A stretch of 64,000 nt of DNA, taken from assembly GCA_004764695.1 (NCBI GenBank), contig SMSO01000031.1, forward strand, positions 4,378,436 to 4,442,435, read 5' to 3'. A program made the position numbers and the translations under genes. Origin of the DNA: Schizochytrium sp. TIO01 (Eukaryota > Protista > Bigyra: Labyrinthulomycetes). Under the pieces are notes generated by a model. The model was not told where the DNA came from, made no database searches, and saw only the letters and a program-made list of their open reading frames with translations. Each line of letters begins with the position of its first letter. Position 1 is the first letter of the stretch. Of the stretch, positions 1 to 64,000 are shown piece by piece.

Positions 1-635
1 CGTGTTGTTGCTTTGGTTGCTGATCAAGGGGGCGGCAGGTCTGTAATACAAGCTTTGTTTTACTTCGCGCCAGTCGCGAGCTCGAGCGCTTGTTTCAGAC
101 GCGGCCAAGGCTACTCTACAACACAAAGCGTTGGGCTAACTAATTGGTTTTAACCCGCTTACCGTGTGAGCTTGTTCGCAGTGCTCGTGGGCGACGCGCT
201 GGTTCAATAGAAACCCTCTCTGAAGCTTGTAAGGAAATCATTCACAGAGAGTAGGTACGCACTATCTATCTGGGAAACCCGTACGCTAAGTATCCTTTCA
301 CCATTTTCTCTTCATCAAATACCCCGAGGCTAGCCGTGGACTCACGGGCGGCTACCACAGAGACCAAGGTTGGAGATTCCCGGAGCATCAACCACTGTCT
401 CTCAGATCAATCCAATTGGCACTCAGAAAAGAAAAAGAAAGGTCATCTGATAGATCCTGAAGCCTGCGGTGAGCCATTCCCCCTTGCTGTCCCAATCAAA
501 GCTCATCACAAGTCGCCTCACCTTGATCAAAATCTGCTAGAGTTTTCAAGTGAGATTAATCTGAAACAAGAAGGCAAACTGATTCAACACGAGAATTTTC
601 AGCATCCTCAGCTGAGCCAGTATTGGTCGGAGAGA

Positions 636-2240
636 ATGAATTCCAGTGCTGAGCCGTTCGGAGTACCCCCTGGGGCTCATGGAGGCCATCATCTCGGTAC
701 CGGAATCAGCGAAGGTTTTGGTCACGCATCGCGAGCAAACCTTGGAGCAGATAATGTTGAGACGCCCTCTCCTATGTCTGTATGGGGTCTGTCCTTGCCG
801 GGGACTGCAGTGAAGTCAGATGATTTTGCCCAAGCTTTGAGCTTCATTCTCCAGTGTAAAGATAATGACTACGCGGAGTCCGAAAACTTCCTTCGAGGTG
901 CTCTACGCCTACTGCGTCAGCGAATGAATCTTGATGATGAAGAGCACAGTACTTCGGATGAAGTCGCAACTAGCAAAGAGTTTGATGCTTTCATCAGCGA
1001 TGACACTGATGACAAGCAAACTACGCTTGTTCTCCTAGTGCCAGGGCAATCCCACATCATTGGTCATCTTATTGGCAAATCTGGATCTGAGATTACAAAA
1101 CTCGAGAGTGCAGCCAACGTGTCAATTCGTGTAGAGAGCAAAAGCAAGATGCCTGTGGGTTCCTCTGAAAGGCGAATTTTCATTGTAGGCTCAGTGGCCA
1201 ACTCTGTGTTCACACAGCAGCGCATAACGCAGCGTATTCATGAGAAACTTCGTGAGGAGGGCGTGAAGCAGGAGCTGATCAAAATCGTGATCCCACATGA
1301 AAGTGTTCCACACTTGATTGGCAAGGGTGGGTCCAGTATCAAGCGCCTACAGGAACTATCACATGCACGTATTCAGGTTGAGCAGGAAACGTCGGTAGTA
1401 CCGGGTACCATCGGTCGATCTGTCACCATTCAGGGGTCCCAGTACGAACGCTCGATGGCACAGTATTTGATTTCGCGCCAGATGACGGAAAATCGTTCAA
1501 CCCCGAAGGAATGGCAAGGTGGCCTTCCGCAGCCTCAAACTCAACATCTGAATGGCCCCTTTCCACTGAATCTTCTTCTTGAAGACCCAGTTCCTGGCGT
1601 TCCTCCTGTACCAGGGCTTGCTCCATCATCAGCTCCCCCAGGTGCTCCTTCGGGGCCTGCAAATGCGAAAGCAAACTTTTTTAACTCGCAAGGTATGACC
1701 CAGAGCAGTGCTGCTGGAGGGCTAGGACCTGGTGGTGAGTCAGATAGCGTCGAAAGTCAGGGGTACGTTGATCCGGACAAAGGTTGGTTTAATGGAAAAC
1801 CTGATGATGCAGGCCCGCAGTGGCAAGCTGGGGATGACCAACAGGGCCAACACTTGCTCCAACCGCCATCGCAGCAACAACCCTCTCCACCATTCATCAA
1901 TGACTCTGGAAATGCGACGATAAATGGGGGCCTTGAAAATGCCAATGGGGGAGACGCATATATCAATACCACCCAACAATACGAGCGTTTGGTGCCAAAC
2001 GGTGCGGTGGCTCACCTTATTGGACGTAATGGTAGCGTGATTTCGGATATTCAAAAGAAGTCTGGAACTCGCATTAGTTTTTCCAAGAACCCCGGCCCGC
2101 GGGCTGCTGAGGTTGGCATGGGCATGGGTCACTACCAAAAGGTCACAATTATTGGAACGCCCTTTGCTATCCAGTTGGCTCAATCCATGATCTCCAAAAA
2201 GATTATTGAGCACGTGGGTGAAGACTTTGAGCGGCTTTGA
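636..2240 (+). CDS. Triple KH-domain RNA-binding protein (PCBP/Nova/hnRNP K-like architecture)
   Basis: Three KH GxxG loops (GHLIGKSGSEI, PHLIGKGGSSI, AHLIGRNGSVI). KH1-KH2 are adjacent, followed by a P/G/Q-rich linker and a C-terminal KH3. The ORF track starts at a GTG (336); the first in-frame ATG is at 636. Confidence 0.92.
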   Translation: MNSSAEPFGVPPGAHGGHHLGTGISEGFGHASRANLGADNVETPSPMSVWGLSLPGTAVKSDDFAQALSFILQCKDNDYAESENFLRGALRLLRQRMNLDDEEHSTSDEVATSKEFDAFISDDTDDKQTTLVLLVPGQSHIIGHLIGKSGSEITKLESAANVSIRVESKSKMPVGSSERRIFIVGSVANSVFTQQRITQRIHEKLREEGVKQELIKIVIPHESVPHLIGKGGSSIKRLQELSHARIQVEQETSVVPGTIGRSVTIQGSQYERSMAQYLISRQMTENRSTPKEWQGGLPQPQTQHLNGPFPLNLLLEDPVPGVPPVPGLAPSSAPPGAPSGPANAKANFFNSQGMTQSSAAGGLGPGGESDSVESQGYVDPDKGWFNGKPDDAGPQWQAGDDQQGQHLLQPPSQQQPSPPFINDSGNATINGGLENANGGDAYINTTQQYERLVPNGAVAHLIGRNGSVISDIQKKSGTRISFSKNPGPRAAEVGMGMGHYQKVTIIGTPFAIQLAQSMISKKIIEHVGEDFERL

Positions 2241-3216
2241 CTTGGACACATTACACCATATACCTGAAACAAGATGATATGTTGCCTGACTTTTCCCAAA
2301 ACATTTATTTACAGTACATGCGCATGATCATGCATAGATACGAGAAGTTGCGTTGTGTCTAGGAAAGCACTTGTGATCACCCTAGTATATATTTGCCCAT
2401 TTTCTCTGTGCAAATTTTTCTCTATAGAAGTAGGTCCCCGCTTAAACGAATGGCCGCCAGTAGACCAACTTTAAGTAGCATAGCTTGCTTTATTCATGTG
2501 TGGTATAGGCGGTGCTCGTTTCTGACAGTGTTAAACGCTCATGTAAGCTACATATATTGCATGAACCCCAAAAATGACTGCTGGAACTTTTACCATGGTG
2601 TGCTAGAGGAATCGTCCAAGTAGAATGCTTACTGCACAGACTGAAGGGATGCCGTTATGCAAAAAGCAGAACAAGGACAAGGACAAATCCAATTTAAATC
2701 AAAAGAAAGTTCAACCAAAACTAGACCAGGGAAATGATGATAAAAAACTGAAGGGACAGGAATAAAAGAAAAAATATTGTTGAAATTTTGATATGAAGGG
2801 TTACTTCAAGATGCTAATGGGCTTCTGAATTTGTTGATATATGGTAGGGTAGTATGTGCTCTGATGCTCTTACTCACCAATACGTTTTTTGGGTTATTCT
2901 TCGGTATCAACCCCCCAGGTGGGTCGAGAGCGGCGGATATTTTAGGAAAGTTCAACTGAGAGAAAATGAATACGCCGTGATACACATGGCTTGTTAGACA
3001 TTGTGAACACCACGACCTTCTTCTTCTTCCTCCATAAGTTCGCCTTTCGGATTAGATCTTGTTTCTTGGATTATATTTTGCGCCATGCATTTAGAAGATT
3101 TGTTTTGTTCGTTGGGTCACACATGGTAAGCGGAGCGGATTTTGGGCACAATAGATAGAGAGGGGCTGACTAAGGCACAGGATACACAATTGCTTGTGAA
3201 GTCGCTTACAATGCCA

Positions 3217-4047
3217 TCACTTGCGAGCCGAGTTTGACTTAGAATGAATTTCGCCGCTTGGTCGTCGAATCTGCAGAAGTAGAGATGGGTTCTTCAACTT
3301 TACAAGTGCATTGACGTCAGATAATCGGGCCTGCATAAGCGCGAGGCGCGACTTCATGGCATTATAACGATATGCAATGTGCTGGCGCACGAGGTCTTCG
3401 CTGGATCGTGCGAAATCACATGTGAGTAGTTCCACGAATTTATACTCCATGTTTTTAATGAAATCCAGCCTCGAGGGTCCGTCCTCTTGTAGTACGAAGA
3501 TTGCCAGGTGGGTATTGGGTTCCTTAATGCAGCTGTTCAGCATCCTCGTAAGGACCTTGGTATAATCTTCAAACTCTACCATTAGCTTTTGCTGCTCCTG
3601 CATCATGCGGAACCCACTTTCGTCCACTGTGTGCGTGTAGTGAAAGAACAAGTCTGTCTCGCTGCTAAGCTCGATTCGCAAGGCTTCAGGCTCCGCATCG
3701 CTTCCCAGAACCAGCACCTTTACCTTGATAGCTTCCAGTGTACCCACATCTTGAGGCCCATCACGGCTTTCCTGGTATCTCAGTTCTAGCGGAACTTCAC
3801 GATCGAAAATGCATCTCCACCCATGCTGTACGCTTGGATCCATGGCCTCGATAGCGGAGAAGTCAAACTGTGTTAGACCCACGCTTGAAGCTGCCATAAT
3901 ATTGTTGGGATCATTTTTTCCAGAATTATTGTAATGACGAGGACTTCCACCTAGAGATCGCGACGATGTTGACAGCCCGCTGCTTCCTGTGCGACGTCTG
4001 CTTAGACCTGCGCTAGCGACCGACCTCGGGGAGTAGCTTGAGTCCAT
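3217..4047 (-). CDS. SAS6-like (SAS6L-type) protein: SAS-6 N-terminal head domain plus short coiled coil
   Basis: LRIELSSETDLFFHYTHTVDESGFRMMQEQQKLMVEFEDY...NMEYKFVELL matches the SAS-6 head/PISA pattern. The coiled coil is short and ends VKLKNPSLLLQ, as in SAS6L rather than canonical SAS-6. ATG at 4047 is in strong context (GCACCATGG); the track start at 4200 is TTG. Confidence 0.88.
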   Translation of the reverse strand: MDSSYSPRSVASAGLSRRRTGSSGLSTSSRSLGGSPRHYNNSGKNDPNNIMAASSVGLTQFDFSAIEAMDPSVQHGWRCIFDREVPLELRYQESRDGPQDVGTLEAIKVKVLVLGSDAEPEALRIELSSETDLFFHYTHTVDESGFRMMQEQQKLMVEFEDYTKVLTRMLNSCIKEPNTHLAIFVLQEDGPSRLDFIKNMEYKFVELLTCDFARSSEDLVRQHIAYRYNAMKSRLALMQARLSDVNALVKLKNPSLLLQIRRPSGEIHSKSNSARK

Positions 4048-5430
4048 GGTGCTGGAGAAAGCTTCTGTTGACCAGCAAGTAGATAACAAATCCTCCAAAA
4101 GTTCGTATCCTCTCCGTACTCCAAGTTTCGCACCAGCTACGAACTGTCCAGGAGCTGGCTGCGTCGAGCGGCGCGATTGCTCGTACTGAGCCCTGATCAA
4201 CGCTTTCTGTTTATGTGCCGCGCTGCTGCGAATTGATTAACTTTCTTTTACTTGAGTAATTTCTTGTTTCAATTTTAAAGAAGACAGTAGTAGTAGGCTT
4301 TTTATTAGTACCTAATAGTAATTTGTAAGAGGAGGACAAAAGGAGAAAAGCACTGAAGACCCAAAAGACGGTTACGAATTCTCAATGCTTTTTCCTTTAA
4401 TTAGTGCGGGTCCTGTACAAAGTCGTCTTTCTTTTCTTCGCGCGGAGAACTTAAATTATCAAGGATGCAATAGCTTAGAAATGCCTAGTTGAGAGAGAAG
4501 GTGGCAGACAGAGTGAGATATTTCAGAGTTGATATTGAAAGACACGAAGCGCTAACAGCGAAAGAATATATTGGAAACTTGGGGATTTAAAGCAAGCAAG
4601 TTCGTCGAGATGATGCACTAATGGAATTACAAACAGTGAAAGGGATCATGAATTGTCCAATTATGTCGAAGAGTTCACTTCATCAGCGTCGAGAAACTAA
4701 TACTACTACGTACCTAGGTAATAGCTTTTAGTACAAAAAATAGGTCAAGCATCACAAAAAGGTAGATATAACAGAAAGAGAAGAGAAAGAAGGAGAGAGA
4801 GCATGCACGCAAGGAATCATTGGCCTCTTACTTGCTTGAAATAATGATGGACGAAATACGCCAGCGATGCACTAGACCTTTTGTACAGTGGTTGCTTCCT
4901 TCACCAAAAGGTCATCAATATACTTTTTAGAAGCAACTGCGAAGAAAAGCTAGCCAGCAGCACCTTAAATGGACTACTCACCCCCACAGAGTGTCCATGT
5001 AGATGAACTTCACGAAGGACCTATAAGATTTTTGATTTTTATTATATTTTACTGCTATCAAGTAGCTTAGCTGTAATAACCAAGGATAACAATTCATGCA
5101 CTTTCATGAATAGATAATGAATCTGCTTAGCTATTAGAAGACTGTAAATAGAGGAAATAGCGAACGATCTTTTCTTTTCTGCTTTGAGCACAATCTAGGG
5201 AAATATGCATATTGTCCAAATGATTGTATGGAGCAATATAATCTTTATTGAAGAGCGATGCCAAAAGAGAAATAGCTTAACGAGAAAGAATATGAAAAAA
5301 ATTAAGCGCTCGCATGAAAAAAGGTAGAATGAGACGAGCTAGAATCAGCTGATCAAACGCAAGATTTCACGAAAAGGTGAGGGCAATGGAAAAACAACAA
5401 ACATATGATTTGTGACAATACGGGGTTTAG

Positions 5431-6945
5431 TTACACAAGACGTTTAAGTTCAAGAAGAATTGTGTCCATAGAAGGACGATGTTTGGATTTGTGGTTTAAG
5501 CACTCATGCATAAGTCGCTCGAGTGGCCTGAATTCCTTTGGGGCAAAATATCCCTGAGGAGGAAACTGCTCGCTGAGTACAAGTTCCTCAACCTGACTCA
5601 GCGTGTAATGCTTATAAAAAGGCTGCTCACGGGCAAGCATCTCATACATAATGGCTCCGTACGACCAAACATCAATAGACTCATCGTACATATCGCCACG
5701 AAAACACTCTGGACTGCGATATTGCGGAGAGGTAACACAGGTTGATGTGCGTTCAAAGGGGCCCGATTCTCCGGGTGCGCGCATGCGCTTAGCCACCTCA
5801 AAATTGGTGAGCTTGGCGGTATAACTAAATCCATTCATGTGCAAATCAGGGTCAAGCGAGGAGTATGCGCCTGGCTGATCAGTACCTGACTGGGCTCGCC
5901 AAACTGGAGTAGGTTGCTTCCCATTGCCAGAAGTGGAGTTTTTCTCACTAGAGTTACCGAAGATGTTACTAAGAGAGCGACTGAGTCGAAAGTGCTTACG
6001 CATGGCTGCCGCCCAGTTACCACTGGTAGGGAAATCTGCATAGACCATCATTACATTTTCAGAGGTAAGATCACGGTGTACGATACCTTGTTCATGGAGA
6101 AATACGAGGGCTTCGGCTATATCCATGGAATACTTACGTACTTCAATATAGGATAGCCTTTCATGACCCGTAGCGCGATGGAACACGAGGTCAGAGAGCG
6201 AATCGACAGCAAATTCAAAAGCAATACGGCGCTCAAGGACATCGTCGAGTCCACGATATTCTTCGTACCCGAAGAATTGTATGATGTTAGGATGCTCGAG
6301 CTTTTGCAGGATATTAAGCTCGTTGTTGAAGATTTGATTATGGTCAGGGAGGCATGTAGGAGCTTGCAAACGAAGTTGCTGAACATATACAATGCCATGC
6401 TTTTCGGAAACTGCACGAAATGAGTGTTTACCTGAGACTGGACTGCGACTAAGGTCATCGAGCAAGTTCAACTCGCCCGTGAGCCTTTTAAGTTTGGCAG
6501 GGACGATGATATCTCCAAAGTCTCCTTGCGCTGTCCAATTATTGGAGATTGCGTGGCCACTTGAAGACGTTTGCAAGATTGGGAATTCATCGGAGTCTAT
6601 CTCATCATTAAGGCTCAGTGATTCGCTTGATGGACTTGCTTCCTTCTGTGTCCCACGTCTTTCGCGGGATGACATTTTCACAAGCTTAGATGTAGCATGT
6701 GATATCTGAGAAACTATTGTTTTCCTGGCGGGGGGGACACCTTGGGGCTGACCTTGCGTCTTTGATTGAACAGAGGCCGAGTCCTCCGCAGCCTGTGCTT
6801 CAAGAAACATATCAAGATGTCTACAGTGTCCAGCTTCTCTAAACTCGGCACACGAGCAGGAGGGGCCTGCCCATCGTTTGCGCTGCTTACATTGTTGAAG
6901 AGCGTTGAAAAGTCCTTGGCCAAGACTTGGCTTGTGGAGCGACAT
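5431..6945 (-). CDS. Protein kinase-fold protein (TKL-like, probable pseudokinase) with N-terminal SWIM-type zinc finger
   Basis: Kinase motifs ELNILQKLEHPNII, HRDLTSEN, YRSPE, DVWSYG and HRPS are present. The VAIK position reads VYVQ and DFG reads NFE. N-terminal CSCAEFREAGHCRH fits CxC-xn-CxH. Confidence 0.88.
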   Translation of the reverse strand: MSLHKPSLGQGLFNALQQCKQRKRWAGPSCSCAEFREAGHCRHLDMFLEAQAAEDSASVQSKTQGQPQGVPPARKTIVSQISHATSKLVKMSSRERRGTQKEASPSSESLSLNDEIDSDEFPILQTSSSGHAISNNWTAQGDFGDIIVPAKLKRLTGELNLLDDLSRSPVSGKHSFRAVSEKHGIVYVQQLRLQAPTCLPDHNQIFNNELNILQKLEHPNIIQFFGYEEYRGLDDVLERRIAFEFAVDSLSDLVFHRATGHERLSYIEVRKYSMDIAEALVFLHEQGIVHRDLTSENVMMVYADFPTSGNWAAAMRKHFRLSRSLSNIFGNSSEKNSTSGNGKQPTPVWRAQSGTDQPGAYSSLDPDLHMNGFSYTAKLTNFEVAKRMRAPGESGPFERTSTCVTSPQYRSPECFRGDMYDESIDVWSYGAIMYEMLAREQPFYKHYTLSQVEELVLSEQFPPQGYFAPKEFRPLERLMHECLNHKSKHRPSMDTILLELKRLV

Positions 6946-9900
6946 GATGAACGTATTAAAGCTCGATCAAACCTGTTGCAAGGCTATGTTCGTTCCTGAG
7001 TACTTTAAAAGATCACTTCTCGCACGTTTCAGAAAATACTAGCTTCGAAGTTGAAGGTCGCCAAACCAAGCAGCTGGCGTAATAAATCCGCTTGATGTGA
7101 GTACAATGACTACACCTTTCTCAAAAGTATTGAACCCCAAGTTTTGTTTGTGTTCCACTTTAATCTCTAGGTGATCAGAAGCAAACACAGGGTGGTACGT
7201 AAATGTTCAATGAGTTTGCTTCTTTTGTTTTGTGCGACACGTTGTTATTTTCTTTGAATATGAGACTTGCTTGTTGCAATGCCCTTGCTTGCAGTGAGGG
7301 ATGTTTTCGCAGTGTGCGCTCGTTGATTCTAGTCGGTGTTGTCTCAGGTTTACAATTAGAAGCTCTTAGATACTTGCACCTTTTTCGTCACAAACTTCTC
7401 CGAGAAAAGAAGATGTTGCCCAAGAATCCCAGCGCTTCTAGTTCGTGCACGTGACCGAAACGAAGCCGCACGTGCAAAATCAAGAGTCTTACAATGAGTT
7501 TTCCCAAGCCCAAGCGAACCCAGTTTGCAGTACTCTGTGTGCAGAGAAACTCCTGCACTGGCGAGGGAGCGAGCCAGCGAATAAAGAGCAAACGAACGAG
7601 CGGGCGAGTGAGTGAGTGAGTGAGTTGATCTGCCAAGCTAAGCTATCTGCTGTCAGCTGTTTGCTTGTATTTCACAAAACAACAATCGCACGTGCAAGTG
7701 AATCTACCAGCTTGCACTCAGTATTGATTGATCTTGAAGGCTCTGAGTGCCTGCACCCAGCCGTTCACGGCCTTGTGCAAAGACCGAGCCGCTGGGGTGC
7801 GGTGCTGCCGTCAAGGGGCTCAATAATGCCAGTCTGCAGCGACGTGGCATGCATGTATGTATGTATGAAGGCAGAAGTTAGTACCACGGGAAGGAAGGAA
7901 AGGAAGCCAGGCCTGCCTACCTACTTGCTAGCTAGGCATCTAAGCAGTCACCTTTGCTCGAGCGAGCTTTGTCAGAGGAGTGAGTGAAAGAGTGAGTGTG
8001 GCCACAGTGTGTGTGTCTCTTCTCTCTCTCGCCCACGCACCTTAGAAGGTCCCTACGCATCCTACCCACTCCCTCACGGACTACCCAGGAGGCTAAGACG
8101 CCGCTAAGCAGAAACTAACCAAATCGCCTGTAATCATCTGCACGCGCGGAGTGAATGAATCAAAGAGCGAATTCATCGATGTAGTAGCAATGTTTCAACG
8201 AGTCAATCCTTGGGCATGCAATCCTGAGTAATACCATCGTCATCGTCAGCAGCATCGGCATCACCGTCTCCGTCATCGCGTGGTCCCTATGTCAGCCAAG
8301 TTCGCAAAGCGAGCGAGTGTTCTTCCTCTCCACCTGTTCGCCTTGACGCTTGATTCTGCGTCAGTCTGTCTGTCAAGCGGCGCTTTCGTATGAGTCAATG
8401 AATGACAAATGAATCAATCAATCAATTGACTGAAGATTGCTGTGCTGATCCTTCAGGTCGATCGGTTGTCCTGCAGAAGAGTCCATGCTGGACAACGCCT
8501 TGCATGCCCACCTCTGTGAAGCTTCGCTCGCGGTCAGTCACCACATCATCGCTTCATCGCTGACAATGAATGATGATGTGAGTGAGTCACGTGTGCTCTC
8601 TCTCCAAATGAGGTGAGTGAATGACGATCATGGAAACTAACTCAGACCTAACTCAGAACTGCTGAGCGGAGATAGGCTCCAGCGAGAGAGCGAAGAGTGC
8701 TGTCATGTGCATTTATTTACATGGGATGCGGGAGAAGAGGCAATCAATCAATACATCAATCAATTAATGTCAATTCAATAGTAGTATTAACGATTGATTG
8801 ATTTCTCTCTCAATCAACAATCAATTCAATCAATTAATTAATTAATTAATTAATTAATATTACCGCCTCACTCACTCCCAATCACCAATCACAGTACAGA
8901 AGCCTCCGGAGGACTCGAGGCCGCTTGCTGGAAAGACAAAACATCAGGAAGGACAGACCTTCGGGGCTGGGAGGCGAGGGGGCGAGCGAGATTGCCTCCT
9001 CGAGACGCGTGACGGCACCACGGTGGCAGAAAGCGAGCAAGCTCAAGAACACGCGACCGGCATGTGCTCCTGAAGTGAGCGAGCCCAGCGGGAAATGCAG
9101 CTGCATGGACAACTCCACATGTACCCCTCTCACACACCATCGCTACATATCGTTGAGCTGACAGGGCGGAGCTCGTTATCGGGGCAGGAAACGAGTGAGA
9201 GCGGCGCATGGCATTTACACACCTCGTTTTGAAACGGCTGAATAAGTCGCTACAAATTCAGTCGTTACGTATTTGAAACGGAGGGTTTCATAACCGATTG
9301 GAACCAGCTCTGCCTTTGAGTTGCTCATACAGCAAATGATAGCGCGGCCATTGAGTCCATAATAAGGTTGCACTGAAAAGACGGATAGCTTCAAGAGCGA
9401 CAGAGTAGTGGAACGCAGAACTCTCGTAGAGAACATGATGATTAGATTGGCATGACCAATTTAGGAAAAGGCTTGCGGGCATTCTGTTTATATATGTATC
9501 TATAGCTCATTGGATTGAGGTCGCAACGCTTGACTCATGTGCCTCAAGGAAAACTAGAACAAAGGCTAAAGCTGCTACATGTTCTTGGGTCTGGTTCTCG
9601 GCACTTTGCTCACTACTGGCGCCAAGGATCACCCGCGAGGAACCACCGTTGCAGGCCTGTCGAGAATGCCTCAGAATTCCTATTGGACGAGGAGCTTCGT
9701 AGATGTAAGCAACTCAATCCAATGAGTAGGTAGGTAGGTAGGGAGGTAGGTGCCTGCTATAGAATGGCACGCTGTAATTCACTGAGCGTTTGCTAAATCT
9801 TGAAGAATGCGGAATTGAAGGTTCCAAACATCTACGAGGCGCGTGCTGAGCGAGCAGAAGACGAACAGCTGCCGAGTCCAAAGTCTGCGGTTAGTTTTCG

Positions 9901-9964
9901 CAGCACGTTTGCGTTTATGCTTTTCGAACCAGGGCAAGCGTTTCAACAAGGAGCTCCAGATCAC

Positions 9965-10142
9965 TTAAACATGTTGGCAACATGTTTCATGTCCTTGGAT
10001 CGATCTTCTTCAGTATCCAGCTCAGGAGATTCTGGGAAACAACGCATGACCCCTTAAACATGTTGGCAACATATTTCATGTCCTTGAATTGATCTTCTTC
10101 AGTATCCAGCTCAGGAGATTCTGGGAAACAACGCATGACCCC
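9965..10142. repeat. Direct tandem duplication, 2 x 89 bp
   Basis: TTAAACATGTTGGCAACAT...GGGAAACAACGCATGACCCC starts at 9965 and again at 10054, with about 3 mismatches. Confidence 0.95.
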
Positions 10143-10282
10143 CTTCATCGTAAGAACTAGTTTAGTTGGGCTAGCTGGAGTAACCTAATTTGTAGTTGAG
10201 TCACTGCTCGGCATGAGTCACTCGCCAGAGACCAGCATAGGAGAGGAAGCGGTACATTCTGTCGACAACAGAGTAGAAGTAG

Positions 10283-10432
10283 AAAATAGAACCACCTGAT
10301 TAAATTTGATTTCTAACGTAAGTTATAAAGTATAAAATAGAACCACCTGATTAAATTTGATTTCTAAAGTAAGTTATAAAGTATATAATAGAACCACCTG
10401 ATTAAGTTTGATTTCTAAAGTAAGTTATAAAG
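10283..10432. repeat. AT-rich minisatellite, about 3 x 51 bp
   Basis: AATAGAACCACCTGATTAA(A/G)TTTGATTTCTAA(C/A)GTAAGTTATAAAG occurs three times head-to-tail. Confidence 0.95.
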
Positions 10433-13400
10433 CGTACGGTACCAGTGATGGCCTGCTGTATGGCCGAAACGAAGAAGACTAAATATAAACCTCTGGAGCA
10501 ATGAACCCAATTCTGTAAATATTCGCAACACCCACCGCACATAAAATTTTGGCGAGAGGTTTGCATTTCTTTGTCCGTGAATGAGAATATTTCGCTAATA
10601 AACATCTAAAACATGTAAAGGCTCACTCTGTTATAATCCTTATTTTTACTCATATTTATATAATTTTTCTTGAAATGGAAAGTCGTCTGAAGAAACTGAT
10701 ATTTGTTGAAGAGTTCGGGTGCTTCGTTCAAGGTTCGTAAGCAGGTTGAGAATAATTTACTTTTCGGCGAGTATGCTCATATTAAAAAAATAATAATGCA
10801 AAGAAGAAACGCCTTCATGCCATCCTCCGCAGGATCTATAGTAATATTTTATCTTTTTGTGTTATCGAACGAAAAGGAGTGCCTGCGATCAACATAACCG
10901 AGTAGAACGAGTAATCATATAATGTAACAGTTTTCATGTAAAATCCAAAGCGTTTCAGTAGAGGTAACATCAATTTAGCGTCTAACCCCCATGATGATGC
11001 GCTTCTAAGTCCTTCATTTAAAGCTTCAGGATTGATTTCGGCGTGTATGAGACAAGCTGGGCTTTAAGGAACTTCTAGGTTGCTGCTCGTTTGCTCAAAA
11101 TAATAAATTCGACACCATTTTCGGGTTGTAGCACCTTGACCCGGCTCCGTCTGTCTGCGCCAGGTCAGCGACAGACCTTGCAAACCAGTCAAACTCCCAG
11201 GCTTCGCTTTCAAAGAAGAAGAAGTATAGATCATGGGAAGAAATCTTGGGCACAGCATCCTGCAAGGAATTCTGTTAGATGCTTTCGAAACAGCAAACCT
11301 GATGTCAGTGCCAGTCGGCGCTGCCATTTGCTTGCCTACCTACCTTTCGAGGTCTTGCTTGGGAAGCTTGAACCACGAGTGCTTCCACGTAGCCAGTCCT
11401 CCCCTGCACATCAAATTATATACACCTGCTCTCACGAGTGCTGGCTAGCTGGCTAAGCCCGCGAAGACTTCTCCTCGGCTCCATTCCTACATTCCATGCA
11501 AGGCTTGATGTCGCGTGAGTGGTAGCACTTTTGTCCTCCTCCTCCTCATGGAAAGCTGACGACCCCTCACCTGCTCAGCAGACTGGACTGGTGTCTAGTA
11601 GCGTCTATGCACTGAACGATCTGACTCGGTTGGCATTTCTCTCCAAGTTCTTGTTCTGCATTTGCCAGGGTCGGGTCCAGCTGTCGAGCCCAAGAAACTC
11701 GCTCAGCGAGTGTAGAATACCGGCATTCTTCAAGGCGCGAAACCTCAAGTTCATGGCCATCGTCTGAGACGTTCATCCGTCGCTCACTGTACGAATACGA
11801 AGCTCGGAATTGGTGCTCAATGAACGTCGGGTGCAGGGGTGCTGGGTCTACGCAAGCAGGCTCAGGCCAGGCAGGACCTGAGCTCGAGAGGCCTGCCTAC
11901 TTCTCTGCTGCGCTGTGCTGCGCTGTGCTGCGCTGTGCTTGCTTCTTGCTTGCGTACTTAACACAGGCGCAGGCCAAGCCACGCAAATTACCACCACGTG
12001 TAGTTCGACTGTAGCAGAAGTGACTTCACTCGGAGGGTCGGTACCTACGGCAACCCTCGAGGTTTCACAGACTGAGATGGAGGCGAAGACCGGAGGCGGT
12101 AAGCGATGGGTCCGAGTGAGGGATCACAGCAGCACTTTCGCAGATGGTTATGATATCATGGTGAACACTTGAAGAGCAAAGTGGCGGTGCCGTGGTTTCT
12201 TTCTCTTTTCTTTCTTTCTTTTCGCCAGCCAGCCCCACAGAAACTTTGGTAGGGCGTTTTGTGCGCTCTCTCCATCGGGTGCGTACGGCGCTATAACTTT
12301 GGGGGCCTTTTCAAACATGGGTATGTATTTATGTATTTATTTATTTGTTTGTTTGTTTGTTTATTATTTATTGGTGAGAAGAAAGTACACCATCGATCAT
12401 AGCTTTCCTCTGGAGGAAAAGCAAATAAGCAAATAGATACAAAAAAGCAAAATCAATTCTTTCTCTGCCTTCCCGGTCTTTGGGTCTTCTCCTCTGAGGA
12501 GACGACGTCAACCTCCTTCCTCTCAAGCGCTCGTCCTGCCAGTCCGTCAGTGCCTTTCTCTGAGTCCTTTTGATTTCGCGTTTCCCGGCCCTCTTGTTTG
12601 GAGTGACGTGGGCCCAAAGAGCATCGGCCTTTCTGGCTTGTTATTAGCTTTATTGATGTGCAGTGCACTCAATACATTTCCACGGAAAAAGATCGCTCCT
12701 CCCCTGCTCGTAGATCTGTTTGACGAACAGACTGACAGAGCAAGAGAGATTGTGAAGAATTGAAAGGAACTCGCGCCTCAGCGAGGGCCGTTTGACTGAG
12801 TCAACTTCAGGCCGAGGAGGTGGCAGGAAAGCTAGAATTTCGACTGCAACTGCGTTGGCGCACAGCTACGAGGGTGGCGTTCTCGCGGTCGATGAGAAGG
12901 TCATTCTGGAGTTCATTCAAGTTGTCCCTCTTTCTCGCGGTGCAGTAGGAGTTGTATACCCAAACTATAGAGTCTGCCTGCGGAATTCCCACGCTGGTGA
13001 ATCATTTATAATTAATTACTAGGTTGATTATCATTTTTAAATATATTTAATATATTTATTAGTATTATAATATTATTATTAATAAAATCAATATTATTGT
13101 TAATATTATTATATTGTTATGAAAAAAAAAACAATGACAAACAACGTAATGTTTCAAGTTTCTTTTATTTCTTCAAGTTCACGAGGATTTAAAATTAAAT
13201 TTGTTTTTTAACTTTTGACCAATGGCATTATTATTTTCGAGAACAAATAGGATAAAAAATAACTAGCGTAAAGGATAAGAAGGAGTTTCTCGAGCATTCA
13301 CTTATTGTTGTGTATAGAAGGAAAAGAAAAGGGTTTAGAGTCGTCTCAGTTCTTTCTGGTATAAAAAACCGAAACAAGATCCTTTCAAAGTTTGTTTGCA

Positions 13401-14584
13401 AGTGAGTAGGCAGGAAGGTTGCTGCAGTTTCTTTCTTTTTAGGGCAACGCTTCATGAGGCGAGACGAGACATCTTTCGCCTAACACTCTTTTAATTCTTT
13501 GGACGATTTTTCGATTGAAAACCAACGAAAGTTTTCAATTTAAAAAGACCCTAAACTTTGAAGCCAAGTCCTCCAACATTATACCTCATTAATCTTTTAA
13601 ACCCAGTCTCTGAGTTGAACTTGAGCATGGCATCATGATTTTACAAGTTCGTTCCCTTTTCGGAGTCTTCGGGACCAAGTCACTACGCATCGATCGATGT
13701 ATCTGTCTGCTACCTACGCACAGGGCCGCTGGCCGCGAGCAGGCTTCTGTGGCGGGCTCGGAAACGGAGCCGGAGATCTGGTTCCCCAACCATGTTTTCT
13801 TTGTTACCAATTCTCAAGTTTCACCAGAATTGAAGAACTTGAGGCTTTCTGAAACGAAGAAGGCTCATAGAAGCTGTTTCGCTGTGGGCCCTGTCCCTGT
13901 CCCTGGCAATAGAAGCAAATGCATGCATGCGACCAACGTGCGGCGCCTCAACTACTCGACCCTTTCCCTTCAGGGCCACGCGCGTAAGGGCCCCTGATCG
14001 AAAGAGCTTCTGACCTCAAGTTCGAAGGGAACTCATTCTGGCCACATTGAACTGAGGGGAAAAAGATCTTCACCTGCTTTCACAACTATCGAGTATTCAC
14101 TACGTAGGCCTAACTACGTCGTATGATAAACCCTCAATCTATCTTGACTACATAGCGAGGTACCTATGTGGGCAGTAGACACTCTTAGCTGCCTTCGCCC
14201 CTCAAAAGATCTTGGATATCTTGGGCATCTTGGGCATCTCGGGCGTGGGTTGTTCAACTCTTGCAGGCACCTTGAAGAACTGCCCAAGAAAGTCGCCCAA
14301 AATGAAGCCAGGCACCTCACGAGCTCGCCGGTCGCTTCCTGGCGATGGCTCTCTTCTCTCGATGGCCCAAGAGGTCTCAAGCGCAGCGACGGGACCCCCG
14401 GCTTGAGCGACTTTTGTGTAGTACGGGTGCCCCGTAGCACCAAGTTTGCCAACTCGAGCTCTTGTAGCACCCTAGCTAGTTGCCTAGCTACTGGTTACGG
14501 TAAGAGCCCTAAAAGGCAGGAGATCGCATTTGATTCGCCAGCATCCACGTAGCATTCATTCCTGGCGAAAAGGCCCTCAACTTG

Positions 14585-14617
14585 CACTTCACTTCACTTC
14601 ACTTCACTTCACTTCAC
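14585..14617. repeat. (CACTT)n microsatellite
   Basis: Direct reading. Confidence 0.95.
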
Positions 14618-15949
14618 CTTCACTACGCTCACGAAGCTGCGCAAGAGCGCCGCCCTCAGCGCTGCAACCAGCAGGCGGCAGACCCGGACAGCCAGGCAGG
14701 TCCTTGGAACCCGCAGGTCGCCACCAAACTGGAGCGCAGAACCTCCGCCCGGTCCGTCGCCAGGCCTCGAGGACGTTTGCATGATTTTTATCCTCAGGGA
14801 GGGTCCCTTCCGTATTGGCCTAAATGGAGGTCGTACCTGTTGCCTCTTGACAGACATGCTATGCCTGCACCTTCTGCGGGCTGTGCTTTGGCACGTCGCT
14901 AGCTAGAGAAAAGTTCTTCAAGGGTGCCGAGGAAGAGCTGGTCTCTGCGCAATGCAGAAAAACTAGCTAGACTCTGCTCGCCGATCTTACAGCAAACTCC
15001 TCCAAGTTCGAGTTGGATGCCGCGGTCACCACCCTGGCTGGAGCTAGAACTTCTGCCACGCATCATCGTCATCGTCCCCGAGAGCGTCCCCTACGAGGCC
15101 AGCCAGTTCGGGTTCTCCTTTGATCCAGACTCTCGAACCGTGGAGTGGCTGAAGCTGAAGCATTGCATTCCTTCACTCAGTCACTCGCTCACTCACTCAC
15201 CATCAGCTGCAAAGGTGTTGGCACACTTGGAGCGTCGCCAACTCGACCAACCTGTCAAACTGCAGTGGTCAGCTCTCAACCTCAACGCGACAAAGCGAAA
15301 GGCCCGCTGCTGCAAGGTTAAGATCAAGATCAAGATCAAGGTCAAGGTCAAGAAGTTCAAGGTCTCGTTCTACATCGCAGTGGCGACTGGATGGGAAATA
15401 CGGTAGACAACGACATGATCATCGCAATCTCCAAGTTGGAAAAGACCAAGAGCTAATCCACCACTCACTTCGCACTCGTTACGCGCGATGAGCGAGCGAG
15501 CGAGCGTGTCGAATGAATGAGTCATAAATTGCAGTACGCATGAATGAATGGCGGCCGCTTGCAGGAGGGAGGGAGGGGTCTATGCGCTCCTTCCTGTGAC
15601 ATGAAAAGAAAGAGCTCGCCAGTCTTCGTCCCCGTTAGCTAAATCGGCGGGCCTTCATTGATCGAATGCCATGTCTCTTGCAGCCATGGTGGATGCCTCT
15701 GTGCTCAGGATCTTGTCCTGCATTCATCCGGGCCGACGAGGCGTTGCTTGCTGCCTGCGAACAGCAGCGTCCTTGGAAAGCTATCAACTTAAGGCCTCGA
15801 AGTTCGTCAAAATGTCATATAGATAGCCACATTCGACTATCTGTCCCTAGTTTCCAAATCACTACGTGCAGCATAAGTGACTAGAGATACTGCTACCTAC
15901 CGGAGTAGACAGCGCCTAGCTAGATAGGACCTAGCAATATGGTGGATTA

Positions 15950-16015
15950 ATTAGTTAGTTAGTAGCTAGTTAGATAGATAGATAGTTAGTTAGTTAGTTA
16001 GTTAGATAGTTAGTT
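15950..16015. repeat. (TAGT)/(TAGA) compound microsatellite
   Basis: Direct reading. Confidence 0.93.
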
Positions 16016-17308
16016 CTTCACGGTGTGAGTCGATCATCACCCAAAACGAAGTAAGGCCTGCTTAATTGCGCATAAAGGAAACTCGGAAGCCCCCTCCATT
16101 TTAAAACTGAAAAACCGGAAGCGGAGACCGCCGTTTTCCCATTTCTACATATTTCTTTTAAAAGTAGTTTCACTACCCCCCAAATTGCGCTCTTTCAAAA
16201 TTTCAATAAGAGATCGAATCTTCTAAGGGTGTAGTGTATGTGCAGGCAAAGCATATTGGGCAGTTTCACTTTCATTCCGTTATGGCGTTACAGCTGGAGA
16301 GGTTACGGTACAGCGCGCGCAGCTTTAAGCGTGTGGCTTTTTGAAAACGCACTTTTCCCTTTGGTAATTTCCAAAAGGGCCAGTTCAGAGCTCGTTTTCG
16401 ACCTCTTTCGGTTTAGACTTAGGAAGAAAGGTCGATGGGCCGTGGGCCTTTATCTATCTAGCCATACTGATGCTCCTTAGGCGAACTACCTTGGACCACA
16501 AGAAGTAGTAGGTACGACTTGATACGAACGAATGCTCGTTTGCAGCGCACGCGGCGCTGCGTCATGAGCCATGATCGCGCAGGTAGCTGAGCTAACAAGA
16601 GGCCTTCTTTCTTAGCCCGCGTCGAACAGAAATCGTGGGGATTTGTGAGGCAGCGGGACAATTAATTCCGCTGGCATGCAGATTGATGACACTAAGAACA
16701 AACAACAGCTCGACGGAGCATTTGATTTGTCAATCTCAAACAAACTCAGCTCTGGAGAGGCGCCTGAGCGAGAGCAGCTTGCTTGCTCTTGATGCCCAGG
16801 CTCTTGATTGGTCAGGGAACCAATGAGACCCGTGGTCTCGGAGATGGTGGATGGAGATAGAGTTGCCGGGGTTCGACATTTCTTCGGTGCCTCCCTCGGT
16901 CTCTGCCGTCAAAAGCCGAGGATAAGCAAGCCTGGGGCATCGGGGTCAATTCTGAAGCACTTCGTTCTGACTGAAGCCCATTGCAAGATCGGCGTTCGTT
17001 CTCGGCTCTAAACGAACAGCTTTAGTTATCAACAATGGCAACCGGACCTTCACAAGATACAGACGTACCTTCTGCCACGCTTCAGCTGCCTGTTCAACTT
17101 ACAATTTCAATTCTACAGCACAGGTACTGCTTCTTGATAAATAAACCCGGGTTCAGACATTGAGTGACAGTTTGCCGTGGATGACAAGCATTGCAAAGCT
17201 ACCAACGCCTACCTGCAGCCGCAATGGTTTCGTTACATTGTCTCGAAGCCATCTTTAGCGTTCAATCCAATCTCATCAGCGTTCTCGAGTGAAACAGTAG
17301 CACTCGGT

Positions 17309-17371
17309 ATTCATTCATTCATTCATTCATTCATTCATTCATTCATTCACTCATCCATTCATTCATTCATT
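17309..17371. repeat. (ATTC)n microsatellite
   Basis: Direct reading. Confidence 0.95.
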
Positions 17372-18704
17372 GAGAAAGATCATCGGCTTGTTGTCAGGGA
17401 GAAACCTCATCAATCCAGGCGAGATGACTTGAGTGCTTTCTTTCTATTCAAGCTCACATGGTGAAACTGAAAAGAGGAAGGTCCAATCTAGGAAAACACA
17501 GTGCCTAGGAGTGCCTTAGTGTCTTCACCAGACGGTGCTGCTGGTCAAAGAACGGGAAAGAAAACCCTTTCAGCTGCTTTTTACTTTCGTTAAGTCATCT
17601 ACTAGTGTAGCATATCTTAGGTGGTGTTATTGCTATATACAGAAGATAGGTACATAAGATAAAAACCAGAGAGGAAGAAGAAGATTAAAGTCTTTAAGAA
17701 AAGAAAAAAAGGAAAAAAGGGTGGTTTTCTATTTTCGAATAAGGTATTCTAATTTATTGAAATACACGTAGTCCGGTAGTCTACTAAAGAGGTAATTTCT
17801 TTTAAAACCGCAATATTTCTTTTTCTTTTCTTTCTCTTTTCTTCGTGAATTCTCCTTTATTGAAGAAAAGATGAAACTTCCACCCTCTACTTTACACTTT
17901 TCTCTACTCGTTTATCTTCCATCTCCTTAAAAGCAGTTTTCAATCTAAAACCTTTTAAAACCAAATATGACATTAAAAAGCTATTTTAAAAATATTTTGT
18001 CTCGAGAGCCAAAACAAGACGAGACAAGACAAGACAAAAAAACAAAACAATTAATTTAATTTTTATTTTAACATATTTGTTTTTTCTTTCAAAGCTATGA
18101 AAACATTTATTCAAAAAATCAAAATAAAAATCATGAGCTTACACCGCGTCTTGTGGCGAGAAGAAGCCCGCGAGCGAGATGAGAGTTGGAATGAGACGAC
18201 CCCTCTTTCTTTCTTTCTTTCTTTCTTCTTTCTTGTTTTGGTTTCGCGTCCTGTGAGAAAAGAGGATTAAGTTCTCCTGAAAAAAGCAGGTTTAATGAAA
18301 TGTAGTGCATTTTTCGGGCGGATACGAGGGAAGACGATGAGTGCCCATCACCGTCGCAGCAGAGCAGCAGTACGGCCGCAAAGGCTTTCAGATCGAGAGC
18401 GACTTCGGCTCGCTGGGCACACGCCTCCTCGCTTCCTTGCTCAGTTTCATTGAAGTAACTACGTTCGCTCGTGCGTCAGCAGAGGCAATCGAAAGCCTGT
18501 CTTCTTGTTCTTCTTGTTCTTCTTGTTCTTGCCGGATCATTCTCAAGTTCATCAAATGACGGATTTATGTCCATCTCACGCTTGGTTTTAGGGCGAGGAG
18601 AGCAGGTCTCGCGACAAAGTCGGGCTCAAGTGCGATGATGCCAGCACGGGTATCCTTGCCTGCCCAGGGCGAGCAGGGCAGAGTATGTCATCTCGAAGAA
18701 GCTC

Positions 18705-18717
18705 TTGTTGTTGTTGC

Positions 18718-18754
<37 letters not shown>
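18705..18754. repeat. (TTG)n microsatellite
   Basis: Direct reading; the source of the spurious polyQ/polyV ORFs. Confidence 0.95.
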
Positions 18755-19358
18755 CGAGGAGAGGCACCATCAGAAGAAGAAATTGGCACAGATGAACAAC
18801 ACCACAGAAGAACCAAATTCGAAGTGCGCGCTGATGGATAGTTTTGTAAGCTTCGGTGTCCCATAGTTTACGGTAGCCGGCGCCTAGACGGGAGTGGAGT
18901 CCGAAGAAAACCCGACGCCGGTATCGAGATGGGTCCAGGTCCAAATGCCGGGATTTGAGTGCAATGCAATGCCCCGAGCTCGCTAGCTAGAAAAGGCCAA
19001 GGTTGAGTGTCCCGAGACTGACTCGAGGCCAGAGAATTTGGATACCAGAGAGAGCTTTGGGCGAAGAGGCGGCGCCTCACTGGAGCAGGTTTATGACAAG
19101 CGCTTGAATTGGAATTGGAGCGTGGGGTAGTGTAGAGCCTGGTTGTTTGCTCGCGAAGTTAGCCTGGCGGCACACGCGCCAGCCTTTTAACCAAGACACT
19201 TGTAGCGATGATTTGCCAAAGTGCGCCATTTGTGACAAGAACGAGATGATTTTTACAAACTCACACGAATGTTGCTTTTGGCGTGGGTTGCTTGAGTTGT
19301 TGGGAGAGTGCAACTTCTAGTATTAGGTATCTGTGCTCAAGTAACGAGAACTTCAAGT

Positions 19359-19492
19359 CCAAAGCCTAGCTGATGGACACCAAGTTTGGCTAGCAATCAC
19401 TGCTGTGATAAGATAGTTAGGTTTAAACCCAAAGCCCAGATGATGGACACCATGTTTGGCTAGCAATCACTGTTGTGATAAGATAATTAGTT
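19359..19492. repeat. Diverged tandem duplication, 2 x 70 bp
   Basis: CCAAAGCC..TGATGGACACCA.GTTTGGCTAGCAATCACTG.TGTGATAAGATA.TTAG at 19359 and 19429. Confidence 0.9.
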
Positions 19493-22400
19493 TTAGGGCT
19501 AACAATTTCTATAGTCATTTGAGCATAGAAGCTCTCTTTCAGTTTCCCTGGGCATCCAAAGTTGGGAAGCCTTATCATACTGCAGAGCGTGGAAAGCAAA
19601 GCCTGGTCATTAAAAAAGATCTCTGTAAGAAGGGACAAATCAACAAAATCATCTACCGTGTGGAGAGGTCAAGGCCAAAGAGAAAACAATAAATATTTGA
19701 ATTTTTGTTCGGGATTCCCATTCGTATGATGAAATGCCTCTAAGATGACCATTTGTACGAACAGCCAATCCCTAAAAAAGAGCAATTGTTTTTAACTGGG
19801 AATAATGTTGAACTTGAACCTATGCGCTGCAAACGAGAGCAATTGCGCAGATTTTGGATTTCCACATGATCTTTGAATTATTCGACTAGGCTACACGCAG
19901 GAGGGAGTAGCTCTACATTGTCAAACAACTTCTGTCGTTTTGAGGTGTGCGACTGACTGTACTGCGGATTTGTTAATTGACACTAGTTTATCTGGTAAGC
20001 CATCATCATGGAAACCTGAAGGGAAATTTAATGCTTAACAAACCTGCTCGTCTTGTATTTTTTATTTTTTAAATGCAACGAATATATTCAGTTGCTCAAT
20101 AGAATATATTCGTAATCGCCGCACGGAAAATATTTAAAAAAAAAATCGCTACTGCCACAGGTGATTTGATAACTAAACTTTGAAGGAACATGGCATCGAG
20201 AGAACACAGATAACAACCTCTAGAAAAAGGAGAGGGAAACATCAGCCAGGTGTTTCAGTTTTATCATGAGATTGCGTTACTTGAAATCTCTGATTTCCGA
20301 AAGCGCAATTTGATTAAAAAAGAATTAATGTAAAATAAAATAATTTTGGAAAGGAACGTAATTCTACAAAGATAGTATATTGCATTGTACTAAATGTCTC
20401 AACTAATAGGACACAATACAGCTCTGGCTCTAGGATTTTGTCAGCCACTCGGGCAGCCATACGCTAGAGTAGATAATGTTGGAATTGTGTCGTGCCATAA
20501 ATGCCACACGTTGGATCCTGAGTGACTTTTTTGTCAGCCGTGGGCATCCTCGGTGCCTTAGGCATATCATTCTCGACGAGTCAGCGGTATTGTCGATTGT
20601 GATAGTTGGATTCTCCAAAATCAAAGGTAGCTCAGAGCCAGACTAGTATTCCGTGCAGAATTCTAAGTATTTGGTCTCGTGGTATTACTACTGCAGGACT
20701 ACCATTTAACAACTGTAAAGAAGGACTCCTTCAGTGTGTTTACGCTCAAGTTTCACCTTCTATAAGAGAGACTACAGTATTGCTTGCATAGGGTAGAAAC
20801 TAGCAATGGCGCGCTTCCTATCACAAGTCTTCAAGCCTGGCTTGCGACTCGTGACCCTACTACGCCTTTAGGGCATTAGAGCAACGCAACAGGGCCAACC
20901 AAGCCTGGAAACTTGCAACAGACTGGCCAAGGTAGGCTGTTTCGATACCACTCTTGCTGACCTCGGACCCTTCTACCTACTATTGCCTAGTAGGTTGGAA
21001 GTCCCCTCTAAAGGCCTATTTACTCCGTAGATAGCAGGTATCACTATTTGAAGGAACTGGCAAGTTTGGAACAGAACGAGTCTCGGGGAAGTCCATAGAA
21101 CTAGTTAATGAAAACATATAGGAAGCTAAGTGTGCCACGTTCTCTGCATGAGCGCTGACTTCGGCAGGTTGTCCCTGGTTTATCACAGGACTTAGTGACC
21201 CTATAGTTATATAGTTATACATAGTTGTACGCTAGAACGAGGATGACGAGGCCTGTGTTTTCCTCGATGAGACTTCCTCTTACTGTGTTTCTTTCGGCTT
21301 CTGAGACTAGCAAAAATACTAGGTACGTGGGTAGGTACTTAGTAGCAGAATTCGAGAAATGAACATTGACATGAAGAAAGGAAGCCTGCCAGCAGCCTGG
21401 GAAGCAGCCCAGGCCTTGGCCGCTTAATCTTTTAGGCTCCTAAAGAAGCGTCCTCGAAGGCCGAGGCGTCAAAGCTGATTAGTCATCTGCGTTGCTCCTG
21501 AGTCCTGTTGCAGGATAGATCTATACTTTAATGAAAGGATTTACTTCAAGAGAAAGATAAGTCTCTGATTTGTGATGATGATTTTTATTTATTTAATACT
21601 TGCTACCCACGGCCTTGATTGTTAGTAGTTTGTAGGCCAGAACGAAATGTATTGCGTGCTATAATGTACAGCCGGACTATATTTGTATATTATTTTCTGC
21701 GGACCCGACATTTGCATTTCAACAATAAAACAAACAGGGGTCCAAGATGGCTCGAGGTGGGTAAGAGAGTCTCAAGTAACAAGAAGAGTGGCTTTGCATT
21801 CCCTGCCAAGGTGGAAGTTTTGTAACAATCTTAGTAAAGGCCATACTTCTAAGCTTTGAGGAGGTTTCCTAGGCAATCAGAGACCAGGCACTGCAAGTCT
21901 ATTAGTCCTTCTCAAAGTGCTGGTGAAATGCATACCATGCCATGCCATGCCATGCCAACACTCATTTCACTTATTGTGTTCCACAGGCAATCTGCTCGAA
22001 CTTTTTGTTCTTGCCATCGTAATCGTAATAGAAGATCCAGGCCGCGTGCCGAAGGCCCATGGCGCAGGAAAACCTGATCCTGCGATGTAGGTAGAAAGCT
22101 AGAAAACTTGTGACACCCACTAGTACTCAAGCTCAATGATGTACCTCGAGACCTTAGGATTCTCTAATAGATTGCAGGACAATAGACAAAACGAAAATGG
22201 GGCAAAACTTTGCTTGCTTCTGTGGTACTTTGAGAACATTGTTAACTAGCAAAGATTTGAGTTAAGGCCTTTTGCAAAGACTATGTCACAGCTGGCTGGC
22301 TTTGTCGGCCCGTGGCAGCACTTGAAAATATGCATAGAATACCCTTCTCTTGCCTTCTAGCCTCAGCATGCATGCTGGTGGTCACTTAAGTCTCTCGCAG

Positions 22401-23459
22401 GTCCGACTAGGAGGTAGACAAATTCATTACAACTAGAACTAACTGATTTACCACTCTGTGGAGGTTTGTGAAACCTTGTTCCCTAAGTCTTTCATATTAT
22501 CGATGTAGGTCCTATTCTTGTCTGCAGAGCATAATAAATATGTAGATAGGAGGCTATGTTCTTCCCCAACACAGGTAACTCGCAAAGGAAGCACGCAGTG
22601 CTCCTCTCGTGGGAGACCAAGTTCGTGACAGGAATGTTTCAACATTAACTTTTCACACAAGTTTGGGCGGACTTCAAGGAGGATTAATTAAGAAGCGGAA
22701 TTTTGATTGATCGATCCGGGCTGTATAAACTTGAAAATGCAAACCTCAGCAGGAAAGGTACATGCGCTACTTCAATTAGGGCGGAAGGTATTCCCATGAT
22801 TGGTTATTTTCAGAATGTAACAAACAAAAACTTCTGCCTTTCTACCAATCCAATATGGTAACACTACCAGTGGAAGAATACTCCTAAGAAAATTGACAAA
22901 TTCAGGAAGAATGTTTGCAATCAGAAGAGTAAAAGGCATTCCCTAGTTTTGGAAGTCCGCACTCTAACTAGAGAGCACTCTTGATAGAGAGACATGTATT
23001 TCGCCTGTTCTCCCTCGTGTTAGAATAGTGGAGATTAAACGCAGCTCGGAGGCTTCAACGCAACTCAAAATCAGAGCTCTCGTGGAGGTGGGCTTTCAAT
23101 AAAGGACACAGTGTAATCTAAAGTTTTCCTTTCTAACAATATTTTTACAAAACACATTCCACTTTATTTTTAAAACTTTTGATGTAAAAGTTTTAAAATT
23201 GAATTCTAAATTTAGAAGAACTTTTCATTAAGTGTTTTTTTTTTTAAAAAAAATAATTTTATTATATATATAATGTATTTTAAAATTAAAACGAAAAAGG
23301 AAAAAGAAAAACAGAGTTCAAAACAACGCAGCAATTAGAAGGACAGGTGTACCCAGAGGAAGGGACTCTGAAGTTGGAATGAGTTTTTCCTCCCTCTCAT
23401 CATCGCCTTTAAAGAAAAGCGCCCCATCGATCTATTGCTAACTATCTATTAGTGGAGAG

Positions 23460-23460
<1 letters not shown>

Positions 23461-23550
<90 letters not shown>
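23461..23550. repeat. Long (GAAA)n microsatellite, about 22 units
   Basis: Direct reading. Confidence 0.97.
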
Positions 23551-24032
23551 AGCCATAGTCCGAACCTCCCAACGAGAAGAAAGCGAGGCTAAAAAAAAAA
23601 AGGCGGAGAAGAGGCACCTCCAAGAGCAGCGAAGGAAAAGGTGGCGGAGCTGAAAGCAGCTCAAGTTCCTAGGTACCTACCAGGCACGGGCAGGATGAGC
23701 GAATGGTAGATCTTGCTTGGTCTTCTTCTCCTTCTCGTCTTCTTTCCTGCCTGGAAAAGGCGCCAAGCGAGGAGAATAATAATGGTGATTTTAGTATTAA
23801 TAATAATAAATAATAAATAATAATAATGATTTCAATGATATTAATAACAATAATATGAATAATAAGAAGAAGAAGCGTGGCTGAAGATGATCCTCAACGT
23901 CGATTGGGTCCGTTTGGGAGAGACTCGGAGCACCATAGGAGGTCCGTAGAACCGCCAGCGATGGATTTTGTGCGTGCTATCTTCATTCGCAGCAGCTGAG
24001 GACATGAACGCGGAGAAGCAGAGGTGCGCTTC

Positions 24033-25476
24033 ACTCACTCACTCACTCACTCACTCACTCAATCGCTCGCTGATGCATTCACAGAGGAGCGAGAAGAACC
24101 TCGAAGCGGTTTGTTTGGCGGGTAAATAGCGCCTTCGTGTCTTACTTACTATGCAATGTAAATGATTTTGCTGTCTTGGAGGGAACTTCGAGGGTGGTAG
24201 GTACAGTGGTCCTGGCTCACATTCGTCTTCCTCGCGCTTGCGCTTATCTTACACATGCCGCAGGGCCTCCTTCCAAGCCTTGCGAGTCGAGTGCTGTCTC
24301 TCAGTCAGAGTTCACGCAAGCAAGCAAGCAAGCAAGCAAGCATGCAAGCGAAAGCCTCGTTTCGATCGTGCTCGATAACCCGTGCCAGCCGCCGGTGCTG
24401 CGCTGTAAGTCAGTCTAGGCAGACAGGCAGACAGGCAGACATGTACGCTGCAAGCAGCAGCCATCGACCTTGGATTAGACGCCGCTCCCTAGACGGTTAT
24501 TCGTTAGACAGTCAGTCAGTCAGTCAGTCAGTCAGTCGGTTGAGTGAGTGAGAGATTGAGTGAGTTCCTAAGTCTCTCGTGGCGAGGAAGTTACTCGCTT
24601 GGTTGGAGACGACGAATGCGGAGGAGGAAGCGCTTATTGCCAACACCGCCGCGGTGATGGCAGCAATGCCACTGGAGCGAACTTCACTCGTTCCACAATG
24701 GGCGGCAAGCAGGACAATTCTTGCAGCACGGTTCTCGTCTTTCCAGCGAGCAAGCTGCCAGTTCTGCCAAGCAGAGATCATGCCTGGGTGCAGCTGGCAA
24801 TCGAGACCGAGACCGAGACCGAGAGCGCCATGCAGCGCCTGCATACATACATGCATACATACATACAGAAATAGACGCATCCATGCATACTGCATACACG
24901 CATGCGCATTTATGATGCAAACGTGGCCAGCGATGGCGGCACAGCGGCCAGGCCCCGAACTCTGAGTCTATCTATAGCTGGCAGCGATGACTTCATGAGG
25001 TTTCTCTTGCTGTGCACACAGTGCAGAACCAGGGAGCTGCTGCACGGCGGATGGGGCCTTTGAGCAGCGCAGCAGGTGGAGCAGATACGTGTCAGCAAGG
25101 CACGCAATGAATGGTACGGAGTACTTCGAACGTTTTGTTTTCCATCCCAGGTTCAGGATCTCAGGAGTTTCCAGAGAGGCAGCTAGCCGAGCAAGCTTGC
25201 CTGCTCTAGAGTTAGTACGAATCGTTGAAGGAAGGGAAGCGGGGCAGCCTCCTCAGCGACGGCGGGCGTTGTATCATCGCTTGCGCAGTGTTGTACGTTC
25301 GCTCAAGTCCGCTTGCGCGTTGAAAGCCGGGGTGTGGGCGGTGTATCCATCTACCCGTTTCTTGCTGTGTATGCAAAGTGGGTTCCTTCGATTCAGCATA
25401 AAGAAAGCCTTGGCCATCGCTGTTGCTTATACAATGAGCAAACGCAAGCTCGCACTGCTCTGTCGCCGTTTCTAAA

Positions 25477-25511
<35 letters not shown>
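24033..25511. repeat. Dense microsatellite cluster: (CACT)n, (GCAA)n, (CAGT)n, (GAGACC)n, (CATA)n, (GCTT)n
   Basis: Tracts near 24033, 24317, 24508, 24802, 24842 and 25477. Confidence 0.9.
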
Positions 25512-25608
25512 TTCTCCAGCGTGTTGACCGCAATCTCTGTTCTCGACTTTTCTGTACGGAGCTCTGTCCTTTCTTTCAATAAAATATCTTCTCCTTTTAT
25601 GCCGCACA

Positions 25609-25960
25609 ATGCCACCGAAGCTACTGCAACGTTCGTTCGAACCCGAAGTCTACGTACCTCCGGATAAGTGCCGCACGTATTACATGACAGAACCGGGTTC
25701 TGATGGGCGACTCTGCGAAGACCTCGTTTGCGCAAGAGAGCTCTCTTATCAGTGCGCAAGAAAGTACACACCGGAACCAATAAGCGGAGCAGATTTCAGT
25801 TCTATTAGTGCGCACCTTGGTATTATTATATTATTAGCAGTGCCAGTGGTCCCTCCGTATATTAATTAGCTCCGGAGTCTTTCTACTTCTACTTCACCAT
25901 GAGGTGGAGCAAGCAATATCTACTTCACCCCGAACTCGCAGTTCTGCTGTGATCGATCAT
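25609..25960 (+). pseudogene. Possible decayed fragment of a C-type-lectin-like single-pass membrane protein
   Basis: DKC-x11-GRLCEDLVC-x5-YQCARK resembles the C-terminal end of a CTL domain. It is followed by hydrophobic LGIIILLAVPVV, and ILISSGVFLLLL follows in a shifted frame. Confidence 0.25.
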
Positions 25961-28900
25961 ACAGATTACCAGCAACCGACAACCGCAGCTGATGAGAGGT
26001 TCTACAATTTATTTAACAAGGGGTAGGCAGCGACATCAGCACCAGGCAAGAAGTTGTCTTCGTAATACTCGCCGCAGTGCGCTTCTTGTTATGCTCGGAG
26101 CAAGATGGGGTATGTCGTCTTACAAGAGTAGTAGCATGGGCCTTTGCAAACATCCAAGAAAAGGAGCAACACGCTCTCTACTCTGGAGAGTAAACTCGAG
26201 CGACCACACCGAGCATTGTCACAAAAGGCTGGCCCGAACATAATGCAACTTTATGAATAGCAGTACCTGGTGCCATGATAATATGTTGGAGTTTAATCAT
26301 GTTTGTTTGTGTGAGAAGCTTGAAGTAGAGTGAGAACTATAAACGCGGCGATGAGCAAAGTAATAGGACGACTGAACGGAACCGAATCAAAGTACCCTGA
26401 TGGCCTTTACTAAACGTTGACTCCATGCAAACAAGCAAGCAAGCAATAATTCATTTATTTTATAGGCATTCCTTCTTTTTATTGTTATCGATAAAAGAGC
26501 TCAACTAGTTGAAATAAACTGGCGACTGGCCAAGAAGCACGTTTTCAACGATCCCCAAATCTCGCAATTAATTAATTACTTTTCCCCCTTCCTCTCCTGT
26601 TGTCGTGCCTTTAACCAAGTGCTAAAGAAAGAACAATAAATTGCAGGGTAGCTTATTAGAAATGCATAAAATTGCACGCGTTAAAGCCCTCTTCACTCAG
26701 AATTCGCTGTTAGTCAGTTGGCGAGGAGCTTGTGAATGCTTGCCAGGCAGCAACAGCAGCACCACCACTACCCCTAGCGAAAAAGTGCTGACACCCTCTT
26801 CCACCCAAGTCGGCATTTCTTTTCTTTTCTGCTCAAAAGGTTGAGAAGACTTCTTAAAAGCTAACAAACAATTGCTACCTTGATAGTCTGTCTGTCTCTG
26901 CCTTTCATTTTATTCTATATTGATCCACTGTTTAGTCTCGCGAGTACAAATTCTCATTCTGTTTATCGATGAACTAAAATCCTCAATGAAATTGAGATTT
27001 AAATTAAAAATAAGATTAAAAATAAGATTAAAATCGAAATAGTAATATCTATCATAATTGTGTGTAGTAAGACTTTCTTTCTTCTTTCTTTCTTTCTTAA
27101 CAACTTTCGAAAAGAGAGAAAAAGAAAAGAAAAGAAAAGAAAAGAAAAGGACCTTCCCTCTGTCAATTGGCTGGCTGGCTGGCTGATGCAAGTCACCCGC
27201 GATCCGCCACGATGAGAGGTGGTAAGATCGCTGAGTGTGTGGATCGCGTGTATCTTCGCACGACATGGACTTGTAGCATGGTGTTTTCACTCTTTATTGG
27301 AAAAAGCAGTGCGCTTGGTCGAGTTGACTGGAGGAGCGGGCCTCATCAGATAGCAAAAGAGCTGACATTGCTTCTGAGGAAGATTGGCATTGACAAAACG
27401 GACCCCGCGATTCATGAGGAGATCAATTAACAGCGCAGCTAGAACCAGTAGGGAGCGGATAGATGATGCATGCATGCATGCCTACCTACTTCTCTTGTTG
27501 AAAGAGCGCATTTTCTGTTTGGCCTGGGACTCTGAGTTTCGTGAGTACAGGTAAAGGAGTCGGGCCAAGATGAGGATAGGGAATGGTGACGAGTGTGACG
27601 ACGCGACGCCAAGGTCTAGGCAATGCTGCAAGGAGTTTTTCTGGATCAAATTAGGATAAGGATTTTATATTTTACTACAACGATTTCAGGAGAAGGTGTC
27701 ATTGCCCAGGTTCGAGTTGCTCATCTTTGCCCCTTTGGCTCTACAAACTGACTGGTTGTGAGACTACTACATGTTGAGAAGAAGGGGGAATAATATCATC
27801 CCTTTTACTTCATGAATAACATAGCTCTACTTCATGAAAGCAGCCTGCGACTTGAGCGCGTCTCTCGAAAGCAATAGAATACTTTGCTGAGCAAGAACAG
27901 CGATTGCAAGGAGGACAGGAATAGCAAGAGCATCCAGTCAACAACCACTGACGAGTCACGAGGATGGAAAGATCTTTGTGGCAAAAAGACGCGCAGTCTT
28001 GTGAAGGAAGACCTGTGTTCGAGGCAAGGCAATGAGTGGCAATGGGTGGCAATGGGGAGCCCGAGGTAAGTGCCATTGCAGACAAGAAGAATCGTCTCAG
28101 CGCAATGCTGGTGCATGAACAGAGTTGTCAACCTGTCATGATACTTCCCTCGTGAAATGCAGCACAGCGAATACCATCGGCATTTTACTTGGCAAGCGTA
28201 ATATCAGCCATGGAAAAGGAAAACCAACTTCGATCTTTGCGCTGAAGCTAGGAAGTTACAGAGTCGAAGGCTCAAAACCACACAGGTGGTTGATGCGCTG
28301 AAGGTGCTTTCTAGTCGTAGATCTTGGAAATTGAATTGTAATATTAGCAAAACGCAAGGGTGGCGGATGATGATGCCGTCGTTGGCTGCAAACCAGTCAA
28401 TCTTTTTACTGGAAGAAACCAATTCTCCCAGGTAGCGTTTCTTTTCCCGTAAATTATTATTATTATTGTACACTGTAACGAAAACAACAGAACCGGGAAG
28501 TCTATAGACCAAGATGAGCAGGACTGAGATTTCTGAACAAGACACAGGTTTTCAAGTCTCTTTTCTGGCTGAAACTATCATTCATTTACAAAATGGATTG
28601 GTACGAGATATTTACCATGGATCAGTATGTTATTAAAATAGATTGCTCCACTTAAGTGTTTGTTATTCAAAGTTCATACCCCCGGCTTTTGAAGGCTTTT
28701 CATCAATTTCTGTGATACAGAGGAGAGCACCAATTTTGATATAATGTTCGAACAACCGAATTTGAATTGAGAGGAATCATCATTGAACACTAACATTCGC
28801 ATACGGGCCACCTTGGGAGTGACACTCATTTCCTCGAAATTGTGCAGCGATTAGTTTTCTCTGCTTTTACAGTTGGAGATTTCGAACGTCACATTGAAAA

Positions 28901-31900
28901 GAAGGAAAAGCGAGCGCACCCATCACGGCCTTGGAAAATCACAGCAACGAGATATCCTTGTAACAAAACATCGAAGAGATGGAAGTGTCTGTACAATATC
29001 AATATGATTAGTCAATGGTCGAAATGGTACTTTGCCATCTTGCTGTGTTGCTGGCTAGCATTGTGATGACTGCTCAGCAATATTCGACTAGTTTTTGGCA
29101 AAGATCTTCATTGCATTTGAAAATAACTCTAGCATATAAAACTTTGCAGATCGTTGCAGAAGCGTGTCTCAGGCAAGCGAGCTAAGTTACCCGACGTAAT
29201 CATCAAGCTAAAACAGAAAACGACGCGAATGAGGTCTTGAGGTCCACCCAGAGTGCAAGGATTCCTTACTGTATTGATTTGCACAGGAGTAGGTAGATCT
29301 GATATGTCCCGAGGAATGCTTCAAAGAAAAACAGGAAACAATAGTAAGCATAGCGCAAGAAAACCTTAGCCAGATCCTGACAGAGTCACTTCACTTAATC
29401 TGCTCAAAACGGAACGGGAGGAGTGAGCACAACCCACATTTGTATCCTATTTTGTTCAATCAACTATTGTACTGGGGAAATTCAAGGGGTGCGTCATTTC
29501 ATATAGATATGCATCAAGACTCTCAACTGATCGTGTGCCTGCGTAGTAGTTAGAGAAAAAACTTGTGATGATACATTCGACACATGAAACGATAGGTCTT
29601 CTAGTAAGGTAACAACATTGTAACTCGTATATAAGCCACATTGCGTGCGCAATATAAAGGTAATCATATTGAGTCATTGTTGCCGTAAATTGATCCTTCT
29701 CAGCGCAAGTTTACCACTTTCACAGTGTTTCATCGTTCCCATCACATTGGACTCCATTTACTTCAGCAGCTTATTTTGCCCCACTGCCAACACTTTGAAG
29801 CCTAATTGGCTGTAAAGAAAAGTGCTTAGGTGCTCACTGCCGGGTCAATGGGTGAAGAGGCGCAGGCATTTGAACTCTCATGCCCTCTCGCCCTTTCGAA
29901 TGAGTTGCGTGTAATCCATTGTCTATATCCGAGTGAGATGGTCATTGAATGTGATTGCATTTGGCGTGGAAACCTCTTTTTATCAACTTATCTGAAAACC
30001 ATTTTGGCTTTTCCAAACATCGTTCGGTTGGACTGGGACCGTCTTGAATTCAGTAAAAAGGCTAGGAGAATTGTATATTGTTTCCACTAGGCAAGTCCGT
30101 ATAGAGTGTTCAATGTTATTTACCTTTGCGCAAGCTTTACCCAGAGTTCTTCCGATGGCACATGCTGCCATCATACCTCATGACCTCATTCGGTGATCGT
30201 TCTCTCCTTCCAACTGGCTAATAATTTGTATTCAAGCCAAAAGTTTCGTAGGCAGCCTCTGCTTCCGTGGCAAAAAGACAACCCTGAGCCCTTTGGCTGT
30301 CTTCTGAGAGGCAAACAACTTGAAGGGAAGGTGTCTTTTTCTATATTCCATGTAATTTCCTGTCCAAAAAGGTATGATAGGTCGGTACCATCACACAAAG
30401 ATGAGTGTATTAAAAATTACAGTGTTTCGTGCTTGCCAGTTCTTTCTTGTACTAATTGGAAACGACGATGCGAGTTCTCACAGCTACGCAAAAGTATCCC
30501 CTCATATCACTCGCTCGAAAGAACTGACGGGACCATCAGGGATCGATTGCAATTGGCCTGATTTCAATAATTGCGTCATGCCACAAAGTTGAAAGCAAGC
30601 ACTTCCTTCATGAAGGTAGCTGCTCAATTGGAGACGCTGATATCGTTGCGTCAAGCTAAATCAAAATAGACACAAAGAGCAATTAATAATTGCAGGCACT
30701 GACTCCACATGAAGCAATGATGGAGATCATCAGCAGGATGGTCCTTATCTCTTCTGCCAACGATAGCTTTAAGGGATCACAATACCATATAATTACTCTA
30801 CGTTCCCACTGCTACTTTCTAGTAAATGTAATACCCGTTTATTTATCTTTTGCTTCGCTCGTTGTATTCAGTCAACTCGAGAATATTTAAAAGAAGGTTA
30901 CAAGTAATATATATTAAATACCTACCTAGAGTTTGGGAAAAGTATTATTTGGTGACGGAGTTACGAAACAAAAGAAAAACTTGGTAGCAGGGCAGATAAC
31001 TAGGCTTTTAGTAGGTACGTACTATCGAAAGCCAGAATCAAGGAGCTCGCGAAACCCGAAGTGCAGGTGATTGATTGATTGAGGGTAGTTGTGTCTGGGC
31101 ATTTTCGTCATTCAAGCTAGCTATGACGAGTACACGGAGCTTGGAGAATTGAGTATAGCGAACTACGCGCAATGTAGCGAGTGCCTAGATTAGAGAATTC
31201 TTATCAAAGTTGACTTTTATTTACTTACTCTCTGTTGATTTCCTTTCTCTCTGTTTAACACTTTCTTTTCTTTTTATTAAACTTTATTATTTTTAAAATT
31301 ATAGAATTAAAAAAAAACACCCTTTGGATACCCGACCACGTGTATTATGTGCTAACTTCAAAATTACATTTTTTCAAATTAAAAAAAAAGTTAAACAAAG
31401 AGTTTTTAATTTTTAAACATTTATTTCAAAAAAAAAAAAAAAAGGCGAAAGAAAATATTTTTTGCAGAATCAAAGTTTAAAGTTTAAAGTTTAAGAATAG
31501 TCCTTCGTCCGGTATGAGAAGCCCTCCCTCTCCTTGGAAGCAAGCGAGGTCCTAGAGATCTCCGTAGCACATACATAGACAGGATCGTGCTACTTGCTCC
31601 AGCTGATACGATAGGGACTGCTTGTTTGTCTCACCTCGTCATCATTACGAACTACTACAGAGAACGAAAGTGCGGACCGACATGTTTGCTCGCTAGACCG
31701 CTGCCTATCCATTACCTATAAGAGTTGGGCTTTCAGAGTTCCTGCAAAAAAGGAAGGACACCTTGGACTTCGATTGTTGACGGTTCCACTTGAAGGAGCT
31801 CAATGTGCTCCCGTTTTACTCGAAGGTTTTCCTCCTGCACTGTATATCCATGCAGCCACGCCTCGCCATATGCATGCATACATGCATGCCAGCACCACGT

Positions 31901-34900
31901 GAGAGTGGCAGAGCTTTGCAGCGAAGGCGGCGTCTATGAGCTCTCGTCTACGTTTGAGAGTGTCTGTGCTGCATTTGCAGAAGGAAGGAAGGCTGGCTAC
32001 ACCCGATTCTGCAACCCAGCTTGGCCTGCTAGCAGCTAGATAGGCGTATCTCTACCGCTCGATTACAGTGGGAGAGCCAGGATAACACAGATTTGTAGCA
32101 CGGCCGAGACTGTTTCTTTGTTTTACTTTGATTTCGTTTGCTTTCGTTTGCTTTGCTATGGTTTGGTTTGGTTTGGTTTGGTGTGCTTTGCTCTGCTCGA
32201 GAGCTTGCTGCCTCTTCGGGGTCGAGAGGCTCTCGTGGCCAGTTCTTCTGTGAAGGTTGTTTCAGAGCAGAGCATGAAGAGTCAAGTCAAGTCCACAGAG
32301 AGCAGAGCGAGTTGTGGAAATCCAAGAATAAGACCGCTTGCAACTTCGCAGGCTTTGTAGACTTCTCTGTGGACTTGAAGGAGGAGGCTGTTCCTGTTCG
32401 TCTTTGGCTGCTTGAGTCTGTCTGGCTTCTCCGCCTGCCAGCGGGACTTTGCTATCTACATTGCCCAGCACTGTCGTCGATCAACCTGGAGTTGAAGACC
32501 GTGCAATAGCAGGCACCGGGCTGGCCTCTGCCCGATCAATCGAGCCTTGGGGGTCGGGAGCCTCGCTGCTGCTCAGGAAGGTCTTGCTGGCTCCTGGCGT
32601 TATGCATCAACATAGAAATCGAGTGAACTGTGCAAAGAAAGCAAGCAAAATACGAGTTGGAAAACAAGCAACCTACCCATCGCCAGGCGCGAGCTGGAAG
32701 CCCTTATGTATTGCTGTACCTCGCTAGATAGGTATTCTGTTCTTCAGGGGAACATTAAGGGGCGACAGAGTTATTGTGCTATTCTTTGCAAGATTGCAAG
32801 CGGAAGGGACAGGACCCGTAGCACAGTCTAGTCGTGGCTTTTGTGGGATCGTGCAGAACCAAGGTGAGCTGGTGGCAGAGTGGGTAAGCGGCGTCAGCAC
32901 GTTGCTCAGCGGCGGCGATGCAGAGGCGAGACTTGGTGGCCTTGGAGGCTAATTCCTTCCTTCAACCTCCTGGGGTTTGTGAAGAAGGAGAGAACCTCGA
33001 GTACCGTGCTTACTAGTAATAGCCATGTTGGAACTGCTAGCACTAGGTAACCTCCAAAATAGCACCAATGGACACGCGGTGTATTCTTCCAATGCGACAA
33101 GATAGTCTTGCAACGAGTGCAACTTGGCCCCATAAAGTCAAACATTCGCGATGGGCCACAGCTTGGAGTGATATCTTTTTGTACTAGAGGGCAGCAGATA
33201 TCAAGTAGGAAATTCCACCTCCTTCAACTTCGAAATTATACTCATTATGTGATAATACTAATCACCCACTCTTATTGCTGCTCATGATGTAAATTTTCAT
33301 TGTCGTAGATCGCGTGCTTGTTCTGTGGAGTGATTTCTCAAACTCTCTACGCATGATAACTAGCTTCAGGAGCAATGTGAAAGTGTGGCCTTTGAAGCCG
33401 CATGGTTCAACTAAAACGCTGTCAGCAAGAGTAATTTGGTTATTATTGTATTCTATCCAACACTGCCCACAAATCAAGTACGAGTTCGAAATTATCCTCA
33501 AATTAATATTCATTTTCATATCATTTTATAAATAACTATATGAATAAAACCTTGCCTATATGCTTTACATGCTACAGAATATTGTAAACCATGACCTTGC
33601 CTTACTCGCTATACAGCACAACACCAAAGTTGAGTCACCCTGTTTACACTTGGAGCTCGAGCGGGTGTACCAAAGCGAATCATACTGATCTCAACCTCCT
33701 CCTGCGCTAGAACATGTTCGACAGTCTCGATTCGCACACCTCCCACCCTTAACACCCTTTGACCCGGCAACATCCACCTTGGTGCACTAGTACTAAGTAG
33801 CAGGTTTTCCTTTGCCACTTCAACTACAGACTTCCGCGTGCAAGTAGCCGCGCAGGTGAACGAGGGGGTGATTGTCATTCACCCTTTCGAATTGTTGTGG
33901 AGACCAATTTTGACAGGAGGTTCAACTTCCATCTCGTGCAGGGTTTGCACGCGAGCAGACTTGGACTCCCTGGCAGAGTTCTCAAGGTAGTATAACTGAC
34001 TGGACAATGACCGACATGCCTCTCGCAAATCTCTGTAGAATGTGGAATTCCAACCCAGAAGATATAGAAACAGTGGCCGAGCGAGGGAGCACGCGACGAA
34101 GAGGAAACTTCTTCTCCCTTTGGCCGCGAGCAAAACCGAGTGAAAGGGGAGAAAAACTATCACAAAACCAATCGGAACTAGGGGTAAGATGTGACTTTGA
34201 ATAGAAACTGCTAGTTTCCAACTAGCACTAATCACATTAGGAGCAGATAAGAATTGAACGAAAATCGAGGCATAGGTGTGCACCTATTGAGTATCATCTT
34301 CTAAGTCAAGCAGCATCAATGCTTATACCTAGTTAGTATCAATAAATACACAATATTAGGTGGGTCTTTTCCCGGCACCTTTACGAATTAAACACTGGAG
34401 GTCAGACTCAGGTAACTAGCTTATTCGAGGATAGAAATTCTCCTCCAAGCCAAAGCGAGCTGGCTAAGAAGTAAAATACTCACTTCCAAGGCCCACCTCG
34501 CGAGCCCGTCACCTCTCCTGGTAACATAACATATTATTTCTTTCTGTAATCCTTTCTATTTTTATCTTTATTAACTAAGAGTACAAGTCTACTAAAGGGA
34601 ACTAGTAAAATCACAATTACTTCTATTATTCACCTATTGGCAATTATCCCCTTTTTTTGTCTTTATTTATCTTTTATAAAACAAAATGTAAAATTTATTA
34701 TTTATAAATGCATGCTATTATTCATAGTCTGAGGTAGGTAATTTATAAAGCCAAAAGTGAAAAATCATAACAAAGTGTGAATGCGAAACCGCGGCGGCCC
34801 ATTCTCTGCAAAAGGAGTGATTTAAAATAGACTGTGTGCAGATCGGCGAGAACGAACATTGCAATGCTCCCAATAGTGATGAACTGAGCTTACTTTCCCG

Positions 34901-37900
34901 AAGGACAGTTTGGTTTACCCTACGCAGATGTTAAAGTTAGCGGGGTAAGCTCGTCACCTTCTCTCGTGTTTTCAACATCCTCACGATGAAAAACTCGATA
35001 AAGATGGTTTGTGCCACCGAATCGGTGGTCTCCGAGTCCAGTTTGGCCAGCTGGCGATCTTATGTTCCCATCGATTGCACACTACGTTCACCTGTCGGAC
35101 CCAATTACAAAATAAAATCCTCCATCAAAAGAAATGTAAAAAAGAAAGGAAAACAAAATGGAAAACAAAGGAGGAGAAAACTTGCATTCAATGCTCTCCT
35201 GCCACAGGAAGGCTTCAAATAGGTAGACAGGTAAAACTACTGCGCAGCCAACATGTAGATATTGAGGCGGTGTGCTTAAATCCTCACCGCGGGAGCTGCG
35301 TAATGTGCACATCGAGCCAGATAGAAATACGAGCACAACACAAATTTGCGCAGAGTGACGCCGAATATTCTCTGTAGATAAGCGCGCGCACCTGGCCGAG
35401 TCAAATTTACACTACAACCTTTGTCTTGAAGGTGAAGCAAGTGCAAATAATGCGGTATAAAACTTTCCCCCCGACCCTACCGGGAGGAATAACAGTGTTG
35501 ATAGACTACAATATGATGAGTCACACCACCGTCAGCGCATGAAAGAGAATCGGTTGGGACCACACAACAAGAAAGGGCATTCATTTCCATTGGTTTCATA
35601 TGCTGATTTAGACGTTGTCGTGCGCTTCTAAGTTTTAAGAAAATGTGTGCATATATATATATATATATATATTAGAACGGAAGGCCAAAGAGCTTGGGTG
35701 TATATACGTTCTCTTACTTCGAGAAAAGTATCAAACCACACTACTAATCTAATGATAACTTGAGGCCAAATCTTACAAATTCTCGTCGCAATTAGAACAA
35801 GAACCTGTAAATCTTAACAGCACTCTGATTAGTCAGGTATTGCTTCTAAGAACCATTTATATCAACCATTTATATGCGAAGGACTAGAATGAAATTATAG
35901 CAGATATTTGCTTGTTTACCATTGAATAAGTGGAAAATAATCACATAAATTGAAAATACAAAATGAGAGGAGGGACTACAATTGCGTTCTCATTAATTTG
36001 CTTGGAGATTTAGCCACGAATGAGGCGAGATTGAGTTTTCCATTAAAACAACCATATTTTGTAAATTTGAAGTCAGCCTCACCAATCCTTTGGCATCTAT
36101 AAGAATAAAGATTAGGCGTTCGAAAGGCCTGCACGTGCTTGAATACAACTCGTAGGGTACGTCCTATACTGTCGCCATTGTAGTGCCTGTTTCCCCCTCT
36201 CAAATGCCAAGGTCACCAGCCCGTCTGTAACTTAACATGTTGACAGCATGAGTTAGTTTAATGTTAAATTTAAAAATTAGGTATAAACTTGAGATCGCAA
36301 ACTCGGACAACATAAAGATATCTTGAACTGATTGCCCGCTGTCCTCTGCGCGCTGATGTAGTAACTAAAAAAGGAAATCCTAAGTCACTAAGTCTATCTT
36401 CAACCTAAAGGCAGGATTTTATAGCGTCGTAACTTTAGAATACCTAGTATTATATAAGTCTAGAAAAAGAAAAGAAAAAAATATTGTTTTTAATGAAAAT
36501 ATATGTAAAAGGAAAGGCAAACTGAGCACTGCCACTTGGGTACTGGGAACTCACTCAATTAAGCACCCATTCTTACTTCCTCATCGTTGAAAATAACATT
36601 CTCTAGGTAGATCAGTACCTACTGCAGCACGCGGTTACACATTAAGTAGCCGAGTAAGAAAACAAACCACCGCAACTCAAAGCGTAATGAAACAACCACA
36701 GAAAGAGTTGTCTTCAGTTTCTTTAACTAAGTCGTTGCGAGTCCAGGTCACTGCAATCTTTCTTTACAAAGATAGCCACAAAATAGGTAAACTAAACATG
36801 TCGCTTGTAATCTCTTCAACCCTATACCCAGAGTATGTAGGTAAGCAACAATAACTACTAGTACTACGTATATACAATAGACAGATTTCTATCATCATTT
36901 GACTTGAGACACAAGAATAAGCCTTCAATTCAAATAAAACGCCATTGCTTTTTGGTTTCTTGTTGTATTCGTTGCTTTTCAGGCGCGAACCACCCATCCT
37001 ATGCGTTTACATTAGCAACCAACTTGAAAGAGCTAATCTCTTCCTTCCTCGTGCCACAAACTTCCAGAGTCTCGGGCTCTTTTTAAAGAGAAAAATGATG
37101 CAAGTATTGGAAAAGGCTCAAAGAAAGCAATCGATTCAGCCAGCCAGGCAGTCAGTCAGCCACTGGCAGTCAGTCAAATGGCAGGCTGACAGGACTCTCT
37201 TTCTGCACATATTTCTATCTACCTGCCCATGGATGCCATACATCGTGACACTTACAGCCTGAGTAAGAGCAGGCAAGGCTGGCAAAAGATCCGAACTCCA
37301 TAGGTCTTTACTGGCGGTCTCGAGACACGCGATCTTAAGTTTCTAAAATCCGGCGGTCAGGCAAGAGAAAGATGATGTGGCGGAAGCAGAAGAAGTAGGT
37401 TCCCTTTCTTACTTTATGAGTCAAATTTCGAGAGGCACGCGGCTTGCAGAGTCAAAATCTCTCTTCTTTGTAAGTTGAACATTTAGTTCGTTCTTAAATT
37501 TCGATCATGCGAGAATGCGAAACGGGAAAAAGCCAAAGCCAAACTGCAGATCATCTTCTACTTCAAAACACTCCACAACCTCGACTTTTCGCCAATTGCA
37601 ACCATTCGTCCTGTGAGTAGTCTTATAGCTTTGTTGTTCTTCCTACTCAACAGCAGTCCTCGCCCATACCCTGATTGGCCTCGGGCAGCAACCCCTGCAT
37701 AAAACCATCACTAAGTAGTGCTACGAGATGAATAAAGCGACGAAGCGCCCTGGTTACTCTTTTCAGCTCTCGATCGAAAAACACTTCCACTTAAACACCT
37801 CTTCTTCCAGAGTGACTTTTTTTCAAGGTAAGTATTTCTTATCAACCTCATATATAAATGAATACAACTTAGCTTTTTAAAAATTTTAATTTTTTTAATA

Positions 37901-40900
37901 TTCTTTTGGTAGTAGTGCTAGATCGTCTTCATCGCGCAAAATCAGGCAATAAGAGATAGATATCCTACTCCAGTGAAATTATACGCTCCAAGACACAATG
38001 AGGCTTCACCATGTCTCCAGTTCACTCCGGCTATAGCACGTCAACATAGTTCATTAGCTGCAAATCAATAAATGATCGTCTTCAAGTTTTTTTAATGTAG
38101 TTGCATTCTCCTTAACCAGTCGAAGCTTTCTCGTACTATGTACCTATCCAAGCCTACCGGACTCCTATTTGAGCCTCCAAGACGCCACGAACGAGGTCAT
38201 GAGCTCTAATCATTTCGCTTCTATATCGTTCCTATTGTTACTACCTACAAAATCTTTCAATTATACATACTAACGTTTTCGTTGAGGGTCGCCTAGGATA
38301 GCAGAACTGCGGAATTCGGATCAAGCCTGTGCCAAGGCATGTGCCATTGCCACAAACTGACTGGTTGCACTATGCTTATCACTGTTGGATGCTGATAGGC
38401 ACCGATTCCGTATCTGTATTGGAATGTGTGGCAACTTTTCTCTGGCCTAAAGCTGCGAAGCGCCTTCTTCTCGCGAATTCCGCATAGTTTGTAACGCAGA
38501 ACTGCTGTAAAAGCCACTGCACAGCGGGTTCCGCCAAATTCCGGAATTCTTTTCTTTTCCAATTAAAACAAGACAAACCAATTTTCTGGATGACAAAGTA
38601 AGTACCTAACAACTTTCATTAGCGCTTTCCCTCAGATAGATCGCTGCAGAGTCTGATAATGATTACACTACCACTCTCGCAAGCCTAGTATAGAGAAGAA
38701 TTGCAAACAATTGAGCATGGGGAACCGAGACTGCCTCGATAGCCCTGGGTCGGGTATTATGCTTCTCTCATAACAAACCCGTGCGGTTAATACGTGCGCA
38801 TGGCTGATGACTCAGTAAGTACGGCTGAGAGCTTGGGCTGGCCCGCTTGCTCAATTGATGACATATTGATGAAATGCAGGCAAGCAACGCTTGCTTACCC
38901 GGCTCGCAGGGTGGAGGTGGGTGCCTCAGATCGGAGACACGGCGCTTCTGCCGCCTCGAACGTAAGGCGTTGCACGTGGCTGACGCGGCTTCGGCCCCTT
39001 TGCTGCGGCGAGGTACTGCACAGTCAGAGAGACCAACTTCGCAAGCGAAATAAAAAAATAAAAAAGAGAATTAATTGTAGCCACTGTTACAGAGTACTGC
39101 TGCAGGAGAAAAACAAGAAAAGGGGCTCCGCTTGGCGTAGGTAGGCCTAGGCGGAGCTCTAGGGGAACTTGATCCCTACAGAAGTCTGGCTGTCTGTGCG
39201 TGCCGTCTCAGTCAGTGGTGCTTTTCTTTTACCTTCCTGCTTTGGTTTCAAGTTGTTTTGGAAAGAGTGGAAACTGTCCAAGTCGTTTGCTATTTATTTT
39301 TAAAAGCTAGCCAACTCTAGAGAAGGAGAAGAAGGAGAAGAAGAAGGGAGCGTAAGCACTCGCGACGAGGAGGTTTTTTCTATTCACTTTTGATAGATAA
39401 GGGTACTCCTTTTAGGCGCTTGGTTTTTGAGTGCTGAGTGTGGTCGATGAGAGGGACGAAAAGGATTGACTTTTGTGGTCCCTTAGCTTTCGATGAAAGC
39501 AGAGCAGCGCGAAGCATCACCATGCCAGCTACCAGATCAGTACCTACGCGTGGAGATATGTCAAAGAACAGTTATGAAGTGGCCTGCACTGTACTGGCGC
39601 AGTTTGGCCCTCAGACGAAGCTGTTGAGTCTCCTCATGCTAGCTTGTTTGCCGACGAAACTGCTTCTATAATTCTGTCTGTTGGAGAGTTCGGGCTGCGG
39701 GGCGATTCTATACTCCCCGGCATCGTCGTTGAGTCATCCGAGAGGATAAAACAAAGTATCCACGCTAGCACGCCAGCGGAGAGCTTCTCCGCTCGCATGA
39801 GCCGGCAGTTATCCCTGTATGAGTTCAACATATCTACCCCGAAGTCTTCATCGCCAAGGTCCGTAGCCAATAAAGTCTTCGAGGCACGAGGCGGCTTGAC
39901 CCGAAGAGGGTGTGCACCTTCTTCTTTCTTTCTTTCGCGCTCTCTAGTATTTGAAAACCAGCGCTGCCTACGAGAGTCTACCCTATTTGTCCAGCTAAGT
40001 ACCTTTAAAACTTATCTCTCTCTACCTGCTTACATACTTACTTGCTTGCTTACTCCCTTGAAAATAATCTAAGCACGAGTTTCTGACTAAAAATATGCAT
40101 TTTGTGACTGCTGCGAGTCATCACACTACCATTAACACTACCATAGCCGTCGCCGCTAGCGCGTTGCTACCTACTTGCCTACTTCCCTTCTGCCTAAGCC
40201 CTCCTATGTGCTCCTACTCTCAATGAAACAAAAACACAGAACCCGAGAGAGCCTTGCCTGCCTTCCTAGTAATAGTAGCAGCTAGGCTTCTCTCTCTCTC
40301 TCTCTTTGACTTTCTTTCTTTCTTTCTTGCTTTCTTTCTCGCGACGGGTGCCGCGTCTCCAGGACAGCGGCTGCGGAGAGGCAAACGGAGCTCCGGGCAC
40401 AGCCTTGGCGGTCCCGCCTCGCCCCCCGAGCGGCGCTGAGGCCTCGGTCTCCAGCTTGTGCCCTGCAAGCCAGCCTGAAAGCGGGGCCGTCACAAGAAAG
40501 CGAGACTCGAGCGCAAACCCGTGAAAAGGGTTTTCGCCTAGCCCCTCTTACCGCCTCGCCTAGGCTTCCTGCTGGCGCGAGCTCTTTTCAGTTTGGCTAT
40601 TTTTTATAAGCAAGCAAGCAAGCAAGCTTTGAGTCTCCTTCTTTAGGAGAATTAGCTGAGCTTTAGCCAGGCTTATTTGTTTATTTGTTTATTACGTTGA
40701 TAAGAGCGAGGCGGTGAAAGTAAAAGGAAATCCTTGCGGTACGTACTACAGCTGCGACTACTTTTTTTTTAATTGTGGCGATCTTTTCAGCTTTCGATAG
40801 CTACTACTGCTAAATAAAAACTGCGTTGAGCCTAGGTTGGGTTTTCATAGAACGCCAGGGCATGCATGCGTGCTGCCTGCAAAGGGGGTGAGCGAGTGAG

Positions 40901-43900
40901 TGAGCGATTGAAAGAAGAAGTCGTTAACCCATCCATTCATTTCGCAAGATCTCGAGTCGCTCGCCTCTTTGGTTCTCACTTGCAGCGCGAGACTTTTAGC
41001 TTTAGAAAAAGCTCCCGAAGGGGCGATACTCGGTACCTATTATTTTGTTATGTCTATTCACTGCAAAGCTGGCGAAAGAAAAGGAAAGTGAAAAGAAAGA
41101 AAGAAAGCTGCAAGAAAGCAGTGGAATTTTAACATTTATGTAATGACTTTAACGATTTAATTAAATACTTCAATGAATAAATAGAAAACCTTGCGAAAAT
41201 TAGTATAAATGCTTTCCCGAACACTTTCTCCGAGCTAAAAATTCCCAGGCGGTCGTCCTATCATTATATGAGCGAAACGCATGTATACCAGATCAGGTGT
41301 ATGAAAATAAATATTTCAATTTTTGTTCTTCGAATGCAATGTGAATTGAGATGTTTGAAAAGAGTTGAGAAGAGGTGGAGCTCTTTCTAGTTTAAAACAA
41401 AACCAACACAATTAAGATCTTGCAATCTAATCTTTCTCAAGGAGCATCAGAAAGGATCAAGAGAAGCTTTCCAACTCGCGGTTTTTCACGAGCTGCCTTT
41501 AATGTGGGAACACCATCCATTTACGCAGCGAAGTGCTACCTCCAAGCGTGACCAACTGCATTGAAATCGCCACTTGCTCTGAGTGGGTGCGCTTTTTCGC
41601 TGAGCACGTGTACATTTTTGCTGCCACCATTGCGTTGGCTGAGCTTAGTTTTTACTTCATACACTCCATCGTCATATCTATCTCAATCAATTCGAAAATA
41701 TCCCGCTAACCCCTCATCTACTAAAACCCTATGGGTGCCCAAATTTCAGGCTCTGGTAGTTTTCTTTTGGTGGTGTCGCCTCCGAGTGAGTGCGCTGAGC
41801 AGTAAGCGCGTTGGTGCGCATACAGCGGACCCGGTGCATGTTGGCGTTTGCGAGGCGAAAGAGGCACGAGAAGGAACTCTGAAAGTCACAGGCGAAGAAG
41901 AAGCGCCGCGTGGGCAAACAATATTTGTTTTCTTTATTATTTATTGGCTGATTGGTTGATTTAATTTTATGTTTAGTACTTATTTACAAGATTGACTGAT
42001 GTAAGGGAAGGAGCACGCACATGGAGCAAGAGCAGTCGCCGCAAGCACTTGGAGCTGGTCGAGCGCTGCCTCAAAGCAGGCAGGCAATAAGTGGTAACCA
42101 CTTTCGAGGTGAAAAGCAACACTCCTCAGCTGGAGAATGCGTTTACAGACGCCGCCTTCGATTTCACTTCTTCTCCTTTTTCTTTTCTTTTCTTTTCTTT
42201 TCTATTTTTTGTGTTTTTCTTTTGCTTGCTAGACAGCTAGCTAGCTGTCCTAGTAGGTAATTGTTTGAGCAAACGAAAGAAAAGGAAAAGCGCCAGGGTG
42301 CATTTTACTGATGACTCTTTATGCATGCTGAAAGGCGTGCAATGAAGTCTTCTTCGATTGGCGTAAAAGAAAGAAAAGAATTAGTGAAAACAGTGAATGA
42401 ACCAATAGTGCGAAGAGCTAATTCTCTCCAAAGTTTTATTCTGTGTTGTTTAACTAAAAGATTTATATATAGTTTTTTAATAAAAATGAAAGCTAAAATT
42501 TTGAAGCCATCTCTGGCTTGCTTATTTGCCCATTAGCTCAGTGTCTCGAAAGGATAGATTTAATTTATTTTTCATGGAGTTCGATATTACGCGCGCAAGC
42601 AAGTGCGACCACACTCCGACACATAAGCTTGCTTCCAGCACCAGACAGCACCTGGCTTATCACAATCTCTCCCGGCAAGGTCGAAGGAGATAGCAAGTAC
42701 CTGCCTATCTCAATCAAAACAAATCAACTGCCTAAGTCGCTCGCGTACTTTGACGATTGTGAGTGAAGGAAGAGCTTGCTTGCTTGCTTGCTTGCTTGCT
42801 TTTTTGCTTGGCTACGGAATAAATAGGTGGGGTGGCGTAAGTTACGCGACAAGGTGTTGCCTGAGAAGAGCACGAAGATGGCATTTCTCTGACCTAATAA
42901 GCGACTAAGCGACGATTATGAGGAGTAGTGTTGTATTTATATTTTATTTTTATTTTATTTTTTCATCCCTTGTAATCTATGATGAGCGTATGATGATTTT
43001 TTAAAACTATTTTAAAACGACTAAGAGAAGAAGCAGTGAAGGAGGCTGGCGAGAGGGAATTGGCGCTGCTGCAGCTGCTGCGATTCTGATACGCCGTCGC
43101 AGCGCGCCAGGCCTGTGGCAAGACCTAATCAGTCATAAATCTGCACTCCCGTGAGCAAGGAGGATGCTGCTCTGTGTGAGGGGCTCATGCCTTCCCGCCC
43201 TCCTGAGGAGAGAGGCAGCTATCGCTATCTCTCGCGAAGGCACATTGACTCTCACTTGTTTTCCCTTTTCGTTTCTGCAAAGCACAGCTTATAAAGACAG
43301 AGAGAAGTGAGAGAGATGAAGAAGATAAGGGAGATTATGGGCACATCATGAGCAGGTCTTCTCATAGAACCCATACATACATACAGTAAAGGTGCATTCT
43401 CAATATGCACTTTGCCATCTGCTGATTAGTCTACAGGGGATAGGAGCAGGTAGGCAGCTTCTAGGCAGGCAGGCAGGCCATTAGGCCATTAGACCATTGC
43501 GGAGTCCACTTTCAGAAGTGCCTGTGGCGAGCCAGGAGAGATGGGAGGAGGACCAAGACGAGGCTGCTTGCTAGTTCCCTTGGGCTGTAAAGGCAAGACG
43601 GCCATGGCGGAGCTCTTGATGGCGATTGAGAAGGCGACGAGTCATGGATAAATGATGCGGCATATGCATTGCATCGTCATGGTGCTGTGCTTTTGCTGCA
43701 AACAAAGCTTTAAAGTTCCTTCCTCCTACAGATTGCAGGACAGGAAAACTCTTGAAAGCTACGGAGGGAAGATTGTTGGACTCTACAATCCTCCCACCGC
43801 GACTTTAAAAATGAAAGGAAACACTGCTTGCCATGACGCAGACTGCCAAGAAGATCGAGGTACCGCGAGCCTTCAAGTTAGTTGAACTCAAGTCCTCGAA

Positions 43901-46440
43901 AAGAAAGCTACGACTAGATATCTGGCTGGACAGATGGATACCTCGAATGCAGTGCTTGGTTGCCCCGACTTTTTTGGCTTTCTTGATGGTTGTATGAGGT
44001 CCAGTTCAACTCGAGGAATGCTCAATTGCATAGTAAAGCTCTCTGCAGTGCAGGATTATGAATGATTGTGGCTTGAGCAGATAATTTTATAAACAAGTTA
44101 TTCATTACTTACAAGGAAGTTCGCAAGGTGATCTGCCTGCTTCAGTTTGGCTCCACTCAAGTCAACTCCACACGACCCAAAAGGAAATGATCTCGATGAG
44201 AGGTCCAAGGTCGAGTCAGCCAGCTAGCTAGCGGATCACAAGAGTCGAAATTATGAAGTCCAGAAAAGTAGCTGGTTTCGGCTTCCTACTGCAAAGGCCA
44301 GGTCGTGCGTGCCTAACCGAAGGACTACTACTGATTTGCAAAGCGAAGATGATGACGATGCTAATGGTAGACGAGGAGTTGGATTAGGTGGATTAGGTGG
44401 TTGTCCTCGAATTCGAGATGAACATCGTGGTATCAATCGATGCAATTCGAGAAAGGCGAGGGAGGAATTCTTCTTCCATCTGCATGGATCTGTGTTTTCA
44501 TGAACATTCATTTTTTACAAAATTCATTTAATAACTTTTAGTTTATTTCTTCTACTCATAGAAGTAATGCTTGCTAACTTACTTTTCTCTTTGATTGTTT
44601 TGATAGTTTGAAAGCATTCATTCTCACGTTGATCTGCCTGAATCGAATTACTACTAGGCACTCAATCACCACTAAAGTCGGGTTGGTATTTGAAGTAGAC
44701 CAACTTACAAGAGGAAAAAAGGAAAAAGGCGTGTAGATATAAAATAAAACTAACTCAGGAATAGGAGTAACTATGGGAGACTAAGCGTAAAGACTTCCCA
44801 CCATTTCGCACTCTTTCGCAGGTGATATGAGGTAATATGGATGGGATTTTCATCCCACTACTTAGATTAAAGCTCAAACACGGCGACGCGAGATGGAAGA
44901 AGCACCTCTCCCTCCTTATTTAGACAGGCAGAAATAAAGGAAATGCAAAAACCTCGTGGTCGATGCCACTAAGATGACTTTTTATATTCGATAAGAAAAT
45001 GTTTTCATAAAGAATGGAAAAAGTAAAGCTCGATCACCCTATCTCATGGATAACTAACTACCCTTATGAAGAGTGGTCGGTATACCAGACCCGGGGCGCT
45101 GGACCCGGAAGTGCTGAAAAATAATTGAGAAGAGAAAAGAAAACAAGCTCCCCCCCTTTCCTCCCTTTATTTCTTTTACTTACGTTTTAGTCTACATCAT
45201 TTGTGGTGATTTCATCTGATTTAAACAAAAATGGGTGAAACTTTTTTTTTTTTTCAACATTTTGGGACAACTAAGTCTAGGCAGCCATTCTTTCTTTTAT
45301 TTGTTTCTGTTTGTTTGGTTTAGTTTATCGCGACTTGAAGTTCACTTCCCCCTCCTTCCCCAGAGAGGGAGAGTCGCAATAGCTGGAACGTAGCAGCAGA
45401 GAACTATGATGAGAAAATGAAAAGTGGGAAAACTACCAACCCTCCGACAAATACATTTGGCACCTGAGTGCTAAAAACGATATGAATAAAAATGTAAGTA
45501 ACAAACAACCTGAAAAAGAAAAGAGGTAAAGATACTTAGTGATATGGGTAGTAGTGCTAGACACTTCCTACTTTGTGAGATACACCGGGGCTTGTATATC
45601 GTCGCACTCGCCTCGAGTCGTCGCCTCTCTAGACTACAAAGCTCGCGCAGCTTTTTCTTTTTATTTATTTTATTTTATTTCATTTCATTTATTGGAATGA
45701 AGTGGTAGACTCAAAACTTTTATTTTATCAACATTATTTCTAATGAAGAGTGAGTGTTTCACCACATTGAAACGAAGAAGATGAAGAAGAACTGAGTTTT
45801 GATTTTTTCATTTAGGCATTCTTTTATTCTCTTGTCCTTCTCATCTGAAATAAATAAATAGAAATTAGTAAGCTACATTTTAGTTTTAGTTTTTTTTATA
45901 GTTAGCTTATATTGCATTATTGCTAAGGCTGCTTATCTTTGACTCCCTGCGATTTGTCCAAAGAAGCCGTGCTTGGGCATGCTTCGCCGCAGAAGACAGA
46001 GGTTTACACGTCACTCGCTGATGATGGCCTTCGATTTATCGTGCAAAGTGATGGAAAGGACTCTGGGTTTGCGCCAGAGTGGCCTGCGATAGGAGCTCTT
46101 TTGCAGAGGAGATAGCCTCGGCTCGCGAGGCCATCTTCTTTCAGTTAGTTTGTGTGCCGGCTGAGCTAGTCCTACGTATAGAAGTAATAATCGCTGAAGA
46201 GCCAACAGGAACAAGACAATGAATAAGAGAAAATCTGTTTTTAGTTTTGTTTTCAATGTAATTTACTTTCATTGAAAAATAAAGCATGGTTTTCTTTCCT
46301 TTTCTTTTCTTTCTTTTTCTTTTCTTTCTTTTTCTTACGAGTTGTCGAAAGGAAGAAGGCGAAAGAAGAAAAAAGCCAATGAAATAAAAGAGGGAACAGA
46401 TAGGAAGAAATAAGAAAGGAGGAGGGAAGAAAGAAAAGAA

Positions 46441-46733
46441 AACAAAGAAACCAAACCCCAAATCAGCAGCACTCGAGCACTTCACTTGAGTGAGTCAACA
46501 ACAGCAAGAACAACTACAATAAGTAGAACTATCAGCAACACAGCAGAGAAGGCACGGGTTGCTCTCTACCTGGTTGCAAGCGCTGACAAGAAAGCAAAGC
46601 AAACCCCAAACTAGACTTCCTCGGCCGCAATAGCGCCAAGAAGAACAAACAACAATAATAACAACAACAACAACAACAAAGAACTACTCAATAAAGACAA
46701 GGAAATACTCGTCAGTCAGGTCTAGTCGGCAAG
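46441..46733 (+). promoter_or_regulatory. A/C-rich, ATG-free putative 5' UTR with a (CAA)n tract
   Basis: No ATG from 46441 to 46733; CAA/AAT repeats at about 46645-46680. Confidence 0.55.
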
Positions 46734-47489
46734 ATGCAACTCCAAGAGCAACGCACCGCCTTCTCACCGGCCCGCGCCATCCCGAGGTCAAACTCTGCGG
46801 ACCCTCTTGTGCAGAGCCTTGAGCAAGTTCCTTTCCGCCCGCACGCAGCTATGGGAATGCGCTCTCCTGTGGACGATCGCCGCAGCTCCTGCTCGAGCTC
46901 CGGCAGCAGTGTCTGCTCTGCTCGTGCCCCCCTTGTGACCAAAGCCGTGCGCCAAGTTTATGTTGATGTGGATTCGGATGTGGAGGAAACCTTCTCTGTA
47001 GAGGACGTGCCCACCTGCAACCAGGCCACCTCGCCTTGCCTCAAGGGCCGCAGCGGTCTTGCCAGAGCTCTTGCCATGAGCCCTGCACCGGACTCCATGC
47101 TCTCTTCTTCATGCTCTTCATCTCCTTCTACTACACATGTTACCTCAAGGTCTCTCGACTTCACCAGCGCAAGCCCGGTTCGCGCTCACTCCACCCGCTC
47201 AGTGGCATCTGCAGATGGCGAGGAAGCCATGCTCCTGCGCCGGATTCTCAATGATGACACTGATGTTCACTTCAAGCGCTGTGCTCACTGCAAGTGCGTC
47301 TACTCTGGCCCCGAGGGCGATGGCGATGGATTCTCCATGCGCCACATGTTCTGCAGCGGCGAGTGCTACATCACCGCTTTTGCAATGCTCCGCACCAGAC
47401 GCCAGGCTGAACGCCAGCGCCGTCAAGAGCAGCGCCAGAGATTCCAATACGAGATGGATGCCACAACTGCCAGTGCAATGCGCCGTTAA
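46734..47489 (+). CDS. Small disordered protein with FCS-type zinc finger (FLZ/Ecl1-like, CX2CX19FCSX2C) and charged C-terminal helix
   Basis: 251-aa ATG-initiated ORF (CAAGATG) with C/G-ending codon bias like the other genes. It has a Ser/Pro-rich N-terminus and the motif CAHC-x19-FCSGEC at aa 183-211, and is preceded by an ATG-free, A/C-rich leader. Confidence 0.82.
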   Translation: MQLQEQRTAFSPARAIPRSNSADPLVQSLEQVPFRPHAAMGMRSPVDDRRSSCSSSGSSVCSARAPLVTKAVRQVYVDVDSDVEETFSVEDVPTCNQATSPCLKGRSGLARALAMSPAPDSMLSSSCSSSPSTTHVTSRSLDFTSASPVRAHSTRSVASADGEEAMLLRRILNDDTDVHFKRCAHCKCVYSGPEGDGDGFSMRHMFCSGECYITAFAMLRTRRQAERQRRQEQRQRFQYEMDATTASAMRR

Positions 47490-50400
47490 ACTTGGTCATT
47501 TGTTCTGCATCATCTCAGTACCATTCACATATAAACCTCACACACAAGATTATCCCGCCGATGCAGTGAGCTCGCACTCACTTGTATCTCTCTGTAACGA
47601 TCGGACCTGAAACATTGTTCTGTCTCATGTCATGTACTCTAAAAGAGCTCATTCCGCGCCGCAGCCACTCTTTGCAAACAAACCCCTCATGAGGGTTTTT
47701 ATCATATTATCTCGCTATTCGCGCGACGCCCAACCATCACACAAAGTCCTCTCTCAAGGCCCGACTTCTTTGCTGTATTGTATCCCATATGATCCATCAT
47801 GATGTACTTTCACGAAAATCAAATCCTCTGCTCTCTGTTTTCATTGTTCTTTTGTCTTTTTGTTGGAGGTGGGTTACAGTTGCATGGCACCGCACCTGGT
47901 GTCAATATATACAAAGCCCATGCAACCCTTCCTTTCATTATAAACATTATACACACAACACACGAACATGTACAAACACCCTCACGCCTTCAATATCAAG
48001 AGCAATATGAGCCAGCAGGAGTCCAGCTAAGTCGGGTCTCCATTCCTTTGTAGTCAATCTTATGTCACTAATACTCATATATATATAGAGCTCTTTTGTC
48101 ATAGTTTCTTTATCTTCAAATTTAAATTCGTCTGTCTCTCTTTAATGTATCCCTTTTTTATTTTAGTTCAACCATAAGACCCTTCGTCCACCTGAATTCA
48201 TTGTATTCTCCAAGGCACACCAAGCTACCTGACGTTGCTGTTTATGAGGCAAGAGTTCTTCTGTCTATCGCCTGAGAGAAATTAGAAGTGCTGTGTGATG
48301 CCATGTATTCTATGAGCAAAGAAATGTCTTTCCTATTTTCAGATCATTTGGACAAAGACTCCTTGTAATCCCTCAAGTGAGTGACGCTGCAGATTGACAT
48401 ACTAATTTCAAGTACCATTTTCGAGTGGATTCATTTTTTTTAAAGACTTCGACTAAGCAGCGTTTAAGGGAAGGTCCTGCTTATTATGGCAAATACTAGA
48501 ATGCGTACTTGGGTCTAAAGTTGTCCCAAAGGACCCGTCGGTTGATGCTCGAGTGCTGTACTTTAGCACCACACTTCACTCCCTTACTCCGTGCAGAGCA
48601 GCTTTTCTCCCTTATCAAAAGAATGGGTACAGTAAGATCAATATTATCAGACAAAGGTAAACGTATCTAAACTATCATAACGACTCTGCCATTTTCACCC
48701 CCGATAATTATCTCAACTAAATTGCAGTTGATCAATTTAATTCACTTTTCCACCAGAAGCTCATGAGTTTCCACACGCCACGTTGCTTCCCACTTTTGAT
48801 CCATGAAATACCATTATAGTCATAATAGTGAGACTCAACATATCGTTGTACAACTCAAGTTGGAAAACGCTATGCAGCTATTACTGCAAAGTGTATGTAT
48901 CTGTAGGAGTACTTGGGCGAGTCCAGGAATAGTTACTATAGCCTAGCAAATCAACTCCCCCCCACTGCCAGTCACACTACTTCTTAATTGCAGCTGCCCC
49001 TACCAGTACCCTGAAAGCTTTGACACACCTGCTGCCGACAGAAACCCACGTCTCAATTAACTCTCAACTAAGCTCAACTCTCCACCTCGGTTCTATGTAC
49101 CCCTACCTAAAACCAAAGTCTCCGACGCGCGTGTGTCCTGAGTTCCGCTTAACGGACGTTTCATGGATAGATAACCTCAAGGTCACAACAAGCTTAGAGT
49201 GCTCCCAACAGCCAACTGGTGCCTTTGCAGTTTGCTGTTTTATAAGCTTCTATAGCTACAACCTCAACCTCCCTTCGCAACCTGCTCTGCTTCCGTAGTA
49301 CCTTGCTTGTCCTTGCTTTTAACGGACTACACTGTTTTGAGGCAACAGTCAAGAATTGCTCCAGTCTATGTTTCTAAAGCTGGACTGATGCCTTTTGGAT
49401 ATGGACTAGCAGCCCATTAAGGTTTACACTAGTGGTGTGGTAGGCCTTTACATTCTAACACTACCGGCGGTTGCTGCTTCCCTCGTTGCTGCTGCAAGTG
49501 GATTTTACTACTTTTTAATAGCCCTGTTGCTTTATCAAAAACTGATAGAAAGTTAAACGCAGGTAAATGATAAATATGTTGAAGGTGGATCATTTATGTT
49601 TTGCTTTAATTTAAATCTAGCATATTATTAAAGAAATCTAACAAAGAGGTGCTTGTGATTGACATGTAACCTCCTTCGACGTCCTCCGCGCTTTGATTCA
49701 CCCAAACTTTTACCACATTTTTCAGGATTAAAAAAGTAAAGGAAATAGAGAAAGGGCGGTTGGTAAGACCTCTAACACCTTCTGAACCTTTGACAAGGCA
49801 ATAAGGATTAGAGTTGGGAAGAAACTAACGCGAGAAAGATCCGCTTTCTTCCCAAGACGTCGTCACCAAGGTTGACTAACTTTAAACTCATGCTGCCCGC
49901 GGACCTCTCAATTTTTATTCATTATTGAGAAAACCTCTATGTGGTAAAATGTAACCTGTGCAAGATTTGTTTATTTTCTTTCAAAGTAACTGAGAAAACA
50001 CACTATGGTACTAAACAAATACATTACCGGCATCGGAGTGCTTGCCTGTTACAAAATCCAGATAAAGCACATTTTTCTCTTCCTATTTCTTTCCCCTTCT
50101 TTTGTCTAAAAGATTTCTCATTCTTTAAAGTGTTGTTGATTCTCTGCTTCAGAAGTTGGAACTGATCATCACATTCATCTTGTGTTGCTGAACGATCGCC
50201 ACAAGGGGATGAAGCATATTTTCCTAAGTAAATTAGGTAGTTCGTGACAAACTTTGGTATACAGATCAACTGCCCTGTACTTTTTGGTTGTTATCCTCCT
50301 TACGTTTGTGTTGGCAATTGCCAGGGCAAATTGAGAAAATATTGACCCTTATTTGTATGAAGTCTCTGTAGTTGCTTCACAGCACCATGATACAAGTATG

Positions 50401-51212
50401 CAAAAGAAATAGTACATCTAAGGAAATGCCAATCAATATAATGTTTCATCGTAGTACGGAAATTCCATATACTACGCAAAACATATTTTTGTGGTGTTTC
50501 ATAGCTAACTTCACTCTGCCCACAAAGAACAAATTGAGCTTTTCAATCAGTTGAAATTTCGGGGTAATGTAATTGATTATGTTTCAGAGTGGAGATGAAT
50601 TGTTTTTTGCCATTTGTAATTGGCTTAAGTAGCAAGTACAAAGATTGAATCAGTTTCGTTATAAAGCAATGTTGGTGTATATAACGACAGCTGGCTAAAG
50701 CAATGTTTAACTTCGTGAAAATTGTAACACGTACCTGTTGCGATCCATCTCCTTTAGGTACTGCAATGATGAGAATAAGTTGATGTGTTGATATAATACT
50801 CGTCACCGGAGGCAAGTATCATTTCAATTTATTTATCAAAGCTGCAGAAGAGCGCTGTCACGCCCATCATTGACAAGACATTGCTTGGGTTATACGCATT
50901 TCTTTGTAAGACCTCAGGAATGTAGAATTACAATAGAATAGAACTAACAACCAGACTTGCGTGTTTGGGAAATTAAGAAACAAAAATGTTCATACACATT
51001 CTCTAGAAGCAATAGTCGAGTCTGAATTGATAGTTAAAGAGATGAGTTAAGCTCGCCTCGTAAATTGCGTCTAACATAGCTCAAGTATTTTTTAGTAATC
51101 TTCTAATTACAACGATAACTAGTCTGTCTTGGTATCTGCAGATCTCTAACGCTTAAAAGCTATAGATCTCATGTCTTCGCAAGCCCCATTTTATCCTTTC
51201 ATCATCGAGCAT

Positions 51213-52613
51213 CTTGCCTTCATCTTCATAGCAACCTCTAGGTGACCATATTCATCTTTCAGAAGAAAGTTTGAACGCAAGACTGTGCACTGACTTGAAA
51301 AATGAGACGCAAAAACGTTGATATAAAATACAGGATAGTGCCGTTTCCTTTCAGGTATTTGTCCACCCTAAAATTGATCAGCAATACGTCTTATGGCTGT
51401 TTGAATTCTTTATTTCAGCTTGATCGTTATGATACCTTGAAACTAAATCGTCTCAAATGTTGTGTTAAAGTTCGATCTTGATATTTGAAGGAATGACTAG
51501 CCATTAGTTAGGTTGCATCAACACAGCATCATTTATGCAAGCCACCTCATACTTCGATTAAGCAAGAACTCCAAGATTGGAAAGTTACGAATTGAGCATA
51601 CTATATTTACTTTTCCTTCGAAGCGACATACATCCCTATAAAATATGATGAGGATGTTTAGCTACCCATGCTTGTCAAGCCCAGACGTTTGATATTGAGG
51701 TCACTAGTTGTTAAGAACGGGGAAATCGAATTGTGATTCAAGAGCAATTGTTGATCCTTAAAGGTGAGGGCTGTCGGATCATGTTAGATAGTCAATATAA
51801 CATTGCAGAGATTGCCACTCGAATGATTACGTAACCAAGACATAGCTAGTATCATAATTATACCTCTTTAAGTCTAAGATATCAAGGTATGTTTCAAACT
51901 GGGACGAAAACAACCAAATTCAGGGCCGGGGAGCTAAGAAATTTGAGACTACAAATTCACAGAAATCACAAATTAGAAATTGAATCAAATATGCCTGCTC
52001 AAACTGCTGGGAGGATAAATGCTTTTGCTGAGATCTCCAATCGAAGGAACCAGTGGACAAGACATTGCTAGAGTTCTTGGTGTCCCTTTGTAAAACCCCA
52101 TTAGACATAAGGTTTACAATAGAACAAGAATAGGCAGTCAGACTCGCGTGACTGCTGAAGCCAAGAACTAGAGGTGTGAATACACATTACCCACACCCAA
52201 GCTTATTTTAGCTTGAACCGATGGTTGGAGAAGTTGGATTAACCTAACCCCATCGATTATCTCTAACCGCATTCAAGAATGTCTTAATCTCCCTAACTAC
52301 TACATTAACCCATCTGTCCTGGAATTCATTCCCCAGGACAGCAGTTCGCTAGCTCGTAAATCAACCTTCTTAAAGCCTTCATCAAGCCTCTTGCCTTCAT
52401 CTTCTCAGTCAACCTCAAGCTAATCAGAATCACCTTTCAGCAATTTTAACTTCGCCAATGAAACTTTGATGAATGAATCCTTCTAGATTAAGATGCATTC
52501 CTTCGTCATGCAGATCATAAATTCTAAATGCGCGAATTTATACAGACTGAGGTAGCTGCTGTCCCTCAGCATCTTGTCAGTCAACCTCGAGCTGACTAGA
52601 CCTCACCTCTCAG
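51213..52613. repeat. Three diverged copies of a ~50-bp local repeat (51213-51262, 52390-52440, 52570-52613)
   Basis: Shared core CATCTT...CAACCTC...TCA.CT.TCAG, recognised by eye. Confidence 0.7.
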
Positions 52614-55600
52614 CATTTTCCAAGCCGTAATGAATCTTTACTCCTCATATATTATGCTAGTCAATTCTTAGTTGATCAGTTTTCAACTTTCAGCATATAC
52701 GCGTTGGCAGGAACTACTGATATCCGAATTCCGAATTTACCTGCTGTGCATACTAGCACGCCAAATATTTGTTCGTAAGACAGATCGTGTCAAGCTTAGC
52801 CCAGTTCACGAAGTATGCATCAATCTATCTTGAAATTGTCAAAGTCAGATTGCGATTGATGGGACGATGAAGAGCTGGCGATTTCAGGCAATTTTAAGTG
52901 TTGGTTTATTGAGTAGTGATCACCTGACGAGATTGAGATAAATTCAAAAAAGCAGAGTCCGAGGCTCTTGGATATGAGACAGACTAGAAGAGAAAAGACG
53001 AAAACCTGGGATTATGAATTAGCCACTTGCAGACTTTGGAACTGGATTCCATATGAGAATTTGACCTTGAATGACTTACGAGTGCGTAATATTGTCCGTC
53101 CTCGGGCACAGTTTCAGACAATAGTCATGGTATTAAGACTCTAACAATCATCGAGTTTGTATACAAAAGTGTTGAACACACTCTCTTAAACTCTACAGTA
53201 ATTAAAACCAGGGCATACTTCCGTTGTTTGAGCACGCCTTGATATTCTTGGGCTGGCAGGAGAATACTAAAGACTTTTTCGACATTTCCTACTCATGTTG
53301 CTTTAACTGTTAGTGATATATTTTTATCTCTATGGAAACTATCTGCCAGCAGCAATTGTTATTTGACTGCTCGTGTTCGACTGAACTATCCAAGAAACAT
53401 ACGCAGCACCTCTTGAGTAAAGACGCTGCAAATACACACTATGGGGCCCATCTTCCACAGTTCGGGCAACTAGATACTATTCCACTTTACCTTAAAATAT
53501 GGAAGGGAGTTGCCTTCATTCTGTTTTTGTAGGTTAACTGCAACAGAAAAGCATAGGTGCCTTTGTTTGCACAGCTTCAGAGTTTAGGACCAACTTAATG
53601 CACTTGACTATCAGGCTTATGCTTCTTTCGGTTTCTTTGGAGAGCAACACTTCTATGATTAAAAAGCTGGCAGTACCTATTTTCGATGATATATATATAT
53701 ATCGAGCTGATATATATATATATCGAGCAAAGGGTTGAAAGAACTTCATGCAGATCGTTGGTTTACAAGCATTGTGATTAAACGACAAGTGATTGCGTCC
53801 TGTAATCTTATCCCTAAAGTAAGTATGATAACGTAAATGTTTGAGGGTTTACGAATGACACAAATATCAATAGGTAAACGATAGTCACACATGTAGCAAT
53901 GTATGAGTGTGTAGACGGATACCACTTCACATTTTTCACTTCTGCAAGATGAAGTTGAAGGTTTCTCTGACTGCAAATAACCCTGAAGCAACTTGTTAGA
54001 GCTTGCAGCACTCTGCCTTGCGATGCAGTCTCATCAAGCAAGAGATAATAACATAAGCGTGTGCAACATTATAGAAATATTAAGTCCTTTTTCACGTGAA
54101 TCCTCCACTTATAATAACATGGCTTAACACACCTAAGATCAAATGTGCAATTTACCTCTGCGATACATGCCGAAGTACTTATTGAAACATAAAACATATA
54201 TGCGGACGCGATTTGATATACGGGCAGAATGGCTGACTTATAATTGGTTGAAGTTTAAGCAACTATTTAATCAGAATACTCGACACACAACACAAAGTCG
54301 GATTTGTTGAAAAGGTATATTTCATTCGGTGGATGGGTTTGCAGTTCCCTCGAAGAGACTCGCACGAGTTCACGGCGATGATGTTCAACATGATACTGTC
54401 TATGAAGTCATAATGATATAGTCCAACAAACTAGAAGTATCACTCAATTCAATGGTTCTCAAAGTGTACAGTGAAAGAATAGTGGGTGTGCGGCACGGTC
54501 AGCATGAACGAAAACAAGTGTGAGGAATATGATCGAGGTGTCCCGGTATTTATTGTGTTACCCGCCTCGCAATGTACTTTCCCTTGATTGTGAACACCAA
54601 CCAAACTCCAGTTACAAAGTAACACCTAAATACCATTCATCTTAAGATCGTACGACTGGGAAATATATCGTTTGACAATGCCAACCTATATCATTAATTA
54701 TCTCATTGAATATAGAATTTTGTTTACTGCCAATACTAGACAATAGCGCGTTGCGCAGGTTGTGGAGATTTTTTGGGGCAGCCTCACTCACGTTGTCTTT
54801 TGAAATTAGTATGCCTGTCAAACGTGCACGCTCGGCAATAGCGCGAAATTCAATGCGCAAAACCTTAGTATATCAGTCTCCGTTAATGACGCAAACCCTG
54901 ATGAACCCAAAATTCTCTACATGCTTGAGCTTTATTGATGTATAGAAATGAAGGCTTAGCATGTTGTAAATGTTTGGGACCCAAATTTTCCGTCCTTCAA
55001 CATGTAAGAAAGAACCGTTCTTCCTGCTAAATTTGGGCATTTACCAGTTCGTTGATATATTCCACAACAACGAAATCACCCACGTTGCATCCGCACGCCA
55101 ACCAAGCAACTGCGTTTACCCTTCCTTTCATGTACGTATCATACACCGACAGCAATCTACCTCGCGTTGCAGCCCTGGCGCGCGATCTTGAATTTCCATT
55201 CTAGCACCGCGCGCGCCTTAGTCAGCGTTGAACTACGTCGAAATGAGCCCTTAGAGTTATATATAGTCAGGTCATACTGGCCATGCGCCTGGAACAGATT
55301 TTTGTATTTTTTAAATTAAATTAAATGTTTTCATCCATAGTAGGTAGTAGTACCTGGAGCATTTTGTTAATGAAAAGTGCTGTTAATACGGTGGTATAGT
55401 TTCCACTAGTTATACATTAGAGAAGCAAGTAAAGTATGTTACTTAATGATAACGATAAGAAGAATCGTGGATAAGGGTGCTTGCGTTTTTGGGATCCTTC
55501 TGAATAGAGAAATAAATCAATCAAAAAAGCGCTTCGATTGAGCGAGCGAAAGGACGCGCGTGCGAAACTATCAAAGGTGCGTACTAGCTTCTGGGAAGCC

Positions 55601-55693
55601 CTCTTTGCCTTGAAAACTTTCTTTCTCGGTTGCCGAGTTTTGGTTTAGGACAGAAGGCTTCGTCGAAGTAGTAGTCCACAACAGACCCAAATC

Positions 55694-57256
55694 ATGAGCT
55701 CGGGCGACCCCAGCGGCTCAAACTATAAGGGAATTGCTCTTGCAACAGCCACCATGCTTGGAGCTGCCACCCACCTTCTCCGTAGTAGGCTCTCCAAACG
55801 CCACCTGAAGAAAGAGTCTGACTCAGGTTCTTCAAATGGATCTGAAAACGTTATGAGCGTTGAGGGTCAGCTTGCTCAACTTTATGAAGAGATCCCGAAC
55901 ATTCCTGAGACCGAAGATTTCTTGGGCCTCGAACTTGACGAAAACCGCTACTTAGATCTCCTCAGCCGTCTTATTGACGAAAGCGAGCATGTGCAGAACT
56001 TTCCTCCCGAGCTCGTGCCCAAGGAAGATCTCGTTGTGCAGCATGTGCTCGAAGTTCTGGAGCCATACACCACTGAGAATGGTGGTCCTTTAGAAGTCGA
56101 GGCCGTATCCTTCACCGAAGGTCGCAGCAACGTCATCATTCGCTACCCAAGCAAGAACGAATCTGATCCTACTATTGGTCTTATTGGTTCTCACATGGAT
56201 GTCGTCCCTGCTGTAAAGGAGAACTGGAAAAGAGATCCTTTCCACTTGACTGTGGAGGGAGACAAACTCTATGGTCGTGGAACCACAGATTGCCTTGGCC
56301 ACGTTGCTCTCCTTACCCTCTTTTTTGAGGCCCTTGCCAAGCAAAGACCGGAGACCAGTGCACATGTTCTTGCGGTCTTCATCTGCAGTGAAGAGGCCAC
56401 GGACAAGCCTGGTGTTGGTGTCGATGGGCTCCAAGCCAAGGGTTACCTCGATAACCTTCGCAATGGAACTTGCCTTTGGATCGATGCCAGCGACTCAGAG
56501 CCTTGCATTGGTACTGCTGGAGCACTCCAGTGGCACCTCAAGGCTACCGGCAAGCGCTTCCACTCTGGATTCCCAAACCTTGCCATCAACCCTATCGAAA
56601 TGCTTGTCGAAGCATCGCGTCTGTTGCAAGATAAGTTTTACGAAAAGTACGCCCCACACCCGGACGAAGCTCGATACAACTTCCTCAACCCATCCACCAT
56701 TAAGCCCACGCAGATTTCCTCTGCAAAAGGAGGTCTTAACCAGATCCCGCCCACTGCAACCTTCTCGGGCGATATCCGACTCACTCCGTTTTACAGCTGC
56801 CAGGATGTTATTGACACCATGAACCAGTGGGTGGAGGAGCTAAACGAGACTCGCTTTAAGGAACTTGGCACTCGTGGACCGGTCTCCAAGTATGAGCTCC
56901 CTGCGGAAGACCTCATTGGTAAAATTGAGCTGGAGTGGGCACACGACGACGACGAACCGCTCATGGAAGGCATTGCTTGTGATATTAACTCGCCTGGATT
57001 CCTTGCTATTTGCGATTCGATCAAGTCTGTTCGGGGCTCTGTCAAGCCTTACTCCATCTGTGGTTCCCTCCCGCTCGTTCGTTCTATGCAGCGTGCTGGT
57101 TTTGATCTTCAGATCACTGGGTTTGGCCGTTCTGACGCCTACCACGCTGAGAATGAATATTGCCAGCTCTCTGACATGGTCAATGCCTTTAAGATCCTTT
57201 CTGGCTATGTTTCCAAGCTCCAGGCATATTACAAGGAGCAGCAGGAGCAGCAGTAA
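55694..57256 (+). CDS. argE: Acetylornithine deacetylase (M20 metallopeptidase family, plant/Dictyostelium NAOD type)
   Basis: M20 motifs GSHMDVVPA, LYGRGTTDCLGH, SEE, WID, GKRFHSG, GSLPLVR and YHAENEY. Confidence 0.9.
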   Translation: MSSGDPSGSNYKGIALATATMLGAATHLLRSRLSKRHLKKESDSGSSNGSENVMSVEGQLAQLYEEIPNIPETEDFLGLELDENRYLDLLSRLIDESEHVQNFPPELVPKEDLVVQHVLEVLEPYTTENGGPLEVEAVSFTEGRSNVIIRYPSKNESDPTIGLIGSHMDVVPAVKENWKRDPFHLTVEGDKLYGRGTTDCLGHVALLTLFFEALAKQRPETSAHVLAVFICSEEATDKPGVGVDGLQAKGYLDNLRNGTCLWIDASDSEPCIGTAGALQWHLKATGKRFHSGFPNLAINPIEMLVEASRLLQDKFYEKYAPHPDEARYNFLNPSTIKPTQISSAKGGLNQIPPTATFSGDIRLTPFYSCQDVIDTMNQWVEELNETRFKELGTRGPVSKYELPAEDLIGKIELEWAHDDDEPLMEGIACDINSPGFLAICDSIKSVRGSVKPYSICGSLPLVRSMQRAGFDLQITGFGRSDAYHAENEYCQLSDMVNAFKILSGYVSKLQAYYKEQQEQQ

Positions 57257-57723
57257 GTACATATATATTAACTCATATAAGTCAAGGGGAAAACAAGAAA
57301 ACCTATACACGGTGCGAACATGCACAAGGTGCCATGGCATGTTTACTCCCATGAATTCTGGATCCAATGCCCTGTTTTTTCATATCTCAGATAGTTTTAA
57401 AAGCAAGCAATCTATTTTTGAGTCTTATTGCACATCAGAAGAAACCTTCCTACTCTCCAAATTATCGTCTCGCTATGTTGATCAAGAATACGCACATTCA
57501 AAATTAACAAAACAACATATTCTGAAAATTATACTATACTAAAAATGAACGCAGGGTACAGGTATACACAATGCAATAGTAATCATAGCCTCTGGCCGCT
57601 TATATCTGTAGTCTTTCTGGTCGGATTTCCGCGAAGTATCGAAAATTAATTATCATGGGCGACGAGTACTCTGAAAAGCAATATGATACAAGCTATAATT
57701 GCATAAAAAACGGTTCCTGGCGC

Positions 57724-58563
57724 TTAGGCCTTGGACTGCTCCGAGTTCTTTTGGTCCTCAATAGAAACTGTGGACAAGCTTTCTGCTAAGCCGCAGATGC
57801 TACGGTCAGGATGCAGGCCTTGCGAAATACCCTTGTTAATTCGTTCCTCGCGACGTTTCATGAAAGCATCGAATCCTGGGGTTTCGCGAAGCGTGATGAG
57901 TGTGATCGGGCATCCCTCAAGGTGTACACGATTAACAACGGTATTTGTGAATAATTCACTTGGAATGCTGGTCAGTTTATTGTTGCGAGCTTTGAGACAA
58001 GCTAGTTTAGACATTTCCCCTACAGCAGGTGGTAGTGCCTCAACCTGGTTGTTGTCAATGTCAAGTTCCTCCATAGCATGAAGCGCTTCAAAGCCAAACG
58101 AGTCTCCAAAGCTTGTGATTAAGTTGTTGGAGAGGTTTGCAGAAGCCACGCAAGGCGGCAAAGCCAGCCTTGGGTGGCCGACCTCGCCCTCAAACTTGTT
58201 AAAAGACAGATCCAGCTGCTTCAGCTTGGATCGCGGGAGTACAGCAGCTACAGTGTGAAGAGAATTATGATCTGCAATAAGCGTACGTAATTCCGTAAGA
58301 TGTATCAGCTCCATGGGTAACTCCTGCAGCGCATTGCATGACAGACGAAGAGTTTGCAATTTTGCCAGGACGCCAATTTGCGAAGTCAGTTCCTCGATGC
58401 CATTCCCACTAAGGTCCAAGCTTCGCAACCTCGGTCCCAGCAACCACACTTCCGCAGGAACACGCGTGAGTTTGCTCTGCGCCAGCACCAGCCTGCCAGT
58501 TTTCCCGCCTTGGTCGATAGAGTTTTCCAAGGTTTGTTTACCCGTCGAAGACGTTGTGCCCAT
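57724..58563 (-). CDS. Leucine-rich repeat protein, LRRC57-like
   Basis: Tandem LxxLxLxxNxL repeats (LRSLDLSGNGI, LQTLRLSCNAL, LKQLDLSFNKF). The N-terminus MG...KTG (possible myristoylation) and C-terminal LRETPGFDAFMKR resemble LRRC57. Confidence 0.85.
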   Translation of the reverse strand: MGTTSSTGKQTLENSIDQGGKTGRLVLAQSKLTRVPAEVWLLGPRLRSLDLSGNGIEELTSQIGVLAKLQTLRLSCNALQELPMELIHLTELRTLIADHNSLHTVAAVLPRSKLKQLDLSFNKFEGEVGHPRLALPPCVASANLSNNLITSFGDSFGFEALHAMEELDIDNNQVEALPPAVGEMSKLACLKARNNKLTSIPSELFTNTVVNRVHLEGCPITLITLRETPGFDAFMKRREERINKGISQGLHPDRSICGLAESLSTVSIEDQKNSEQSKA

Positions 58564-59105
58564 CCTGACTCAGACGCGCTTTCACAGAAACGGTGGGTGG
58601 GTGGTGTCACTGCCTGCCTCTCCAATCCTGCAAATGCAAAGCCCACACTCCCGAGGCAGCGGGTGACGTTTTTCCCCGGCCCAGAGCCTAGCTAGCCTAG
58701 CCTTTTGAGACCTCAGAAGCGCTTTCGTGAGCGGATCTACGCAGGAATATCAGTCAGTTTCTATTGGCTGCCTAGCTCTAGAGCTAGCTGGCTCACTAGC
58801 AAGCTCTAGAGCAAGATAAGTAGGTACTTTGTTTGACTTACTTACTTGAAGACGACAAGCTACGTTGGTAGCGCATTCTTCCCTTCTCCCAGCGCGGGTT
58901 GCTTAGCCTCTGGCTAGCCGAAACGTTACGTCCGCTGCTGGATTGCACCATCTTTCCTCTGATTCCCGCCATGATGATCTCATCGCTTCGCCATCATTTC
59001 TGCAATGGATCTCGATCGCAATCTGTTCACGGGAGCTTCCACGCCTCGCTTCAATGATCCTCTGCACCGCGATCTGGCACCACGCTTCATCACAGAGTAT
59101 GCAGC

Positions 59106-59455
59106 AGGTAGGTAGGTAGGTAGGTGCGTGCTGCTTACTTTGTGCCATGTTATGTGATGGAATGCAATGCAATGCAATGCAATACAATACAATGCAATGC
59201 AATGGAATACAATGCAATGGAATGCAATGCGATGCAATGGAATGCAATGGAATGCACTGCATCAGAAAACGCAGCTTAATTGCTCTGCGGATGTTTTTGT
59301 ATTCTATAACGTGTCGTAGAACTGCCTTAGTTTCAGTCTCCCAATTCTTTGTTTGTTTCTGTTTGTTTGTCTGTTTGTTTGTTTGTTTATTTGTTTTGTT
59401 TATTTGTTTGTTTATTTTTATTTCTTTCTCATTCTCATTCTCATTCTCATTCTCA
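59106..59455. repeat. Compound microsatellite block (GGTA)n, (AATGC/AATGG/AATAC)n, (GTTT)n, (TCTCAT)n in the divergent LRR/BCKDHA intergenic region
   Basis: Direct reading; explains ORFs 58903..59553 and 59147..59638. Confidence 0.93.
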
Positions 59456-60324
59456 GTTTGTTTAGCCATCGCTGTTATTATTACTGCAGTTAGTATGCGC
59501 AACCCATTTTCATTCTGTATCGGAAGTCCTAAGAGTCGCGATTTGACGCCCAACCCGCGCCTGTGCCGTCGTGGCGCCTGGGTCGCTCAGGCAGAAAGAA
59601 GCTCGTGGGCGGAAGCTGCAGGCGCGGCCTGCTTCTAGCCTGGGGCGCCTCTTCGTGGGTGGCCGAGCCGCGAGGCTCCTGAGATACCCGTCACAAACCC
59701 ATCTCCACCTGCATCAATACTTGTGCCCCGGCAACACAAAAACCTCTTCGCGGGGAGACAAAAATGTGATGGCGGCGACTTTAACAGGGGGGGGCTGTCT
59801 AAGAAGGAGAGGGAGTTTTGTGAAGGGAGGGGCTAGCGCGGGATAGCGGACTCCTAGGGCGAGTTCCAGGGCTGACTTGGACAATAACATTCGTCCCATC
59901 GATCTACTGTTTTTGATGCCCAGGCTTTGTGACCCGAGCCAAATCGTGATCGAGGCAAGAGTCTGCACCAGCAAAACCGCAGACCCAGAGAGAGACTTGA
60001 AGGACCGAGTCGCGGAGATCCCTGCACGAACGACGGGGGCCGTGTCTGGACAGATCAGGCGAAGCTGCTGGCACAAACAGACGTGGACTGGGTCGCGAGG
60101 ACAAACAAAGCGCGAACTCGTTCGCTCTTGGAGTCTTTAGCTTCTTGTGCTGCTACTAGCGTTGCGGGTGGCTCGAGGCCAATCGTACCTTTGTCCACTT
60201 CAGTTCCCCTCCTTTGGATTCTTGCGCTAGTGTTGTGAGTGGCTTGATCTCCATTCGCTTCGACAGAGAAGCAAATTGTTTTGTTTGAGTAAATTTCTTT
60301 GCAAAGGCCGTTGATTTATATAAA

Positions 60325-61593
60325 ATGCTTTCAACTGGAGTTCGACAGTTTCGCGCTGCTGCTGTTTCGCAGAAATGGCAACAGCAAGTCCGCGCACTCA
60401 CTGCCACCTCTGGGGCTGCTGACAAGCTCAACTACGATTTCACAGCTGCTCTGAACCTTGTGCGGCCTGAGACTTATGACACGCGTAAGGCATACCAACT
60501 CGTAGATGCTCACGGCGAGCTGCGCGAAGGCGCCAAGGAGCCTACAGTCGGAGCCGAAATGTGCCAGAAGATGTACGAAACCATGGTGCGCCTGCAAGTT
60601 ATGGACCACGTATTATATGAGGCCCAGCGTCAAGGTCGCATTTCTTTTTACATGCAGAGCAGTGGTGAAGAAGCTGTCAACATTGGCTCTGCAGCTGCTC
60701 TCAAGAACGAAGATGTTGTCTTTGCGCAGTACCGTGAGGCTGGAGTTCTCATGTGGCGTGGTTTCACGCTGCAAAACTTTGCTGATCAGTGTTTTAGCAA
60801 CGTGGATGACAGCGGTAAGGGTCGCCAGATGCCTATTCACTATGGTTCCGTGGAGCACAACTTCCACACCATTAGTAGTCCGCTGACCACTCAGCTTCCA
60901 CAAGCTGTTGGAGCCGCGTATGCTTTTAAGGATGCTGGCCGTGAAGGCCCCGTGGTGGCCACCTACTTTGGCGAAGGTGCTGCCAGCGAAGGTGATTTTC
61001 ATGCTGCTATGAACTTTAGCGCCACGCTTGAATGCCCGATTCTGTTCCTTTGCCGCAACAACCAGTACGCTATCAGTACCCCGGTGCAAGATCAGTTCCG
61101 TGGCGATGGTATCGTATCGAGAGCGGAGGGATACGGCATGGCCTCTCTCCGTGTTGATGGCAATGATGTCATGGCCGTGTACGAGGCTGTGAGCGAGGCA
61201 CGCTCTTACGCCCGTGAGAACAATCGTCCTATTCTTATTGAGATGATGTCCTATCGTATTGGGCACCACTCAACTTCTGACGATTCCACAGCCTACCGGC
61301 CGATTGAGGAAATCGAGAGCTGGCGCGAAAAGGCTCACCCGATCCCTCGCTTCCGCAAGTTCATGGAGGACCGTAAGATGTGGGATGAAGAGAAGGAGGC
61401 TGCTCTCCGTACGGAATCTCGTAAGGCAGTGCTTCAGGCTATGACTCGCGCAGAGGACAAGGGCAAGCCTGAGCCCCTCGATAACCTCTTTGCTGACGTG
61501 TACACTGAGATGCCCCAAAATCTGATTGAGCAGCAGCGTGAGCTCCAGGAGCAGCTCAAGAAGTATCCTTCCCATTACGCTGTGTTTCACTAA
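60325..61593 (+). CDS. BCKDHA: Branched-chain 2-oxoacid dehydrogenase E1 alpha subunit, mitochondrial
   Basis: QRQGRISFY, GKGRQMPIHYG, ISSPLTTQ, ThDP-binding motif GEGAASEGDFH...CRNN, and phosphorylation loop YRIGHHSTSDDSTAYR. The Arg/Ala/Ser-rich N-terminus resembles a mitochondrial presequence. Confidence 0.96.
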   Translation: MLSTGVRQFRAAAVSQKWQQQVRALTATSGAADKLNYDFTAALNLVRPETYDTRKAYQLVDAHGELREGAKEPTVGAEMCQKMYETMVRLQVMDHVLYEAQRQGRISFYMQSSGEEAVNIGSAAALKNEDVVFAQYREAGVLMWRGFTLQNFADQCFSNVDDSGKGRQMPIHYGSVEHNFHTISSPLTTQLPQAVGAAYAFKDAGREGPVVATYFGEGAASEGDFHAAMNFSATLECPILFLCRNNQYAISTPVQDQFRGDGIVSRAEGYGMASLRVDGNDVMAVYEAVSEARSYARENNRPILIEMMSYRIGHHSTSDDSTAYRPIEEIESWREKAHPIPRFRKFMEDRKMWDEEKEAALRTESRKAVLQAMTRAEDKGKPEPLDNLFADVYTEMPQNLIEQQRELQEQLKKYPSHYAVFH

Positions 61594-62831
61594 ATACGCA
61601 ATGCGAAATATATGTCTTCATTCTTGCTTTAAAGAGTTGCAGAGCATGAGCACCTAGCTGCACTCTGTTCCGTTTCTTCACAGCGAGCCTTAATTTTTCT
61701 GCAAACATCGCAGAACGACAGCCTGGACATTAAGATGAGTCTAGGTATAGAATCTGTCAATTTACTCAGAATCAACCCCTTTCCCTATGTAGTAGAGTCA
61801 AATTCTTTCTTTCAACTTCAAATTATTATTTGTTTTCTTATTATCTTACTTGCCAACTCCTCCAGTTCTACTCCAGACCTCAACACCCTTGAGCTAACTC
61901 GCCTCACCATGTTTGTTGGTTAAATCAATAATAACCCAAGAGCTATTCTCAAAGGCCACAATAGTAGCACTTACTTTATATAAAGTGACTGGAAAAGCAA
62001 CAAACGATTTTGACGATTTCGACAATGTAGGACAAAACGTTTCCTGTTGTTTCGTGATGAAGATTTGACGCATGATATCTGGATATCATGTAAATATAAT
62101 GTAATACTTTATTTTATCGTAAATGCTGGAAGCTTTATCATCCTCTCGCATCCACTCGATTGAAACCAATCTTCTGTATCTATTATTCAAAGAAAAAAAG
62201 GAAAGACAAAAAAAAAAGGGTTTATGTCATTATGGCAACTGACTCTAGCTATGCGATGGTTGAGTCCCTCCGCTAAAAGTAGTACTAGAACACCCAGGAA
62301 TTAAGTTGAAGCGTGCATGTGCATAGCCAGACCAGAAGAGGTGTTAGAGGGACGGAAAGCTAGGTGCACGACATCATGTGAGTAGATAACTTTGCTTACT
62401 GTGTCATGCTTTGTGTTATTGGGTACGCGCGTATGTGTGTCGCAGACTACTTCATATATTTGATGAGTGCGCGAAACTTGCGACGGGAGGATGATGAAAA
62501 GAGGAAGAGGTGGCTCCTAAAGAAAACAACCCGCAGAGAAATTTCTTAAGAGATGTCTCTCTCGCTCTTGCAAATGCCACCAGTAGTGTAACCTGTGGTC
62601 ATACTACATCCTCGCATTCATTTCAATGTTGTATTATTTAAATCCCCTAGTTTGTAAGTGATCTTTAATGATCTACATACTCGTCACATTCAAATACCTG
62701 TCCCCCCCCCCCCCCCGAATTTGCATCTTTGTTGAGTTCTGTGTTAAAATACTACTTCGGTTATCGGTAAAATGTGGTTGCTAGCATAACTGCTGGCGCA
62801 GCCCGCTCGCATATGTTCAGGTGAATGGTAC

Positions 62832-64000
62832 TTAACGGTCTACGCCGTACTCCTTACGGTAGGCCTCAACAGCGGAGAGAACCTCTGCGTCAAACTTGGT
62901 GCCGGTGGAACGAAGAAAAGACAAAAGGTCATCAAGGCACACAATAGAGTGCACATCAAAGCCAAATTCCTTCTTGACAGCTTGAATAGCGCTCAAGTCA
63001 CCCTCCTTAGCACGCTCCTGGCGGTCAAGAGCGATAACCACACCACTGATCTTGGCATCCTCCACAGAAAGGATGTCAATGCATTCGCGAATGGCCGTAC
63101 CAGCAGTGATGACATCATCCACAACGAGCACACGCTTACCACGAACAGGAGCACCGACAAGAAGACCTCCCTCGCCATGGTCCTTCTTCTCCTTGCGGTT
63201 GTATGCAACGGGAACATCCTTTCCAAACTTGCGGTACAGCGAGGTGGCAATAACACTTGCGAGAGGGATACCCTTGTATGCAGGTCCGAAGAGGACGTCA
63301 AATTCAACTCCAGAGCGCACGATAGCCTCCGCGTAGAAGTCTCCAAGACCGTCGAGAGCAGAGCCGGAGTTGAAGAGACCCGCGTTGAAGAAGTACGGGC
63401 TCTCGCGTCCAGACTTGAGCGTGAACTTTCCGAACTTGAGCACCTCGCACTTCAAAGCAAGCTCAAAGAACTGCTTCTGGTACGGCGCAAGCACGTCGCC
63501 CTCTCCGGCCTCCTCGACCTTGGCACGCTTCGCCTCAGGCTGTTCAACACTAGACCTAACGCCGTTGATCATGTCGCGGAACTTCTCGGCGGCAGCCTTG
63601 GGGTCCTCCGCACGAGAAATTCCACGGGACACAGGCACAAGAAGTCCCATTCCATCCTCTCGAAGTCCAGCCTTGGCGGCAGCTTCGAGGTCTCCTCCTT
63701 GGAAGCCAACTCCCGGGGCCAGAATCCACAGCGAGGGTGCGGCAGCCCTCGAGCGAGCAAGTGCCTCAACATCCGTTGCGCCTACCACAAGTCCAACATT
63801 GTTGTTATCATTCCACTTCTCACACAGCTGCGCCACACGCTCGTAAAGAAGACCGCCTTCAGAGAGCGCCACAGTCTCGAGATCCTCAGAACTCGGGTTC
63901 GAGGTCTTGCAGAGAACAAAAGCACCTCGAGAGGCGTCTTTGCCTACAAAAGGCATGATTGAGTCCGAGCCCATGTACGGGCTGAGAGTTACACAGTGCG
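62832..64000 (-). CDS. UMPS: Bifunctional UMP synthase with OMP decarboxylase N-terminal to orotate phosphoribosyltransferase (5' end outside window)
   Basis: The frame stays open to the window edge ([13 protein letters not shown]). OMPDC motifs: [32 protein letters not shown] motifs: [46 protein letters not shown]. Confidence 0.96.

Follow-up and report, generated by a model that had tools for sequence, protein, structure and literature searches.

A putative FCS-type, FLZ-like zinc finger family in thraustochytrids

The open reading frame at positions 46734-47489 (forward strand) of the 64-kb stretch of DNA that was analyzed, here called the window, is a genuine expressed gene of a thraustochytrid (Labyrinthulomycetes). 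The C-terminal module of its 251-residue product is best read as an FCS-type C2C2 finger (TRASH clan) for one zinc ion, which has an FLZ-like layout and belongs to a sequence family of its own. This reading is based on sequence and on predicted structure, and we give it a probability of about 0.6. We rate the lineage-specific family of FCS-type, FLZ-like fingers as new; known already was the FLZ-type label that UniRef attaches to one of the relatives, P0004. The literature contained no mention of the Hondaea or Mucochytrium accessions discussed below, and none of the top-ranked papers of a combined search paired FCS-like zinc fingers with thraustochytrids or other stramenopiles.

The coding sequence (46734..47489) is intronless and uninterrupted. 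An MMETSP transcript with an ORF marked complete encodes a protein that is 100% identical to the window protein over 251/251 residues. Identical records are also present in JGI and Logan assemblies. In three assemblies, each from a different study and presumably of RNA, contigs run without joints from 46461-46467 to 48073-48087; the RNA nature of these assemblies is a guess from their size, which is 16-40 Mb as compared to 64 Mb for the genome. A 65-Mb assembly, presumably of DNA, continues past both transcript ends. Single contigs with shared ends and no joints are what an unspliced message of roughly 1.6 kb would give, placed approximately at 46461..48087 on the forward strand. Its 5' limit is less certain because it adjoins a masked simple repeat. 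The 5' UTR (46461..46733, forward strand) carries a CAA/AAC simple repeat at 46636-46690. Since no ATG was found in 46461-46733 and an in-frame stop is located upstream of the start codon at 46692, position 46734 marks the first AUG. The 3' UTR (47490..48087, forward strand), as delimited by the contig ends from the three studies, is about 0.6 kb long. Comparison of strains showed seven substitutions inside the coding sequence, six of which are synonymous third-position changes, and all strain indels were located in the UTRs with none in the coding sequence. The GC content of the coding sequence is 59% versus about 40% in the flanks.

The finger motif occupies aa 180-214 (47271..47375, forward strand) and reads F-K-R-C183-A-H-C186-(19 aa)-F206-C207-S208-G-E-C211-Y-I-T. 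Thus the originally described FKR, followed by CxxC-19 aa-FCS-GE-C at aa 183-211, was confirmed to the exact residue. The segment between the cysteine pairs consists of a variable Gly/Ser/Asp loop that is followed by R203-H204. Across all six reading frames of the 64-kb window, the pattern C-x2-C-x14-30-FCS-x2-C occurs a single time. An AlphaFold2 model of the domain (residues 153-251, mean pLDDT 79.5) contains, in domain numbering, the elements H11-21, E27-30, E37-40 and H57-98. These correspond to a short helix, a beta hairpin bearing the CxxC (strands 180-182/189-191 of the protein), a loop predicted with low confidence, and a long helix beginning with the GEC that includes the fourth cysteine. 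The same helix, hairpin and helix elements were predicted in the full-length model. The N-terminal helix of the module (aa 163-173, EAMLLRRILND; 47220..47252, forward strand) is present in the AlphaFold2 models and is kept in Hondaea. The C-terminal helix (aa 208-250; 47355..47483, forward strand) is rich in Arg and Gln, is predicted with a pLDDT of 89-98 and begins within the finger, where the fourth cysteine is located. The four cysteines would together hold one zinc ion.

Relatives were collected by an exhaustive phmmer (HMMER) search with query residues 153-230 against 1.84 billion representatives (E<=0.001). The search gave nine matches, of which eight are genuine clusters including the protein's own. 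The ninth match, P0008, was discarded as it is a repeat protein that contains no finger. One named relative is GBG26137.1 of Hondaea fermentalgiana, with 52% identity overall and 83% in the finger region. Another cluster is represented by the Mucochytrium quahogii protein P0004, and the five remaining clusters are unnamed and come from ENA, JGI and Logan. All taxon-labelled clusters (three of the eight) are thraustochytrids; due to the missing taxon label of the other five, the restriction to labyrinthulomycetes is provisional. The 64-Mb genome holds exactly three copies, which are the window gene and the paralogues L010 (408 aa) and L011 (320 aa) on other contigs. The two genomic paralogues and the eight phmmer clusters together formed a ten-member family alignment.

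In this alignment C183, C186, F206, C207, S208, G209, E210 and C211 are invariant in all ten members, and F180, R203 and Y212 are nearly so. Loss of the cysteines in orthologues, which the original prediction had named as grounds for its rejection, is therefore not what the family displays. The invariance of the four cysteines together with F206, S208, G209 and E210 argues that the motif did not arise by chance. The spacing between CX2C and FCS varies by member (18, 19, 19, 19, 20, 22, 23, 24, 25 and 29 residues), the extra length consisting of a Gly/Ser/Asp-rich low-complexity loop. Every member combines a long disordered Ser/Pro-rich region, which bears conserved short motifs, with a compact C-terminal finger module. 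The proteins are 146-408 aa long and each contains one finger, which in every member is followed by 16-46 residues to the C-terminus. The helix after the finger is basic in most members, with a sequence that is poorly conserved beyond charge.

Further searches did not extend the family. A profile search of a 5.8-billion database with alignment A3 returned close relatives only, the query being swamped by low-complexity words. A region-restricted search with P0004 recovered only P0004 itself and a frameshifted copy of it. Scans of viral and metagenome sequences for FCSGECY-encoding DNA yielded no relatives. Two viral loci picked up by the DNA pattern were rejected as off-frame chance matches. 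Our verdict is that the family is a lineage-specific variant of the FCS/FLZ-like finger.

The broader zf-FCS consensus, CX2CX14-30FCSX2C (PMC4047054), fits all ten members, with spacers of 18-29. The Pfam zf-FCS profile (PF06467) matched a single member, P0005, with 17.6 bits (E 0.0034) and a cut-off of 22.4, and a six-frame genome scan with it gave a few weak matches at other loci but none at the window locus. When profiles named in the original prediction (zf-FLZ, zf-FCS and Ecl1) were compared with the window protein, none of them matched at E<=10, and neither did any other finger profile of Pfam, whether the query was the entire protein, its 82-aa piece or its 41-aa piece. Pfam searches with the whole protein, fragments, paralogues and relatives did not detect any curated family above threshold. 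Searches of solved structures by sequence, using the single sequence and two family profiles, found no relative. Comparison of the predicted fold by Foldseek placed the FCS finger of L3MBTL2 (2w0t) in the top row, with a non-significant E of 0.55 and a TM of 0.62 on the target over 42 columns, and the TRASH domain of ZMYM5 (2das) at rank 35, also not significant. The VIA-align list against 48,161 chains was filled by long-helix matches. The probable assignment to the FCS class rests on the cysteine signature, the predicted topology and these sub-threshold scores.

Outside the finger, the protein agrees with the original description of a Ser/Pro-rich disordered stretch before the finger and a charged helix after it. 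Residues 1-160 (46734..47213, forward strand) contain 21% Ser and 8% Pro by composition count and include six SP sites as well as basic-x-x-Ser sites. This region is predicted to be disordered, with a pLDDT mostly below 50 in the full-length AlphaFold2 model. Embedded in it is a conserved short linear motif, SPCLKGRSGLARALAMSP, at aa 100-117 (47031..47084, forward strand), with the consensus K[RK]SGLA[RL]AL..SP and a predicted short helix at 108-114. The part KGRSGLARALAMSP (aa 104-117) is retained in most of the ten members, and the alignment showed S107, L109 and L113 to be nearly invariant. In the helix at aa 208-250, Arg accounts for 23% and Gln for 15% of the residues.

What such a protein might do is suggested by the documented role of FLZ fingers, which is protein-protein binding (PMC4047054, PMC10904321). 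The finger of Arabidopsis FLZ3/DUF581-9 attaches to the catalytic domain of KIN10 (its N-terminal 290 aa), and binding is lost in a Cys-to-Ser mutant (PMC10904321). The zinc-stabilized finger and its helix may present a surface on which a partner protein docks, and the disordered arm, which bears Ser sites of the basic and proline-directed kinds, may serve as a phospho-regulated tether, so that the whole protein would be a small regulatory adaptor. We infer that a docking finger with a phospho-regulated arm is the most likely mode of action. A candidate partner is encoded in the genome, which has one clear AMPK alpha orthologue, a 653-aa ORF with a Pkinase domain at 55-307 and an AdenylateSensor domain. 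Complex prediction for the finger module with AMPK alpha aa 45-330 and Zn gave a score of 0.00, i.e. 'no answer', and was counted neither way.

The main alternative, which we consider unlikely, is that the protein would be a nuclear nucleic-acid binder, in which the FCS finger and the Arg-rich helix bind RNA or DNA with low specificity and the arm recruits factors. The FCS fingers of Polycomb-group proteins are reported to bind RNA or DNA without much regard for sequence. The Arg-rich helix would be as suitable for contacting nucleic acid as for docking, given its Arg content and the basic character that most members keep in this segment, but the poor conservation of its sequence beyond charge argues against such a role. 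Relative P0006 carries near its N-terminus the sequence KRPRP, which we take to be a classical nuclear-localization-type pentapeptide, whereas the window protein lacks it. The top, non-significant Foldseek row (the L3MBTL2 FCS finger) points in the same direction. Among nucleic-acid-binding domains, none was matched significantly. The zf-FCS class itself includes both nucleic-acid- and protein-binding fingers (PMC4047054).

A second alternative is that the family consists of anciently diverged true FLZ homologues, the finger of which would bind the catalytic domain of Snf1/AMPK alpha, and perhaps RAPTOR, and thereby tune energy and starvation signaling. This proposal, which is that of the original prediction, appears to us quite improbable. 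Several papers, PMC4529292 among them, portray FLZ proteins as restricted to plants and as scaffolds of the energy sensor SnRK1, and no algal members were reported (PMC4529292). Outside plants, a Pfam DUF581 match was once reported in the stramenopile Blastocystis, which speaks for the proposal, and one FCS-type protein was reported in Ectocarpus (PMC4047054). The FLZ domain is defined by CX2CX17-19FCSX2C together with many further conserved residues (PMC4529292), and an alpha-beta-alpha pattern of helix, hairpin and helix separates it from other zf-FCS fingers (PMC4047054). The window protein, with its spacer of 19, fits the signature, and its predicted model has the alpha-beta-alpha topology. 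The architecture, with one finger located close to the C-terminus and behind a disordered stretch, is also the same. The presence of an AMPK alpha orthologue is also compatible with FLZ homology. UniRef names P0004 an 'FLZ-type domain-containing protein', a name that we regard as assigned automatically; P0002, which is more closely related, is listed as 'Uncharacterized protein'. The best named ESM-Atlas neighbors of two paralogues were zf-FLZ clusters, all below 0.9, the level from which a neighbor counts as more than a lead: scores were 0.82, 0.77 and 0.77 for the window protein, and for L011 the same giant-virus cluster came first with 0.78.

The profile and residue comparisons speak against true FLZ homology. 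With the Pfam zf-FLZ profile (PF04570/DUF581; cut-off 23.4 bits) no match at E<=10 was obtained for the whole protein, its C-terminal 82 aa or the 41-aa finger, nor for the two paralogues or the seven relatives, which leaves 0 of 10 members matched. A six-frame genome scan gave six weak zf-FLZ matches (17.8 bits or less), none of them at this locus. The spacing is outside 17-19 in six of the ten members, and the segment between the cysteine pairs is a variable low-complexity loop, not the conserved DI[FY]MYRG strand of plants. A list of plant FLZ sequences (S5 Table of PMC4529292; about 147 FCS) contains YRG 117 times, ECR 119 times, ECY once and FCSGEC not at all, whereas in the thraustochytrid family YRG and ECR are found in 0/10 members, FCSGEC in 10/10 and ECY in 9/10. 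The plant-typical YMYRG loop is thus missing, as the original prediction had already noted. Relative to the first cysteine, the conserved Phe takes position -3 here, versus -4 in the two plant sequences compared. Since the cysteine frame and the layout are common to both groups and the hallmark residues are not, the thraustochytrid finger lacks what makes FLZ recognizable as a sequence family. Of the originally proposed FLZ-type identity, the signature spacing of 19 and the predicted layout stand; the Pfam zf-FLZ profile, the YRG and ECR hallmarks and the family-wide spacing of 18-29 do not agree with it.

The proposed relationship to Ecl1, the starvation and lifespan protein of fungi, did not hold up and is very improbable. 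Ecl1 is likewise a small Cys4 zinc-binding protein that is implicated in nutrient signaling. Ecl1 proteins bind RAPTOR and inhibit TORC1 (PMC11984688), and a RAPTOR/TORC1 theme is shared with some FLZ proteins according to bioRxiv 10.1101/2023.08.14.553285. However, the cysteines of Ecl1 (C6, C9, C20 and C24) are arranged as CX2CX10CX3C in the N-terminal part of a protein of 80 aa that has no FCS motif, whereas here CX2CX18-29FCSX2C is located near the C-terminus, and the Ecl proteins are described as confined to fungi (PMC11984688). Because of this difference in cysteine spacing an Ecl1 identity is rejected. The Pfam Ecl1 profile (PF12855) did not match the protein, and a genome scan with it gave nothing, the controls likewise being without signal. 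The last alternative, a chance ORF or chance cysteine pattern without function, could appeal to the lack of a curated family match and to the low-complexity N-terminus, but its probability is negligible in view of the identical transcript, the synonymous-biased polymorphism, the fact that the window contains the pattern only once, and the conserved relatives from Hondaea, Mucochytrium and five more clusters.

The preferred reading, an FCS-type finger with an FLZ-like layout, would extend the FCS/TRASH clan of fingers by a family specific to this lineage. The analysis defines that family by ten sequences, three of them from this genome, and by its invariant positions. It also yields a conserved motif of docking type, a gene for a candidate partner and negative membership tests. 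The importance of the result is conditional on demonstrated AMPK or TOR binding. If the protein were a deep FLZ homologue acting on AMPK alpha, the FLZ-SnRK1 module would not be a land-plant invention, and it would either predate the plant/stramenopile split or have been exchanged between the two groups. Since thraustochytrids usually accumulate lipid in response to limiting nutrients, a regulator connected with AMPK or TOR would be of practical use as a target. According to PMC8539084, thraustochytrids are industrial producers of DHA-rich lipid.

Compared to the known finger systems, the family resembles zf-FCS (PF06467, TRASH) in that the broad consensus fits every member, in the weak match of P0005 and in the L3MBTL2 finger heading the non-significant structure list. 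Metazoan FCS fingers are different since they lack flanking helices and are found in large chromatin proteins, often in tandem (MYM), whereas here a single C-terminal finger occurs in a small disordered protein. Plant FLZ proteins are SnRK1 scaffolds, while the thraustochytrid family is known here from its sequence and predicted fold, and its labelled members come from thraustochytrids instead of land plants. In place of the DI[FY]MYRG strand and the ECRxxQ helix start of plant FLZ, the family has RH[LM]-FCSGEC-Y[IL][TS]. What it has in common with plant FLZ is a C2C2 finger with F-C-S at the third cysteine (spacer 19 in the window protein), a predicted succession of short helix, beta hairpin and long helix, and the occurrence of one finger near the C-terminus of a small protein, following a disordered region.

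The genome encodes two paralogues of the FCS-type finger protein. L010 is a protein of 408 aa encoded on the minus strand (L010:1483-2706, corresponding to G000:C24 at about 75.5 kb), and L011 is a protein of 320 aa encoded on the plus strand (L011:709-1668, G000:C34 at about 1.42 Mb), matched by the 320-aa Logan protein P0013. Both have the same plan as the window protein, with a long disordered region followed by the finger close to the C-terminus. The finger reads CRHC-x23/24-FCSGEC[HY]LT, and L010 also retains the RKRSGLFRVL motif. The best zf-FCS match of the genome, L007, scored 17.8 bits, which is below threshold; it is located elsewhere on the contig that includes the window (G000:C30:7929730-7929864, minus strand) inside an open frame of 770 aa, which may encode another FCS-type finger protein. 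The nearest named ESM-Atlas cluster for the window protein and L011 is a Nucleocytoviricota family of 60 members of about 147 aa, 12% of which carry zf-FLZ. No viral relatives were retrieved from IMG/VR.

The only clear orthologue of the Snf1/AMPK alpha subunit in the genome is a 653-aa protein (L012:4-1965, G000:C33 at about 1.063 Mb, plus strand) with a Pkinase domain at residues 55-307 and an AdenylateSensor domain at residues 500-582. Its gene is apparently intronless.

In the window, the finger gene forms an isolated, GC-rich (59%) coding island. No open reading frames of at least 200 aa were found in the approximately 39 kb upstream (7000-46000) or in the 8 kb downstream (47600-55600), and the GC content of these regions lies for the most part between 39% and 48%, rising locally to about 53% at 14-16 kb and again at 24-26 kb. 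The six genes near the window ends are ordinary eukaryotic genes, encoding a KH-domain protein (336-2240), a protein kinase (5431-6945), an M20 peptidase (55694-57256), an LRR protein (57724-58563), a 2-oxoacid dehydrogenase E1 component (60325-61593) and a UMP synthase-like OMP decarboxylase/phosphoribosyltransferase (62832-63974). No functional link of these six to the finger gene was apparent.

Two simple repeats, a GA/AAG tract rich in purines (46284-46458) and a microsatellite of CAA/AAC units (46636-46690), adjoin and reach into the 5' UTR of the finger gene. Masking of these repeats blurs the 5' end of the transcript. The window differs from all four assemblies compared with it, including the DNA-sized one, by small indels of 4 bp at 46711, where the window has an extra GTCA copy, and of 1 bp at 47746 and 48012. 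All three lie in UTRs; they may reflect variation between strains or mistakes introduced by long-read assembly of the window.

The 142-aa protein P0014 from MMETSP0098 is identical to P0004 of Mucochytrium over about 100 residues and departs from it immediately ahead of the finger; it looks like the product of a frameshifted transcript assembly. Many plant FLZ proteins start with MLLGKRPRP..RTTS, and the plant FLZ list contains KRPRP 10 times and LGKR 22 times (PMC4529292, S5 Table). The family member P0006 has GKRPRP close to its N-terminus (residues 8-14); at the equivalent place other members have [KR]RPGLY[IV]xT, and the window protein has FRPH alone. The likeness between P0006 and the plant FLZ proteins may reflect a common nuclear-localisation-type motif or chance.
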